Positions 1-64,000 are shown, counted from the stretch's first letter. The stretch is DNA of 64,000 nt from Malacoraja senta (GCA_038087875.1 CM075989.1:11904001-11968000); one strand, 5' to 3'. Numbers and translations are program-made. Notes: generated by a model from the letters alone, not told the origin.

Positions 1-35
1 TGAATTTCCCTGAGGGGATCAATAACGTTTTTTTA

Positions 36-71
<36 letters not shown>
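36..71. repeat. (ATT)n microsatellite, probably the tail of a LINE 3' end
   Basis: 12 units following gaatttccctgaggggatcaataa. Confidence 0.9.
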
Positions 72-74
<3 letters not shown>

Positions 75-303
75 CGATAGCTACTTTCAAAGGGGAAATT
101 TGATGAAAGGGGATATTTGCAGAATGGGGAAAAAGAGGCATTGAATAGAGAACTCTTTAAAAAATCTAGCACATTGATGGATGGGCAGCAAAAATACATT
201 TATTTTCTGTGTACATCACTTATTTGAGTGCTAATGCTGCAGCATTTCTGCACATATTACATTTTGAGATGAAAGAACACACAGATAAGCATTGGTCACC
301 TAC

Positions 304-464
304 TTTAGTTAGATGGAGTTTCCCACCCGATCCTCGGGTACAAACTATCAAGTGTTTGGAGAACAGAAAACATTGCTTCTCTCCCTCCTTTTTCAGTGAG
401 AGCGATCCCAACCGACCGCGGGTAATCTTCCCTTTCTCAGTCATTGGTACTTGGATAAGCGATC
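304..464 (-). CDS. RASGRF1: RASGRF1 exon 10 (PH2 domain); gene continues beyond window start
   Basis: (G)[53 protein letters not shown]; 161 nt, donor AAA|GTAGGT. Exons 1-10 sum to 1542 nt with an unbroken frame. Confidence 0.96.
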
Positions 465-1029
465 CTGGGTTAGAGAGAGTATCAGCTGGTTACAGGTGGA
501 CCGTAAAACAAAGATAAGCATATCGCTCTCAACAGAATATCATGTGAGCCGCGAACTCAGCAAACCCGGCAGTGGTTGTGTATTGAGCATGATGCAATGG
601 CAGTAATGATATTAGATTAGTAATCCAGCAAATGAGAGTTTGAAGGTAAATTTAAGTGACTTTAAACTCAGTTCATTAAATAATTCCAGTTGATTAAGTA
701 TAATTAGTCACAATACTATTGAATTCTTGTGACCCGTCTCATGTACATTAGAGAAGGAAAATTGCCACCTTAGCTGTTCTGAGTCTTCGAACTGCCTTCT
801 AAAGTGGCCGTAAATAAAATGCTAAAATTCCACTTGCAAGCTGCTGAAGGTCTGGCACAATAGACAACGGTCTGCCATGCGACTCGGTGTGTCACTAAAA
901 ACCTTGTTCACTTGTAGTCCACTCCATTGGTAAGGATCAATCCACAGGATTTCTTTGCTCGTCAAGGATGCCTGCCACCCTGGCTATTCCCTGTTCTTTC
1001 TTCTCCTTCTGGGATATTAGTAGCTTGAA

Positions 1030-1362
1030 AGCCTGGATGTACAAACTTAAAAACAGCTTCTTCCCCACTGCTATCTGACTCCTGAACCAATCACCTCTTT
1101 CACACCCATTTCTCAGAGGTGCTGCCAGGTACACTTCCACTTAACTCTACGCCGGTTGTTAATTCCGTTATTGTACTTTATAATAATTTTTTACACTTCT
1201 TCCGATTGCCATACAATCTTGCACCATTCTGCTGTTTTGTACTCCTCATTGTACTTATTGTATCTATCATTACGGTATGTGTATTATTTACTCTATGAGC
1301 TTTATATAAACAAGGAATTTCATTCCATTCATCGTTTATAGGGCAATAAAACTAAACTAAGT
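1030..1362 (+). mobile_element. Rex1/L2-type LINE 3' end
   Basis: aaaacagcttcttccccactgctatctgactcctgaac...caataaaactaaactaa. Similar 3' ends at ~20500-20855, 25190-25410, 32060-32310, 42130-42350 and 63190-63395, plus a minus-strand copy (43950-44031 + 46240-46860) split by the PLE. Confidence 0.6.
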
Positions 1363-1935
1363 AACTACCCAAATTGGTTCTTTACATCCATACAAGAAAG
1401 TAGATGGGTTTTCAGCTTAACTTTTCACTCCTAGGATAGTGATGTATCCCAGAGTCAGATGTAAAATCTTATTGAAGGAGTATAAGACATTAAACCCAGG
1501 TTGCCTTTGAAGAAGAGCAGCACAGTTCCCCTCAGTGTCTCAGTCAATGTTTCTCTCTCAAACATCATTAAAGTTTATGTAACCACGCCATGGGCATTTT
1601 CTTTAGTCATGGCAACTCATCACAGGGATTTCACTGGCTGCAAGTTGAGAGAGTTCATAGAATTGCAAATATCTTCCAGCAACACAGTCTGAAATCAGCT
1701 TATCAACTGATCCTGACAGTCCACTTGCCAATGAAAATGCAAGTGAATGGCAAAGGAATAATTGAATTCATAGTGTTTCAATGACCAATCCATCAACCCA
1801 GTGCACTGAACCAAAGGTATTGGGCCTCACTCTGAAATATAATACCAGACCAGTGATCATGCATGTCATTAAAACACACTGAGCTGTATGCCATGTGCTC
1901 TCTGTGTAGTCCTGAACAATACGATCTCCCATTAC

Positions 1936-2054
1936 CTTGCCGGACAAACGTCTGGCTGGTGTCCAAGAGAATCTCGCAGCCCTCCACAATCAACCGCTCG
2001 ATAGCCAAGTTCTTGCGAATGTTTTCTGTTTCACTCACTTCATCGTGCATTATC
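1936..2054 (-). CDS. RASGRF1: RASGRF1 exon 9 (DH end / PH2 start)
   Basis: (R)[39 protein letters not shown](G); 119 nt, tcacag acceptor, AAG|GTAATG donor. Confidence 0.96.
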
Positions 2055-3285
2055 CTGTGACAAACACAAACAGTGTCAGTTTCACATTGCCGTGCACACG
2101 GACAACACAGCTTTACGGCAGGACAATGGAAGAACTCTGTCAATCTTCGTTCAGTGGATCCAAGTTCTCTCGTGGTCTGCGATGTGGGTGGGTGCTACAC
2201 TTCTAAACCAGTAAGGGGGGAAAAAAAGGGTTTTCCGCACTGTGAACATTTTCCACCAACCCACACTGATATGCGTATGGAAGAAGACTGGTCTCAGTTT
2301 CAATAGTTCATTCCTGGAGTAGATTTTCAACCCACACTGTGTCATCAGTGAGAAGCCAGAGCATGGTAATCAGGACGAGACAACAATTAACCCCAGAAGA
2401 AAGGAAACGGAGAAGGAGAGGAGAAGAAGTGGATAAAATTGGAAGAGACAAACTTGAAGAAATAGTTTCAAATACCAAAACACTATTTTAATTTACAAAG
2501 CAGATTGGAGGATGGAGTAGCTGGATGTGAGCTGACATTAATTTTCAAAAGAGGATTGTTGCCCTGTAATAAAAAGTTGGAGAAACTTTAATTCAGCCAC
2601 AGTCTTCAAATGCCGCCCAGATCAGTGGAAGGAATGTTCCATCCACTGCATCTCCCCCCCCCCCCCCCCCCGCCCAGGACCTTCTGTGAGGATCATCTGT
2701 GTTCCATTACAGAAATGGAGCTTAAGAGAAAACTACTGTAACTTTTTCAGGAGTTTTTAATTGCCAAGGTAAATAGAACCACCAAACTAGTAGTTAAATT
2801 GTGAGAAAAAACCCTGCATAAGCTGGATATCTAATATAAACACAGAAAATGCTGGAAATATTTTGCAAATCTGGCTGCATCACGAGTAAAACAGAAATAA
2901 CATTTTCAGGTTGAAACATGTTTTCAACATTGTTTGTGTTTATGTCAGTTCAGATCTGCACAATTGATCCATGTAACTTCTGCCCACATGAAGAATGGCA
3001 TCCCCAGGCCATTGATTTGTGATATATCTTCTATTCTCACTTCATCTTCTCATCTTTCCGTGTCTCAAGTTGTAAATCTTGGCCCATTGTAAGCAGAATT
3101 CCACTTAACACTGTGCAAATTCTCTGCTTCAGGAACAGGCATCAATACCACATCATGCTTGAAATCTCAAAACAATCCGATCAGCATTGGATTAGAAAAG
3201 TTAGGAATTTATGGTTCATTCTTGGAGAAGGGTGGAAAGTGTTTCAAGCCCATGCCAGAGATGGCCACTGGATGGCGTTACTCAC

Positions 3286-3395
3286 CGTGAGAGTTCCTCC
3301 AGCTTTGACTTTGCGTACTCCAGACTCTTCCTCTCCACGTGCTCGTGGGGTGTGTGAGCTAACAACTCGTGGAGAGTCAGGATGTATCTGGGGAT
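3286..3395 (-). CDS. RASGRF1: RASGRF1 exon 8 (DH domain)
   Basis: [36 protein letters not shown](R); acceptor ccttag, donor CG|GTGAGT; 110 nt. Confidence 0.96.
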
Positions 3396-3916
3396 CTAAG
3401 GAGCCAAAGTCAGAAAATACAAATGATAAACAACTAAATGTTCTGTTTGCAGGCTGCTTTTTATAGGACACCGAACAGACTTTGTTGTTATGTGCAAAAG
3501 ACTACAGAAATAAAATGGATAATTGACGATAATGTAAAATGGATAATATTGAATCAGTTGCATCACTAACCTTCACTGGAAAATCAAATGAGCTGCAAAA
3601 ATGACTATTAAGTCCCCATTTCTTATTCTGTGTTCCTCTACTTCCCAACTACCATTCCCTCGTTTTTCATTTGCACATGTTATAGGTATTCTCTACTTTC
3701 TCCACATTCTATACACAATCTGCGGTTGGATAATCCAATGATCAAACGGAATGTGAGATCGGATACAAGAACGACATTGTGTTATTGAAAAAGTTGAGGA
3801 AATTCTCTATTTATAAAGGTCTATTTATATTTATATATACCAACTATTTATAATTGGTCCCGGACCAATCAGCTGCAACATGCACCCAACCTCTCCCCTA
3901 TGCTCTGCTGTTTCAC

Positions 3917-4110
3917 CTGAAACATTGGATAGGTCAGGAATGTCTCCAGTGTCCTCTCTTCACAATCCGGCTTTGCTTCATATGTTTTCAGAAGTTTGTC
4001 AAAGTCCCTGTTTTGCTTGCAGCTGGCCAAGATCTGTAGACTATACTGGTGGTTCCTTACAAACTCCTGATAGATGTTCAGCATAGGAAGGAGAATGTCG
4101 AACAGGTCAG
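3917..4110 (-). CDS. RASGRF1: RASGRF1 exon 7 (DH domain)
   Basis: (A)[64 protein letters not shown]; 194 nt, donor CAG|GTGAAA. Confidence 0.96.
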
Positions 4111-5429
4111 CTGTGGGATGGTTCAGAATACGCATGGTCAAAAGCTTGGTGTAGTCACCACCTCTAAACATTTCTGCAAGACTACACATGGACTGGCAGA
4201 CCTCACATTATGACTTGGCACACAGATGGGACGATTCATTCATTGTGTGGATAAATAAAAAAAGGCTTGCCTTCCATGAGCTGCAAATGATCCTGGCAGC
4301 CTGTGAAGAGCTTTTGGAAACCAATCACTGCTGCAAACACACTGCAATATGCACTGCATGTTCCCACAAATGAAATTAAATGAAGGCCAATAATCTGTTT
4401 TGGTAATATCGAATGGGAATAATTCATGGAGAAACCCCTTGCATTTCTTCTGGCTTGCATCCACCCAAGAAGGCAAGCTAGGACTCAATTTAACATTTTA
4501 TCTGGAAAGCCAAAAGCTTTAACAAAGTAGTACTCGTAACTGGCGAGAAAATGCTAACTTTTATTCATCAACAGTCAGTAGCCAAGAATTCTAATTTTTA
4601 ACTGCCTTTTATTATAGAGTGTTAGAACATTACTTCCCTTCCTAGCCACCTGTAATTATTTTTGGTGAAAGTTTTCTTCCTAGTTTGCAAAATCTCAGTC
4701 AGTTGAAATTACATCCCAGACCTAAAGCATTATTTGTTTCTCTTTCCACTGATGCGGCCTGACCTGCTGAGATTTTGTAATGACGGCAGTGTAAATAATA
4801 TGGTGATCTTAAAGGTCAGACCGTTCTCTAAATGTTCCCAATTTTAATGAATACCCTGCATTGCACATGTATCCCAATAACTGTTGATAACATCCCAGTG
4901 ATTTACATTTACAGATCCTTTCTATACTTGGTGCCTAAATCTGAAAAACAGCATTTCCACTGTGGCTTAATTATAATATGGTAAACACTCAGTGTTACCT
5001 CTTCACATTTGCATTTTATTTTCCTTGATACTAAAACAAAAATGGTAGGTATTTTTATTAGTGGGCTTTTTACACAATGATACCTTTGGACTCTTGTGTG
5101 AACATTGAACAACCTTGTGCTTTGTTCCTCTGCTCTTAGATTAAAAATCTATTAATTGACATTTGCCAATATCAACTGCACATGGCACCCACCTGCTCAT
5201 GCAGTTCTGTCCACCTATAATCTTGATAATTCAGTACATGTGACAATAAACTAAACTAATTCTGGTTACAGCATTCCCAAAATTGTAGAATAATCGAATT
5301 CCAAAATGATTCTTAATTGTTTTATATGTAATAAATGGGAGCAGACCCAACATAACATTTTATGGAATTCTACTAACTGGACCTTTTTTTTTGGAAAAAC
5401 ATTCTGTTAAGTGGATTCTTCTTTTTTTT

Positions 5430-5621
5430 TAGACAAATGACTGTAGATGATGGAAACTGCAACAAAAAAAAACAGACTGCTGGCGGTACTCAGCTGGTTA
5501 AGCAGCATCTATGTGGGGGAAGGAATCCTGATGTAGGGTCTCGACCAGAAACTTTGAGAATTCCTTCGCCCCACAGATGCTGCTTGACCCGCTGAGTTTT
5601 CTGCCAGCTTGTCTTTTGCTG
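5430..5621. mobile_element. Diverged Penelope-derived inverted repeat with degraded hammerhead (5528-5556)
   Basis: ctcagctggttaagcagcatct...CTGATGTAGGGTCTCGACCAGAAAC...agatgctgcttgacccgctgag. Further diverged copies or fragments lie near 2820-2910, 4735-4775, 11170-11300, 15130-15175, 19435-19526, 24300-24450, 41090-41168, 42940-43000, 43170-43250 and 58845-58995. Confidence 0.75.
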
Positions 5622-5919
5622 TTTGATTTTATACTGACAGTCAGCCTTTTCACCAATTGATCACCTTCCTTTTAAACAACCAGGTCTTTCACTCTGGTTG
5701 AGGAATTAAACTAGAAGAGCAACTGAACTCTGATTGAACTGTGCTTTGTTTACTTCACAAGAAGCTAATCCTGTTCTGTTCTGTTAAAGAGGCAAGGCTC
5801 CATCTTGAGAGCAGAGCATATTGCGGATTGAACACTATAATTTTCACATCTGCACAAAGGAATGCAACACCTGAGTTACCAATGGGGATCCTCATGATAT
5901 AAGTACTCACGATACCTAC

Positions 5920-5999
5920 CTAGTACTAGTGTAGGCCAGCTGGAGACTCGAGCTTTTAGTCCCTGGTAAAATATTTGGTGCAAAAACATAATTGTTTCA
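5920..5999 (-). CDS. RASGRF1: RASGRF1 exon 6 (DH domain)
   Basis: (S)[26 protein letters not shown](A); acceptor cttttccag, donor TAG|GTAGGT; 80 nt. Confidence 0.96.
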
Positions 6000-6601
6000 C
6001 TGGAAAAGAGAACAAGATAAGTATAAAGAAAGAGAATGGAATGTGTATTTACAGAACCTCTCTCTGTAATCATCCAGCATTTATTCATTTATTTCATCAA
6101 TGTGATCGTAATTTTGCATTATCTCAAATACCTCTAATTGGTTGCACAATAAAATCCTGCTAATCATTTCTGATCATATCCTTCCAAGTCATAGGCAACT
6201 CAATGGTGATAGGTATGTATGAAATTCTTTAAATTACTTTTTTTGTAAATCTTTCACAGGAAGACTGCATTTATTCTTCCTTTGGGAATCTGGTGGGAAG
6301 CTGGAACCAGTCATGACAGTTTGGTGCAACTTACTGTCTTCAGAGCTTTTTCAGGGGGAATATTGCAGTGGATGCAGTCACATACAGGTCACAATGAGTA
6401 AAGGTCAAAGGTTTCCATCCCTGAACATTAGTGATCCAAATGATTTTTTTAATCATAATCCACTATCAATAGAATAATTCCAGATTATTTCATTATCTAA
6501 ATTTAAATTACCCGCCTGCCAGCATGGGATAGGAACTCAACCTCATGATTGTTTGGTCCAGCATCCTAAGTACTATTTTATTAGAGTCTCTTGCTGGATA
6601 C

Positions 6602-6855
6602 CTGTTTAGGAATACGCTGCTAACATCATCATGGGCGATCGGAGGCTTCTTGGAGCTGGCTGCCATGCGGAGTGGTCGGAGGAAGCAGTTCACAAGGATG
6701 TGGAGCTGCTGGACATACTCAGCCTCAGCCTCCAGCATACTGAACACAACCTGGTTCCTCTTCCTCATGCTCTCAGCATGTGGGGAGCGGATGTAGTCCT
6801 GAATAATGGTCTTCCACTTCCTTCTGCACAGCCATCCTCGCAGGAAGCTTTGGAC
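6602..6855 (-). CDS. RASGRF1: RASGRF1 exon 5 (IQ motif, start of DH domain)
   Basis: [84 protein letters not shown](S); 254 nt, AG/GT borders. Confidence 0.97.
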
Positions 6856-7244
6856 CTGTTGGATACAGCAATGACTTTAACTTGGAGGGTAGGTGCCACA
6901 GTTAAGAATTTACAGGTGAAACCAAAGTTGACCAGACAATCAACCGCAAGGATGAAAGTTACATATCAATGAACTGCTTAGAAGGGCGGGAAAGTGACAA
7001 ATGGAATCCAGTTTGGAAATGTGTGAAGCAATATATTTGTGGAAGGCAAACAAGGCAAGAAAATGTATAATAAATAGGGGACACCTGGGGAGCAAAAGAA
7101 TCTTGGAACTTATGTCTACAGATCCCTGAAGGTCAAGAAGATTATGTGTTTACGAAGAATATGTTATGTGGGATGGGATCACAATAAAATAAAAAATGTC
7201 TTACTGCAAGATATCTCAGTGGCTTGATTGTATATCTGTCTTAC

Positions 7245-7337
7245 CTTCTTGATTTTCCTTATATCAACATCTTCATCGTTCTGCGTCACTGGCTCGGTTA
7301 GTTGGATGCGGTCATTGTTTTTGAGCAGCGAAGCAAT
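7245..7337 (-). CDS. RASGRF1: RASGRF1 exon 4
   Basis: IASLLKNNDRIQLTEPVTQNDEDVDIRKIKK; poly-T acceptor ...tttttaacag, donor AAG|GTAAGA; 93 nt. Confidence 0.95.
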
Positions 7338-7629
7338 CTGTTAAAAAAAAAGAGAAATAAAGCTAAGTGAATTCAATGACCTGATTCATTACCACTGGAG
7401 GCACTCAGCCAAGGGCTCACAAACAAGAGCCACAAGTATTTCCATACAATATTCCCAGCTTCCAACAGGATTCTGCGCAGTGTAACTGGGAGTGAAATAA
7501 TTCCAGAATTCAGTAAGAATCGCACCTTCTCCACTTCGACCCATTTCCTTGACCTGTAACCCAGAATAATCCTACAGAGGTGACATCCCTCACACCAGTC
7601 AGCACAACCCAGCCTTGATCTTTTCCTAC

Positions 7630-7777
7630 CTCAGCTTTCAGTCGCTCAACTTCAATCTCTTGATCCTCAATTTGCTGCCGCAATCGTTTTGCGACTGTTT
7701 TCTCAGTCTCTACGATCTGCAGAAGGTGGAGGTATTTCTGCATCAGGGACTCGTGTTCTGTTGCAAGGTTCCTGTAA
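7630..7777 (-). CDS. RASGRF1: RASGRF1 exon 3 (coiled coil)
   Basis: (S)[49 protein letters not shown]; acceptor aacag, donor GAG|GTAGGA; 148 nt. Confidence 0.96.
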
Positions 7778-10621
7778 CTGTTCAAAAATGCAATTGTGAA
7801 CAGATGGAATGAAGGGAAAGGCAAAGCTTCGATTGTTAATCTCCAATAGGGGAAATGAGAATGAGAATTGCATTGGACCAAAGAGATTTTTGGATGAGAT
7901 GACTGTTGTCCATTGACAAGGTGTACCTGATCCTGACATAACAGAATTATTGACTATTCCCAGCAGTCAGTCTCTCTCAGTAAGCCCAGATCTCATCTTC
8001 AGCCTGAAATATTCCAGTGATGGTGAATCAGAGGTTGGTGCTGATGGAGCAAACCATCTTCAAATATTAAATAAGTTAAATCTTCTTAAAGGAACTAGAA
8101 TCGAGATACTTATTTCCAATGCAAGACCAGTAATTATGCCTGCTGCCCACTAATTCTTTCTGGCACGCAGGGATCTCATCTGAAACATGAGGTTTCCGCC
8201 AAAAGTAGACAGCATCAATAACTGCGAGATGCTGTTCCTGGCACTGCATTGGGTCTAATTTATATTTGCTGCCCATACTAGGTTGTCACAAGTCTGCAGA
8301 GAGTGATGCAGAGAGACTATCACAGGCACGGACCTCCTTACCAACTACATGAGGCAGGAGGTACAGAAACCCCAAGGTCGCACACTACCATGTTCAGGAA
8401 CAGTTACTTTCCTACAATTAACAACTTCTCGAACCTACCCGCACAACCTAATCCTACCTCGGCAACAGAACACTATGGACCACACTTGCACAGCCATCAG
8501 CCTTTTTTTTTGTCTTAATGTGTTTTTGCACTCATGTATTTTCTTTTGCACAGTCTTTTCTTTTTCAAGGAATTGGGTCCAGTTAATCACCTTTAATAAT
8601 TTAAGGATACATATTGAAATAGCAACATGGGATTTTTCACAGGCATTTGAAAGGGCAGATGATATGTCAAAATAATGGCACCTTCCCAGTTACACACTGG
8701 AATATCAGCCAAGCTCTATATATGAGCATGGAGCATGGGCATGCAATCTTCACCTCAGAAGCAAAGGTGGTGCCCACTAAACCACTGAGATTATAAGAAC
8801 TATAATAGGTTATTTGGATCTGTGTCTGCTCAACCATTCAATGATTGTAGATACAAGGATGTTAAGATTCATGGACTCAGGGAAATATTGAAATGGGGAT
8901 AGGGCAGGAAAGTGCAGGAGACAGAGGATCAGCTGAAATTTTGTTGAATGGTAGAACAGACTTAAAGGATGAATGGCCTCCTCCTGCTCCAGCTCTTGGC
9001 ATTCCAGTTATGGTTGCTGCGCTAATTGACCCAGGGCACCAGGTCTCTTGAGGCTTAGAAACACCTGGTTCCATTAAATTATTTTTGGACATTGGATCCA
9101 ACAGCACAAAATAAACAGTTGAAATCTTTTGCCCCAAGTACTTCATTGAAATCTTTTCAATCCTTGCTTCAATAGTTCAACGTCAAACACAGTCTCTTTA
9201 TAAACATAACAAAATGTCACAAAAAATCACACTCCAGCCGTGTAAGGATTTGAATAGTTTAGTCAGCAAGGCTCTTGACTTGTTTATGAAACCATGGCAG
9301 GCCCATTTTCAGGGCCTGTCCTTGATGGCCTTTGGTTACTATGGTTACTAAAAGCCTTTCTGGATGTTGTTTGTCACAATAATTGGCCACTCAGGCAAAT
9401 AAAGTACATTCCAGAAGAAGACAGTGAAAGTGACCTTAAGGAATAAATTCTACCCTGTACATCAATCAAACCTCCATCTCAATTGCAAACCTTCATCCTT
9501 ACAGTGTGTCATGTGATTACAGAAACATGTTGAAAAAGTAACCGCGATTCAAATTACTTTTTTAAAAAGAACTGTGTTTTGGAGTTGTGGGCATTGCTGT
9601 CTTTCTTCAGCTTGCTTGGCCAGTTCAGTTAAAAGTCGATCACGCTGGTGTGAGCCTTTATATGAGTCACACATAGGCTCAGATCCACATAAAGATAACA
9701 GCTTTCTTTTCACTGTGACTGGGAGAGTTATTGGAGGGGTAGCCATGGGGCTTACAGCAAGATCCACGGGAGAGGAGGACGGAGAAAATAACAAAGACAT
9801 TTTCTTGAGAATCAGCAAGTGCAATCTGACAGGTGGTAAGATGACTGCAGCATATGGACCGTTAAAGTGCCTATACTGCCTGTATGAGGTTTATAATGAG
9901 CACAATTAATATTTGTGTGAATTTTATTGCTAGCCTGAGAGGATCTCAAAATGCAGCCATCAGGTGTAAATTATATGAGAGGGCGAGGATGGCAGTGTTG
10001 TAATGAGGTGATGTGTTGCTCTACACATTTGTGCCTAGTTGTTCATACCTTGCCTGGAAGGTAATTGTTGGCCTCAAACAGCCTGGGAACCGCTAGATGA
10101 GAAAAGCCCAAAGTTCCTCTTATTCTCGTTTATCAGCCGAGATGGACACTCTTCCAACGAACTAGCATGAGAACAATGGGCTGAATGGCCACCTTTCTTG
10201 AATCATTTTACTTTTCTATCCTGGTTGTTATATGATGCTACATAAATGTTCTCTTATCAAGGGGATCAATGTCTGCCTCTGCCTAGACTGCTTTTACTGA
10301 ATGGAACCAGTTTCAAAATAACCTAAAAGGAAATAGCTATATAAAGCAAAAACTTGCTGGACACAAGGTGTTCTGCAGGGATTATTTGGTAGTTCTTTTG
10401 AGAGTTTGTACAGACATGATGGACTATATAATCTCCCTCTGAACTGTACAGTTTGCTAAGTAACGCTGATAGTGACCAGATGCAACAATAATGGAGTAAC
10501 TAGTTGGGTAATCACACAGTGATCAATCCGTATTGATGTGGCTGCAACAAATCCAGACAATATGTGAGGAGGCTCAGTAGTGCTGGACAATGGAAATGGA
10601 AAACAAACCTCACTGATTTGT

Positions 10622-11095
10622 AGTATGCAGAGAATTTGCCAGGACTTGAGGGCCTGGATATAGGGAGCGGTAGGGCAGGCTAAGCCTTCATTCCTTGGAG
10701 CGGGGAAGGCTGAGGGGTGATCTTATTGAGGAGTAAAAGTTCATGAAGGGAATGGATAGAGTTAATGTTCAATATCTATTTTCCTAGGGTGGGTGAATCA
10801 AGAGCTGGAGGATATAGGTTAAGCTGAGAGGAGAAAGATTTAATAAGAACCTTGGTCCCATTTGCCCACCACATAAAGCGTGGTGAGCATAAGGGACGAT
10901 CTGCCAGAGGAAGTTGTTGATGCAGGTGCAATCACATTTAAAAGACATTTGGACAGGTACATGGATCGGAAAAGTTTAGAGGGGTATGCGTCGAATGTGG
11001 GCAAAAGGGACTAGCTTAGATGGGGCATTTTGGTCGGCATGGATGAGTTGACCCAAAGGACGTGTTTCCATGCTGCATAACTCGCTGATTCCATG
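10622..11095 (+). mobile_element. CR1 LINE 3' fragment
   Basis: gaaggctgaggggtgatcttattgag... and gacatttggacaggtacatggat are CR1 3' signatures; boundaries approximate. Confidence 0.8.
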
Positions 11096-11881
11096 ATCTT
11101 CCTAATGTGCAACACTCCCATCATATCTAATGTTGCTCTTATACTGGAGCCATAAAATATTTTTCTGCAACACAAAGTTACGAAGTGATTCAGCGGGTCA
11201 GGCAGCCGCTCTGGAGGACATGGATAGGTGACGTTCTGGGTGGGAACCCTGAAGGGTCCTGCACTTTGTGTTTTTTGTAAACCAGCATCTGCAGTTCGTT
11301 TTGTCTTTAAACATCTCTGCCTTAACAGCAGATTTCCTGTTGTCTTGTTAGGAAATCCATTCGCAGCCTCTTGAGTGTGATTGATGCCAAGCCACCTTCT
11401 GACACAATCTGCAGCCTTTCACTCAAATTACTAACCTGGAATCGCTCCCAATGGTGTATTTTGTGTCAATTAACATCCAGCTCAAGTATTATCATAAGAA
11501 CTGACACTCAGAGGATCTATTTGTACAACCAACAGCTTAAAATCAATGATTCTGTGAAGCAATTCAGTTGCTATCTTTGTCTGTCTGGAGACTCTGTGGG
11601 ATTTTCTGGATGTCTTTCACCTCTCGATGAGTGGTACATGCAGAGATCAAGTCTGAAAACTAGATACCAAAGATCCTATAGGATCTGTGCTAGATACTAC
11701 TTGAACCAGCAGACTCCGCAGATTGTGTGACTTACGGAAAGTAATACATTGAAATATTTTGAGAAGGCAACAAGGAGGTGTAATAGGAATAGCACATTTG
11801 ATGCCGATTACTAGACTTTAACAAAAGCATCCAAAACAAATTGGATAGGCAAGTAAATTCCAGAGAATTTCAGAAAAGGTG

Positions 11882-12358
11882 ACAGTCTGTGGGCAAGTAC
11901 TGAGGCAGTGTTGTACTGTCAGAGTACTGATCTGTGGGAGGGCAATACTGGGGGAGTGCCGCACTGTCAGAGGGGCAGTATTTAGGGAGTGATGCACTGT
12001 TAGAGGGATAGTACTGAAAGAATGCTGCTCTGTGGGAAGGGCAGTACTGAGGGAGTCATGCACTGTCAGAGGGGCAGTATTGAGGGAGTGTAGCACTGTG
12101 GGGGGGGGCAGTATTGTTGGAGTGCTACACTGTGGGAGGGGCAATACTGAGGTAGTCAGGCAAAAGGAAGGGGCAATATTGGGGAAGTTCAACACTGTGG
12201 GAGGGGCAGACTGAGGGACTACTGCACTGTCAGAGGAGCAGTACTGAGGGAGCACTGCACTGTTGGAGGGGCAATATGAGAAAGTACTGCACTGTCAAAG
12301 GAGCAGTACTGGAGTGCTATTCTGGCAAAGGTGCAGTGCTGAGGGAGTACTGCACGGT
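11882..12358. repeat. 33-bp minisatellite (~14 diverged units, consensus GGGCAGTACTGAGGGAGTGCTGCACTGTCAGAG)
   Basis: cactgt-type anchors at 11962, 11995, 12028, 12061 and 12094 give period 33. Related shorter arrays at ~12500-12620 and ~14430-14650. Confidence 0.9.
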
Positions 12359-12359
12359 C

Positions 12360-12830
12360 ACCTCAGTCTCAGAGCTCTGTTTTGTCTGTTCAGGTGGTAT
12401 TTTTGAAGAAGACCAGGAGACTATATAACATTCTCACATCTGAGCCAAGTGGTGGTGGGTTGAAGGACCCCGTGAGCTACCTGGTATAAAGCTGCAGGAA
12501 CAGTACTCAGGGTGTGACGCACTGTCACAGGGGCAGTCCTGAGGGAATGATGTGCTGTCTCAGGATCAGCACCGAGAGTGTGCTGTATGGTCGACGGGTC
12601 AGTATTGAGGGGGGACTATGTTCTCATCTACTTTCCAATATCTGCTTTCTGAACAACATCACAAAAAGAGATGATCTGGCTATTGGCTTCTCATCATGTT
12701 TGGGATCAGACTGTGCACAAGCAGATATGTTACCGTAATGGACTACATTTGAAAAGTTTTCACTGGCTGCAGAATGCTTTTTGATGTCCAAAGGATGTGA
12801 AAGGTGCTATAGAAATCCAAGTCTTTGTCT
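12360..12830 (+). mobile_element. Deu-domain SINE (SacSINE1-like) remnant
   Basis: caggtgg...tttgaagaagaccaggag, aacaacatcacaaaaagagatgatctgg, gtgaaaggtgctatagaaatccaagtcttt. Related pieces at ~14800-15070, 21930-22170, 23310-23520, 31400-31700 (-) and 32760-33020 (-). Family assigned from recalled consensus. Confidence 0.6.
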
Positions 12831-13294
12831 CTCGCTGCAACTCTGGGTTTCAATGGTGAAACAAAATAGAAGGAAAGATGTTGGTGGGCTTCACGGCAGC
12901 AGCTTATATTATTGGATAGAGTACCTATAATATTGTCCAGCATATTTTGCTTAAGCATCGCCAAACAAAATCAGACACTGTGCCATGTAAAGAAACATTA
13001 GGGTGAGTGGCCAAAGCTCAGTCAAAGTGGGAGGTTTGAGGAGGAGAATTTATGGTGGAGAGTAAGAGAAATTAAAGGAGGGAATTCCAAACGAGCAGGT
13101 CTGAGCAGCTAAATACAACAAGAGCGGAGCATTGGAAATTGTAGATGATTATGAGTCTGGAAGTGGAGAGGTGCAGAGATACCAATCAACACAGGAACAG
13201 GCTCTTTGGCCAACGATGTTTGTGTCAAACATGAAGCCAAATGAATCTAATCTCTTCTGCCTGCACCTGCTCCATTACCCTCTATTGCCTGCAT

Positions 13295-13580
13295 AGAGAT
13301 ACAGTAAAGAAACAGGCCCTTCGGCCAACCAAATCCACAGCGACCATCAGTCACCCGTTCACACTATTGCTATGTTATCCCATTTTCTCATCCATTCCCT
13401 ACACACAAGGGGCAATTTTACAGAGGCCGATATGGAGGTCAATTAACCGACATACCTGAGGAAACATATGCGGTCACAGGGAGATTTTGCAAACTCCACA
13501 CAGACAGCACCCGAGGTCATAATCAAAGCCGGGTCTCTGGCACTGTGAGGCAGCAGCTTTACTAGCTAAGCCACTGTGTC
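13295..13580 (-). mobile_element. tRNA-derived V-SINE (HE1-like)
   Basis: Minus strand cacagtggcttagctagtaaagctgctgcctcacagtgccagagacccgg...gtctgtgtggagtttgca, with a CR1-like 3' part. Confidence 0.75.
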
Positions 13581-13850
13581 ATGTTCCTATCTAAAAGCCT
13601 CTTTAACGCTACTATCATATTTGCTTGAGGTGATTATAGAGAGAGGGAGGGGTGAAACCGTGGAGGGATTTGAAAATGAGGGTTTTGCAGAAAGAGGAGC
13701 TGATTAAGGTCAGCGAGCAAACAGGTGATGGGCGAATGAGAACGTGTGAGAGTTGGATGCAAATGTTGACAGGAGTGGCAGGGTGGTGGGGGTGGGTTCA
13801 GGGAGGCGGGCGGCTGACCCAGTGAGCTTGAACGCTGATCCATCACCTAC

Positions 13851-13957
13851 CTTGCATGGCTGATTGCTGTCACCCAGTCATCACAATCCTTCATGTCCTC
13901 TGTCCTCAGCTCCAGGGCTTTCTGAGCATCATGGCCAAAGTTTATTGTGAAATAATA
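13851..13957 (-). CDS. RASGRF1: RASGRF1 exon 2 (PH1 C-terminal half)
   Basis: Not in the ORF track in this frame; read manually: ttcctgcag|TAT TAT TTC... YYFTINFGHDAQKALELRTEDMKDCDDWVTAISHA(S), donor AG|GTAGGT. 107 nt. Confidence 0.95.
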
Positions 13958-14679
13958 CTGCAGGAAGCAAAGGATAAAACATCTCAATCATCTCAGAGCA
14001 AACACTCAGATAGAATGTACTCAAGGATGTTTCATCACATTACTGACCACGGCCAATCACCCCAATGCTTTCGTCATTATCACCAAATCCCATCCTCCCA
14101 TTGCCAATTGAAAAGCCAGCAGGCCCTTCATCCTGTGACCAAGGAATCCTGACTCCTCCATATATCCCCTCCTCCCTGATTTCTTCACCGGATTTTTTAT
14201 AATTAATAAATGACCATACAATACTCAGCACCATAAAATAACACACAAGTACTCAGTTTTGTTATTTCCCCTGCATTTTTTGATATTATAGGGATTAAAA
14301 ATTAGCAACATCTGAATGTAATCATCACAGTAACAATCAAAGAAGAGAAAACCAAGTCCACGGCAAATCATAAGAAGCACTCAAAGGGGTTAAGTTTCAT
14401 TATAAATGATCATCGAAAGCCAGGAAGCTTTGAGGGTGCCCTGCACTGTCTGAGGGGCAATTCTGAGTATGCCCCACACTGTCGGTGAGACCTGACTGAG
14501 GGTGAAGTGCACTGTCAGAGGGACAGTGATGAGGGTGCACCTCACTGTCCGAGGGCCTGGGCTGAGGGGTACTGCTTTGCTGGAGGAGCTGAGCAGAAGG
14601 AGTTCCGAAGTGTGGAGAGAAAATATTGAAGGATCACCACTCGATTGAGGGAATGCATCACTCTAGAATGCGCAGTACT

Positions 14680-14776
14680 TGGATCTTCACTTCATAGATG
14701 CTGCCTCACCCGCTGAGGTTCTCCAGCATTTTTGTCCACCTTTGATTTTCCAGCATCTGCAGTTCCTTCTTAAACA
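14680..14776 (+). mobile_element. Solo 3' terminus of Penelope-like element
   Basis: catagatgctgcctcacccgctgag...cagcatctgcagttccttcttaaac; perfect 20-bp TSD actctagaatgcgcagtact (14660-14679 / 14777-14796). Confidence 0.85.
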
Positions 14777-15779
14777 ACTCTAGAATGCGCAGTACTCTGG
14801 ATGGAGCATTAAAGCAGGACTCCATCTCTTCTCAGTTGTAAAAAATTCCATGTTACTACTTGGAAGAGCTGGTAAATTAGATTTATTGCCCAGGCCAAAA
14901 ATGATCCCTCACTCAGTTTAGGAAGAATGAGCAGATTATTTGACTATTATGCAGAAGCGCTTGCTGTGATCGAATTAGCTATTTGGTTTCCTACACTGCA
15001 ACCGTAAATACATAATTAAAAACCTGTTTTGTTGCTCTTTACTGTTTTGGAGCCTCTCAAAGGGGATGTGAAGGTTGCCTCCACTGAGAGGTAAGTATTT
15101 GAAATAGATGTAACTTTTCCAATCCAGTTATGAGATGTTGCCTGACCCACTGAGTTCCTCCAGCACTGTGTTTTGATCACAATTCTTTACCAATTGATAT
15201 TAAAATTTTAAGGGCTTTGCTCAGGGAAATGGAATATTCATGCAGGAATTGTTAAACAGCCGTTTCAATGGTTACAGGTGCCTAAATATTCACGAAACAC
15301 CAGTCTCCTCTTAACTGGTTCTCTTCCCGTCTAATGGAGTGAATGAAGTAAGGGTTCCACGTCCCAGCCCTCAGTCTTCAATAAGACGCATTCCTGTCAC
15401 AGAAGGATAAAACCTACAGAATTTTAGACATGAAACATCACACTGTAATAATCAGATACCAAGCATACACAGTACTGCAGGACCCTCCCACACAAACGTA
15501 GTATCATATAAAGCCAAATAGAGAGAGAGAGAGAGAAAGAGAGTTGGCACTGTATGAATTTAACCATTCAATGCAAAGGAAGATTAGTGCTGTACTGATT
15601 AACTGAACAAACACCATTCGGTAAATAGCCTTAATTGGAAAAAGCTAGATTAAGATATGTATGAGAAAGCATGATGCACGATGTTTGCACTGGGGATTGA
15701 ACTGTATTAGTTATTAGAAAATCCTTTTTGTAGACAATGGCCTAATTGATGGGGATAATAGTGGGAATTTTACTTGGTA

Positions 15780-16370
15780 CATGTAGGAGGATGGAAAGAA
15801 GAGTTAATCTAAAATCAGACATTAGCCTTTTTTTGCTAGCGATTTAGAAATTAAAAATAGAAACATATTCTTACAATTGTACAAGATATTGGTGAGGCTG
15901 CACTGATAATCCTGTGGAGAGTTTTGATCCCCTTATGCAAAGAAAGAATATTCCAGCATTGGAGGTGGTCTAGAAGAGATTCACATCAGAGAGTTTTCTA
16001 ATCACAAAATTATTCCTTGGAAATTAGAAGAATGAGAGGTAATTTCATTGGAACATTTAAGATCCTAAGGGGTAGATGCCAGATGGAAAGTCTTGATGAA
16101 GGAATTAAAGCTGTACGATATATGTCTGAGATGTGCTGGGATTTTTGTCTCAGAGAGTGGCGAATGTCTGGAATTCTCAAGTAGAGAGTCACAGACCTTA
16201 GAGTTTTGAAGGTATTTAAAGTTAGACAGTTTTTTTAAGGATCAAGGAATTGAAGGCTATGGGGCACTGGCACTAAAAAGGTGTTGAAACCAGGGCAGAT
16301 CAGCCATGATCATATTAGGTAGAGGGGCAGGCTTGAAAGACCTGGTGGCCTACCAGCTACTATTTATCAT
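15780..16370 (+). mobile_element. Old CR1 LINE 3' fragment
   Basis: tagaagaatgagaggtaatttcattggaacatttaagatc..., agatcagccatgatcatatt 3'UTR; approximate. Confidence 0.7.
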
Positions 16371-17004
16371 TGGTTTTAACGCATTGCTAACGCAAATATT
16401 TGATGTTACTTTAGTAAGGTAGATAGAGAATGGGAGCAGAGGTCTGTCTATACCTCCACTCTGTTGTTATCTCTTGTACCACATGTTAAATTGTCCTTTG
16501 GTAATTTCAAGGATGTCAATTGGAGAACTTGCTTCTTCCACAGGAGTTAGTGGATAGACAGTGGCACATATTGGCCTGCATAGTCATCAGCTGAACGTTT
16601 GGTGCATCACTATTGGCAATGCCACTCTCTGGTTGTTGGGCTACTAGTCAGTAACAACAATACCAGACATTTGTACAACACAAGGAAAATTCCCAAACAC
16701 TTCTGATGCGCATTATCTGACACTGACCCACATATGGAGAAATTTGGAAATGTGATGAGATATGATGTGATGAGATTGGCTTGCACCTTACAGAAGTCTA
16801 GAGGTGAAAGAATCAAGGAGGAGAAATTCAGAGCTCAGGATAACAAAGCCACAAGATAAGCAAGACCAGCATTGGCAGAATGATTAAATTCAGGAATGAA
16901 TGGGAGTCTACAATAAGAGGAGTGTGGAGATCTCAAACAATTGCAGAAGAGGTTAATAGCAGATAACTGATCTTGGGAGACATCCCTGCTTTCAGTCAGA
17001 GATT

Positions 17005-18530
17005 CATAGTCATAGAATGATATAGTGTGGAAACAAACCCTTCAGCCCAACTTCCCGCACTGGCCAACATGTCCCAGCTACACTAGTCCCACCTGCTCAC
17101 ACTTGATCCATCTCCCTCAAAACCCGTCCTATCCATGTACCTGTCTATCTGTTTCTTAAATGATGGGATCGTCCCTGCCTCAACCACCTTCTCTGGCAGT
17201 TTGTTCCATACATCCGCCACCCTTTGTGTGAAAAGGTTACACCTCAGATTCCTATTAAATCTTTTTCCCTTCACCTTAAACCAATGTCTTCTGTTTCTCG
17301 AGTCACCTACTCTGGGCACGAGACTGTGCATCTACCCGATCTATTCCTCTCGATCTTATACACCTCTATAAGATCACCCCTCCTCCTCCTGCGCTCCAAG
17401 GAATAGAGTCAAAGGCCTACTCAACCTCTGTCTATAGCTCAGACCCTCATCCTGGCAACGTCCTCATAAATTTTCTCTGCACCCTTTGCAGCGTGACAAC
17501 ATCTTTCCTATAACACAGTGCCCAGAACTGAACACAATACTCAATAAATGCGGCTTCCCAACTTCTATACTCAATACTCTAGCTGATGAAGGCCAATGTG
17601 CCAAAAGCCTTTGTGACCACCCAATCTACCTGCGACCACCCTCAAGGAACCATGCACCTGCATTCCTATATCCCTCTGCTCTACACACTACCCAGAGCCC
17701 TACAATTCAATGTGTAGGTTCTGCCCATGTTAGACTTCCCAAAATGCAACACCTCACATTTCTCTGCATTCAATTTTATCAACTATTCCTCAGCCCACCT
17801 GGTTAATCGATCAAGATCCTGCTGCAATTTTTCACAACTAATCTTCACTATCTGCAAAACCACCCACTTTTGTATCATCTGCAGACTTGCTAATCTTGCC
17901 ATGTATGTTTTCATCAATGATCCAAATCATTGATATAGATGACAAACAGTAACGGGCTCACCACCAAACCCTGAGGCACACCACTAGTCACAGGCTTCCA
18001 GTCTGAGATGCAACCTTCCACCATCACTCTCTGCTTCCTTCCATGAAGCTAATTTTCTTTCCATTCAACTATCTATCCTTGGATCCCATGCGATCTAACC
18101 TTCCAGAGCAGCCTATCATGAGGAATCTTGTTGAATGCTTCGCTGAAGTCCATATATACAACATCTACAGCTCTGCCCTCATCAACCTTTTTGGTCACGT
18201 CTTCAAAAAACACAATCAGATTTGTGAGACACGACTTCACACGTACAAAACCATGCTGACTATCCCTAATCTGCGCCTTGTCCGTCTAAATGCCTGTATA
18301 TCCTATCCCTCAGAATACTCTCTAGTAACTTTTCAACTACAGATGTTAAGCTCACTGGCCTTTAGTTCCCAGCATTTTCCTTGCAGCCCTTCTTGAATAG
18401 AGGCACAACATTTGCCACTCTCCAGTCTTCCGGCACCTCTCCTGTATTTAAAGATGCCTCATAAATTTCAACCAGGCTCCCGCAATTTCCTCTCTGGTTC
18501 CCACAATGTCTTCGGATATATCCGAGTCCT
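17005..18530 (-). mobile_element. CR1-clade LINE, 5'-truncated, decayed RT and 3'UTR
   Basis: Minus-strand fragments VPEDWRVANVVPLFKKG and SRNRRHWFKVKGKRFNRNLRCNLFTQRVADVWNKLPEKVVEAGT are typical of CR1 ORF2; short-repeat tail near 17005-17025. Confidence 0.9.
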
Positions 18531-19544
18531 CTAAAAGGAGTAATTCTTACCAAGTTTGATGTTTCCAAATGCTAATTCTAAGAAATAGCACAGCTTGAAA
18601 GAGCTTTAGTTCACATTTAACCTGCCATCTTTTCTTTTCACCATTGTATATATCCATAAGTGTATTTAAGCTTTAGAGAAAGCCCCATCAATACAATTCT
18701 TTCTTCAAGGAAATGGTAAAGAAGATATGGACTGGGTCATGTGAGCAAGTGTGCAGAAGACTGAAGCTGATTCTTCATTGGAGAATCCAGTCAATATTGT
18801 GTGGCTCTGATTCACACTGGAAATGAAAAGTCTGAAAGGGCTTTTTGCAGAATGCAAAAATAGCATCTTTCAGTCAGGATGAACAATGTTTAGATCACAA
18901 AACTGCACACATCATGTTCTGAAGGAATGTGAAAGGAGAAATTCATGAATGTTTAAGGGATTGCCACATTCCTGGCAGACGTCCCAGGTCATCTTTACTC
19001 ACCTGTAGTGGCCGATATCTGCGAGATACCAGTGAATTACAACTGTTACTGTGATTTAATAGCCATTTGTGGAATACTCCATACAAGAAACAGGAGCAGG
19101 AGAAGGCCATTTGACCATTCAATGCTGTTCCCCTGTTCCATAACTGACCTTCAGTCTTAACTCACCATGCTCCCATGCTATCTAAAATAAATTGAAAATG
19201 TAACATCCCTTCTCCTTCTATCCCAACTACACTCCCTAACCTTGCACCCCCAACACCATTTGTGCATTGGTACTAAGGCTTCAGAAGTGATATTAAATTG
19301 AGAACCTGTTCGGCTTTCAGGGAGATCCAAGCGTTATTGCTGAACTAATCAGCTAAGACCACGGCTGACCTCCTGCTCTGCCGTACACCCCTCCCTCAAC
19401 TTTCATTGCCAGATTTAACTAGTCTTTTTTTAGTAAAAAACTAACTACTGAAGGAACAATGGGTGAGGCAGCACCTGTCGAAGGAAATGAGAGATAACAT
19501 TTTGGGTCAGGACACTTCTTCAGACTAATAACTTCTGAGTACCG

Positions 19545-20170
19545 CCAACAGTAGGACACGTTAATGAACTGAGAGACCTTTGGGTCTAAGGCCATGAAGT
19601 TTACTTGGAAGTGGCAACACAGGTAAATAGGCTGGTGAAGAAGGCTTGCGGCATGCTTGCTTTCATAGGTCAAGGGGCATCGGATATATCGGTAGGGACA
19701 TTATGTTGCAACTTTACAGAATCCTGGAGTATTGTGTGCAGTTCTGGTCACCACACTGTACGAGGGAAGATAGTGCAGAGGAGATTTAACAGGATGTTGC
19801 CCGGATTGGAAAACTTTAGTTATGGGGACAGATTGGATAGGCTGGGCCTATTTTCCCCAAGTGAAGAAAGCTGAGGAAAATAGAGAGACTTGAGAGAGCT
19901 ATATAAATTCTAAGAGGCATAGATAGAGTAAATAGTCAAAATCATTATCCCATGGTCAAGGATTCTAAAACAAAAGGCAACAGGATTAGAGTGAGGGGAA
20001 GGAGTTTTTAGAGGGATTTGATGGGAACTTTATTTTATGCAAAGAGTGGGCTGATAGCTTTCTGACAGGGGAAGTAATGGAAATTACAACATTTCTGAAC
20101 CTTTTAGACAAGCAAAACATCGCTAGATATGGACCTAATGCTGGCAAATGGGATTAATGTAGATTAATGT
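19545..20170 (+). mobile_element. Old CR1 LINE 3' fragment
   Basis: VATQVNRLVKKACGMLAFI...VQRRFNRMLPGLENFSYGDRLDRLGLFS peptide; approximate. Confidence 0.8.
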
Positions 20171-23100
20171 GTTGTACAACGAGGAGTCTGCAACTTTACT
20201 GTCCACTTGCTGCTGGAGATTTGAAGATTTATGAACACATTGAGAGACTTTTTGTGACATCTTATCAAGACTTCTTCAATACTTCAAAATATTTATTCAA
20301 GAAATTCACTAGAAGATTTCATTTAGAGAGTTAGAGCTGTGCAATTCCTCATGGATTATTTGCTCGGGACCCAATCTAGAAATCCACTAGTTGAGAATCT
20401 CGGGATTTGCCAAAGCAATTTACAGTTCAGAAATGTAGTCACTGATGCAATGAAGCAAATTAAAATCACTTCAACTATAAGGAGGAAGGGTCCAACAGTG
20501 TTAAGTACAACATTATCAGCACGCCCCGGCCATTTTCTCTTCTCCCCTTTGCCGTTGGGCAGAACATACAAAATCTGAAACCACGTATCACTAGGTTCAA
20601 GTACAGGTTCCCCCCTGCTGTTATCAGACTCTTAAACTGACCTCTCATATGCTAAGGATAAATTATTGATCTCCCAATCTACCTGGTTGCAGCCCTTGCA
20701 CTTTTTTATCTGCACTTTCTCTGCACCTGGAACACTATATTCTGCATTCAGTTTTTTCTCTCTTTGATGTATTTATGAGTGGTATTTGCCTGGAGGGCAA
20801 GTAAACAGTTTTTTGCTGTTTCTTGGTACTTATGATAATACTATTCCAATTCTATTAAATAAGTTTACAATATTTACAGCATGTTAATATTTTTCAGTCC
20901 CAGCCATTCCGTCAGTGTGCTGTGGTGCGAGAACCCGATACTGAAGATTCCCCCCACCCGCTCCCGAGTCTTTGATAGACTTGAATGCATCCCTCAGCTT
21001 ATACTCCTGCACCTAGGAATGACCAACATGTTTCAAGTGGATATAAGTGCATCACTAATCAAGATGATGATCTTTCAGCAGCAGTCAATGTTTGTCTTGG
21101 TATGTTTTCTATAATTGTCTGTGGATTTAGGATGAGATTCGCCATGTAACCTATGGTATCATTATGATCATAGCAAACATATTTAAATCAAAGTTGAGAA
21201 ATTTATGCAAGCAATTTTTGTAACATTTTGCGCTAAGCACCGCATCACTTCAGCAATTGACACAATGCACTTATTGACTTGTTTACTGAGTCTGGAGACA
21301 GAGTTTAAAATTATCCAGCGTGTGGTTGATGACATCACCCAACAACAAGCAGCGCTGTCATGTACCCCGGGAGTTATCAGATCTTACAACCACAATTGAG
21401 TGTAAGATTCAAAGAGGGCACTGCCTCTGTACAGACACAGCTTGGTACCTGTAATGCCCACGCAAACCGAGGGTTCATCATCTCCCGTGATGTGAGACTC
21501 AGAGCCCGTACTGAGGGAGCTTTAGATCTTTAACACTCTTTGCAAATTCGGCAGACATCATTTTTCTAGTCTCTTTACCATAGGGACTGTTATAGACTTG
21601 TTGACAGAGACTAATTAACAACTCTATCATCATTGTATCACATGGATGAGAGAAGGTGAACTAATTGGAACCCCATATTTGATATATATGAACAGCAATT
21701 TCACTATTGTTATTGCACGCCCATTGAGTTTCTTGAGCGGGGAAGGAGTGAGGGATGTTATGTAAAAGTACAACAGTAAGCCACCAACAAACCATAGGAC
21801 CTGGTTAATAGTTAGTTCTCTTACTAAAATTTGTAAACTAGCAATTGTGATGCTGCAGTGTAAGTCATTCTGCTTGAAGCAACAAAGGGCATTTGGAGCA
21901 AAGCATTGTTAAAAATGTATTGCCTTAGTTCATTTGGAGTCAGAAAGATGTCGTTTCAGGTCCCTTCCCTGTCCTAACCAGTACTTATCCCTCTACTAAC
22001 ATCACTCGCATCACATAATCTGGTCATAAACACAGTGCTGTTTATGAAGGCTTGATATACACAAATAAAATGTTGTGTTTCCTACATTACCACAGTGACT
22101 GCACCAGGTCACAGACAGAAAGTGTTGTGGCCTTTTCTGAGATGGTAAAGATGCTAAACGTAACTACTTCCTTCAATTACATCTGCCGTTGGAAATGTAA
22201 TCCTTAAACTATATCACTTCAGCAATAATGAGCAATATTCATCACAGCGAACCTCCTTCCTCACACTGCCATTAGTGTGCACACAAATCGGTGTCCCTCT
22301 GGTCCTTCCATTTTATATCAAGAGCAGGAATCAGATGGACATTAATAGAAAATGGATTATTCCCAATGCAACAGCTTTCTCATAAATGATCTTGCCTCAC
22401 AGATTAGGATCTAAAGCTGTTGCATTTTATCCATCAAGCTTACTGTTTTATCAGTATAATTATATTTAAGCACTTGGCTTCCTGTGAGATTGCTTGTTGG
22501 CAGCATAGGGTCTATTGCACAGGTGTGGTGTTTACCTATTAAGTTTGAATTGTGTTTCTGTGTGTGTGTGAGCGAGGGAGAGAGAAATGTGAGGGAACAT
22601 TAATTGTCTTGCGACCTGCACGTTCTCTGTTACGTTCCCTCTGTAGCCAGTGAGGGGATCCTGACGTGGACCAGCTGTAATTTAGACACATTCCTCACCA
22701 ATTGTGCTGAGCTGATGTTTGACATCAGCCTATATTCAACACTCGATAATAGTAGCCACTGTTTCATGAAAGGAGAGGAATGTGTCTACATTTCAAATAG
22801 TTCTAACAAATACTGAATTATGGGTGCTATTTACTGTCATGGAGAAAATATTAATGAGTGAGTTGATTAAAAACAATTTATTTATTTCAGTTACAAGATG
22901 TTCTAGTTAATTATAGTACTGAATATGGTTTCCCTGGTAACCAATTAAAGATTTCCTAAATGTACTTTTATGTACTGGAGTGTATTCTTCTGGCTCCTTG
23001 TAAGTGAATAATATCAGGAGAGACCATCTTTAGAAATCAGATGGTACTGGTACATTTCCACTGATGTACTCCTTTGATACTTTTCAACCAAACCTGCTGG

Positions 23101-26100
23101 ACTGAAGTCCATTGTAAGTCGTTTTCCATGCGCAGGCTATCACTAAATCTACGTGTAATCATTTTGGCATATCTAATCCTATATTTGTTCATGGTTTGTT
23201 AGGTCAGAGCAACAGATTGTTCACAATTCATTACTAATGCGACGGGAAGATTTTTGCATCAGTCGAGCTCTTTGGTTAGCAGTCTGTCTACTGAATTGAG
23301 GGGGGAGGGGGCGGGAGTTGTGGGAGATCACGCTCTGGAACTAGGCAACCTAATCTAATGCAGATAGTACCAGCGAGGTGCTGTCTTTCAGCTGAGATGA
23401 TCGGAGAACCTCTTTCACTGTGAAGGTGGACATTTTTTTTAAAAGTAGGGAGTTCCCCCTGGTGTCTGGTCAATATTTATTTCTATTTCATCATTTGGAT
23501 TATTGGGACATGATAGCTGTGTCAACTTACTGTGTACAGTCCGGTTACTGTGTGTCAACAGAACTACAATGACCATATTTCAGGAGGACTTAATGCCAGG
23601 AATACTTAGGGTATCCTGAGGAGGCGACAGAATCCCTGCTCTATTGTCACCGAGCATGCAATCCATCAGTTGCTGATTCCCCTCCCCCTGACCCTGCACA
23701 GTCATTCCACTTGCATGTGGCTCCATTGCACTGGATGTCTTCCCATGGAATTTGTAGTGCAGCGTGCAATGCCAATGCTGCACAGCATACTGCTCCCACC
23801 TCACACCACCATCCCACCCCATCAGTAGGTCTTCTCGTTCTTTCTATTAAACTTCTGCCTTAACACATTTCTGCTACTTGCTTCAACCACTTTCTTTGTG
23901 AGTGAGTTGCACTTGCAAGGTGGAAGCATGACACCACTTTCTGACCAAATATATTTCTCCTGAATTTTCCATTGGACTTATTAATGACTAATTTATTGGG
24001 AGCTTTATGGAAACTCTAATACAGCTGCCTAAAAGCTGGATCTCTAGCCCTGCAGTATTATGTGTGCATTCTATTCCACTTCAGAAATCTGGGCTCATGG
24101 AAGTGAGGAGAACCACAGTATTTTGAGCAGATGCTAGTCATAACATCGCACATTTACTGGCATTGATGCATGGTATGGGGGGGGGGGGGGGGGGGGCTTG
24201 ATACTGGGGACATCACAGTTCCCAGTGTTGGGGTCAGAGATCGCACAAATTGACTGCAGCCATTTATTGAAAGCAAGGTTACAGTGATTCTTCTCTATGA
24301 TGCTGGAAATACACAGTGGGTCAGAAACCGAGTTAATGTTTTAGGTCAAAGACCGTTCAGCACCTTTCATTGCAGACCTTAAATGTTAGCTTTGTTTCTC
24401 TTCCCATAGATGTGACCAGACCAGCTGAGTATTACCAGTATTTTCTGCTTTTATGTTACACACAAATCCTTTGCCCCAGCCAGGCTGTGCTGACCACCAA
24501 CAACCCAGTTACACAAATCCTACATTAATCATTTTTAATTCTGCCCACGTTCTCATCAGCTCTTCCAAATTCTACTGCTCACCTACACACGAGGGGCAAT
24601 TTACAGTGGCCAGCCATGCTGTGGGTGCAGCAAACATTCAGCTTTCTATGATGGATTCAGGACCGTTTGCATTTGGTCATTGAATATAAATTAGATCGTC
24701 ATGCAGCCCAGAGGAGAGAAACCTTTAGTTTTAATTACAAGGATCTAAAGACATGATAAGGTGTAGCATCAATCCTTTAGCTTGGATTTTATATACTTAA
24801 TGCCTAATGTTTATAACGTCGCCCTTACTCCATTTGGTCATTTTCCAGTAAATAAGATCAATCAGTGCAAAGTTAGGTGGCACCAGGTCAAGTTGGTTGA
24901 TTTTCTGTTGCCAGTATAATTGAATCTGGAGAAGCTGTGAATGGGCCTGTGTTCTAAGCTGTCAAGGGAATAGGACAGACGTATTCTGAATCCAGTCCAT
25001 GCTACCTATGATGAGGAAGCAGATGGTGTTTCCAAACATTTCATTCCACAGCAAAGGCACTGTAAACTAATCAAAATGTGTATTCATGGGCAACAGGAGG
25101 TCACTCATACCTTTGATCCTGTTCTGCCATTCTATCTAATACAGTTGAATTCCTCATTCCATTCACTTGGAATTAAACTCACTTGCTATTAAACTCGGCT
25201 CGGACAAAACTCTGAACATTAATAGCCTATTATCTGTTTATTTGCACTTTATCAGTTTATTTATTCATGTCTGTATATATTTATATAATGGTATATGGAC
25301 ACACTGATCTGTTCTGTATTCATGCCTACTATGTTCTGGTGTGCTGAAGAAAAGCAAGAATTTCATTGTCCTATCAGGGACACATGACAATAAACTCTCT
25401 TGATCTTGATCTCGCCTTTGCTCCATACTCCTTCATTCTACACAAATCGTACATTGACCTGAATCTGGAATATTTCCAGACCTTTGATAAAAGGTGTTAA
25501 AAATATATATTTTTATAGCACCTGAATATCCTGAATATGCTTCAGGATATTCCAAAAAGCTTTTGAAATGTAGTCCCTACTGTGACGTCGGAGTTGATTC
25601 TGGGAGACAATATTCTGGATACACCTACTATCGAATGGTGTGACTCTGATTGTAAAACTGTACACTTGCCATAAATGTTCATGTTTGGCAGAAGAAGCTT
25701 GCCTGGGTCTATATAAAGATTGGTAGAGAGGGCGGAGAAACAAGGGCAGCGAGATTTCCGTACTCTGTAATTACCACAGATTTGAACTGACAGTTACACA
25801 AAATGTTCAGTCTTTGTGTTTTTAAAAGCTCTATCATGCAAAGCTACTGTAATTCTTCATAAATCGGATGAAGATTTGCTGCATGAAGCAGTGAATAGTG
25901 GTGAGTGGTTGTTTCTCAGACCAAGGGAAGATGACTGTGGTGTTCCCGGGTGGTTGCAATTTGGACCACAGCATTTGCTGGTAGCTGATTGTGATCTGGC
26001 TTGGATACACAGCGCAATATTTTAATGTTTGTTGGAGGTGCAATGAAAGGAAATATAATGAATGGTAATGAAGAACGTAACAAACTTCAGGAGGTCTAAG

Positions 26101-26521
26101 GCAGACTGGAGAAATGAGCAGACTAACAGACATTGAAATTTAGCACAGACTCGTGTGAAATGATAGAAGTGCTTGCAGGAAACAGAAAGACCATACAGTG
26201 TGTCTACATACTCTTTGAAGGACAGATTTAAGGAGTCTACATAACAATGATCCATGGGTTTATTTGTAGAGGCACAGAGTACAAAAATAAGAGAACAGTA
26301 CACAACCACATTAACCGTGCTTTGACCCGAACTAGACTAATGTGCCCAACCCTGGCACTGCATTTTTGGAGGATGGGTGTTAAGACCTTGGAAGGGGGAA
26401 ATGCAGAGGCTTTACCAGTTTGGTTGAGGAGGTGACAAACCTCAGCTCAATGTAGAGACTGGAGAAGTTGGGATTATCTTCAGAGCAAAGAAGGTTTGAG
26501 AAAGATGTTTTCAATATCATG

Positions 26522-26737
26522 TTTAAGAAAGAACTGCAGATGCTGGGCAAATCGAAGGTAGACAAAAAAACTGGAGTAACTCAGTGGGTGAGGCAACATC
26601 TATGGAGCGAAGGAATAGGTGACGTTTTGGACTGAAGAAGTCTGAAGAAGGGTCTCGACCCGAAACGTCGCCTATTCCTTCGCTCCATAGATGCTGCCTC
26701 ACCCGCTGAGTTTCTCCTGCTTTTTTGTCTATCTCTG
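26522..26737. mobile_element. Penelope-terminus-derived inverted-repeat element inserted in a CR1 remnant
   Basis: Arms ...ctcagtgggtgaggcaacatctatggagcgaaggaataggtgacgttt / aaacgtcgcctattccttcgctccatagatgctgcctcacccgctgag; 12-bp TSD ttcaatatcatg (26510-26521 / 26738-26749). Confidence 0.88.
26639..26672 (+). ncRNA. Minimal type I hammerhead ribozyme motif (PLE type)
   Basis: CTGAAGA-A-GGGT(CTCG)ACCC-GAAA-CGTC: intact CUGANGA/GAAA core, 4-bp stem II, palindromic ACGT helix III, GUC triplet ending at 26669. Helix I is very short. Confidence 0.7.
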
Positions 26738-26809
26738 TTCAATATCATGAAGGGTTTGCTCAGAGAAAAAAAGGTTCCTCCTAGCAGGGGGATCAATGGA
26801 TTGGAGATT

Positions 26810-28030
26810 TTATTTGGGTATAGGCATCACTGCCAGCATTTATTGCCCACAACAACTAATTGCCTTTGTGAAGGTAGCCCCATGGTGCAGTGGGATTTAG
26901 ACACAGTGACGATGATGGATTGAAGGATATTTCCAAATCAGGATGGTGTGCAACTTGGAGAGGAACCTGCATCTGCTACATTTCGCCTTCTTGACAGTAG
27001 AGATCATGGTTTGAGAGATGCTGTAAGAGTAGCCAAGGTGCATTTTGCAGATGATAGAATTGCAGCCAGTGTGCAGAGAAGGGAATGAATAGTTATGGTG
27101 CTGGATGGGATGCCAATCAAATGGGCTGCTTTGCTCTGAGGAGCTTCTTCAGAGTTGTGGAGCTACACTCATCCTAGCACACTCCTGAATTGTATATTGT
27201 AGGTAGAGATTTTGGGGGTATCAGGAGTGAGTTACCTCAGAGGATCCAGTCTCTGACCTGCTCATGTAACTAAGGTTTGTAGATGGCTGATCTGGTTGGG
27301 TTTGTGGCCAGTGGTGACCTCAGGATGGTGATGGTGCAGGGCTTAGAAATGGTAATGCTTTTGAATATCAAAAGTATGTAATTAGACACTCCCTTGTTGA
27401 AACAAGTCATTGGCCAGCACTCATGTGGTGTGAATCTTACTTATCACTTCTCAGCCTGTGACTGGATGGTGTTGCAGTAATGCAGATATGGACAGGTTCA
27501 TTTGCTGAGCATTGACCATGGTGCAATCATCAGCAGAATCTCTACTTGTGATCTTACGAGGGAAGGAAGGTTGTAAATGGCGGAGATCTACTGGGGATAG
27601 GATGATTGATATCCGACACCACAGCTAACCTTTTTGTGCACAAAATGACTCCAAGAATTGAAGTGCTTTCCCCTTGTTGTTCATTAACCCGTTTTACCAG
27701 GGGTCACAGAGCCACACTCGATTAATTTCTGCCTTGATATCAAAGGTTGTCACTCATCCACCATCTCTGGAACTCAGCTCTTTCGGCTGCATTTGGACCA
27801 AGGCTGTGACGATGTCTGGACCTGAGAGTTTCTTCCATCAGTGAGCAGGTAACACGTAACAGTTTAGTTGACAACACCATTTTACGTAAAGATGATTCCT
27901 TCAGTACAACCAAGTCAGACTGTTGCTCAACTAGACTGTGAAGCAACTCCCTCAATTTGCATGCTAGTCCCCAGATGTTTGTAAAGTCAACTTGGCTGAG
28001 TCCAAACTCAGTGCCTGATTCAATGCTGAC
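26810..28030 (-). mobile_element. Ancient L2/CR1-group LINE remnant
   Basis: Begins with ggcatcactgccagcatttattgccca...ctaattgcc, resembling a common chondrichthyan LINE 3' end; no intact ORF. Recognised by resemblance only. Confidence 0.5.
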
Positions 28031-31000
28031 CAATTTTGTCTGGTTTTATTCTTTCTCTGCTTCAGTGTGGTGATTACGATGCACCTGAGTGGCTTGCTGG
28101 GTGATTTCAGATGGTGATTAAAAGTCAAGCCCATAGTGTGAGTCGCAGTCAGGGCAGAATGGCAAAAATACCAGGGAGATGATGAGGAGAATTTGCTTTG
28201 TGCACCACAAGTTCTTGTGAACTGGAAAGCTACGCCTTAAAGGATGATAGAAGCAGATTTAACAGGGCATTTCCAAAAGGAATTGGATAAATAACAAGGG
28301 AGGAAGTTTGCAGAACACGGAACTAGCTAGGGAGTGATCCTTTCCAAAGGGCTGACAGTTGACTGGTCTCTTTCTCGGTTGTGCAATTGCTGCGATTCTC
28401 TGTGATATGTTCCATGGGGTTTGGAGGCCTGATATCTGCTGAGAATGAAGGACAATGATCTTCCTTCAAAGTGCAGGAGAATCTGTATATTCTACCATTT
28501 AAGTTGCCAGCTCTTGTCTTCCCATGGCATAGCCCCTTCACTGTGGGTACTCACACCCATGTCAGCATAAACTTCTGGCCCCATAACTGCTGACTTCCTC
28601 CCACCTCCACGGGTCTGAGCTCAGCTGCACGTCCCTTTCACACTGCCCTATTCACACTTCATTCACTGGCTTCCTCTAGCTTCCGATCAAGGCAAGTTGA
28701 GTGTTCATTGTCACATGCACAAATAAGGTGAGATAAAATGAAAATCTTGCTTGCAGCCGCATCACACAAACAAAAACATAAATTATACATAGCGTAGATA
28801 TAAAACTTTGTAAGGCAGAAGAAGGAAGAAAAGATGGTGCAAGAAAACAAGACATTAATACAAGACCAAATTAGAAAATCAAGTCATAGTAAAGATGGCG
28901 TTGGAGAGAGGTAACTTAATGCAGGCAGCATGATCTGACAACATCTCAATTTTAACATTCTTATTACTTTTGAATTCCTCTCTGGCTTCTCACTACCACT
29001 GCAATTTTTTCCAGTCCGACAACCTTCTGGGATTTTTGTACTACTACAATTATTGCCTCTAGATCATCCTGGATTTTAACTGCCCCAACTATTGGTAGCC
29101 AAGGCCATTGGCTCTTAATTCCCTCATTGCTTCCTTTAAAAGGGTCCACTGACCGAATTTTCAGTCACCTGTCTTAATATCTACTTGCCTGGCTTGGTGC
29201 CGGACTTTGGTTTAAAATGCCTTACATTTTATGATTAGGATAAATGCATTAGTATCCAGAAGCCTAGAATACTGATTATATATAACTGTTGAAAGTCACA
29301 TTACTAGTCAGTGACTAATTCACCACCTTTTTGGCTATCCAAGATCAGGTACCAGGAGTGAGCAAGCATTGATTCCCAAACTGTGCCGAGTTAATTGACC
29401 TCACTTTAAAACTCATTCTCGAGGGTGGTTGTTGCTGACAAGGCTGCCCTCTCCTGCCCGAGTTGAACCTCCATACTACACCTGGTGCGCTTTGTATGTG
29501 GGAGCTTCACCAAGTGCCTCCAGGGAGTCCCTTAGACACGGATAAGATATTCCATGATACCAACCCAGCACCGAGGAAGGAATGCCTGATGTAACTCCAC
29601 AGTAAGACACGCCTGAGTTTTGGTGGGGAACTTGGGAGCTGATGGAGTTTCCATCACAATGCTGTGGTCCTCCATTTGCAGCAGCTACAGGGGAGAAAGT
29701 GATGTTGCAGCAATCTTACTGAGTTGCTGCAGAATAATAGAATAAGGCAATTTTAGATTCAATTAAACTATTGCTGCACAGAGTTCCTGTACGTGTTTCA
29801 CCATACTACTGCAATGACATGAATTTCACTGTACTGGATGTAATTAAAATAAACTAGTCAGATTAACATTCTCGCCACGGAGCCCTGGTTAATATTGATC
29901 TGCCAGCACAGTAGTTACAAAATTCAAGTGGCTGTGGGGGCAGAATTTCAAAGATTAGTTTATGGTTTCTCAGTTTCTGATCTAGAATAGGGAAGGTAAG
30001 AGGAGTAAAACACATAAACAAAATGCCATCCAGCCCAATGTGTCAATGCTAGCTCACTGCAATTAGCCCCACTCGTCCATTCTTGCCCTCATACATGCTA
30101 CCGAGTGCCTCTGGCAATCACATATTCTGCAGTGCCAGTGCAAAATCTCTTGATTATTTTTTTTTAACCATGTGCTTGGTTAGCAACAACTGCTGGGATG
30201 TCCAAAGCCCTAGGCTTTGTCTCAGCTTGTAATGGAGAAATGATCCCAAAATCGTGTTGATCTTGGATATCAAACCAGCATGAAAATGCACAGATCAAGT
30301 CAATTGCCCATTAGAATATTGGTGTGGGCATTTTAATTACATCCAGTTAGATGTCGGGTGGTAGATCGGTAGATCTATAGTCCAAAATGTAGATTTCCTT
30401 CCTTGAACCAGGCAGGGTTACAACAATTCCATAGCTTCATGGTTACCTTTAATGATAAGTTTATTAGTTTTAGATTTATTAAATTACCACAATGTTGTTT
30501 CTCCTGCTGTATTATCAATATCAGTAACCATGGAGCAATGGAATTGTTGTAAACCCTGTCTGGTTCAAGGAAGGAAATCTACATTTTAGACTATGGACCT
30601 ACAATCTATCACCTAACATCTAACTGTCTTCTGAAATGGCACACCATTGTTCTAATGGGTAATTCGCCCAATCTGTGCAATGGAATTTGAACTTATGTCT
30701 TTTGATCAATACTCCAGAATTCTATTACTTCCCAGTCACCGTCTGAAGCCAGGAGAGTTGCCCAATGGAGAGACATCGTTGCTAGACCATGTAATCTCCC
30801 ACCACATGCCTCAAAACCCCTCCATAGCTGCCTTATGAACCCCTCAGTCTGTACAAAGCAAAGATGGCAGAGTGCAGTGGTTCAGGGAAGCTCATTCCCA
30901 CCAGCTCAAGGATAACTAAAAGTGGGCAATAAATGGCAGCAACCACTGCTCCACAAGAATGAATTTTAAAGGGAAGTCAGTGAACTCAGCACAGCTCGGG

Positions 31001-34000
31001 AATCGATGCTTGTATATTCCTGATCTTGTTCAGCTTAACAGGTGATGAATTATACACTGACAATAGAGATTCTCCACACTTATTTACAAAAAGAGAAAAC
31101 ATAATTTATGATAATAATAGCAAATGACTGGAGTAATCAGATCTTGAACATTATGCAGTGATTATAGATGTACAAGGCTTGGTGCACTCAACGCTGTATG
31201 AATATTGTCATCTTGTCGAATGCTGCTGACAACGAGATTCACTCAGAACAAGAAAAACAAACTAGTCAGATGTGATAATTTCAGAGAGACAACACTGTCT
31301 GTTCTAAGCATTTAACTGCTAATATTGAAAATGACTTTACTCCCATAAGTAAAACAAAAATCATTGAATATATTTCAATAACTAACAACACAACAAGAAA
31401 CAAAACATTGTTTTACATATTTATGGCACCTTTATCGCAAGATGATGTAAAGTACTTCACGATGATGTATCTTTGAAGCTTTATAATGTTGGAAATGCAG
31501 AAGCCAATATACACACAACAAGCTCCGACAAATGACACTGATAAATGACTCAATAATCTTTCACTCCAGCCAACAAAGAATATTGCCAGGCACCTGGCAA
31601 TCTTCCTTTTGGTCTTCAAAATACTTGAGAAGACAGATAAGGCCTCCAGTTAATCATCTGAAAGACAGCACCTCTTACAGTGCTGGAGTGGTGCTCGTAT
31701 GCAGATGTAAATCCTTCTGTTTTATTCTTTCAATCATGGTCTCCAGGTGAAGAGGCTGACTAGACTGGAGAACACAGCTGAAATAGAGTTTAAATTTAAA
31801 AGTGAATATGTACAATCCTTACTTTGCAATACTATTTTGACATATGATTAGTTTTGGTGAAAAGGAAAATCTCTAATTGTTTCTGAGGCAGGGATGAAGA
31901 ATTGACCAGAATCTAAACATCTCTGTGCAGAGGTGTTCAGGACTGCTACCCCTAGCAGTCACGGTGGCTCCATGATCTGTTCACACAGATAGCTCCCTGT
32001 ATACCTGTGCTCAGGTATCCCGATATGGAATATAAATATTTAGCAATCTATAAGCCAGGCCAGTAGGTTCAAGAACAGCTTCTTCTTTGCTGTTATCAGA
32101 CTTGTGAACGGGCCGTTTGTATGACGAGGATGAATTCCTGATCTTCCTGTGTTATCTGCACATTCGCTGTGGCTGTGACACTATATTCTGCATGCGTTTA
32201 TTTTCTCATTTGCAGGACCCGGTGTACTCGTGTATGGTATGGCTTGCCTGGATACTACACAAAATAAAGATTTTCACTGTATACATGGCAATAATAAACC
32301 AATACCAATTTCAGGATAACCACTTCCTTATTCTCTGCCTTTTCAAAAGCTCTTTAAGTCATTTTGATATTGAAGCCACAACACAGCTTTCACAGGATGC
32401 AAGGTGCCAATTTAGGTGCTAATAAGAATGGGCAGGGCTGAGATAAAATGTCACATCCAATGACAGGCACTGTCAACAACGACAACTTGCATTTATTTTG
32501 CAAGGACCAAAGCATTTCACAGAAATGATTGTCAAGAGAACACGAACATTGGTGCAAATGCAGTTAAGAAGAAGATATAAAAGCAATTGAGTAAAGGCCT
32601 GGTCAGAGAGGGAAGTTTTAAGGAGAGGTGGGTGCAAACATTAAATTGGAAAAAAAAAATCCAGAATTGGAAAAGCACTGTAGAGATGTAGGGGGTTGTG
32701 TAGGGAGGGGTGCGGTCATATAAGTGTCCTCTGTCGGAACTCCTAACGCATCACAACCAATAAAGTGCTTTCAAAGTTTCATTTCAGTTACATGTAGGAT
32801 ACATGACAGCGTGCTTCTGCACACAGCAAGTTCCCAATATACCCAGTAATAAACTTAATTGAAGTGGATTGCAGAGTGACTCCCCTGTATATGTTGCCAC
32901 CAGAGACCAATAGTGTAAACATTTGCAGTTGATTGGGCAAGGCTCTGTGTGCACATATGCAGATATCCACTGTCTCAAACAAGAGTTAGATGTGCGCAAA
33001 GACAGGGGCTCTGATCCTTCAGGAACCCGACTCACTCACTTTCTCTATCTATGAAGGTTGGTCAGGTGGCTTCCTCCTAGTTGAATGATATCCTGGATTT
33101 ATCCTGGATTTATTCTTCCCCCAACAGTATCACCTCCCAACTTTTCACCCTTTGTCAGCTAACACCCATGCTAATGTGGTCTTGCTTTTCCACAGCCAAT
33201 TATAAAGTAAAGGTCCAATATTAAGTGATTGGTTGAAGCTTTGCCTTCAGTCAAACAGCCCTCACCCCAGGTCCCATTGTTTGTAATTAATTATCAAAAG
33301 TAGTCAAACAGAAATTAAAATCTCACTCCACTTAAAGCGGCTGCGTTTGCACTTTGATTGTTACTCATGTCGGTTTTCCAGTGATTCCTTCATTACTGGG
33401 TATTCCGAAGGTTGGCAATGCTATCCAGCCCTTTTGGAATCCATATTGTAACCCTGGTCTTAGGGGCAAAATGGCACAAGTGGAGGAAGACCACGATTCA
33501 GGGCTTGTGTTCAGTGAGCAGCAGAATGAACTGCAAACATCTTGGCAGAGAGTCGGGACTGAAGGGAACACCATCTGCAGCCACAACTAACAAGTCCCAG
33601 GGCATAGCCTCCAATGCGTACCAGACTAAGGCTGAGGCTGAAAGCCTATGAAGAACTGGGAGAAAACAGGGACACAGGTTCCCTGATAATCATGCAATAA
33701 GCCCACGGTCACTGCTGCTTTGTGCTAGTGTACTATCAACAAAGGTACTGCAGTCACAGGTTATTTCACATAATCTCCTGTGAAATCTCCCTCAATGGCA
33801 GGAAGAAATCAGAGCAATAATAAATGTCCATGAAATAGGAACCGAGCTGCCTGGTTAATGTGCATTTACGATGTAGACCAGACTTGCATAGGGGAGTGCA
33901 CAGGTAACAAAAGCACAGTAAACATTCACAACATCTCATGGATGCCTGAAGATTTCTCTTGATACTGCCTCCATCACAGCCCTGAGCCCCACCCCTTCAA

Positions 34001-35959
34001 TCCATCAGCCCCATCCCACCTCCAGCTGCCTTCCCCTCCCATCCTGCCACCTCTGGCACCTTGTCATTCTCTAGTGGGAGTCAAGGAGCTTACCTCTGTT
34101 ACATTTTGCACTTTGCCCTCACCAGGGAGATTTCTCACATCCACATGGACCAGGCAGGGCGAAGCTCCCTTTGCACAGGTGGCATTGTGCGTAACCTTGA
34201 TCTCAGCGGGACAGACTGGGTCCTCACTGCCATAGAAACAGCCCTGCTTCACTTGACTGTTCGATTCCAGGTCCCCGTGGACTAAGGTCCGAACTAATCC
34301 CGTGTTTGTGTTTTTTTCGTTCAATTTGAAAGAACGAATCACTCATATTGTGTGTGTGTCTGTGTCCTTCAATATGTCTATATATGTGTTTATCTATATG
34401 TGCTTGTGCCTCTGCCTCAATATGTGTGTGTTTCAGTGTAAGTGAGCGCATGTGTTTGTGTGTATAGGTGACTGTCTATTGGAGCCTTTGAAGAAGGAAG
34501 ATGTACCCCAGTGGCCGCGTCGCCTTGTTGTGTTCATCACCCTGGCAGAGGCGTCTGCGGCTCGGTCCTGACCCCCTGCAATGATCTGCAATCACCCTCC
34601 GCTTCACTTCCCACCGCAGCCGCCAGACTCCGACAATCCGTCACATTCAGATTAATCCGCGCCTGTTTTGATTTATGTACAATCTATATGCGGCGAATCC
34701 AGTGGATATTTTAATTTTGTTTCGATTTCTCTAAAAATGAACGGTAATCCCGGAGTGGCAGCTGGCTGCAGTTTGGTGTTTCACTGACACTGCGGAACAT
34801 TAATGTGTCAGACATTGACATAAATATTGGAGCCTGAAATAAAGACAACATATAAACAGTGAGACTACGGACAACGGGGAGATGTTTTAATTTGGGAATA
34901 CTTTTGCACACTTGGTTATACAGCGCAGAGGCTCAGTGATATTTAATCAGTGACAGAGGGGGTAGAGGTTTGGTTGTATCGATGTTTGACAATCGATCAA
35001 CAACATTCCCACAGTGAAAGTCTATTCCAGGGGGAAATGTCCCCCGTCACCCCCTGCAAATGCACGATTTCATCCTCTAGAATAAAACACAGCTGCTGTT
35101 GATTTAAGTGTTTTGACATCAGTAATAAAAAAATGTAATTGGATATTGAAGGAAAATATATGAGAGGAAATATATCACCGTGCTCGCTGGAGCGAGGGGT
35201 TGCAGGGACCGCAGTCCCTTCTCAGTACATGAGGAGGCGCTGGAGAGCCCCGCGATTTTGCCCCCTCTGACACGGTAAAAAAAAACACCCCGATCACGCT
35301 CTGCCGCTCACCTACACCCACTCTGCCCAAGAAACAGTTAATTAACTTTGTCTAGTTTGATAAACCTCGCATCTGGCCTGTTGCATAATTTATTGATTTG
35401 CTCCTTCTTAATATTGGATTCTCAGCAGGAAGAGGCTTCACTTCAAAGATTAATTAAAATTCGCGGATGCCGGGCGCGCTCCCTCTTGCTCTTCGTTTTC
35501 CTTCATTAGCAAACGTGTTGTGACTGATTAACCGGTAAAAATAGACTCTCGCCAAAGCGAACTACCGATTAATTATTTAGAATTACAGGTCCCGGCAAAA
35601 CATTAGAAGTATGCAGTCATTTGTGCAAAAATAAAAGTTGATTTCACGATAATATTAAAGGTGCTTTGGTTGTTGCTTGCTGTTAGCGATATGAAATCCC
35701 ATTTCTATTATAGATTTAAACTCATTTAAATTGTTGCATTTCCAACCTTTCCCTCTAGTGCGTGTGTTGCTTTGTCTCTGCGGTAATTGCACTCAGATTA
35801 TTAGGAAAATAAACAGCCCAATGATCCAGTAGAGGGATTTTACACAGACTGGGGTTGCGATAACTGAAACAGTCCGCCCTCGTGTGAAGACTGGCGCCTT
35901 TTAGGCAATGCAATGCAACGCTCGCTTGGAGCCTGTGGGGATCCAGGTGAACCGTGGCT

Positions 35960-36385
35960 GAGCACTGGGCACCATGAGCTGGACATGGGCAGTGGGTATT
36001 GAACACTGGAGTGCAGCCACTGGATATTGAGTAAGGGACGTTGGGGAGTGAGCGTGGACTGTTGATCACTGGGAGCGGGCGCTACATATTACTCAGTGGC
36101 CAGTGGGCACTGGATATTGGATGGTGAGAGCTGGGCACTGGATGTTACCGGGCACTGGATATTGGATGGCAGGGACTGGGCACTGGATGTTACTTAGTGG
36201 GCAATGGATATTGGATAGTGATGAACGGGCACTGGATGTTAGTGGGCACTGGATGTTATACAGTGGCCAGTGGGTACTCGATATTGAACGCTGGGGATTA
36301 AGCACTGGATAATGAGGAGTTGGTCCTGGACTTCAAACCCTGTACACTGGGTATTGGCCATTGGGTATTGAACAGAGGGCACTGC
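35960..36385. repeat. Degenerate tandem repeat of GGGCACTGGAT(A/G)TT(G/A) with variable spacers
   Basis: More than 10 recognisable copies, starting about 40 nt into RASGRF1 intron 1. Confidence 0.85.
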
Positions 36386-36422
36386 GCGTTGGGCTTTGAC
36401 AGTCAGACTGCTTGCCTCCTAC

Positions 36423-36698
36423 CTGTTTCTCCAAGGATTCCTTGGCGGACAGCGATGGTTTGGGAGATGGTGCCCGCTCGCACACACACCCCTCCAGCAA
36501 GTAGAGACCCGAGGCTTTCGAGGCGGAATCATTCTCAAAATAAAACAGCATATTCTGGAGCAGGGCGAACCACTTGTTGTGCCATTTGGTGTTGTCGGAG
36601 CTCCGCTTGCTCAGGTAGCCCTTCCTGCTCCCGTCCTTCTTGGCCAGCAGCCCCAGGTAGGAGAGGTGCCCGTCATTGAGGCGGATTGCCTTCTGCAT
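36423..36698 (-). CDS. RASGRF1: RASGRF1 coding exon 1 (start codon, N-terminal half of PH1 domain)
   Basis: Translates MQKAIRLNDGHLSYLGLLAKKDGSRKGYLSKRSSDNTKW...SAKESLEKQ. The MQKAIRLNDGH start is RASGRF1-type (RASGRF2 starts MQKSVRYNEGH). 276 nt, donor CAG|GTAGGA, phase 0. Confidence 0.97.
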
Positions 36699-36960
36699 CT
36701 TGCCGCAGCCGCCGGTACAAGCCTCACATTGCCGCCCGAGCAATTCGCCGAGCCACCAAACTGTAATTAGATCAGATTCTCGCCAGAGATGTGCCTCTAC
36801 ATCATTTCCTCTGCGCAGCCCGCTCCCCTGCCCTGCCCCTGCCTTGAACGGGGACTCGCAGGCTCCGAACTCCGACTGCTCGCAGCCCGGGACCGGCGGC
36901 ACCGCGTCACGTGGCGCCGCTGCGGGACAAGTTCAGTACCATGGACGGGGCGGGGGGAGA
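36699..36960 (-). promoter_or_regulatory. CpG-rich RASGRF1 5'UTR / proximal promoter with E-box (GTCACGTGGC 36906-36915) and GC box (GGGGCGGGG 36947-36955)
   Basis: Marked rise in GC and CpG density directly upstream of the ATG; motifs read directly; TATA-less. The TSS cannot be determined from sequence. Confidence 0.7.
36932..36952 (+). promoter_or_regulatory. RE1/NRSE (REST-binding)-like element
   Basis: TTCAGTACCATGGACGGGGCG matches the RE1 consensus TTCAGCACCATGGACAGCGCC at 17/21 with canonical half-site spacing, about 240 bp upstream of the ATG of a neuronal gene. Confidence 0.6.
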
Positions 36961-37518
36961 GAGTGAGAGAGAGAGTGGGGGAGAGGGAGGGAGGCTGGGG
37001 GGAGAACAGGGACACACAGTGAGGTGGGAAGAGACAAGCAATGCAAGAAGCGAGGGTACTGAGAGAGGGGGTAAGAAATGGGTTATTAGGGAGAAGGGTT
37101 AGGGGGTTAGAGCGAGAGAGGGCAGAGATAGAAATGGGATGGGGGTAGGATTGGGAGATGGAGGGGTGGGAAGAGAAAAGGGAATAGATTGGGAGAGGAA
37201 AAGGGATACAGATAGAAATGGTGCTTTCAGAGAGAGAGGAAGGAGTGGGGGGGGGGGTAGAGAGAGAGATGAATGTAGAAGAGAAAGGGAATATTTAGAG
37301 AAGGAAGGAGATGGGGAGAATTGGGACGACGGGTTGATGAGAAAGGGGAGAGAAATAGGAAGAAAGGAGAGAAGGAAATGGGAGAGAGAATGGGAGCAAA
37401 GAAGTGAGAGATAAGCTAATGATGGGAGGGTAGTGTGAGGGACAAGATATACAGAGAGTGAGATGGGACTAGAGGGATAGAGAAGGGAATGAAGATGGAT
37501 AGAGAGGGGGTAAGAATA
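36957..37518 (+). repeat. GA-rich polypurine low-complexity tract
   Basis: Strongly A/G-biased on the + strand, directly upstream of the promoter. Confidence 0.9.
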
Positions 37519-37813
37519 CACTACAGACTGATTGCCTTATGACCAAAGGTGCTCTTTATAAATAGTACCATAGTGGACAGATGATACAGCACCATTCCGT
37601 CAGAAATTCATGCATTGCATCTAAGTGGATATAATGCAACTTCACTCAGCAGAGTAAATGGAAGGCAGATCAGCTAACTGGTGCAGTGTAGGAACAAGGG
37701 TTTCTGCACCTGCATAGCCCATCACTAATTGCCCCTGTACTGAGTTGCTGGGCCACTGCAATGCACAGTTAACAGGGCAAACTACATTGTCGAGGGTCTG
37801 GAACCTGTGGTTG

Positions 37814-37997
37814 TTTAAGTAGGAACTGCAGATGCTTGAAAATCGAAGGTGGACAAAAATGCTGTAGAAACTCAGCGTGTGCAGCAGCATCTATGGAGCG
37901 AAGGAAATAGGCAACGTTTTGGGCCGAAACGTTGCCTATTTCCTTCGCTCCATAGATGCTGCTGCACCCGCTGAGTTTCTCCAGCATTGTTGTCTAC
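37814..37997. mobile_element. Penelope-terminus-derived inverted-repeat element
   Basis: Near-perfect ~70-bp arms centred on aacgttttgggccgaaacgtt plus an unpaired ~35-nt tail; 16-bp TSD ctggaacct(g/a)tggttg (37798-37813 / 37998-38013). Confidence 0.9.
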
Positions 37998-39289
37998 CTG
38001 GAACCTATGGTTGGACTGAACTAGAATGGCAAAGTACACTGGTGAACCAAATGAGCTTTAATAACCACGAGGTTTTGTGGTCATTTTTACCAATATTAGG
38101 ATTTTTAAATTTAAATTTAAAATGTATTTAACTAACTGAATTTAAATTCATGCTTTGCCTTTGAAGGACTGCAACCAGGTTTAGCCCCAGTGCTCTTGAC
38201 TGCGAGTTGAGTAATGCAGCTTTGCCCAGGTGTTGGCTGATCACTATTACATGAGCTCAGGGTTATACAACAAGTTTGAGCTTTTTAAGCCACCAATTTA
38301 GAATTCATCTCCCTTCACAGGGAATAATCACCGCCTTTCCCCAGTCTCTAATTCCCTTTTTTATTATGTCCAATTTAACATCTGAAATTAAACACTACTT
38401 CATTAATTAAAGTCCAGTTAAAGCAAATTGGCATTTGCTGCAGCGGATTGTGGAGATTAGAGAGTCTCTGAATTACTGACTGCAGGCTGCACAAGTCATC
38501 GCAGTACCTTGGTAATAAATCAGCCATGTAATAGGTGGTCAGAGGAAGAATAGTGGGGAAAAATAGTGATGAGTAGAAGGTTACTCTGATTAATCAAAAA
38601 ATTAATAAATATGTCTGACAAACTGAAGGACTAACAGGGAGAATGAACCATGCACCTTATTTTTGATTTGTAAAGATTATATAAGGGGGAATCTAACTGG
38701 GGTGTTCAAGGCAATTAATGGACTTGATTGGGCCTGGGGAAACCAGAGTTGGGTGGGGCTGGAGGGGCCATTCTGAAAAAGCAAGGCTTCACACGGGGAG
38801 GTCTGGAATCCTGGAAAAAAAAAACACCTCCCCAAGGAATTCTTCTGGCACAGAGTGGGAAATGTCAGTGGAAAGTTTCAATAGCAAGACTGGTTGCATT
38901 TTATTTAGTAATGATTCTGAAATTACAAAAGGTAAACCTAGGCAAAGTATAGATTAGGCATGAGCTTGTTGACTAATGGAACAAATGAAAGGAGATGAGC
39001 AGGCTTCTCTTCCACTGTTTCAGTGATTATTCGGGATATCTTCTGTTTTTGACATATGTTCTTACTCTGAGATTCTTCCTTGTATGAATTCAATGGCATG
39101 GATATGGAGAGTGATGTTTAATGCAGTGTTTGACTAATTGCTGCCACAAGGAGCCTTCTTGACAGATGCTAAAGTGTATTGAGGGGAAAGTCCCCAGTGC
39201 CTGAAATTATATCTGGCACAAGGAAGGTGGCTGTTTTAATTATAGGTTAATCATGTCATACTCTGGTCATCATTCATGCTGGGCTTGGG

Positions 39290-39920
39290 ATGTGACATTT
39301 AAGAGGCTTTTAGGATAGGCACATGGATATGCAGAGAATGGAGGGATATATATTATGTGCAGGCAAAAGAGATTAGTTTATCTTGGCTTCATGCTTGGCA
39401 TAGACATTATGGACCAAAGGGCTTGTTCCTGTGCTGTACTGTTCTATATTCTAACTATCACCCCCTCCAATTTTTCTACCAACTACACCAGGGATAAGTT
39501 ACAATGGCCAATTAACCCACCAACTGGCACACCTTTGGGGGTGGGAGGAAAGCAGAATGCTCAGGGAAGTCCACTAAATCACAGGGAGGACATGCAGATG
39601 GCAGCTGAGGTCAGAATCGAATTCACGTCACTGGAGCTCAAAATAAAAGGACAAAACTTTAGAAAGATGAGGAGGAATTTCTTCAGTCAGAGGGTAGTGA
39701 ATCTGAGGAATTCATTGCCACAGACAGCTGTGGAGGGCAAGTTATTGGGTATTTTTAAAGTGGAGATTGACAGATTCTTGATTAGTAAGGGTGTCAAAGG
39801 TTATGGGGAGAAAGCAGGAGAATTATGTTGAGAGGGAAAGATAGATCAGCCATGATGGAATGGCAGAGTAAAGTTGATGGGCCGAATGGCCTAAATATGC
39901 TCCAAAGACTTATGAATTTA
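39290..39920. mobile_element. Nested cluster: CR1 3' end (+), V-SINE fragment (-), CR1 3' end (+)
   Basis: RRNFFSQRVVNLRNSLPQTAVEG...FKVEIDRFLISKGVKGYGEKAG is a CR1 C-terminus; SINE-like sequence at 39460-39640. Confidence 0.75.
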
Positions 39921-41169
39921 TGGAGTTGCGAGGCAACTGCACTCTCCGCTAACCCCATGGTACAGGATTGCTAATGATTTTGTGTTCACCGTGAGTGAAG
40001 GAGAGGAGGAAGGATATGTCTGCTCATTATTCTTTGACCATCGTGGGATCTACGCTTGTTTTCATGGATGGTTTGATCTTTCCCTACCCTGTTGCTGTAT
40101 ATTGGGATGTTAATCACAGGTTATAATAACTATCTGAGATTCAATAAGCCAGTTAGTTGGAAATGTGTAATTTTCTGCGTTTAGTGTTTTGAACAATTAT
40201 GAAATTACTGTCATTGTAAAATAGAGCTAATTGTTAATAGCAAAGTATGTATTCATTTTAACTGCAATGATGAGAGTCAAACACTTTTCGCACCAAGTTA
40301 CAGGTCAGTGAGGATGTTTTTTCACAGCCCTTTGAAAAATGATTTGGCTGAATATTTAGGATTGTAGATTCCAAGGGAAATTATTTATATAAATAATTTA
40401 AAAGATTGTACAGTGAGAAGCCCAGCAGCATTATTTCTTTCACTTTTCCTATTGGATGGCCAGATTCGATGAACAGTCCCAACTGACCACGTTTTCATAC
40501 ATTTTCCAACAGAGAAGGAGGCCATTCAACCCATCGAGAATACAGGCTAAGGGATATCCCAACAGTCCCAGTCCTCCTTTAATTTCCAAATAACCTATTC
40601 TGTCTCAACTGCACTTTTTGCACCGCCCTCCTCTACTTCCCCTTCCAATTCTCCCACCACCCATTTGCAGAAATTGACAGGATGTGCAGGCAAACTGGAG
40701 CATGTATGTGTGGAAACCCCATGCAGTCATAGGGAGAACGTGCAAACTCTGCACGGACGGCACCAGACGTTAGAATCAAACCTGGATCACTGAAGCTGTG
40801 AAACAGCTGCACTGCCCACTGCCCACTGCATTTATTGCGGTACATAAATATGTTTAGCCCTCTTTAATTGAGATAAACAGATTACCCTAGTGTTATGGGT
40901 AAAGGGGTGATGAATAAAGAGTGAAACATTGTTTACCTGATGCAGTTAGTGAGGTTGCTGTTTTCCATCCCACGATATGTGGTCGCACCCAAATAATTCA
41001 CTGTGTGGGGTGGGGTGGGGGGTGGGGTAGTGCGGTAAAGTGTTATACATATGATGAAATGTGAAGGGACATTAGAAAAAGGCACCAAAATGCAATGTTG
41101 CGGAGGAACTCGGCAGATCATTTCCTCTAACACTTTGTGTTTTGATCAAGATTTCAGCATCTGCAGTTT

Positions 41170-41475
41170 AGTTTAGTTTTAGAAATACAGTGTGGAAACA
41201 GGCCCTTCACCCCACCGAGACCACGCTGACCAGTGATCACCTGTGTATACTAGTTCTCTACCTACACACAAGCGACAATTTACAGAAACCAATTATCTTA
41301 CTAACCTCCACATCTTTGGAATGTGGGAGTAAACTGAAGCACCTGGACCGAACCCACGCAGTCACAGGGAGAAGGTACAAACTCTGTACAGATAACACTT
41401 GTAGTCAGGATCGAACCCGGGTCTCTGTTGCTGTGAGGCTAGCCGCTCCACCGGCTGTGCCACTGTGCCGCGCCA
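41170..41475 (-). mobile_element. tRNA-derived V-SINE (HE1-like)
   Basis: gcggcacagtggcacagccggtggagc...gacccgggttcgatcctgac (B box)...gtacagagtttgtacc; tail (ctaaa)n. Another copy lies at ~40560-40830. Confidence 0.8.
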
Positions 41476-44031
41476 TTCTTTATTATGTCTCCATTAGAAA
41501 ACGTCATGCCTTTCTTTCTGATCATTATCCTGTATTAAAAAGAAAGAAAGATTTAGAATTTTACACATCTCAAGGTGCCTCACAGCCGATGGTGTTTCAG
41601 ACGTGTGGTTACTGTTGTAACCATGTACTAATGTAAAATATCGGCTTTGTGCTGATATTTGAAGACTGATAGTTGAGGACTGAAGCCCACAACTTCAGCC
41701 TCAGATGCCAATATGTTACCAACTGAGCCATTGCCATAACTGGAAGTATTGGGAACAATCACTCCACTAGCTATGATAATATTCCATGCAGATTTAACAC
41801 AAGATGTGGTGGGCCAGTCAGTGAGCAGTGTGGAGTCGTCCCAAATGAAACAAATGCTGACGACATTCTGACTGTTTCACATCTTCCAGCAGGAATAGAC
41901 CCTCAATTCATTCACTCAATCAAAGGAACAGGAGCGAGCATTGCAGATCAACCTTCACTCTCAGCACTCCTGAACTTCCCTGATCTCATTCCTCTTGCTA
42001 TTTGTTTTCCTTTCTCTCTCCTCACACTAACGCGACAGAAGAGAGCCAGTCCTTCTGCCACTTTCCCCATTCAGTGGTGCCCCACAAGGCATGTCGATCT
42101 TATGTTCCCCTCTCACCCCATCCCCACTCCGCATCTCCCAATGTACCTTGTTGTAACTCTTGCACTTTTTTATTTGCACATTCTCTGCAGCTGTAACACT
42201 ATATATTCTGCACTCTTTCCTTCTCTCTATTTGCACTACCTGTATACTCGTGTATGATATTATTGCATACATGTATGGTATGATTCAACTGGATAACACT
42301 CAAAACAATGTTTTTCACTATATCTTGGTACATATCACAATAATAATAATCCAATATCAACCGTATATCCACTTCAATAATCAATTCAATTATTAAAATT
42401 AAAAATTGTTTCCTGGAATACTTCTTGGTTGATGCATATCCCACACCCATTGCCCCAGTCACTGTCAGAGTTCTAATCTCACCAAACCGACTACAATTCC
42501 CATCACATATGTTAAAGCTAACTTATTTTTTGTGGAAATATATTCAAAACAATGCTGAGGTGTGATATTATTTGCTGATAATGTTGAAACGGTTGTAACG
42601 ATGGTCTTGCTGTAGAATTCTGGAGAGATTACTGGGCTCGGGTCAGCAGCACTGTGTACTCAATGTTTATATCCATTCTACTATAAATTGAAAAAATAAA
42701 CAAAGCATAATTTCAATGAGAATGAGATTGGAATTGCATCTGATATAATCCCCTCAGGACAAATGCAAATGGACACAGAGTTGCGTAATAATTATAATCA
42801 GCTTTTGTTATGGTAGGTTATGTGGTGAAATAGACTTTGCAGCTTCAGCTTATGGCATGTTAAAGATTTTAAAGTGGCAGCACGATTCCAGATCAAACCC
42901 ATCCTAATGTGACCACGTCCCCGAGGCCATCAGTAATTAGAAAATATGCTGGAAATACTCAGCAAGTCAGGCAGCATCTGCGGAGAGCGAAACAGAATTT
43001 TTGGTTTTTATTTCTGAATTCTGGGCTCCACTTTTTTTACTGTTAGCTATCTGTTTTTAAAGCACTGACTGTGCAGAAGCATGGCTTAGTGGTTTAACCT
43101 AACCCTGACAGAAAATTGTAGCCTCTAGATTTATTCTGATCCTGCCCACTGAACAATGGGCATGTAGAGAGACATGGAATTGCAGATGCTGGTTTCCACA
43201 AAAGGATACAAAGTGCTGGAGTAACTCAGCGGGTCAGGCAGCATCTCTGGCATACATGTGATTGGCTGGAATTGCCACAGAAGTCTCAGGGCAGGGATAG
43301 GAGAGCATTTAAAAACAAAACTGGATCCGCGTATTTGTACGTAAAAGATTAGATTTCAATAGCATGGAAGATTTCAATAGCTTAAAACTTCCTCGAATCC
43401 TGGGTTAGACCCCAGCTGGAATGTTGACACCACTTTAGGCCCACATTTCAAAAGATATCAAGGCATTGGAGTGAGTGCAGAGATTTAGCAGATTGGTCCT
43501 GAACATAAAAAAACTGCCGGTAAATGGAGAGATTGCAGAAGGGGAAATTTATTTTTCTTAAATCAGTGAGGATCAGATAGGAAAGTGTTGAGAGCGAAAC
43601 ACCAATGAAGAAGGAGAAGCTTTATGCAGGTGCATGGACTGTGTGGCTATCTTTTGTACTCTATCATTCGATGACCCTACAGCATTATTTGGGCCTGAAT
43701 GCAATTTAACCCAATGATCAAGGGTAATAAGTTCTACTTATTGTCCTGATTACACCATTTAGCAGAAAATAAGTCTCTGCCAGACTGAGTTGGATTGGAA
43801 ATCTGCTTCACGTATTGAAAGGGCAGCATTCTGAATCAGTTCACGCTGCCATCTGACAGACTCTGGGAGCTGTAGGCTTTTAGTAACCTGTTCTTCTAGA
43901 ACTGTTTTCTAAGCTCATATTTATCAATGTGCATGACTTGAAATTTCAGATTTAGATTTATTATTGTCACGTGAACCAAGGTACAGTGAAAAGCTTTGCT
44001 TTTCATGCTATCCAATTAGATCAGATAATAC

Positions 44032-46232
44032 TCTTCTTAAAAGTATTATCAGATAAGAGCACTTCTTCCGTTGCCTCCGTGCCTTTTTCTATGGGAAGGA
44101 GTCCTCATCACCTAGTGATGACCCCTTCTCCCGCATCAACTGGACCCCCTCCTCGGACTCCCCGGATGGGCCTCTACCTTCTATAGACCTTTTCATTTGC
44201 AACTGCCGGCGTGACATCAACTGTCTCAACATTTCCACTCCCCTTACCTACTCTAATCTCCCCCCCCCCGACCCCCGAACGTACAGCCCTCTGCACACTC
44301 TGCAGCAACCTCGACTTGATAATCAAACCCGCCGACAAGGGAGGCGCCGTGGTAGTCTGGCGCGCTGACCTCTACCAGCTCAGGCCAGGAGACAACTCTC
44401 AGACACCTTCTCCTACTTATCCTTGGACCATGACCCCACAGACGAGCACCAGACCTTAATATCACACACCATTTCTGATTTCATCACTTCCAGCTCTCTG
44501 CCCTCTAAAGCCTCCAACCTTATAATTCCCCAGCCCCACACAGCCCGATTTTATCTTCCTGGCAGACCCATTGTTTCTGCTTGTTGAGGTCCCGCCGAAT
44601 TAATTTCCGCATACCTCGACTCCATCCTATCCCCCCCTGGACCATTCCCTCCCTACCTATGTCCAAGTCTCTTCAACGACTTCTGTTTTCCAGGTCCTCA
44701 CTCCCTAATCTTTACCATGGATGTCCAGTCACTGTACACCTCCATCCCCCACCGGGAAGGTCTTAAAGCCCTCATTTTCTTCCTTGACCGCAGAACCAGT
44801 CAATTTCCGTCTACCAATACTCTCCTCCGCCTGGTCCTTACCCTCAACCACTTCTCCTTCGACCACCCATTTCCTCCTAATCCAAGGCGTGGTTATGGGC
44901 ACTCGCATGGGCCCCAGCTATGCCTGCCTCATTGTTGGGTAGGTCGAACAATCACTGTTCCAGGCGTACACTGGTCCTATCCTCGAACTCTACCTCCGCT
45001 ACATTGACGACTGCATCGGTGCTGCCTCCTGCACCCATGCAGAACTCACTTGAAGAACTGACTTCTTCAACTTCACGACTAATTTCCATCCTTCACTCAA
45101 ATTCACGGACCATCTCTGATATCTCCCTACCGTTTCTGGATCTCACCGTCTCCATCACAGGAGACAGACTATTGACCGACATCTGCAGTACTACAAACCT
45201 ACTGACTCTCATAGCTATCTTGACTACACTTCTTCCCACCCTGCTTCCTGTAAAGACTCCATCCCCTACTCCCAATTCCTCCATCTATGCCGCATCTGCG
45301 CCCAGGATGAGGTTTTCCATACTGGGTCATCGGAGACGTCATTCTTTAGGAAACGGGGGTTCCCTTCTTCCATTGTAGATGAGGCTCTCTCTTGGGTCTC
45401 CTCGATATCCCGCAGCTCTGCTCTTGCTTCCTCTCCCTCCATTCGCAACAAGGACAGAGTCCCCCTCATCTTCCACCCCATCAGCCGTCTCATACAGCAT
45501 ATAATCCTCCAACACTTTCGCCACCTCCAACGGGATCCCACTACTGGCCACATCTTCCCATCACCCATTTCTGCTTTCTGCAGAGTCCCTTCCCTCCGCA
45601 ACTCCCTGGTCAACTCGTTCCTTCCCACCCAAACCACCCCCTCCCCAGGTACTTTGCCTTGTAACTGCAGGAGATGCAACACCTGTCCCTTTATCTCCCC
45701 CCTCGACTCCATCCAAGGACCCCAACAGTCTTTTTAGGTGAGGCAGAGGTTCACTTGCACCTCCTCCAACCTCATCTACTGTATCCGCTGTTCCTGGTGT
45801 CAACTTCTGTACATCAGCGAGACCAAGCTCAGGCTCGGTGATTGTTTCACTGAACACCTCCGCTCAGTCTGCCTTAATCTACCTGATCTCCCGGTTGCTC
45901 AGCACTTTAACTCCCCCTCCCATTCTGATCTTCCTGTCCTGGGCCTCCTCCATTGTCGGAGTGAGGCCCAGCGCAAATTGGAGGAACAGCACCTCATATT
46001 TTGCTTGGGTGAACATTGACTTCTCTAACTTCAAATAACCCTTGCTTTCCCTCTCTCTCCATCCCTTCCACCTTCCCAGTTCTCCCACTATACTTACTGT
46101 CTCCGACTACATTCTAACTCTGTCCTACCCACTCCCCTGACATCCTTCTCCCCAGAGATGCTGCCTGTCCTGCTGAGTTACTCCAGCATTTTGTGTCTAC
46201 CTCTGATTTAAACCAACATCTGCAGTTCTATC
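44032..46232 (+). mobile_element. Decayed Penelope-like retroelement (RT + GIY-YIG endonuclease), 5'-truncated
   Basis: Frameshifted motifs IIKPADKGGAVVVW (~44320), GRPIVSAC (~44561), FTMDVQSLYTSIPH (~44711), QGVVMGTRMGPSYA (~44883), LYLRYIDD (~44990), Cys-rich linker CNCRRCNTC (~45660) and GIY-YIG FTCTSSNLIYCIRCSWCQLLYISET (45750+). The 3' end matches the short dispersed repeats. Boundaries approximate. Confidence 0.92.
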
Positions 46233-47609
46233 CTATTCGGGTAATACCATACATGAATACAATCAAGTCAAACTATAAGTATAATAGGTAGAGCAAAGGG
46301 GAAGATACACAATGCAGAATATCGTTCTCAGCATTCTAGCGCTCACAGTTCCATGGACAAAGTCGGCAATGGGGTAGAATTGAGTTGGACGGTGCCATAG
46401 CTTATGCAAGGATTGTTCAGAAGCCTGATAACAGAAGAGAAGAGAAGCTAGTGGTGTGTGCTATCTTTTGCGTGACGGGAGTAGGGAGAAGTAGGAATCA
46501 CTGGGTGGGGCAAGTCTTTAATTGGCTGCTTTACCGAGGCAGCATGCACTGCAGATGGAGTCAATGGCGACGAGTCTGGTCTGTGTGATGGATTGAGCTA
46601 CATCTATAACTCTCTGCAATTTCTTGCATTTTGGGGCAGAGCTGTTCCCAAACCAAGCTGTGATGCAAGCCGAGTATATTTTCTATGGTGCATCTGAATA
46701 AGTTTGTAAGAATCATTGGAGACGTGCCAAATTTCCTCAGTGTTCCAGGGAAGTAGAGGCATTGATGTGCCTTCTTGGTTGATGCATTAATGTTGTTGGT
46801 CCATGACAGATTGTTGGTAATATTTATGCCTAGATACTTGAAGATCTCAACTATTATGATTAAGTATTTGAAATTTATATTTCCAAAATGACTCTGGTAT
46901 AAATCTGCAAATGCAAATTAGGAGACATTATGGAATGGAATACTTTATTGTCACTTGTGACGAGGCACAGTGAAATTCTTTACTTTCATACCCAAGGTAT
47001 GCAAGTATCAGCCACCTACGGCGCTTACAAAGTACGCTGGCTCTTCCTCTGTTCTCCCCCCCCCACGGCGGGTCCCCATTGTCCATTGTTTTTCCTGCCC
47101 CCCCCCCCCCATCACGGCGGTCCCCCCACGCTCGAAGTATTAAAGTGATAAACAATTTTTTCTGAAGAAATGATGCAGCTGAGATGTGTGTGTAAAGCCG
47201 CGAACTCACAGGAGGGGCGAGCTGCGGTTGTTCCCATGAATATGGAAACGGGGTCATTTGAAAACTTGTGCATTTATTGAGTGACCTTGACATCCTCGGG
47301 ACAGCCCAATACATTGCACACGTATTGAGTGTTCGTTTGTGCTGTTGTCACTATTGTGGTCACGCAAACGCAGCAACCAACGCACAAACAGTTAGTTCCT
47401 AAAAACTGTGCTATGATATTGACAGATGCCTTGTCGTAACAATCGTAGACAAGAGATACAGAGAATTATTTCTGTTCACCCGCGATTAAATGGGATTTGG
47501 CTTTCATGTCTTTATAGAAAGTACTTCCTCATTCCAAGAGTGGGAGCAGTGTTCCATGTGGAACCAGTCAAATGACATTCCTTTCTACAAGTAACGTCCA
47601 TTAAACTTC

Positions 47610-47793
47610 TTTAAGAAGGAACTGCAGATGCTGGAAAATCGAAGGTAGACAAAAGTGCTGGAGAAACTCAGCGGGTGGGGCAGCATCTATGGAGTGAAGG
47701 AAATAGGCAACGTTTCAGGTCGAAACGTTGCCTATTTCCTTCTCCCCATAGATGCTGCCTCACCCGCTGAGTTTCTCCAGCATTTTTGTTTAC
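47610..47793. mobile_element. Penelope-terminus-derived inverted-repeat element
   Basis: Same family as 37814-37997; perfect 15-bp TSD cgtccattaaacttc (47595-47609 / 47794-47808). Confidence 0.9.
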
Positions 47794-48259
47794 CGTCCAT
47801 TAAACTTCAACTCCTGAGCTATTCTTGGCCTGTCCCTACCCCAATCGCTCATCAGGGATCGAACCTTGTGTGCTCTCTAGCAAGGAATCTAAACCAGGTG
47901 CTGTCCAGCGTTGTGTGATAGCTGGATAGGGAAAGCAGCATAGGGAAAGCAGGATTCACGATGAGTTTTCATTGCAGCATCCATTCCAGGTCCCAGTGAT
48001 TGAATTCACCACACATTGAACAGCAATGAATAGTTACGATTTTGCCAACATGGATCTGATGAGCAAGGAGGCAAACGGGTCTGAGGATGAACTGGAATCA
48101 TCAAACCCACAGGCTGGCCTGTGGAACCACTATATTACGCAAACTCTCAATGCTTAAATATGAAACTTAACAGCTGCAATAATAAATTGTTAACACATCT
48201 AGCCTCATTCCCTTACATTCTTACAACCTACCTAATGTCCCCACTACTTTATGCCATTT

Positions 48260-48490
48260 CCATGACTAAGAGCACTCGGAGTGGAAGGCGCCAACACTTC
48301 TGAGTCTCTCCCATGCCATGGCCATATGCCTATAATGGAAGGAGCATGCCAAATCCCAAAAGACCCACCCCTCTTCTCACCAAGCACCACCTGTCTCATC
48401 TGTGGCAGAAACTGCAGACATTGCTGGGCACCTCAGAACCCATGGAACTGGAAACAAATCATCCTCAAACTCGAGGGACCATCTAAGTAG
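48260..48490 (+). mobile_element. RTE-clade LINE 3' remnant
   Basis: TTCLICGRNC...HLRTH-like C2H2 knuckle (cacctcagaacccat) followed by a short 3'UTR atcatcctc...gaggga; resembles RTE/BovB-like C-termini. Confidence 0.5.
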
Positions 48491-48546
48491 ACAACGGGCT
48501 CAAAACCATGGGCCTGGCCTTGAATCAGAGCACTCTCTCTTGGTAT

Positions 48547-49157
48547 CAGGGCTTTGGAGTCGTTGAGTCGGAGTCAGAGAAATTTTGGTGCTGCTTGAGT
48601 CGGAGTCAGAGTTGGTAAAAAAAAAGTCCCAACTCCGACCTCAACATAAATTTCAGAGACTACGTAAATCAGAGACAACGTAAACCGGAAAAAATCCCAC
48701 TTAACTACCTATGCATTTAGTTTTAATTTCTTTTGCACTTGAGAATTTCTTTTTGTCATAATTTAGCCAATTAGCTCATACCTGTGGCCTTCGTTTAATA
48801 AATTTTGGAGTAAAGCTTTATAATTTTTATTTAATTCAATGGTATTTTAAATTTTTTCATAGTCCTATATGTTTTTTTTTTTATTTTAGCATAATGAATA
48901 ATTTTTTTCAAGAATAAACAATAAAAAAGCTACAATAGCATAGCTACAACCATTACTCAAAACTTTAAGGACATGGGTTTAAAAGGTAGCCTGATGATTC
49001 ATGTAGTTCTTATGAAATGCCATCCTGTGTAATGTCATCATAGCAGATTTAGAATTATTATAGCTAGGGGTCAGAGTCGGAGTCAGAGTCAGAGTTGGAT
49101 ACACAAGAAATCAAGGAGTCGGAGTCAGGTGTTTTGGGTATCGACTCCACAGCCCTG
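48547..49157. mobile_element. Non-autonomous hAT DNA transposon (MITE-like)
   Basis: TIRs CAGGGCTTTGGAGTCG / CGACTCCACAGCCCTG (15/16); perfect 8-bp TSD CTTGGTAT (48539-48546 / 49158-49165); subterminal GAGTCG/GAGTCA hexamer repeats; AT-rich interior with no ORF. Confidence 0.92.
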
Positions 49158-49619
49158 CTTGGTATAGAGGTACCCTCCAGTATCATCTCTTTTTCTACAA
49201 GAATGTGAGGCAGGGTATGGGAAGCTGTGGTAGGCAGATGATTATTGAGTTGATTTATGTTGGCTGCTCTGTGCCCAAGTCACTTTTAAGGTAGCTACTG
49301 TCCAACAACTCAGCTACCAGTTGGAGTTCCCACCCTTGGGACAGATAGAGGAGAAAGATTTGAAGTGCAACCTGTGGCACTGAAAGAGGCTCTTCAAAAG
49401 TTTTCCAATCACTCCCACGGCCCTGGTCTTCCCCAGAAACCCTGCACCTTTTTCCTGGGTTTAATTTCAACTCAATTCTTGGCCTCGAAAGGCTGGTTAT
49501 CTGATTATCCTGCAACCAATGAAAGATAAAGGGACGTGCAAAACACAAGTGCTGGAGCAACTCAGTGGGTCAAGCAGCATCCATGGAGGAAATGGATAGG
49601 CAATATTTCAGTCAGTCCT

Positions 49620-49761
49620 TCTTCTTCTTCTTGCATATGGCGTGCACGGCCTAAAGTTGTAGGACAACTTGTTCTATTTGATCTTATTTGATTGTGCATG
49701 CCAGGTTGATTGCATTCGTCGAAACAGGGCGGACCACGTGAAGGTTGCATTCTTCCACCCC
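49620..49761 (-). mobile_element. Short non-autonomous retroelement (SINE-like) with 5' HDV-like ribozyme and (GAA)n tail
   Basis: Interrupts a Penelope-derived inverted repeat. Flanked by an imperfect 12-bp direct repeat, tcagtcagtcct (49608-49619) / tcagtgagttct (49762-49773). Minus-strand 3' end is GCAAGAAGAAGAAGA; no obvious tRNA A/B boxes. Confidence 0.8.
49708..49761 (-). ncRNA. Minimal HDV-like (CPEB3-type) self-cleaving ribozyme fold, 54 nt
   Basis: GGGGTGG(P1) AA GAATGCA(P2) ACC(P3) TTCACGT(L3) GGT(P3') CCGCCCT(P1', G1-U wobble) GTTTCGA(vestigial P4) CGAA(J4/2, catalytic C at 49718) TGCAATC(P2'). One A-A mismatch in P2. Confidence 0.82.
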
Positions 49762-50317
49762 TCAGTGAGTTCTGACCCAAAACCCTCACTTATCCATTCT
49801 CTCCATAGATGCTGCCTGACGCACTGAGTTACTCCAACACTTTGTGTTTGCTCAAGATTCCAGCATCTGACGTTCCTTGAATTTCGATTGGGCTGTTTCC
49901 ACCGTTTGGCTGTCCCAAAGTTCTTTACTGTTAATGAAGCATTGATATTGCTTTAATGTAGTCACATGCACTGGGATATAGTGAAAAACTGTAAAGTATA
50001 TTTGAAGTGTTGTCATTGTTCGAACATAACAGCCCATCTGCACACATTGAGATCCTACACGCTGTAATGTGACAATGATTATCATTGGCGATGGATGGAT
50101 ATATGGGCCCAGGTACACATGTAGAAACCCGCTGACCTTCTTTGAAATTGAACGTTGGTATTTTATAAACCCAGTGGAGTGGGCAGTAACCGTTGAGCGG
50201 AGAAAATGTTTAGGATAAACCTTCATCCGTATCCAAAGTTTTCAATAGTTTGCAGGAGAGGTGCTCTGAAAGCGAATGCATCAAGGGCTTTATCACTAAG
50301 GTATGAAACTAAACAAT

Positions 50318-50580
50318 GGGAGAGGAGGAAGGAACGACAGGGAGTAGCCAAGAGAGAAGAGAGCATTGCGAGAAGGGAGAGGAGGGATGGAGAGGGGAGA
50401 AGAGAAGTAAGGTTAGAAGTGGGAAAAGGGATGAGAGGATGAGAAGAACAACAGAGGACGGAGGAGGGTGGAGGAGAGAAAGGGAGGAGGGAGGAGTAAA
50501 GGGAATAAAGAAGCAGGGAGAGGGAGGTAGGAGGGAGAGAGGAGGTAGGAGAGTACCTTGGAAGAGATATCAGGGAGAGT
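50318..50580 (+). repeat. GA-rich polypurine low-complexity tract
   Basis: Runs of ggag/gaga; explains several spurious ORFs. Confidence 0.9.
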
Positions 50581-51749
50581 GATGACTTCTTCACTTGAAA
50601 TCAGTTTAATCTGCAATAAGATGTTTGTTGGGAAGATTGACAGTAGGAGAAACATGGGGTTAGACATTCCTCAGTGTCTGTGCCAAAATTACACCAACTA
50701 CTCCTTTAAGCATTTTCAAGCTGACAACTTATTCATCATTTTTGTAACATGTTTTCCTAAAGTGATGAAATGATTGCTGCAAGACTTAGAGACAGATTAC
50801 TTGAAGCAATTATTGGTGACAGAAGGAACTGAACAATTTCCCCTCGCAGGGAAGCACAAGCTGGGAACTGGGTGATAGTTTCTAGGGGACTGCCTGCTGA
50901 GTTTTGCACTGTCTCTTCAAAGCTCACTTTCACACAAGTTATGCACCTTTATGAGAACAAGAGCCAATCACCCTTCAGGTCTGTACTGCTGGTCAGTGAG
51001 ATCATGATTGAACTATGACTTACCTCCATCTACTTGTCGTTGTTCTGTTTTCCTCAAAGCCTTTGCCAAATGAAAACAATTAAAGATAATTGGACAGATA
51101 CATGGATAGGAATGGTTAAGAGGGATCTGGGCAAATGCAGGAAAATGCAATTAGCCCAGTAATTTCAATTGACCACAGGTTGAAGCTTTCTTGGGGTCAT
51201 GGGGTGGGGTGGGGGTGGGGTTGGGGTCGGGGGTGAGGGATGGGGGGAGAGAGAGAGAGAACTTCCTTATTTGTACTGCCCTTGTGGGAGGATGTTTTTT
51301 TCTGGCACCATCTCTGCATTCCCTCCATCCAAATCTTGATATCAGGTTTTGTCTGACAATCTTATCCATGGAATTTGTATTTTGGCTAATTTTGTTGTGT
51401 AAATGCAAATTGTTATGTTAGCACATAGCATAGATTTTCATTTAAAGTGGAGTTGATACCAGTTTAACCACCTGCTCTGGGCTCCCTCTGTTCATTCCAC
51501 GGAAGGGAGATTAGAGCAACATGAATTCTGCTCGCCACATAAAAATGGTCTCTGTGGATATCACTCGATTATTGTCTGTCCCCCTTTTTTTTCGTTTTGA
51601 ACAACAGGGATTTAATGAATAGAAAATCAGCATTTCTTCAGCATGTACTTTGGCATTGGGCAAACTAATGGCAGAGGGATGGGATTCAAATTCACACATG
51701 TGGAAGCTAATGGAACATTAGGAACACAACACACAGCTCCTCAAGCTGG

Positions 51750-52470
51750 TCAATAGACAATAGGTGCAGGAGTAGGCCATTCGGCCCTTCGAGCCAGTCA
51801 ATGTGATCATGGCTGATCATCCCCAATCAGTACCCCGTTCCTGCCTTCCCCCCATATCCCTTGACTCCACTATCTTTAAGAGCCCTATCTAGCTCTCTCT
51901 TGAAAGTATCCAGACACCTGGCCTCTGCTGCCCTCTGAGGCAGAGAATTCCACAGACTCACAACTCTCTGAGAGAAAAAGTGTTTCCTCGTCTCAGTTCT
52001 AAATGGCTTACCCCTTATTCTTAAACTGTGGCCCCTGGTTCTGGACTCCCCCAACATCGGAAACATGTTTCCTGCCTCTAGCATGACCAAACCTATAACA
52101 ATCTTATATGTTTCAATAAGATCCCCTCTCATCCTTCTACTCCAGAGTGTACAAGCCCAGCCGCTCCATTCTCTCAGCATATGACAGTCCCGCCATCTCG
52201 GGAATTAACCTTGTAAACCTACACTGCACTCCCTCAATAGAAAGAATGTCCTTCCTCGAATTAGGGGACACAATACTCCAGGTGTGGTCTCACTAGGGCC
52301 CTGTACAACTGCAGAAGGACCTCTTTGCTTCTACACCCGACTCCTCTTGTTATAAAGGCCAACATGCCATTCGCTTTCTTCACTGCCTGCTGTACCTGCA
52401 TGCTTACTTTCATACACTGATGAACAAGGACCCCCCAGATCCCGTTGTACTTCCCCTTTTCCCAACTTGG
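51750..52470 (-). mobile_element. CR1 LINE 3' fragment (relatively young)
   Basis: RRMRGDLIETYKIV...SRTRGHSLRIRGKPFRTETRKHFFSQRVVSLWNSLPQ; caatagacaatag tail. An adjacent second CR1 3' end lies at ~52505-52830. Confidence 0.9.
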
Positions 52471-53319
52471 ATGTATATTTCTGGAAATTCTCCATCACTG
52501 GGTCGGAATCATAAGTTCATAAGGAGCAGAATTAGGCCATTCGGCAAAACAAGTCTACTCAACCACTCAATCATGGTGGATCTGTCTTTCCCTTTCAACT
52601 CCATTCTCCTGCCTTCACCCCATATCCCCTGACACCCTTACTAATCAAGAATCTGTCAATCTCTGTCTTAAAAATATCCCCTGACTTGGCCTCCACTGCA
52701 TGTCTGTGGCAATGAATTCCACAGATTGAATACCCTCTAACTAAAGAAATTCATTCTCATCTCCATTCTAAAGCTATGTCCTTTTATTCTGAGGCTATGG
52801 TCTCTGATCCTAGATTCTCCCACTGGGGAGAATCCTGCCCAACATCACAAAACAAGCGCCTTTGCCATATAGACTGAAACAATTCAAGAAGGAAGCTCAC
52901 CATTAAGTTCACATGAGGCCTCCGGGGCAGCAAGTGCCTGCCTTGGCTCCAGGGACAATAATCTGCAGAATGACTTTTAATAAGCTTGTCATCAATCCTA
53001 AATCTGATCATGGCCAGTAAATATTGTACATTAATCCAGATGGCAATATCTGACCAATTCACGTGCCGCCTTTCCATAAGATAGCTTTCTATCATATTTT
53101 GGTAGCTCATAAAATACAAGTAATCATTTATCAATAAAATAGCAGATATGCATCCTGAATTGGAGAAATTGATCAATCTATGAATGAGAAACACTTTGCA
53201 GAAACTCACTGAATAGATTTCCTGAAACGTAGCACGAGAAATGGGTAATTAATGATTAATTCGCTAAAAGCTCAGCAAAATGTTGTCAGAAATATACAAT
53301 GCTGGAAATATAATATGTT

Positions 53320-53481
53320 GGTAGACACAAAATGCTGGAGTAACTCAGTGGGATAGGCAGCATCTCTGGAGAGAACGAATGGGTGACGTTTCGGGTCGAG
53401 ACCCTTTTTCAGACTGATATCAGGGGAGTGGGCGGGACAGAGATAGAATGTAGTCGAAGACAGTAAGACTGGTGGGAGAAC
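53320..53481 (-). mobile_element. 5'-truncated Penelope-like 3' terminus with mutated hammerhead (53385-53412)
   Basis: Reverse complement aligns with 46078-46200 of the long PLE and contains CTGAAAAAGGGTCTCGACCCGAAACGTC (core G8 changed to A). Approximate 11-bp TSD tat(a/g)atatgtt. Confidence 0.85.
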
Positions 53482-56023
53482 TATGATATGTTTCCAGCAA
53501 TAATGATCATCAATATCAGTTCCCCCGCCATGATGGTCCTCAACAAATCTTGGGAAACTGCTGCACACTAAACTTTTGAAAGATGGGATGGTCTTTCCAT
53601 AGGGTTGAACAATGAAGAGTGACTGAAAGTATAATTAGCCATCATTCAATGAGACCCACTGCCCTTCTCCTGCAAGCCTCTCCTACCAAGCAAAGTCTTT
53701 GTCTGTAAGCAATGTCTGCTCGTCATGTGCTGAGGGAGTTGAGGACCAGTGAAGATTGTGATGTATCATCAACCAAGTGATAGTTGGTAGGTCCATCCCA
53801 CAATGGAGGCAGTATATTACAGAAGGCTCCACATGCAAAACCTTTGAAGGTACCTTTGGAGCTGAATATCCATGAAAGGACAGACAAAAAGAAAAAGAGG
53901 GTGGTGATTTGTTACTGTAGAAGGAAATTGAAGAAATAGTGAGAAAGGATATTGGCTCAGACCATCAAAAGATTCAATCATTCTGGGTAGAACTAAGTCT
54001 AAGTGGGAGTTGTCTCCAGATCTCCAAGCAGAAACACTGGTCATGGCATCAAACAGGAAAATTTCAATCAACGTTGCAAGGATATTCCTAACTTTAATCT
54101 GCATATTGACCCATCAAATCAAATGAGCAATAACACCGTTGAGTATGAATTCCTGGATTGCAGCATGGATTTTTAGATCAGTCTGTAAAAGAGTCAGCTA
54201 GCGGACAGGCTATCCCAGACTGGGTACTGAAAATAAGTTTAATTTGGATCCTTAATGCAAACTTGGAAACTGGCAAAGTACGAGCAGCAAGTTAGTTCTA
54301 AAAGACTGAGAAGTTTCATTGAAAAGCATGGTGGTAGATAGGCAATAGTCAACACCTATATGTCTATATAAAGTATTGCTGCATTAAAACTATATCAAGT
54401 CAACAAAAAGTATCAACAGATATGGAGGGAGCCCAGGAGTATGGTATTGAGAGGGTGTAGTGTCATAAGTGTATTGGAAGATGGAACAGGCTTGAGGGGG
54501 CAAATGGTCCATGCCCCCTCCTGTTCTTCATGGTTTTTCGTAGTATAGTTGAATTTACTTGTCATATACACAAGTACGCTAAGGTACATGTACAATGGAA
54601 ATCTTGCTTGAGGCAGCATCACAGGCACATTGACTCAGACAACGCACAAAAGCATAAATTATACTTAAATGACCCACATCACACATAAATTATAGATAAC
54701 CTACAAGACTGTGAAAAGGGAAAGACTGTGCAAATAAAAACAAGATATAAGTGCAAAACATAAATGGAAAACAAGTCCATGGCAAATTAGCAAGAGGTAG
54801 CTAAGGTAGGACTAAGGTTGTGCAGATCAGTTCAAGAGGCAGCATCTTATGTAGATAATCTCGATGATAGGGAGAGCTGTGCCCAGAATTTTACTGGGCT
54901 GAATTCTCCACTCTGCAGCATCTTGTATTCCTATACTTTGGAATTGCCTCACCAGTACATGATGCAACTAGTACCATAACCTGTAGAGGTTTTTTTGCGA
55001 TTCATGAGCATGCTAAATCTCTTTAAACTTGTAGTGAAGGTGTGGGTGCGCCTGGTGCAGATTAAGCAAAACACTGGCTAGTTAACAGCAAAAATGTTGA
55101 GTCCAATTCCAGGTACAGCATGTTGGAATGATGCCAAGGGCTTGGAGAGGAGAGTTACTAGAATGGTTCCAGTGATGAAAGAGCAGCTCAGTGAAGGGAT
55201 ACGAAGCTTGGACAGTTTTCCCTCAAGCAGATAAGGATAGGGGAATATCCAGAAAAAATAGCAGATCAGTAGACCAGAGATACTAGCTGCGTCTTCATCG
55301 TTGCTGGATTATGGACTTGGTACAATGACCCTCCCCAGCAGGAGAATAAAAGATGCTGTACAGTGATAAGAAGCGCTTACATTGCCCTGGGCTGTGAGCT
55401 AGAATTATGGCAGGGAAGAGGAGAGGAGGTTATTTAAACAGTCAGGTGACAAGTCCCTCAAAGATTTGTGAAAACCTGCAGATAATTGGGAAGGTGGCAA
55501 AGGCAACACAGATAATGACATCCACCCACATAGCTCGTTTGAATTGAGTGCAACATACAACTTCCTGTCCTGACGAGAGTATTTTACAAAGGATGCTGTT
55601 GTGATAAAGTCTTATTATCTAATTTTACAAATCTCAAATGTGACATGTCACCACACTAATCAGGCGTGCAATGAATCTGCAGCATACATCATTCCACTGC
55701 CTGTTTTCTGGATCTGGGTCAAGCTGTAGGGAGATGGAAGATCCAGGGATGGTCAGCTCAGGCTAATTCCCCACATTGGGAGAGAACAAATTACGTTTAA
55801 ATATTGATTAATGTGGATGCATTATTGGCAACATTTCTCTGAAAACCTCAAGTAGTACCGGCCTGTTAGTTTGTCTGGGATGTTTGAAGTCTCTGAATAT
55901 TTAGTCCTAGTTGGTTATCCGTTCGTGGGCTAAAGATCTGCCCTTGACTGCTTGAATACAGCAGCAGCATCCTTACATTGTGCTCTGGTTCAAAAATATA
56001 CCACTGTGGAACTCAATTTGGGG

Positions 56024-56184
56024 TAGACACAAAATGCATCTCTGGAGAGAAGGAATGAGTGACGTTTCGGGACCCGAAACATCACCCATTCCTTCTCTCC
56101 AGAGATGTTGCCTGTCCCGCTGAGATACTCCAGCATTTTGTGTCCACCTTCGATTTAAACCAGCATTTGCAGTTCTTTCCTACA
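56024..56184. mobile_element. Penelope-terminus-derived inverted-repeat element
   Basis: Centre gacgtttcgggacccgaaac; tail on the right; perfect 14-bp TSD aactcaatttgggg (56010-56023 / 56185-56198). Confidence 0.88.
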
Positions 56185-56702
56185 AACTCAATTTGGGGAG
56201 CAGTTTCCAGCACACACTCACTGTAATATTGCACGTGTGAATGCAGTCAGTGATGAATTAAAGCCCCTTCTGTTTTCATTTGCTGTTTCTTTATTTATTA
56301 TATAAAATTTGATTGACAAAAGTGCCAATCTCAGACCCAGATGATCTCAAATCACGTCATGGCCGGTGAAGCACTTTAGTAGAAATGAAATGAGCGCACA
56401 GGAAGAGCCATAAACAACAGCAAAGGAATTGTGATGGCTGCATTGCCAAATTGTGAGATTAAATTTGGTTGTCTGCATTATCTTCCACCATCACCCAAAT
56501 ACCATGGGGGTGTCCATCACAATCAAACAGTGCACTCGCAAATTTGAGTCGCAATCAATGTGCTCCAGGTTACCAGATACCGTAGCATTTGAATTGCACT
56601 AAGGCCTAAATTCTGTGGATGAAACCTCAAAGACCCACACTCACAAAGGCCTTTAAAATTCTTCTCTCGGAGGAGGGAAGCAAAGGGGGACACGTAGCTC
56701 AC

Positions 56703-56850
56703 GGGTCTGGGAATAGGTCAGGAGCTGGGTCTGGATCTAGGTGTGAGACTGTCTGAATCTGACTCTGGGTCTGAGTCTGGCCTGGGTCTGGTTTCTGGAT
56801 CATGGGCTTAAACTTGAGTCTGGGACTGGGACTGGGTCTGGGTCTGAGTG
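56703..56850. repeat. Degenerate hexamer repeat (TCTGGG/TCTGAG/ACTGGG)n
   Basis: Direct reading. Confidence 0.8.
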
Positions 56851-59654
56851 GGTGGTGGCTGTACAGGCCAGAGGCCAATGGTTCGGGGTGTATGCAGAAA
56901 TCCGTCACACAGCAAGGGAATTGTAGATGCACCTGAAGTTGGGTCTCCCTGGGGCCGGAGTCTATGGTCATTCTGTCCGTGTGCAAATAAAATCATAGAG
57001 GGAACCGTTCATAGAAACATAGAAAATAGGTGCAGGAGTAGGCTATTCCGCCCGTCCAGCCAGCACCGCCATTCAATATGATCATGGCTGGTCATCTAAA
57101 ATCAGTACACTGTTCCTGCTTTCTCCCCATATCCCTTGTTTCCATTAGCCTTGAGAGCTAAATCTAACTATCTTGAAAACATCCAGTGAATTGGCCTCTA
57201 TTGCCTTCCGTGGCAGAGAATTCCACTATGCATTCAAATATGCATTGCATGCTGTTGAATACCATGACTCACATCTGTGTGTTTCAGAAGTTGGAGTATC
57301 TGTTGCACAGAAAATCATCGTGTGTAATCCGTCCGGTTAATCCCTGATTTAAAATAAAGGACATTTTTCATAGAAATTCAATCAGCTAGGATGTGCCAGC
57401 CGGCATGAATCCAAGGCGCCAGTGTCCCCCTTGGGCTGGGGCTGAGGGGCAGACAATGTTTTGGATCTTTAAAGTGAATCCTGCAGCTGGACGGTGGGAA
57501 AGCCTCACACGGTTTGTGAGGTCTCATTTTATGCGCCAGGACTGGGGTATTTGGTCCATGATGCCACCAGCCGAGGAATCGCAGGTTCACTGCTTTGCAG
57601 CATTTTTTGGGGGATTTGAGAAGATGTAGAAAGTTAAGTTTTGTAGACGGGAGTGAATTGTTATCTGACAGCAAGGGAGGCAGCAAACCACAAATATGTT
57701 TCAGAGCTCTGACTCTGGCATTGTTTTCCTGGATTTTTCATTTAATTGGCTCATTGTGAGAATTCCTGAGAGTTTGTCAGCTGTCAGTGATGGTGAGAAG
57801 GTCACTGCTTGCTGTCAGCATCTCTGTGCATGCTGGGAATATTGGCAGTGTTAGATGGCAAGAATGATCCAAGGACGATCTGTCACCTGGCTGTATGGTG
57901 GCTTCCTTTGTTCTCCTGCTGACCCAATTTCCTCTGTCACTCAGATCCATTCTTCTAGTCTTGGCAAAGAATCCTAATGCCTGCGGCATGGTCCTTGGTG
58001 CCATGCCAGAAGGCATCATTCAGAGGACAGAAGCACTCACTGCCAATCTGCTGCTCCATTGAAATGCACAGATAAGGAAAAATCAAGACCTCACCTAGCA
58101 AATGAATGTCTGCAAACAGACGCCACAACCAAAAGCCTATCTCTGCAATTGTTGCAAACTTCACTGGGGGAGTTGATCAGAACACTGGAACTTTAGCTGT
58201 CAAAAATAATTAACTTTAATGCGTGTTGCCTCTGAGTGTGAATGAGTGAGAAAGAGAGAAAGGGCAATGTCAAAAGGCCAAAGGCGTCTTATAAGAGAGG
58301 CCCTGATCAGCCATGATCACATTGAATGGCGGTGCTGGCTCGAAGGGCCGAATGGCCTACTCCTGCATCTATTGTCTATTGTCTATTGTCCACTTAGACC
58401 AATTGGCAAATTACAGTTGAGATTCAAAGTGGTTTGCAAAAGAGACCCCGTGAAGGAACAGTCTAGAGAGGACCAGATGGCAACAGACAGCTAGCAAAGG
58501 GCACAGTTTATCAAGGATGAATGCACACAATGTGTAATAGCGAAGTGTTCTGCACAGAATCAATACTCTCAAGAAGACACACTAGATAAATGTACTGAGC
58601 GCAACCGTAGATGGACCTGCTCTCCCATGTTCGAAGATACATAATCACCTTAGACAGGGCAAGGTAAAATTAATAAAGATCATTCAGCCCCTTGAGCTCG
58701 TTCCATCAATCAGTGAGATAACAGCTGCTCTCAACTTGATTTTATTTATCTTGTTTCTAACCCCTCAATGAAACAGCAGGGATCTGGTGTTTATAAACTC
58801 CTGTTACCCCTCTGGGTAGAAACAAATGTGGAAAATAGTACCAGCAAAAGATAAATTGCTGGAAGAACACAGCATTTTAAGCAGCACCTGAGGAGGCAAA
58901 AGTGTGGTATACATCACGGGTCCCGAGGCATTAACCATGCTTTACTTCCATAGATGCTGCTTGACCTGCTGAGTTCTTACAGCAGTTTATCTTTTACCTA
59001 TAGACCCAGCTGACTGCTTGACAGATATATATTTTAACATTTTGCAGCGCAGGAGAATGTGCCTGTTTTGCCAATGCCGGCCCACAGTGGGCTGGTCCCG
59101 TTTATCACATTCCCATTTCTTGATTATAATTTTGTAATTTTAAAGAGTAGGGTCCTTTGCTTCAGACTGGGAGTGTTTAGGATACATGAGGATAATGAGA
59201 TTGTGCTTGACTGAGTTATCTTGCAGTGCGAGAAGAAAGCATCAGCATATTAAACCACAAAAACGTTGACAAAATCTGTTTGTGGTGTTGATTTATTAAA
59301 AACAGAGTATCAATTGCTTTATATAAAGCTTATTTATTTCAAGAAACTTCCCCCTCCAGTTCATTGTATTTATCATTAGTTAAATTTCGAAATATAACAG
59401 TAGGTTCAGTGCATGTACAGTTGCCAAATCCAGTTGCACTGGAGACTTCAGCCTCTCGATGGAAGGCTGTATTTCAGGATCTCAGCACTTTAGTCTCAGG
59501 ATGAGGTCCGGGCCAACTCTACAGTTTAGAGACTTGATCATTTTGCCTTGCGTGGTTTCATTGCAGCACGTCAGGATGGGACGAGTGGGTGAAACAGCCT
59601 TCCAGTAATTGAGGATCAAAACTAAAACAACACCGATAAGGGAGAAAGTAGTAG

Positions 59655-59830
59655 GGTGCCACATGGTGCAGCTAGCAGAGCCACTTTCTCACAGAACCAG
59701 CGTCCCACATTCAACCCTGATCTCACTGCGCTGTCTGTGTGGAGTTTGCACATTCTCCCCGTGAACACAGGGGTCTGCTCCATTTTACTTGCACATCCCA
59801 AAGAAGTGTGGTTAATTGGCCACTGCTGAT
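59655..59830 (+). mobile_element. tRNA-derived V-SINE (HE1-like) fragment
   Basis: acatggtgcagctagcagagc...ctcacagaaccag...gctgtctgtgtggagtttgcacattctccccgtga. Confidence 0.7.
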
Positions 59831-59934
59831 ATAGTGATATTGAAAGTACTGTAATCCAAAGGAAATTCAGATTAATTAATCCAGATTATATTTTGGGATG
59901 AATGGGATGTCCTATTGAGAGTGGTAGACAGTTT

Positions 59935-60320
59935 CTATTCCTTGGAGTTTAGAAGAATGAGGGGAGACCTTATTCAAACATATAAGACCCTAGGGGGCTT
60001 TATGAGTTAAATGTTGAGATGTTTTCACCAGTGGGAGTGTCACTAACAAGGGAACATAGTTCTAAAACAAAGGGCCGCTCATTTAAAACTGAGGCTAATG
60101 AATCTCTGGAATTCTCTGCCCCTGAGGGTGGTGGAGGCCAGATCATTAGATATATTTATGGAGGAGATAGACAAATATTTGAAAGGTCGAGGAATTGAGT
60201 GTTATGTGGAACTGGCACAGAAGAGGAGTTGAGGCTCACATAGATCAACTGTGATCATATTGATTGGCAGGGCAGGCTTGAGGGGCCGAGTGGCCTATAC
60301 CTGGTCCTGTTTCCTTGTGT
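59935..60320 (+). mobile_element. CR1 LINE 3' fragment
   Basis: cttggagtttagaagaatgaggggagaccttattcaaacatataag...; other short CR1 3' ends at ~54420-54535 (+), 57010-57225 (-) and 58305-58390 (+). Confidence 0.8.
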
Positions 60321-61039
60321 GATGTGTAGTCAATGGTAGAATCCAGAGTAGTTGCTGGGCACGTAAGAGAGAATGGGCTACCGGGAATAACTGGGGAACT
60401 GGGATTGTTCTGTGAACTGATGCAGGTTCCATTGGACAAATAGCCTCCTGTGTCGTGAGCGAGTATGGAAATACCTGGCACAGAGTCGAGACAAAACTCT
60501 TTCACAGGGATGGGACACACTCCAGCTCATTCAGGCCCAAGTCTTGCAACATCCCCCATCATTCTTCCCCTTGTTCAGTCACCTTTCCGTCAGTCCCTCT
60601 ATCCCTGTACCCCTTCTTCTAACAGCATCCCTCACTCGGCCCCCTCCCTTTCAGTTTTCCTCCTCTAAATTTACCTCCAAGATTAGATCAGATGAGCAAA
60701 CGTGAGGGTGAGACACAACAAGATGGAAACCGGTTTGGTACCTGTGATAAGAAGACATTTTTGTCATAAAACATAAACCCTGTATTGGATATGCTGAATA
60801 TACTAATACCAGCTACTGTAGCCAGTTGTAAAATGTGGCAGCGGATTAACTCAGTCAGGGTTCAGTCTCACACTCACACTCCCAGCATTAGTTCACATTG
60901 TGTGCGCCTACTACCCTCCCACCCTCCTCCTAGCGGGCAGCCTTTATCCATCAGTTAGGTGGTAGCTGGATATATTCATCAGTTGGTGGTCAATAATCAA
61001 TTCTAAGGACTGTGTCATTTTTGTCCATGTCATAGGATA

Positions 61040-61900
61040 TGGAGTAGATGTAATATGAATACTTATCTGTATTTACTGAGGAATAGTTTATGGAGGCAGA
61101 GGAATTGAGGGAAATTAGTAATGATGAGTTGGTCCATATCCACATTCCAAAAGAGGAGCTGCCAGTAGTCTTAAAGAATATTAAGGTGAAAAAAAACATG
61201 ACAATGCATATCTAAGGACATTGTGGGAAACTAGGGAAGAAATTGCTGGGCCCCAGCAGAGAGATGTTTTATCATTTATAGCCGTGGAGGATTGGAGGGT
61301 GGCTAGTCATTGGTTCATGGAGTATGCAGTGTGGAAGCAGGCCAGCCTAACTTGCCCACGCCAATCAACATGCCGCATCTACACTTGTCGCACCGGCCTG
61401 CATTTGGCCCATATCCCTCCAAACCTTCCTATCCATGTACCTGTCCAAATGTTTTTTAAACGTGATAGCATTGTATCTTTATTTGAAAAGGGCTGCATGG
61501 AGCGCTGCAAGGCAGAGAACTACAGGCCAGAAATCCTATCATGAGCGATAGGTAAGTTACTGGAGAGGATTCTGAAGGAGAGGGTTTAACAATATTTGGA
61601 TAGACATGGACTATTGAGATATGGTCGGTACAGCTTTCTGCATGGAAAATCATCTTACTGATTTGATTGAGGATTTTCTACAGGTAACCAAGAGGATTGA
61701 TGAGGGAAGGATGGCGGAAATTGTCTACATTGGCCTTTAGCACAGCCTTTGACAATATCCCGTGTGGTACATTAGTCCACAAGGTTAGAACACCTAGGAT
61801 CTAGGGTGAGCTATTAACTGGATTCACAATTGAACGAGAAGCAAGAGTCAGATGACGGTGGTGGAGGTTTGTTTTTCTGATTGGTGTCCTGTGACCAATG
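61040..61900 (+). mobile_element. Decayed CR1 ORF2 (RT N-terminal part) with a nested minus-strand CR1 3' end (~61320-61460)
   Basis: WETREEIAG..., EDWRVA, LFEKG, NYRP motifs; gcctttgacaa (AFDK-like) near 61745. Confidence 0.7.
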
Positions 61901-64000
61901 GGTTCCAGCAGAACCTTTCTCCATTCTGGCCTGGTGGGGCCCATTCAATACTCTAATAAAGAAGGCAGTGAGTAAATATTTCAGTCCTGGTGCAGCTGAA
62001 GCCATAAGCTATGCCTCTGGCACCTCCAAGCTCAACTATTCCAACACGATTCTGCTGCTCTCCTGTCTTTAACTTAGCTTACACCACATCTCGTCCAATG
62101 TCCCAACACCGGCGTCCCAGCTCACACCATCAAGCCCCCAATCTGTGAGCTTGCTGCCCTGCACTGATCTTGGTGAGCTTGCTGCCCTGCACTGATCCTG
62201 CTGGAAGACCCATGAGATTTCTCCACAAACTCTATAAATCATATTATGGGGCATGAATGAGCAGGGAATTTCTTTCAGACAGGTTTACACAAGTGTCCCT
62301 AATTTTACCATTACTAAACTTACAATCAAACACTTGTTTCTATTATTAATATTGAGTGGAATCACCTAGGAAACATCTCATTTGATTCAATCCCATAGCA
62401 ACGCCATGGTAACCCTCCTGAAACCAGAAGACAGCAGAGTTTGAAGCAACCTAATTAATTGAGCAGTGCAGAATGAAATTTGCATCATTATTGCAAAGAA
62501 AGGCCAAAATCAAACAAACATTTCAATTTATTCAGACAACCTGTGCAATAAAAGAGAGCTGCCTCTAATCCAAGCTTTGCCCACACTGCTTGCTTTATGT
62601 ATTGGAGTCTGAAGTAAGCAGCTGATAGCAAAAGGGTCCATCTAAATTTACCGGAATTATATTTCCTTCTGCATTCTGCCTCAAATCAATGTGACATTTT
62701 AAGTCAACTTTTGAGAAGCAGTGAGTGTGTTTGCTAATGCAACAGAATAATGAAAAGAAGTCTTAGCCATAGAAGTTTACACAAGTTGAAATCATGCCAT
62801 GGCATTGGGTGAATTTATAGTGTTGGCGGCAGATGCAGGAGATCAACAATGCCATTTAGCGGGCTGGGGCCTTAACCTCTCGTACTCAAGGTGTTCCGAG
62901 GTCGGCTGCTCAAATAGCTCTGGGCCACAGAGGTTGAACAGTGGCACATGAGATGTGGAACAGCGTGTTCCCATATCGATGTGTATGGATCGAGGCATTG
63001 GTGAAGTTGGCTGCTGGAGGCCCTGCAGCAGCCTGGGGCTCGATTAGATCAGGCACCGCTCCAAATGGCCTGCATTGGCATGACGCACTAGAACCGTGGT
63101 GGAGGGCATCGACAACATCGCCTGGCCAGAACGACCTCTACAACGCCAACCCAGTCCCGCCTTTAGAACAACAGGTCTTTATGGCCATTTCTCTATATTT
63201 TTAACAACTTTGGACTTGAATCATACAAAATGACTCTGGAAATGTGACGACTCTTCTTGTACTGTCTCAGTGTAATCTACTATTCTGCACTATTGTACTT
63301 AAGTGTGATTGTGCCTATCTATAGTAAGATTTTTACTGAAAAGGTATTTCACTGTACCGAGGTATGTGACAATAAAGTACCATTGAAGCATTGAACAATT
63401 AAATAAACCTGGAAAAAAAGAACTATTGTAATAGCGACCGTGAATCTGCTAGAATTTAAAAATGCCCTTGTGACGTAAGGCATTTTGGGAAAGAAACCTA
63501 CTGCCAAAATGGACAATATGTGGCTCCAGATTCACCAATAAGATCTGCTGCCAAATGTTTTAGGAAGGCAATTGGGGCAGATAATCAATGCCAGGGATCT
63601 CCATACCCTGCAGATGAATAAAAGAATCCATAGAACAAATACAATAATTATAGCTAAGATTATAGCAACAACTCACATTTACATAGCTCTTCATAATAGG
63701 ATACAAGCAGATGGCAGTTTGAAAGCAAACCAGATCAACAGGACAGGTGAGCAAAATCTCAATTAAAGAGGGAGCTTTTAACGAGCATCCTTAACAAGTA
63801 GAGAGAGGCAATGAGATGAGGGAGTAAAATTCCAGAGTTCAGGCAGCTAAAGGCATAGCTGCTGTTGGTGGAGTGAGTAAAATTGGGAATAGTGAAGAAA
63901 TTGGGACAGATGCACGTAGATCTCAGAGAGTGACAGGACCGGAAGGGGTTTACAGGGAAAAGGAGGGGCAGAACCAGGAAGGAATTCAGCAAAGATGAAC

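What the first reader, a model, noticed from the sequence alone, without database searches (positions are those of the whole stretch)
49620..49761. SINE-like retroelement whose 5' end is a minimal HDV-like ribozyme
Seen: on the minus strand the element starts GGGGTGG-AA-GAATGCA-ACC-TTCACGT-GGT-CCGCCCT-GTTTCGA-CGAA-TGCAATC. This forms the full nested double pseudoknot: 7-bp P1 with G1-U wobble, P2 6/7, 3-bp P3, and J4/2 CGAA. The L3 loop UUCACGU is, from recall, the same as in the mammalian CPEB3 ribozyme. P4 is reduced to about one base pair closing a UUCG loop, giving only 54 nt. The predicted cleavage site (5' of G49761) abuts the target-site duplication exactly, and the element ends in (GAA)n. 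Known: HDV-like ribozymes process the 5' ends of R2, RTE and L1Tc retrotransposons and some non-autonomous derivatives. Inference: this is a promoter-less SINE family that excises its 5' end from read-through transcripts by self-cleavage and borrows a LINE RT. I do not know of such a family described in cartilaginous fish, but I cannot verify novelty.
Basis: partly seen in the sequence, partly recalled or inferred. Interest (0 to 1): 0.92.

Follow-up and report, generated by a model that had tools for sequence, protein, structure and literature searches.

The report
Ribozyme-headed mini retroposon, shark genome
A very abundant ~143-base jumping element begins at its first base with a complete, stripped-down HDV/CPEB3-type self-cutting RNA fold, so it most likely trims its own 5' end; LINE elements are known to do this, but it has not been described for cartilaginous fish, and cutting itself is untested.

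Summary
On the minus strand, 49761-49708 can be drawn as a full HDV-type double pseudoknot. P1 is 7/7 with a G1.U wobble, P2 is 6/7, P3 is 3/3, L3 is UUCACGU, there is a C22-G37 P1.1 pair, and J4/2 is CGAA. P4 is reduced to a 5-nt linker.

The element is a retroposed insertion with an 8/9 target-site duplication and a (GAA)4 tail. It splits a palindromic host repeat.

It belongs to a huge family. Tens of thousands of contigs in runs labelled with at least 7 coded organisms carry it. Their flanks diverge exactly at G49761.

A strict HDV descriptor hits once in the window, against 0.025 per random surrogate. Of 4227 Rfam families, only CPEB3 and HDV-type models match, in the right register but below threshold.

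Two sea-star contigs carry the same 54-nt core. All 8 differences fall where the fold tolerates them, including two compensatory P2 pairs (p about 1e-4).

Best reading (0.8): a bipartite non-autonomous LINE derivative whose head is a minimal self-cleaving ribozyme. Cleavage, the LINE partner and the lack of a promoter are inferred.

This scan had already noted the same family at many other places in this genome, and follow-ups there reached the same reading.

The parts
49762..49770 (-). Upstream copy of the target-site duplication (ACTCACTGA)
   Evidence: It matches 49608-49616 at 8/9 and lies directly 5' of G1.
49708..49761 (-). 54-nt minimal HDV/CPEB3-type ribozyme candidate; predicted cleavage 5' of G49761
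   Evidence: Pairings. Strict descriptor 1 against 0.025. Rfam CPEB3 15.9 bits and HDV-F-prausnitzii 13.5 bits in register. Sea-star covariation.
49755..49761 (-). P1 5' strand GGGGUGG; pairs with 49726-49732
   Evidence: 7/7 with G1.U36 and U5.G32. The family variant G32>A gives U5-A32.
49746..49752 (-). P2 5' strand GAAUGCA; pairs with 49708-49714 (pseudoknot)
   Evidence: 6/7. The sea-star relatives give 7/7, with two pairs changed on both sides.
49733..49745 (-). P3 (ACC/GGU) enclosing L3 UUCACGU; C22 (49740) pairs with G37 (49725) as P1.1
   Evidence: L3 is identical to CPEB3. No variant of at least 4% anywhere in L3 in 8 runs.
49726..49732 (-). P1 3' strand CCGCCCU
49719..49725 (-). G37 (P1.1) plus a UUUCGA linker in place of P4
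   Evidence: The sea-star version has one extra U here. Minimal HDV-like ribozymes lacking P4 are a recognised subclass (PMC10879173).
49715..49718 (-). J4/2 CGAA; C49718 is the candidate catalytic cytosine
   Evidence: The second letter (49717) is G, U or A among family members, which fits the free position of C-N-R-A. The sea star has CUAA.
49708..49714 (-). P2 3' strand UGCAAUC
49631..49707 (-). Body and 3' domain, including a 7-bp hairpin AAGUUGU-CCU-ACAACUU at 49654-49670
   Evidence: The hairpin is in the minimum-free-energy fold. The frequent family variant at 49661 falls in its loop. Its role as a reverse-transcriptase recognition module is inferred.
49617..49630 (-). (GAA)4 + GG microsatellite tail
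   Evidence: Contig flanks diverge at 49618, 49620, 49621 and 49623, a ragged 3' end as expected for a tail of variable length.
49608..49616 (-). Downstream copy of the target-site duplication (ACTGACTGA)
49527..49607 (.). One arm of the palindromic host repeat that the element interrupts
   Evidence: Alignment A1 with intact copies at 47625-47810, 37835-38005 and 26546-26740. Repeat families D2-D7.
49771..49860 (.). Other arm of the interrupted palindromic host repeat

Best explanation
This is one copy of a very abundant, ORF-less, ~143-nt non-LTR retroposon. It is best classed as a bipartite non-autonomous LINE derivative and resembles a SINE only in size. It has two modules.

The 5' 54 nt fold into a minimal, P4-less HDV/CPEB3-type double pseudoknot. 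When a source copy is transcribed as part of a longer RNA, the ribozyme cleaves just 5' of its own G1. This follows the established HDV-family mechanism, with the J4/2 cytosine and Mg2+. Cleavage releases an RNA whose first base is the first base of the element.

The 3' hairpin and the ...UGCAA(GAA)n tail are then used in trans by a LINE reverse transcriptase for target-primed reverse transcription. This produces a ~9-bp target-site duplication. Because the cut lies upstream of the ribozyme, every full-length daughter copy inherits an intact ribozyme.

Shown here: the fold in the sequence, the insertion signature, the family's abundance, the exact 5' boundary, and conservation of the fold across phyla.

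Inferred: the cleavage itself, read-through transcription, and the LINE partner.
For: - All pairings and core letters are present.
- The strict descriptor gives 1 site in the window against 0.025 per surrogate. That is about 2e-7 per position, and the hit sits exactly at the repeat's first base.
- On an 81-nt search, only CPEB3_ribozyme (E 0.031) and HDV-F-prausnitzii of 4227 Rfam families match, both in the correct register. The sea-star version hits HDV_ribozyme and HDV-F-prausnitzii.
- The insertion splits a host repeat and has an 8/9 target-site duplication.
- Summed contig depth is in the millions inside 49617-49761 and a few hundred outside. In three DNA runs, 318, 347 and 319 contigs run past 49761 into flanks with no consensus.
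- Frequent family variants inside the ribozyme are G45>U/A (the N of CNRA), G42>A (linker) and G32>A (U.G to U-A). All are structure-neutral.
- Sea-star contigs L005 and L008 share only the 54-nt core with the shark element. Their 8 substitutions and 1 insertion fall in P2 (two compensatory pairs, mismatch repaired), the P1 wobble, J1/2, the linker and the N of J4/2.
- Random placement of 8 changes keeps all pairs and core letters in 1.35e-4 of trials.
- There is no tRNA-like or other small-RNA head.
- P4-less HDV-like ribozymes are a recognised subclass (PMC10879173). Ribozyme-headed LINEs and their bipartite derivatives are established (PMC5786205; PMC8256844).
Against: - No cleavage data exist.
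- All Rfam scores are far below the gathering thresholds (15.9 against 35; 13.5 against 44). Nothing was reported in a 4-kb or whole-window search.
- The family majority keeps an A.A mismatch in P2.
- P1.1 is a single C-G pair and P4 is absent, so activity could be weak.
- Nested-fold energy is no better than shuffles, although pseudoknots are not modelled there.
- Among copies, the catalytic C is lost about as often as other CpG cytosines (6.4% against 8.5-9.8% in X9). That is what dead copies would show and gives no positive support.
- RNA-labelled contigs run through the cleavage site.
- Covariation rests on three sequences (72 of 500 shuffles do as well).
- The two sea-star copies also share about 280 nt upstream of G1.
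Confidence: 0.8

Rival explanations
1. A refinement of the best explanation, not an exclusive rival. The element arose by internal deletion of an autonomous LINE that itself starts with this ribozyme and ends with the same hairpin and UGCAA(GAA)n tail. This is how NARTc arose from L1Tc, RIME from Ingi, SIDEs from R2 and the Vingi-1_EE derivatives. The alternative is an independently assembled SINE.
For: Kojima 2018 (PMC5786205) states that bipartite ORF-less derivatives are known only from RTE, Ingi, Vingi and R2, and that they keep the LINE's exact 5' end, probably because of a 5' ribozyme. An earlier scan note (s1-140056, unchecked by me) reports a Vingi LINE in this genome that starts with a CPEB3-type ribozyme. 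The sea-star element seems to end in a similar ...TTGCAAGAAGA... tail (E 0.067).
Against: No LINE with this head or tail is in the window: blastn of the element finds only itself. I therefore tested neither half of the claim. The tail similarity to the sea star is weak.
Confidence: 0.55
2. The element is a retroposon whose 5' end is set by transcription initiation from an internal Pol III or Pol II promoter. The HDV-like fold would then be an inactive relic, or would serve only as a stable 5' structure or promoter, not as a self-cleaving RNA.
For: A sharp 5' boundary is also what a fixed start site gives. The L1Tc Pr77 region is both promoter and ribozyme (PMC3383444), so the two roles can overlap. 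The sense strand has no run of four or more T that would stop Pol III. Cleavage is untested.
Against: There is no tRNA, 5S, 7SL or snRNA similarity. A promoter role does not explain compensatory changes in P2 or a U.G to U-A change in P1. It also does not explain retention of L3, G37 and C-N-A-A between a shark and a sea star while the rest of the element is unrelated.
Confidence: 0.12
3. Chance resemblance: an ordinary repeat whose first 54 nt happen to be drawable as an HDV fold.
For: A loose descriptor finds 5 sites in the window against 2.65 in random sequence, so loose HDV-like drawings are common. All Rfam scores are below threshold.
Against: The strict descriptor gives 1 hit in 40 surrogates of 128 kb searched, and here the hit coincides with the element's first base. 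An independent relative in another phylum shows structure-preserving differences only.
Confidence: 0.02

Closest known systems
NARTc / L1Tc (and RIME / Ingi) of trypanosomes
   Same: A short ORF-less non-autonomous non-LTR element whose first ~77 nt are an HDV-like ribozyme that defines the RNA 5' end. It is mobilised in trans by the parent LINE (PMC3185411, PMC3383444; PMC5786205).
   Different: NARTc is a protist element with a poly(A) tail, a longer ribozyme that includes P4, and a proven promoter function (Pr77). Here we have a vertebrate element with a (GAA)n tail, a 54-nt P4-less ribozyme, an unknown promoter status and an unidentified parent LINE.
R2 SIDEs (short internally deleted R2 elements) of Drosophila
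   Same: Head (HDV-like ribozyme) plus 3' reverse-transcriptase-binding tail, with no ORF (PMC3414825).
   Different: SIDEs insert site-specifically in 28S rDNA and depend on rRNA co-transcription. This family is dispersed, with unrelated AT-rich flanks. This copy sits in an unrelated repeat.
Mammalian CPEB3 ribozyme (Rfam RF00622)
   Same: Best Rfam match. Identical L3 UUCACGU, the GU after P1, J4/2 CGAA, the G1.U wobble, GGGG...CCCU in P1, a 7-bp P1 and a 3-bp P3. P1.1 would be the same weak C-G plus U.U (from my knowledge of CPEB3).
   Different: CPEB3 is a single-copy intronic locus with a long P4. P2, P3 and half of P1 differ in sequence. The score of 15.9 bits is below the threshold of 35, so this is not a member of that Rfam family.
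Minimal (P4-less) HDV-like ribozymes, including phage theta ribozymes
   Same: A double pseudoknot without a P4 domain, about 50-60 nt (PMC10879173).
   Different: Those were found in metagenomes and phages, next to tRNAs. Their eukaryotic occurrence and function are described as undetermined. Here the minimal form heads a eukaryotic retroposon.
Vingi-clade and RTE-clade LINEs and their bipartite derivatives
   Same: These are the vertebrate LINE clades known to give head-plus-tail non-autonomous derivatives. RTE has predicted 5' HDV-like ribozymes (PMC5786205).
   Different: Vingi is not among the six clades listed there as carrying a 5' ribozyme. I could not test the link to either clade in this window.

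Membership tests
HDV-like (delta-type) self-cleaving ribozymes | Nested double pseudoknot: a 7-bp P1 starting at the cleavage site, a P2 crossing it, and a 3-bp P3 inside P1 | tested here: met
   P1 7/7, P2 6/7, P3 3/3; 98% of cells paired, against 29-46% when the partners are slid.
HDV-like (delta-type) self-cleaving ribozymes | G1.U wobble closing P1 at the cleavage site | tested here: met
   G49761 with U49726. Kept in both sea-star copies.
HDV-like (delta-type) self-cleaving ribozymes | L3 with U..C..G pattern, and a P1.1 pair between an L3 C and the G after P1 | tested here: met
   UUCACGU, with C22-G37. Invariant in all three sequences.
HDV-like (delta-type) self-cleaving ribozymes | Catalytic C opening J4/2, followed by N-R-A | tested here: met
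   CGAA at 49718-49715. The family varies only at N. Sea star has CUAA.
HDV-like (delta-type) self-cleaving ribozymes | Covariation supporting the helices | tested here: inconclusive
   Two P2 pairs change on both sides, one mismatch is repaired and one wobble becomes a Watson-Crick pair. Only 3 sequences are available (72 of 500 shuffles do as well). The placement test gives p = 1.35e-4.
HDV-like (delta-type) self-cleaving ribozymes | Score at or above the Rfam gathering threshold of an HDV-type model | tested here: not met
   CPEB3 15.9 against 35; HDV-F-prausnitzii 13.5 against 44. No hit at gathering level. These models include P4 and cannot score the P2 pseudoknot, so this bears on those curated families, not on the fold class.
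HDV-like (delta-type) self-cleaving ribozymes | Mg2+-dependent self-cleavage 5' of nucleotide 1 | not testable with these tools
   Needs in vitro transcription and a cleavage assay.
Minimal (P4-less) HDV-like ribozymes | P4 domain absent or replaced by a short linker, with the rest of the core intact | tested here: met
   A 5-6 nt linker (UUCGA or UUUCGA) lies between P1.1 and J4/2. Subclass described in PMC10879173.
Mammalian CPEB3 ribozyme (RF00622) | Sequence and structure score above the family threshold | tested here: not met
   15.9 bits against 35.
Mammalian CPEB3 ribozyme (RF00622) | Single-copy position in the CPEB3 intron | tested here: not met
   It is the head of a dispersed multicopy element.
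Bipartite non-autonomous non-LTR retroposons (NARTc, RIME, SIDE, Vingi/RTE derivatives) | Insertion signature: target-site duplication, 3' microsatellite or A-rich tail, no ORF | tested here: met
   8/9 duplication of 9 bp, (GAA)4 tail, 143 nt, host repeat interrupted.
Bipartite non-autonomous non-LTR retroposons (NARTc, RIME, SIDE, Vingi/RTE derivatives) | Dispersed multicopy family with a fixed 5' end | tested here: met
   Depth cliff and loose ends at 49761 in all DNA runs laid.
Bipartite non-autonomous non-LTR retroposons (NARTc, RIME, SIDE, Vingi/RTE derivatives) | Head and tail shared with an autonomous parent LINE | not tested
   No such LINE is in the window.
Classical SINE (SINE1/2/3/U) | Head derived from 7SL, tRNA, 5S or snRNA, with an internal Pol III promoter | tested here: not met
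   ARAGORN finds nothing. The Rfam E-value search of the head returns only HDV-type ribozymes.

The most novel reading that the evidence does not exclude
The CPEB3-type ribozyme core (L3 UUCACGU, GU, CGAA, G1.U) is the ancestral head of an old, deuterostome-wide lineage of ribozyme-processed LINEs and their mini derivatives. That lineage left very many copies in cartilaginous fishes and has relatives in sea stars. The single mammalian CPEB3 ribozyme would then be an exapted fossil of one such insertion. Some 'orphan' minimal HDV-like ribozymes from metagenomes may be eukaryotic retroposon heads.
Probability: 0.25. Interest if true: 0.85.

Novelty: new member of a known kind. Interest (0 to 1): 0.62.

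Why it matters
HDV-like ribozymes are known to define the 5' ends of several LINE clades and of a few non-autonomous derivatives. [quoted passage not shown] They contain no high-copy vertebrate mini-element and no P4-less form.

Here the smallest workable version of the design, a 54-nt ribozyme plus a ~90-nt tail, has become one of the most abundant repeats of a cartilaginous fish genome.

This matters for three reasons:

- It gives minimal HDV-like ribozymes a concrete eukaryotic function.
- It offers a compact natural 5' processing and protection module of the kind now used in retrotransposon-based gene-writing templates (PMC13708176).
- Its unpaired core is letter-for-letter that of the mammalian CPEB3 ribozyme, and it recurs in a sea star. 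The question of where the CPEB3 and HDV ribozymes came from therefore becomes testable by comparative genomics.

Tried and rejected
- Rfam E-value search of 48000-52000, and a gathering-level search of the whole window, found no HDV-type hit. The hits appeared only when 81 nt were searched alone.
- ViennaRNA nested folds of the 54-nt and 142-nt RNAs gave z-scores of 0.12 and -0.57. This is uninformative because pseudoknots are not modelled. P1 is in the minimum-free-energy fold, but an A8-U29 pair and a 12-14/24-26 helix compete with P3.
- My loose HDV descriptor is not significant (5 against 2.65), so I discarded it as evidence.
- There are no other copies or fragments of the element, and no LINE sharing its tail, in the window.
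- The metagenome pattern scan returned 8 of 10 hits that are chance matches in GC-rich bacterial genes.
- Scans of viral contigs and prokaryote genomes found nothing.
- MAFFT misaligned the 3' half of CPEB3, so I compared CPEB3 by hand.
- RNA-labelled runs hold the element, but as assembled contigs that run through G1. They cannot show or exclude cleavage.
- Rfam did not confirm a hammerhead in the host palindrome; it returned only generic hairpin/miRNA hits.
- Ruminski 2011, Webb 2009 and Kojima 2011 are not held in the library.
- Literature searches found no ribozyme-headed retroposon described for cartilaginous fish.

Full report
**What is in the sequence**

Read on the minus strand from 49761, the sequence is GGGGUGG-AA-GAAUGCA-ACC-UUCACGU-GGU-CCGCCCU-GUUUCGA-CGAA-UGCAAUC. 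A script confirmed the pairings:

- P1 is 7/7, with G1.U36 and U5.G32 wobbles.
- P2 is 6/7, with an A12.A52 mismatch.
- P3 is 3/3.
- C22 of L3 can pair with G37 as P1.1.
- J4/2 is CGAA, with the candidate catalytic C at 49718.
- P4 is replaced by a 5-nt linker, at most one U-A pair closing UUCG.

This is correct. The published human CPEB3 ribozyme (primer sequences in PMC5984629) and the Rfam consensus both have UUCACGU. They also share the GU after P1, CGAA, and the GGGG...CCCU part of P1.

**It is a retroposed insertion**

The element interrupts a palindromic repeat that occurs about ten times in the window. Alignment with intact copies places the insertion between the two arms.

The flanking duplication is ACTCACTGA (49770-49762) against ACTGACTGA (49616-49608), 8/9. 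G49761 is the first base after the upstream copy.

The 3' end is ...UAUGCAA(GAA)4GG.

**Is the fold more than chance?**

A loose descriptor of my own (any 7-bp P1, P2 with up to one mismatch, P3, a C in L3, a G after P1, and CNRA) is not informative. It finds 5 sites in the window against 2.65 +/- 1.65 in first-order Markov surrogates.

Adding three family hallmarks (G1, U36, and L3 of the form U.C..G) leaves one site in the window, this one. Forty surrogates gave one site in total, about 2e-7 per position. That single site coincides with the first base of a repeat.

Rfam reported nothing when 4 kb or the whole window was searched. When 81 nt were searched alone, the only two of 4227 families returned were CPEB3_ribozyme (15.9 bits, E 0.031) and HDV-F-prausnitzii (13.5 bits, E 1.1). 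Both had the cleavage site, L3 and J4/2 in register.

Both scores are well below the gathering thresholds. The element is therefore not a member of those curated families, whose models include a P4 and cannot score the P2 pseudoknot.

Nested-fold energies are unremarkable, as expected for a pseudoknot.

**It is a very large family with a razor-sharp 5' end at G1**

All sampled 31-mers of the element occur in DNA runs labelled with at least seven coded organisms.

I laid Logan contigs of eight runs on the region. Summed depth is in the millions from about 49617 to 49761. It falls to a few hundred within the next bin on either side. The tool warns that this sum is not a copy number.

In one DNA run, 20,239 contigs were laid on the element alone.

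In the three large DNA runs, 318, 347 and 319 contigs continue beyond 49761 into sequence with no consensus (agreement 0.33). On the 3' side the flanks diverge at 49618, 49620, 49621 and 49623, inside the tail.

So copies do not extend upstream of G1, and tail length varies. Only one copy lies in this window.

**Variation among copies**

This copy's ribozyme equals the family majority at all 54 positions. The copy differs from the majority only at 49648 and 49699.

The frequent variants, likely at subfamily level, inside the ribozyme are:

| Variant | Frequency | Position in the fold |
|---|---|---|
| G45>U | 15-43% | free N of C-N-R-A |
| G45>A | 6-13% | free N of C-N-R-A |
| G42>A | 3-22% | linker |
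| G32>A | 5-31% | turns U5.G32 into U5-A32 |

P2 shows no variant of at least 4%.

The catalytic C is changed to U in 6.4% of depth in run X9. The two other CpG cytosines are changed in 8.5-9.8%. This is what decaying dead copies would show and says little either way.

One oddity: the CpG inside L3 (49738/49737) shows no variant of at least 4% in any run. This may reflect constraint on source copies, or only the reporting threshold.

**An independent relative**

A pattern scan of metagenome contigs returned eight chance hits in bacterial genes and two AT-rich contigs, L005 and L008. The run index assigns these two to 'starfish metagenome' and to a coded organism that holds them in both DNA and RNA runs. 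They are therefore most likely sea-star genomic DNA.

They carry the same core:

GGGGUGG-AA/GA-GGUGACA/GAUGACA-ACC-UUCACGU-GGU-CCACCCU-GUUUUCGA-CUAA-UGUCAUC

Outside these 55 nt, blastn finds no similarity to the shark element except a weak match of the tails. L005 has ...ATTGCAAGAAGACAAGAGG and the shark has ...TATGCAA(GAA)4GG (E 0.067).

All eight substitutions and the single insertion lie where the HDV model tolerates them:

- Two P2 pairs are changed on both sides (U-A to G-C, and G-C to A-U).
- The A.A mismatch is repaired to U-A.
- One A-U becomes G-U.
- U.G becomes U-A in P1.
- The remaining changes are in J1/2, the linker and the N of J4/2.

With three sequences the formal shuffle test is weak (72 of 500). 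Slid-partner controls pair only 29-46% of cells, against 98% for the proposed structure.

In a simulation, eight randomly placed substitutions kept all pairs and nine core letters in 1.35e-4 of trials.

The sea-star version hits Rfam HDV_ribozyme (18.8 bits) and HDV-F-prausnitzii, again in register.

One caveat: the two sea-star contigs also share about 280 nt upstream of G1. The context there may differ from the shark's.

**What it is and how it most likely works**

The head is not a Pol III-type head. ARAGORN finds nothing, and Rfam finds no tRNA, 5S, 7SL or snRNA similarity.

The architecture is a ribozyme head joined directly to a structured 3' domain and a microsatellite tail. The 3' domain includes a 7-bp hairpin at 49670-49654 that appears in the minimum-free-energy fold. 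This matches what Kojima (PMC5786205) calls bipartite ORF-less non-autonomous LINEs. Those are known from RTE, Ingi, Vingi and R2, and they keep the exact LINE 5' end, probably because of a 5' ribozyme.

The mechanism I commit to has four steps:

1. A source copy is co-transcribed within a longer RNA (inferred).
2. The ribozyme cleaves 5' of G1 (inferred from the fold and the exact boundary).
3. A LINE reverse transcriptase recognises the 3' hairpin and tail in trans and performs target-primed reverse transcription (inferred from the duplication and the tail).
4. Daughter copies inherit the whole ribozyme (observed as the invariant 5' end).

An internal promoter cannot be excluded, because L1Tc's Pr77 is both promoter and ribozyme (PMC3383444).

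The parent LINE is not in this window. An earlier scan note (s1-140056) reports a Vingi LINE in this genome with a CPEB3-type ribozyme at its 5' end. I could not check it. Vingi is not among the six clades listed in PMC5786205 as carrying a 5' ribozyme. Traces of Vingi do exist in the human genome (PMC5753468).

**Novelty**

Ribozyme-headed LINEs and non-autonomous derivatives are established: R2 and its SIDEs, RTE, and L1Tc with NARTc. P4-less HDV-like ribozymes are established too. The kind is therefore known.

Literature searches found no such family described for cartilaginous fish, or any high-copy vertebrate example. Repbase and Dfam could not be searched.

The same scan had already flagged this family at many other places in this genome. 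Three follow-ups there reached the same reading. My tests are independent of theirs, but this is not a new discovery within the scan.

The most interesting open point is the letter-for-letter identity of the unpaired core with the mammalian CPEB3 ribozyme, together with its presence in an echinoderm. This makes a retroposon origin of CPEB3 testable.

**Verdict**

- Observation: confirmed.
- Interpretation: supported, with cleavage, promoter status and LINE partner still inferred.
- Class: new member of a known kind.
- Interest: moderate to high.

Noticed in passing
L005:852-908 (minus strand) and L008:598-654 (plus strand): Two contigs from a 'starfish metagenome' (probably sea-star genomic DNA) carry the same 54-55-nt CPEB3-type minimal ribozyme core with compensatory P2 changes. 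The rest of the element is unrelated to the shark one, except for a possibly similar ...TTGCAAGAAGA... tail in L005. The two contigs also share about 280 nt upstream of G1, and parts of the downstream module recur upstream in L008.
   Followed up: partly
window 49737-49738 and 49641-49642: Two CpGs of the element (in L3 and in the 3' domain) show no variant of at least 4% in any of 8 runs. The other CpGs of the same element vary by 5-22%. This is either constraint on source copies or a threshold effect.
   Followed up: partly
window 49685-49705: A subfamily of the element differs by an indel of about 10 nt in the body. Many contigs are laid with gaps of 10. Loose ends at 49685 have a consistent consensus (CCGTTTGTGCACGTCG...) in several runs.
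   Followed up: no
window 26546-26740, 37835-38005, 47625-47810, 49527-49607 with 49771-49860, and about 8 more: An abundant palindromic repeat (GCTGGAGTAACTCAGCGGGT...). The centre of its longer form reads CTGAAGA-GGGTCTCGACCC-GAAAC, like a hammerhead core. An earlier scan note calls these Penelope-derived palindromes. Rfam on 26590-26700 returned only generic miRNA-hairpin hits and no hammerhead.
   Followed up: partly
window 11932-12565 and 14447-14555: A degenerate ~33-nt tandem repeat array (CTGTGGGAGGGGCAGTACTGAGGGAGTG...), apparently a minisatellite.
   Followed up: no
window 36102-36289: Two tandem copies of a 94-nt unit built from GGGCACTGGATATTGGAT-like subrepeats.
   Followed up: no
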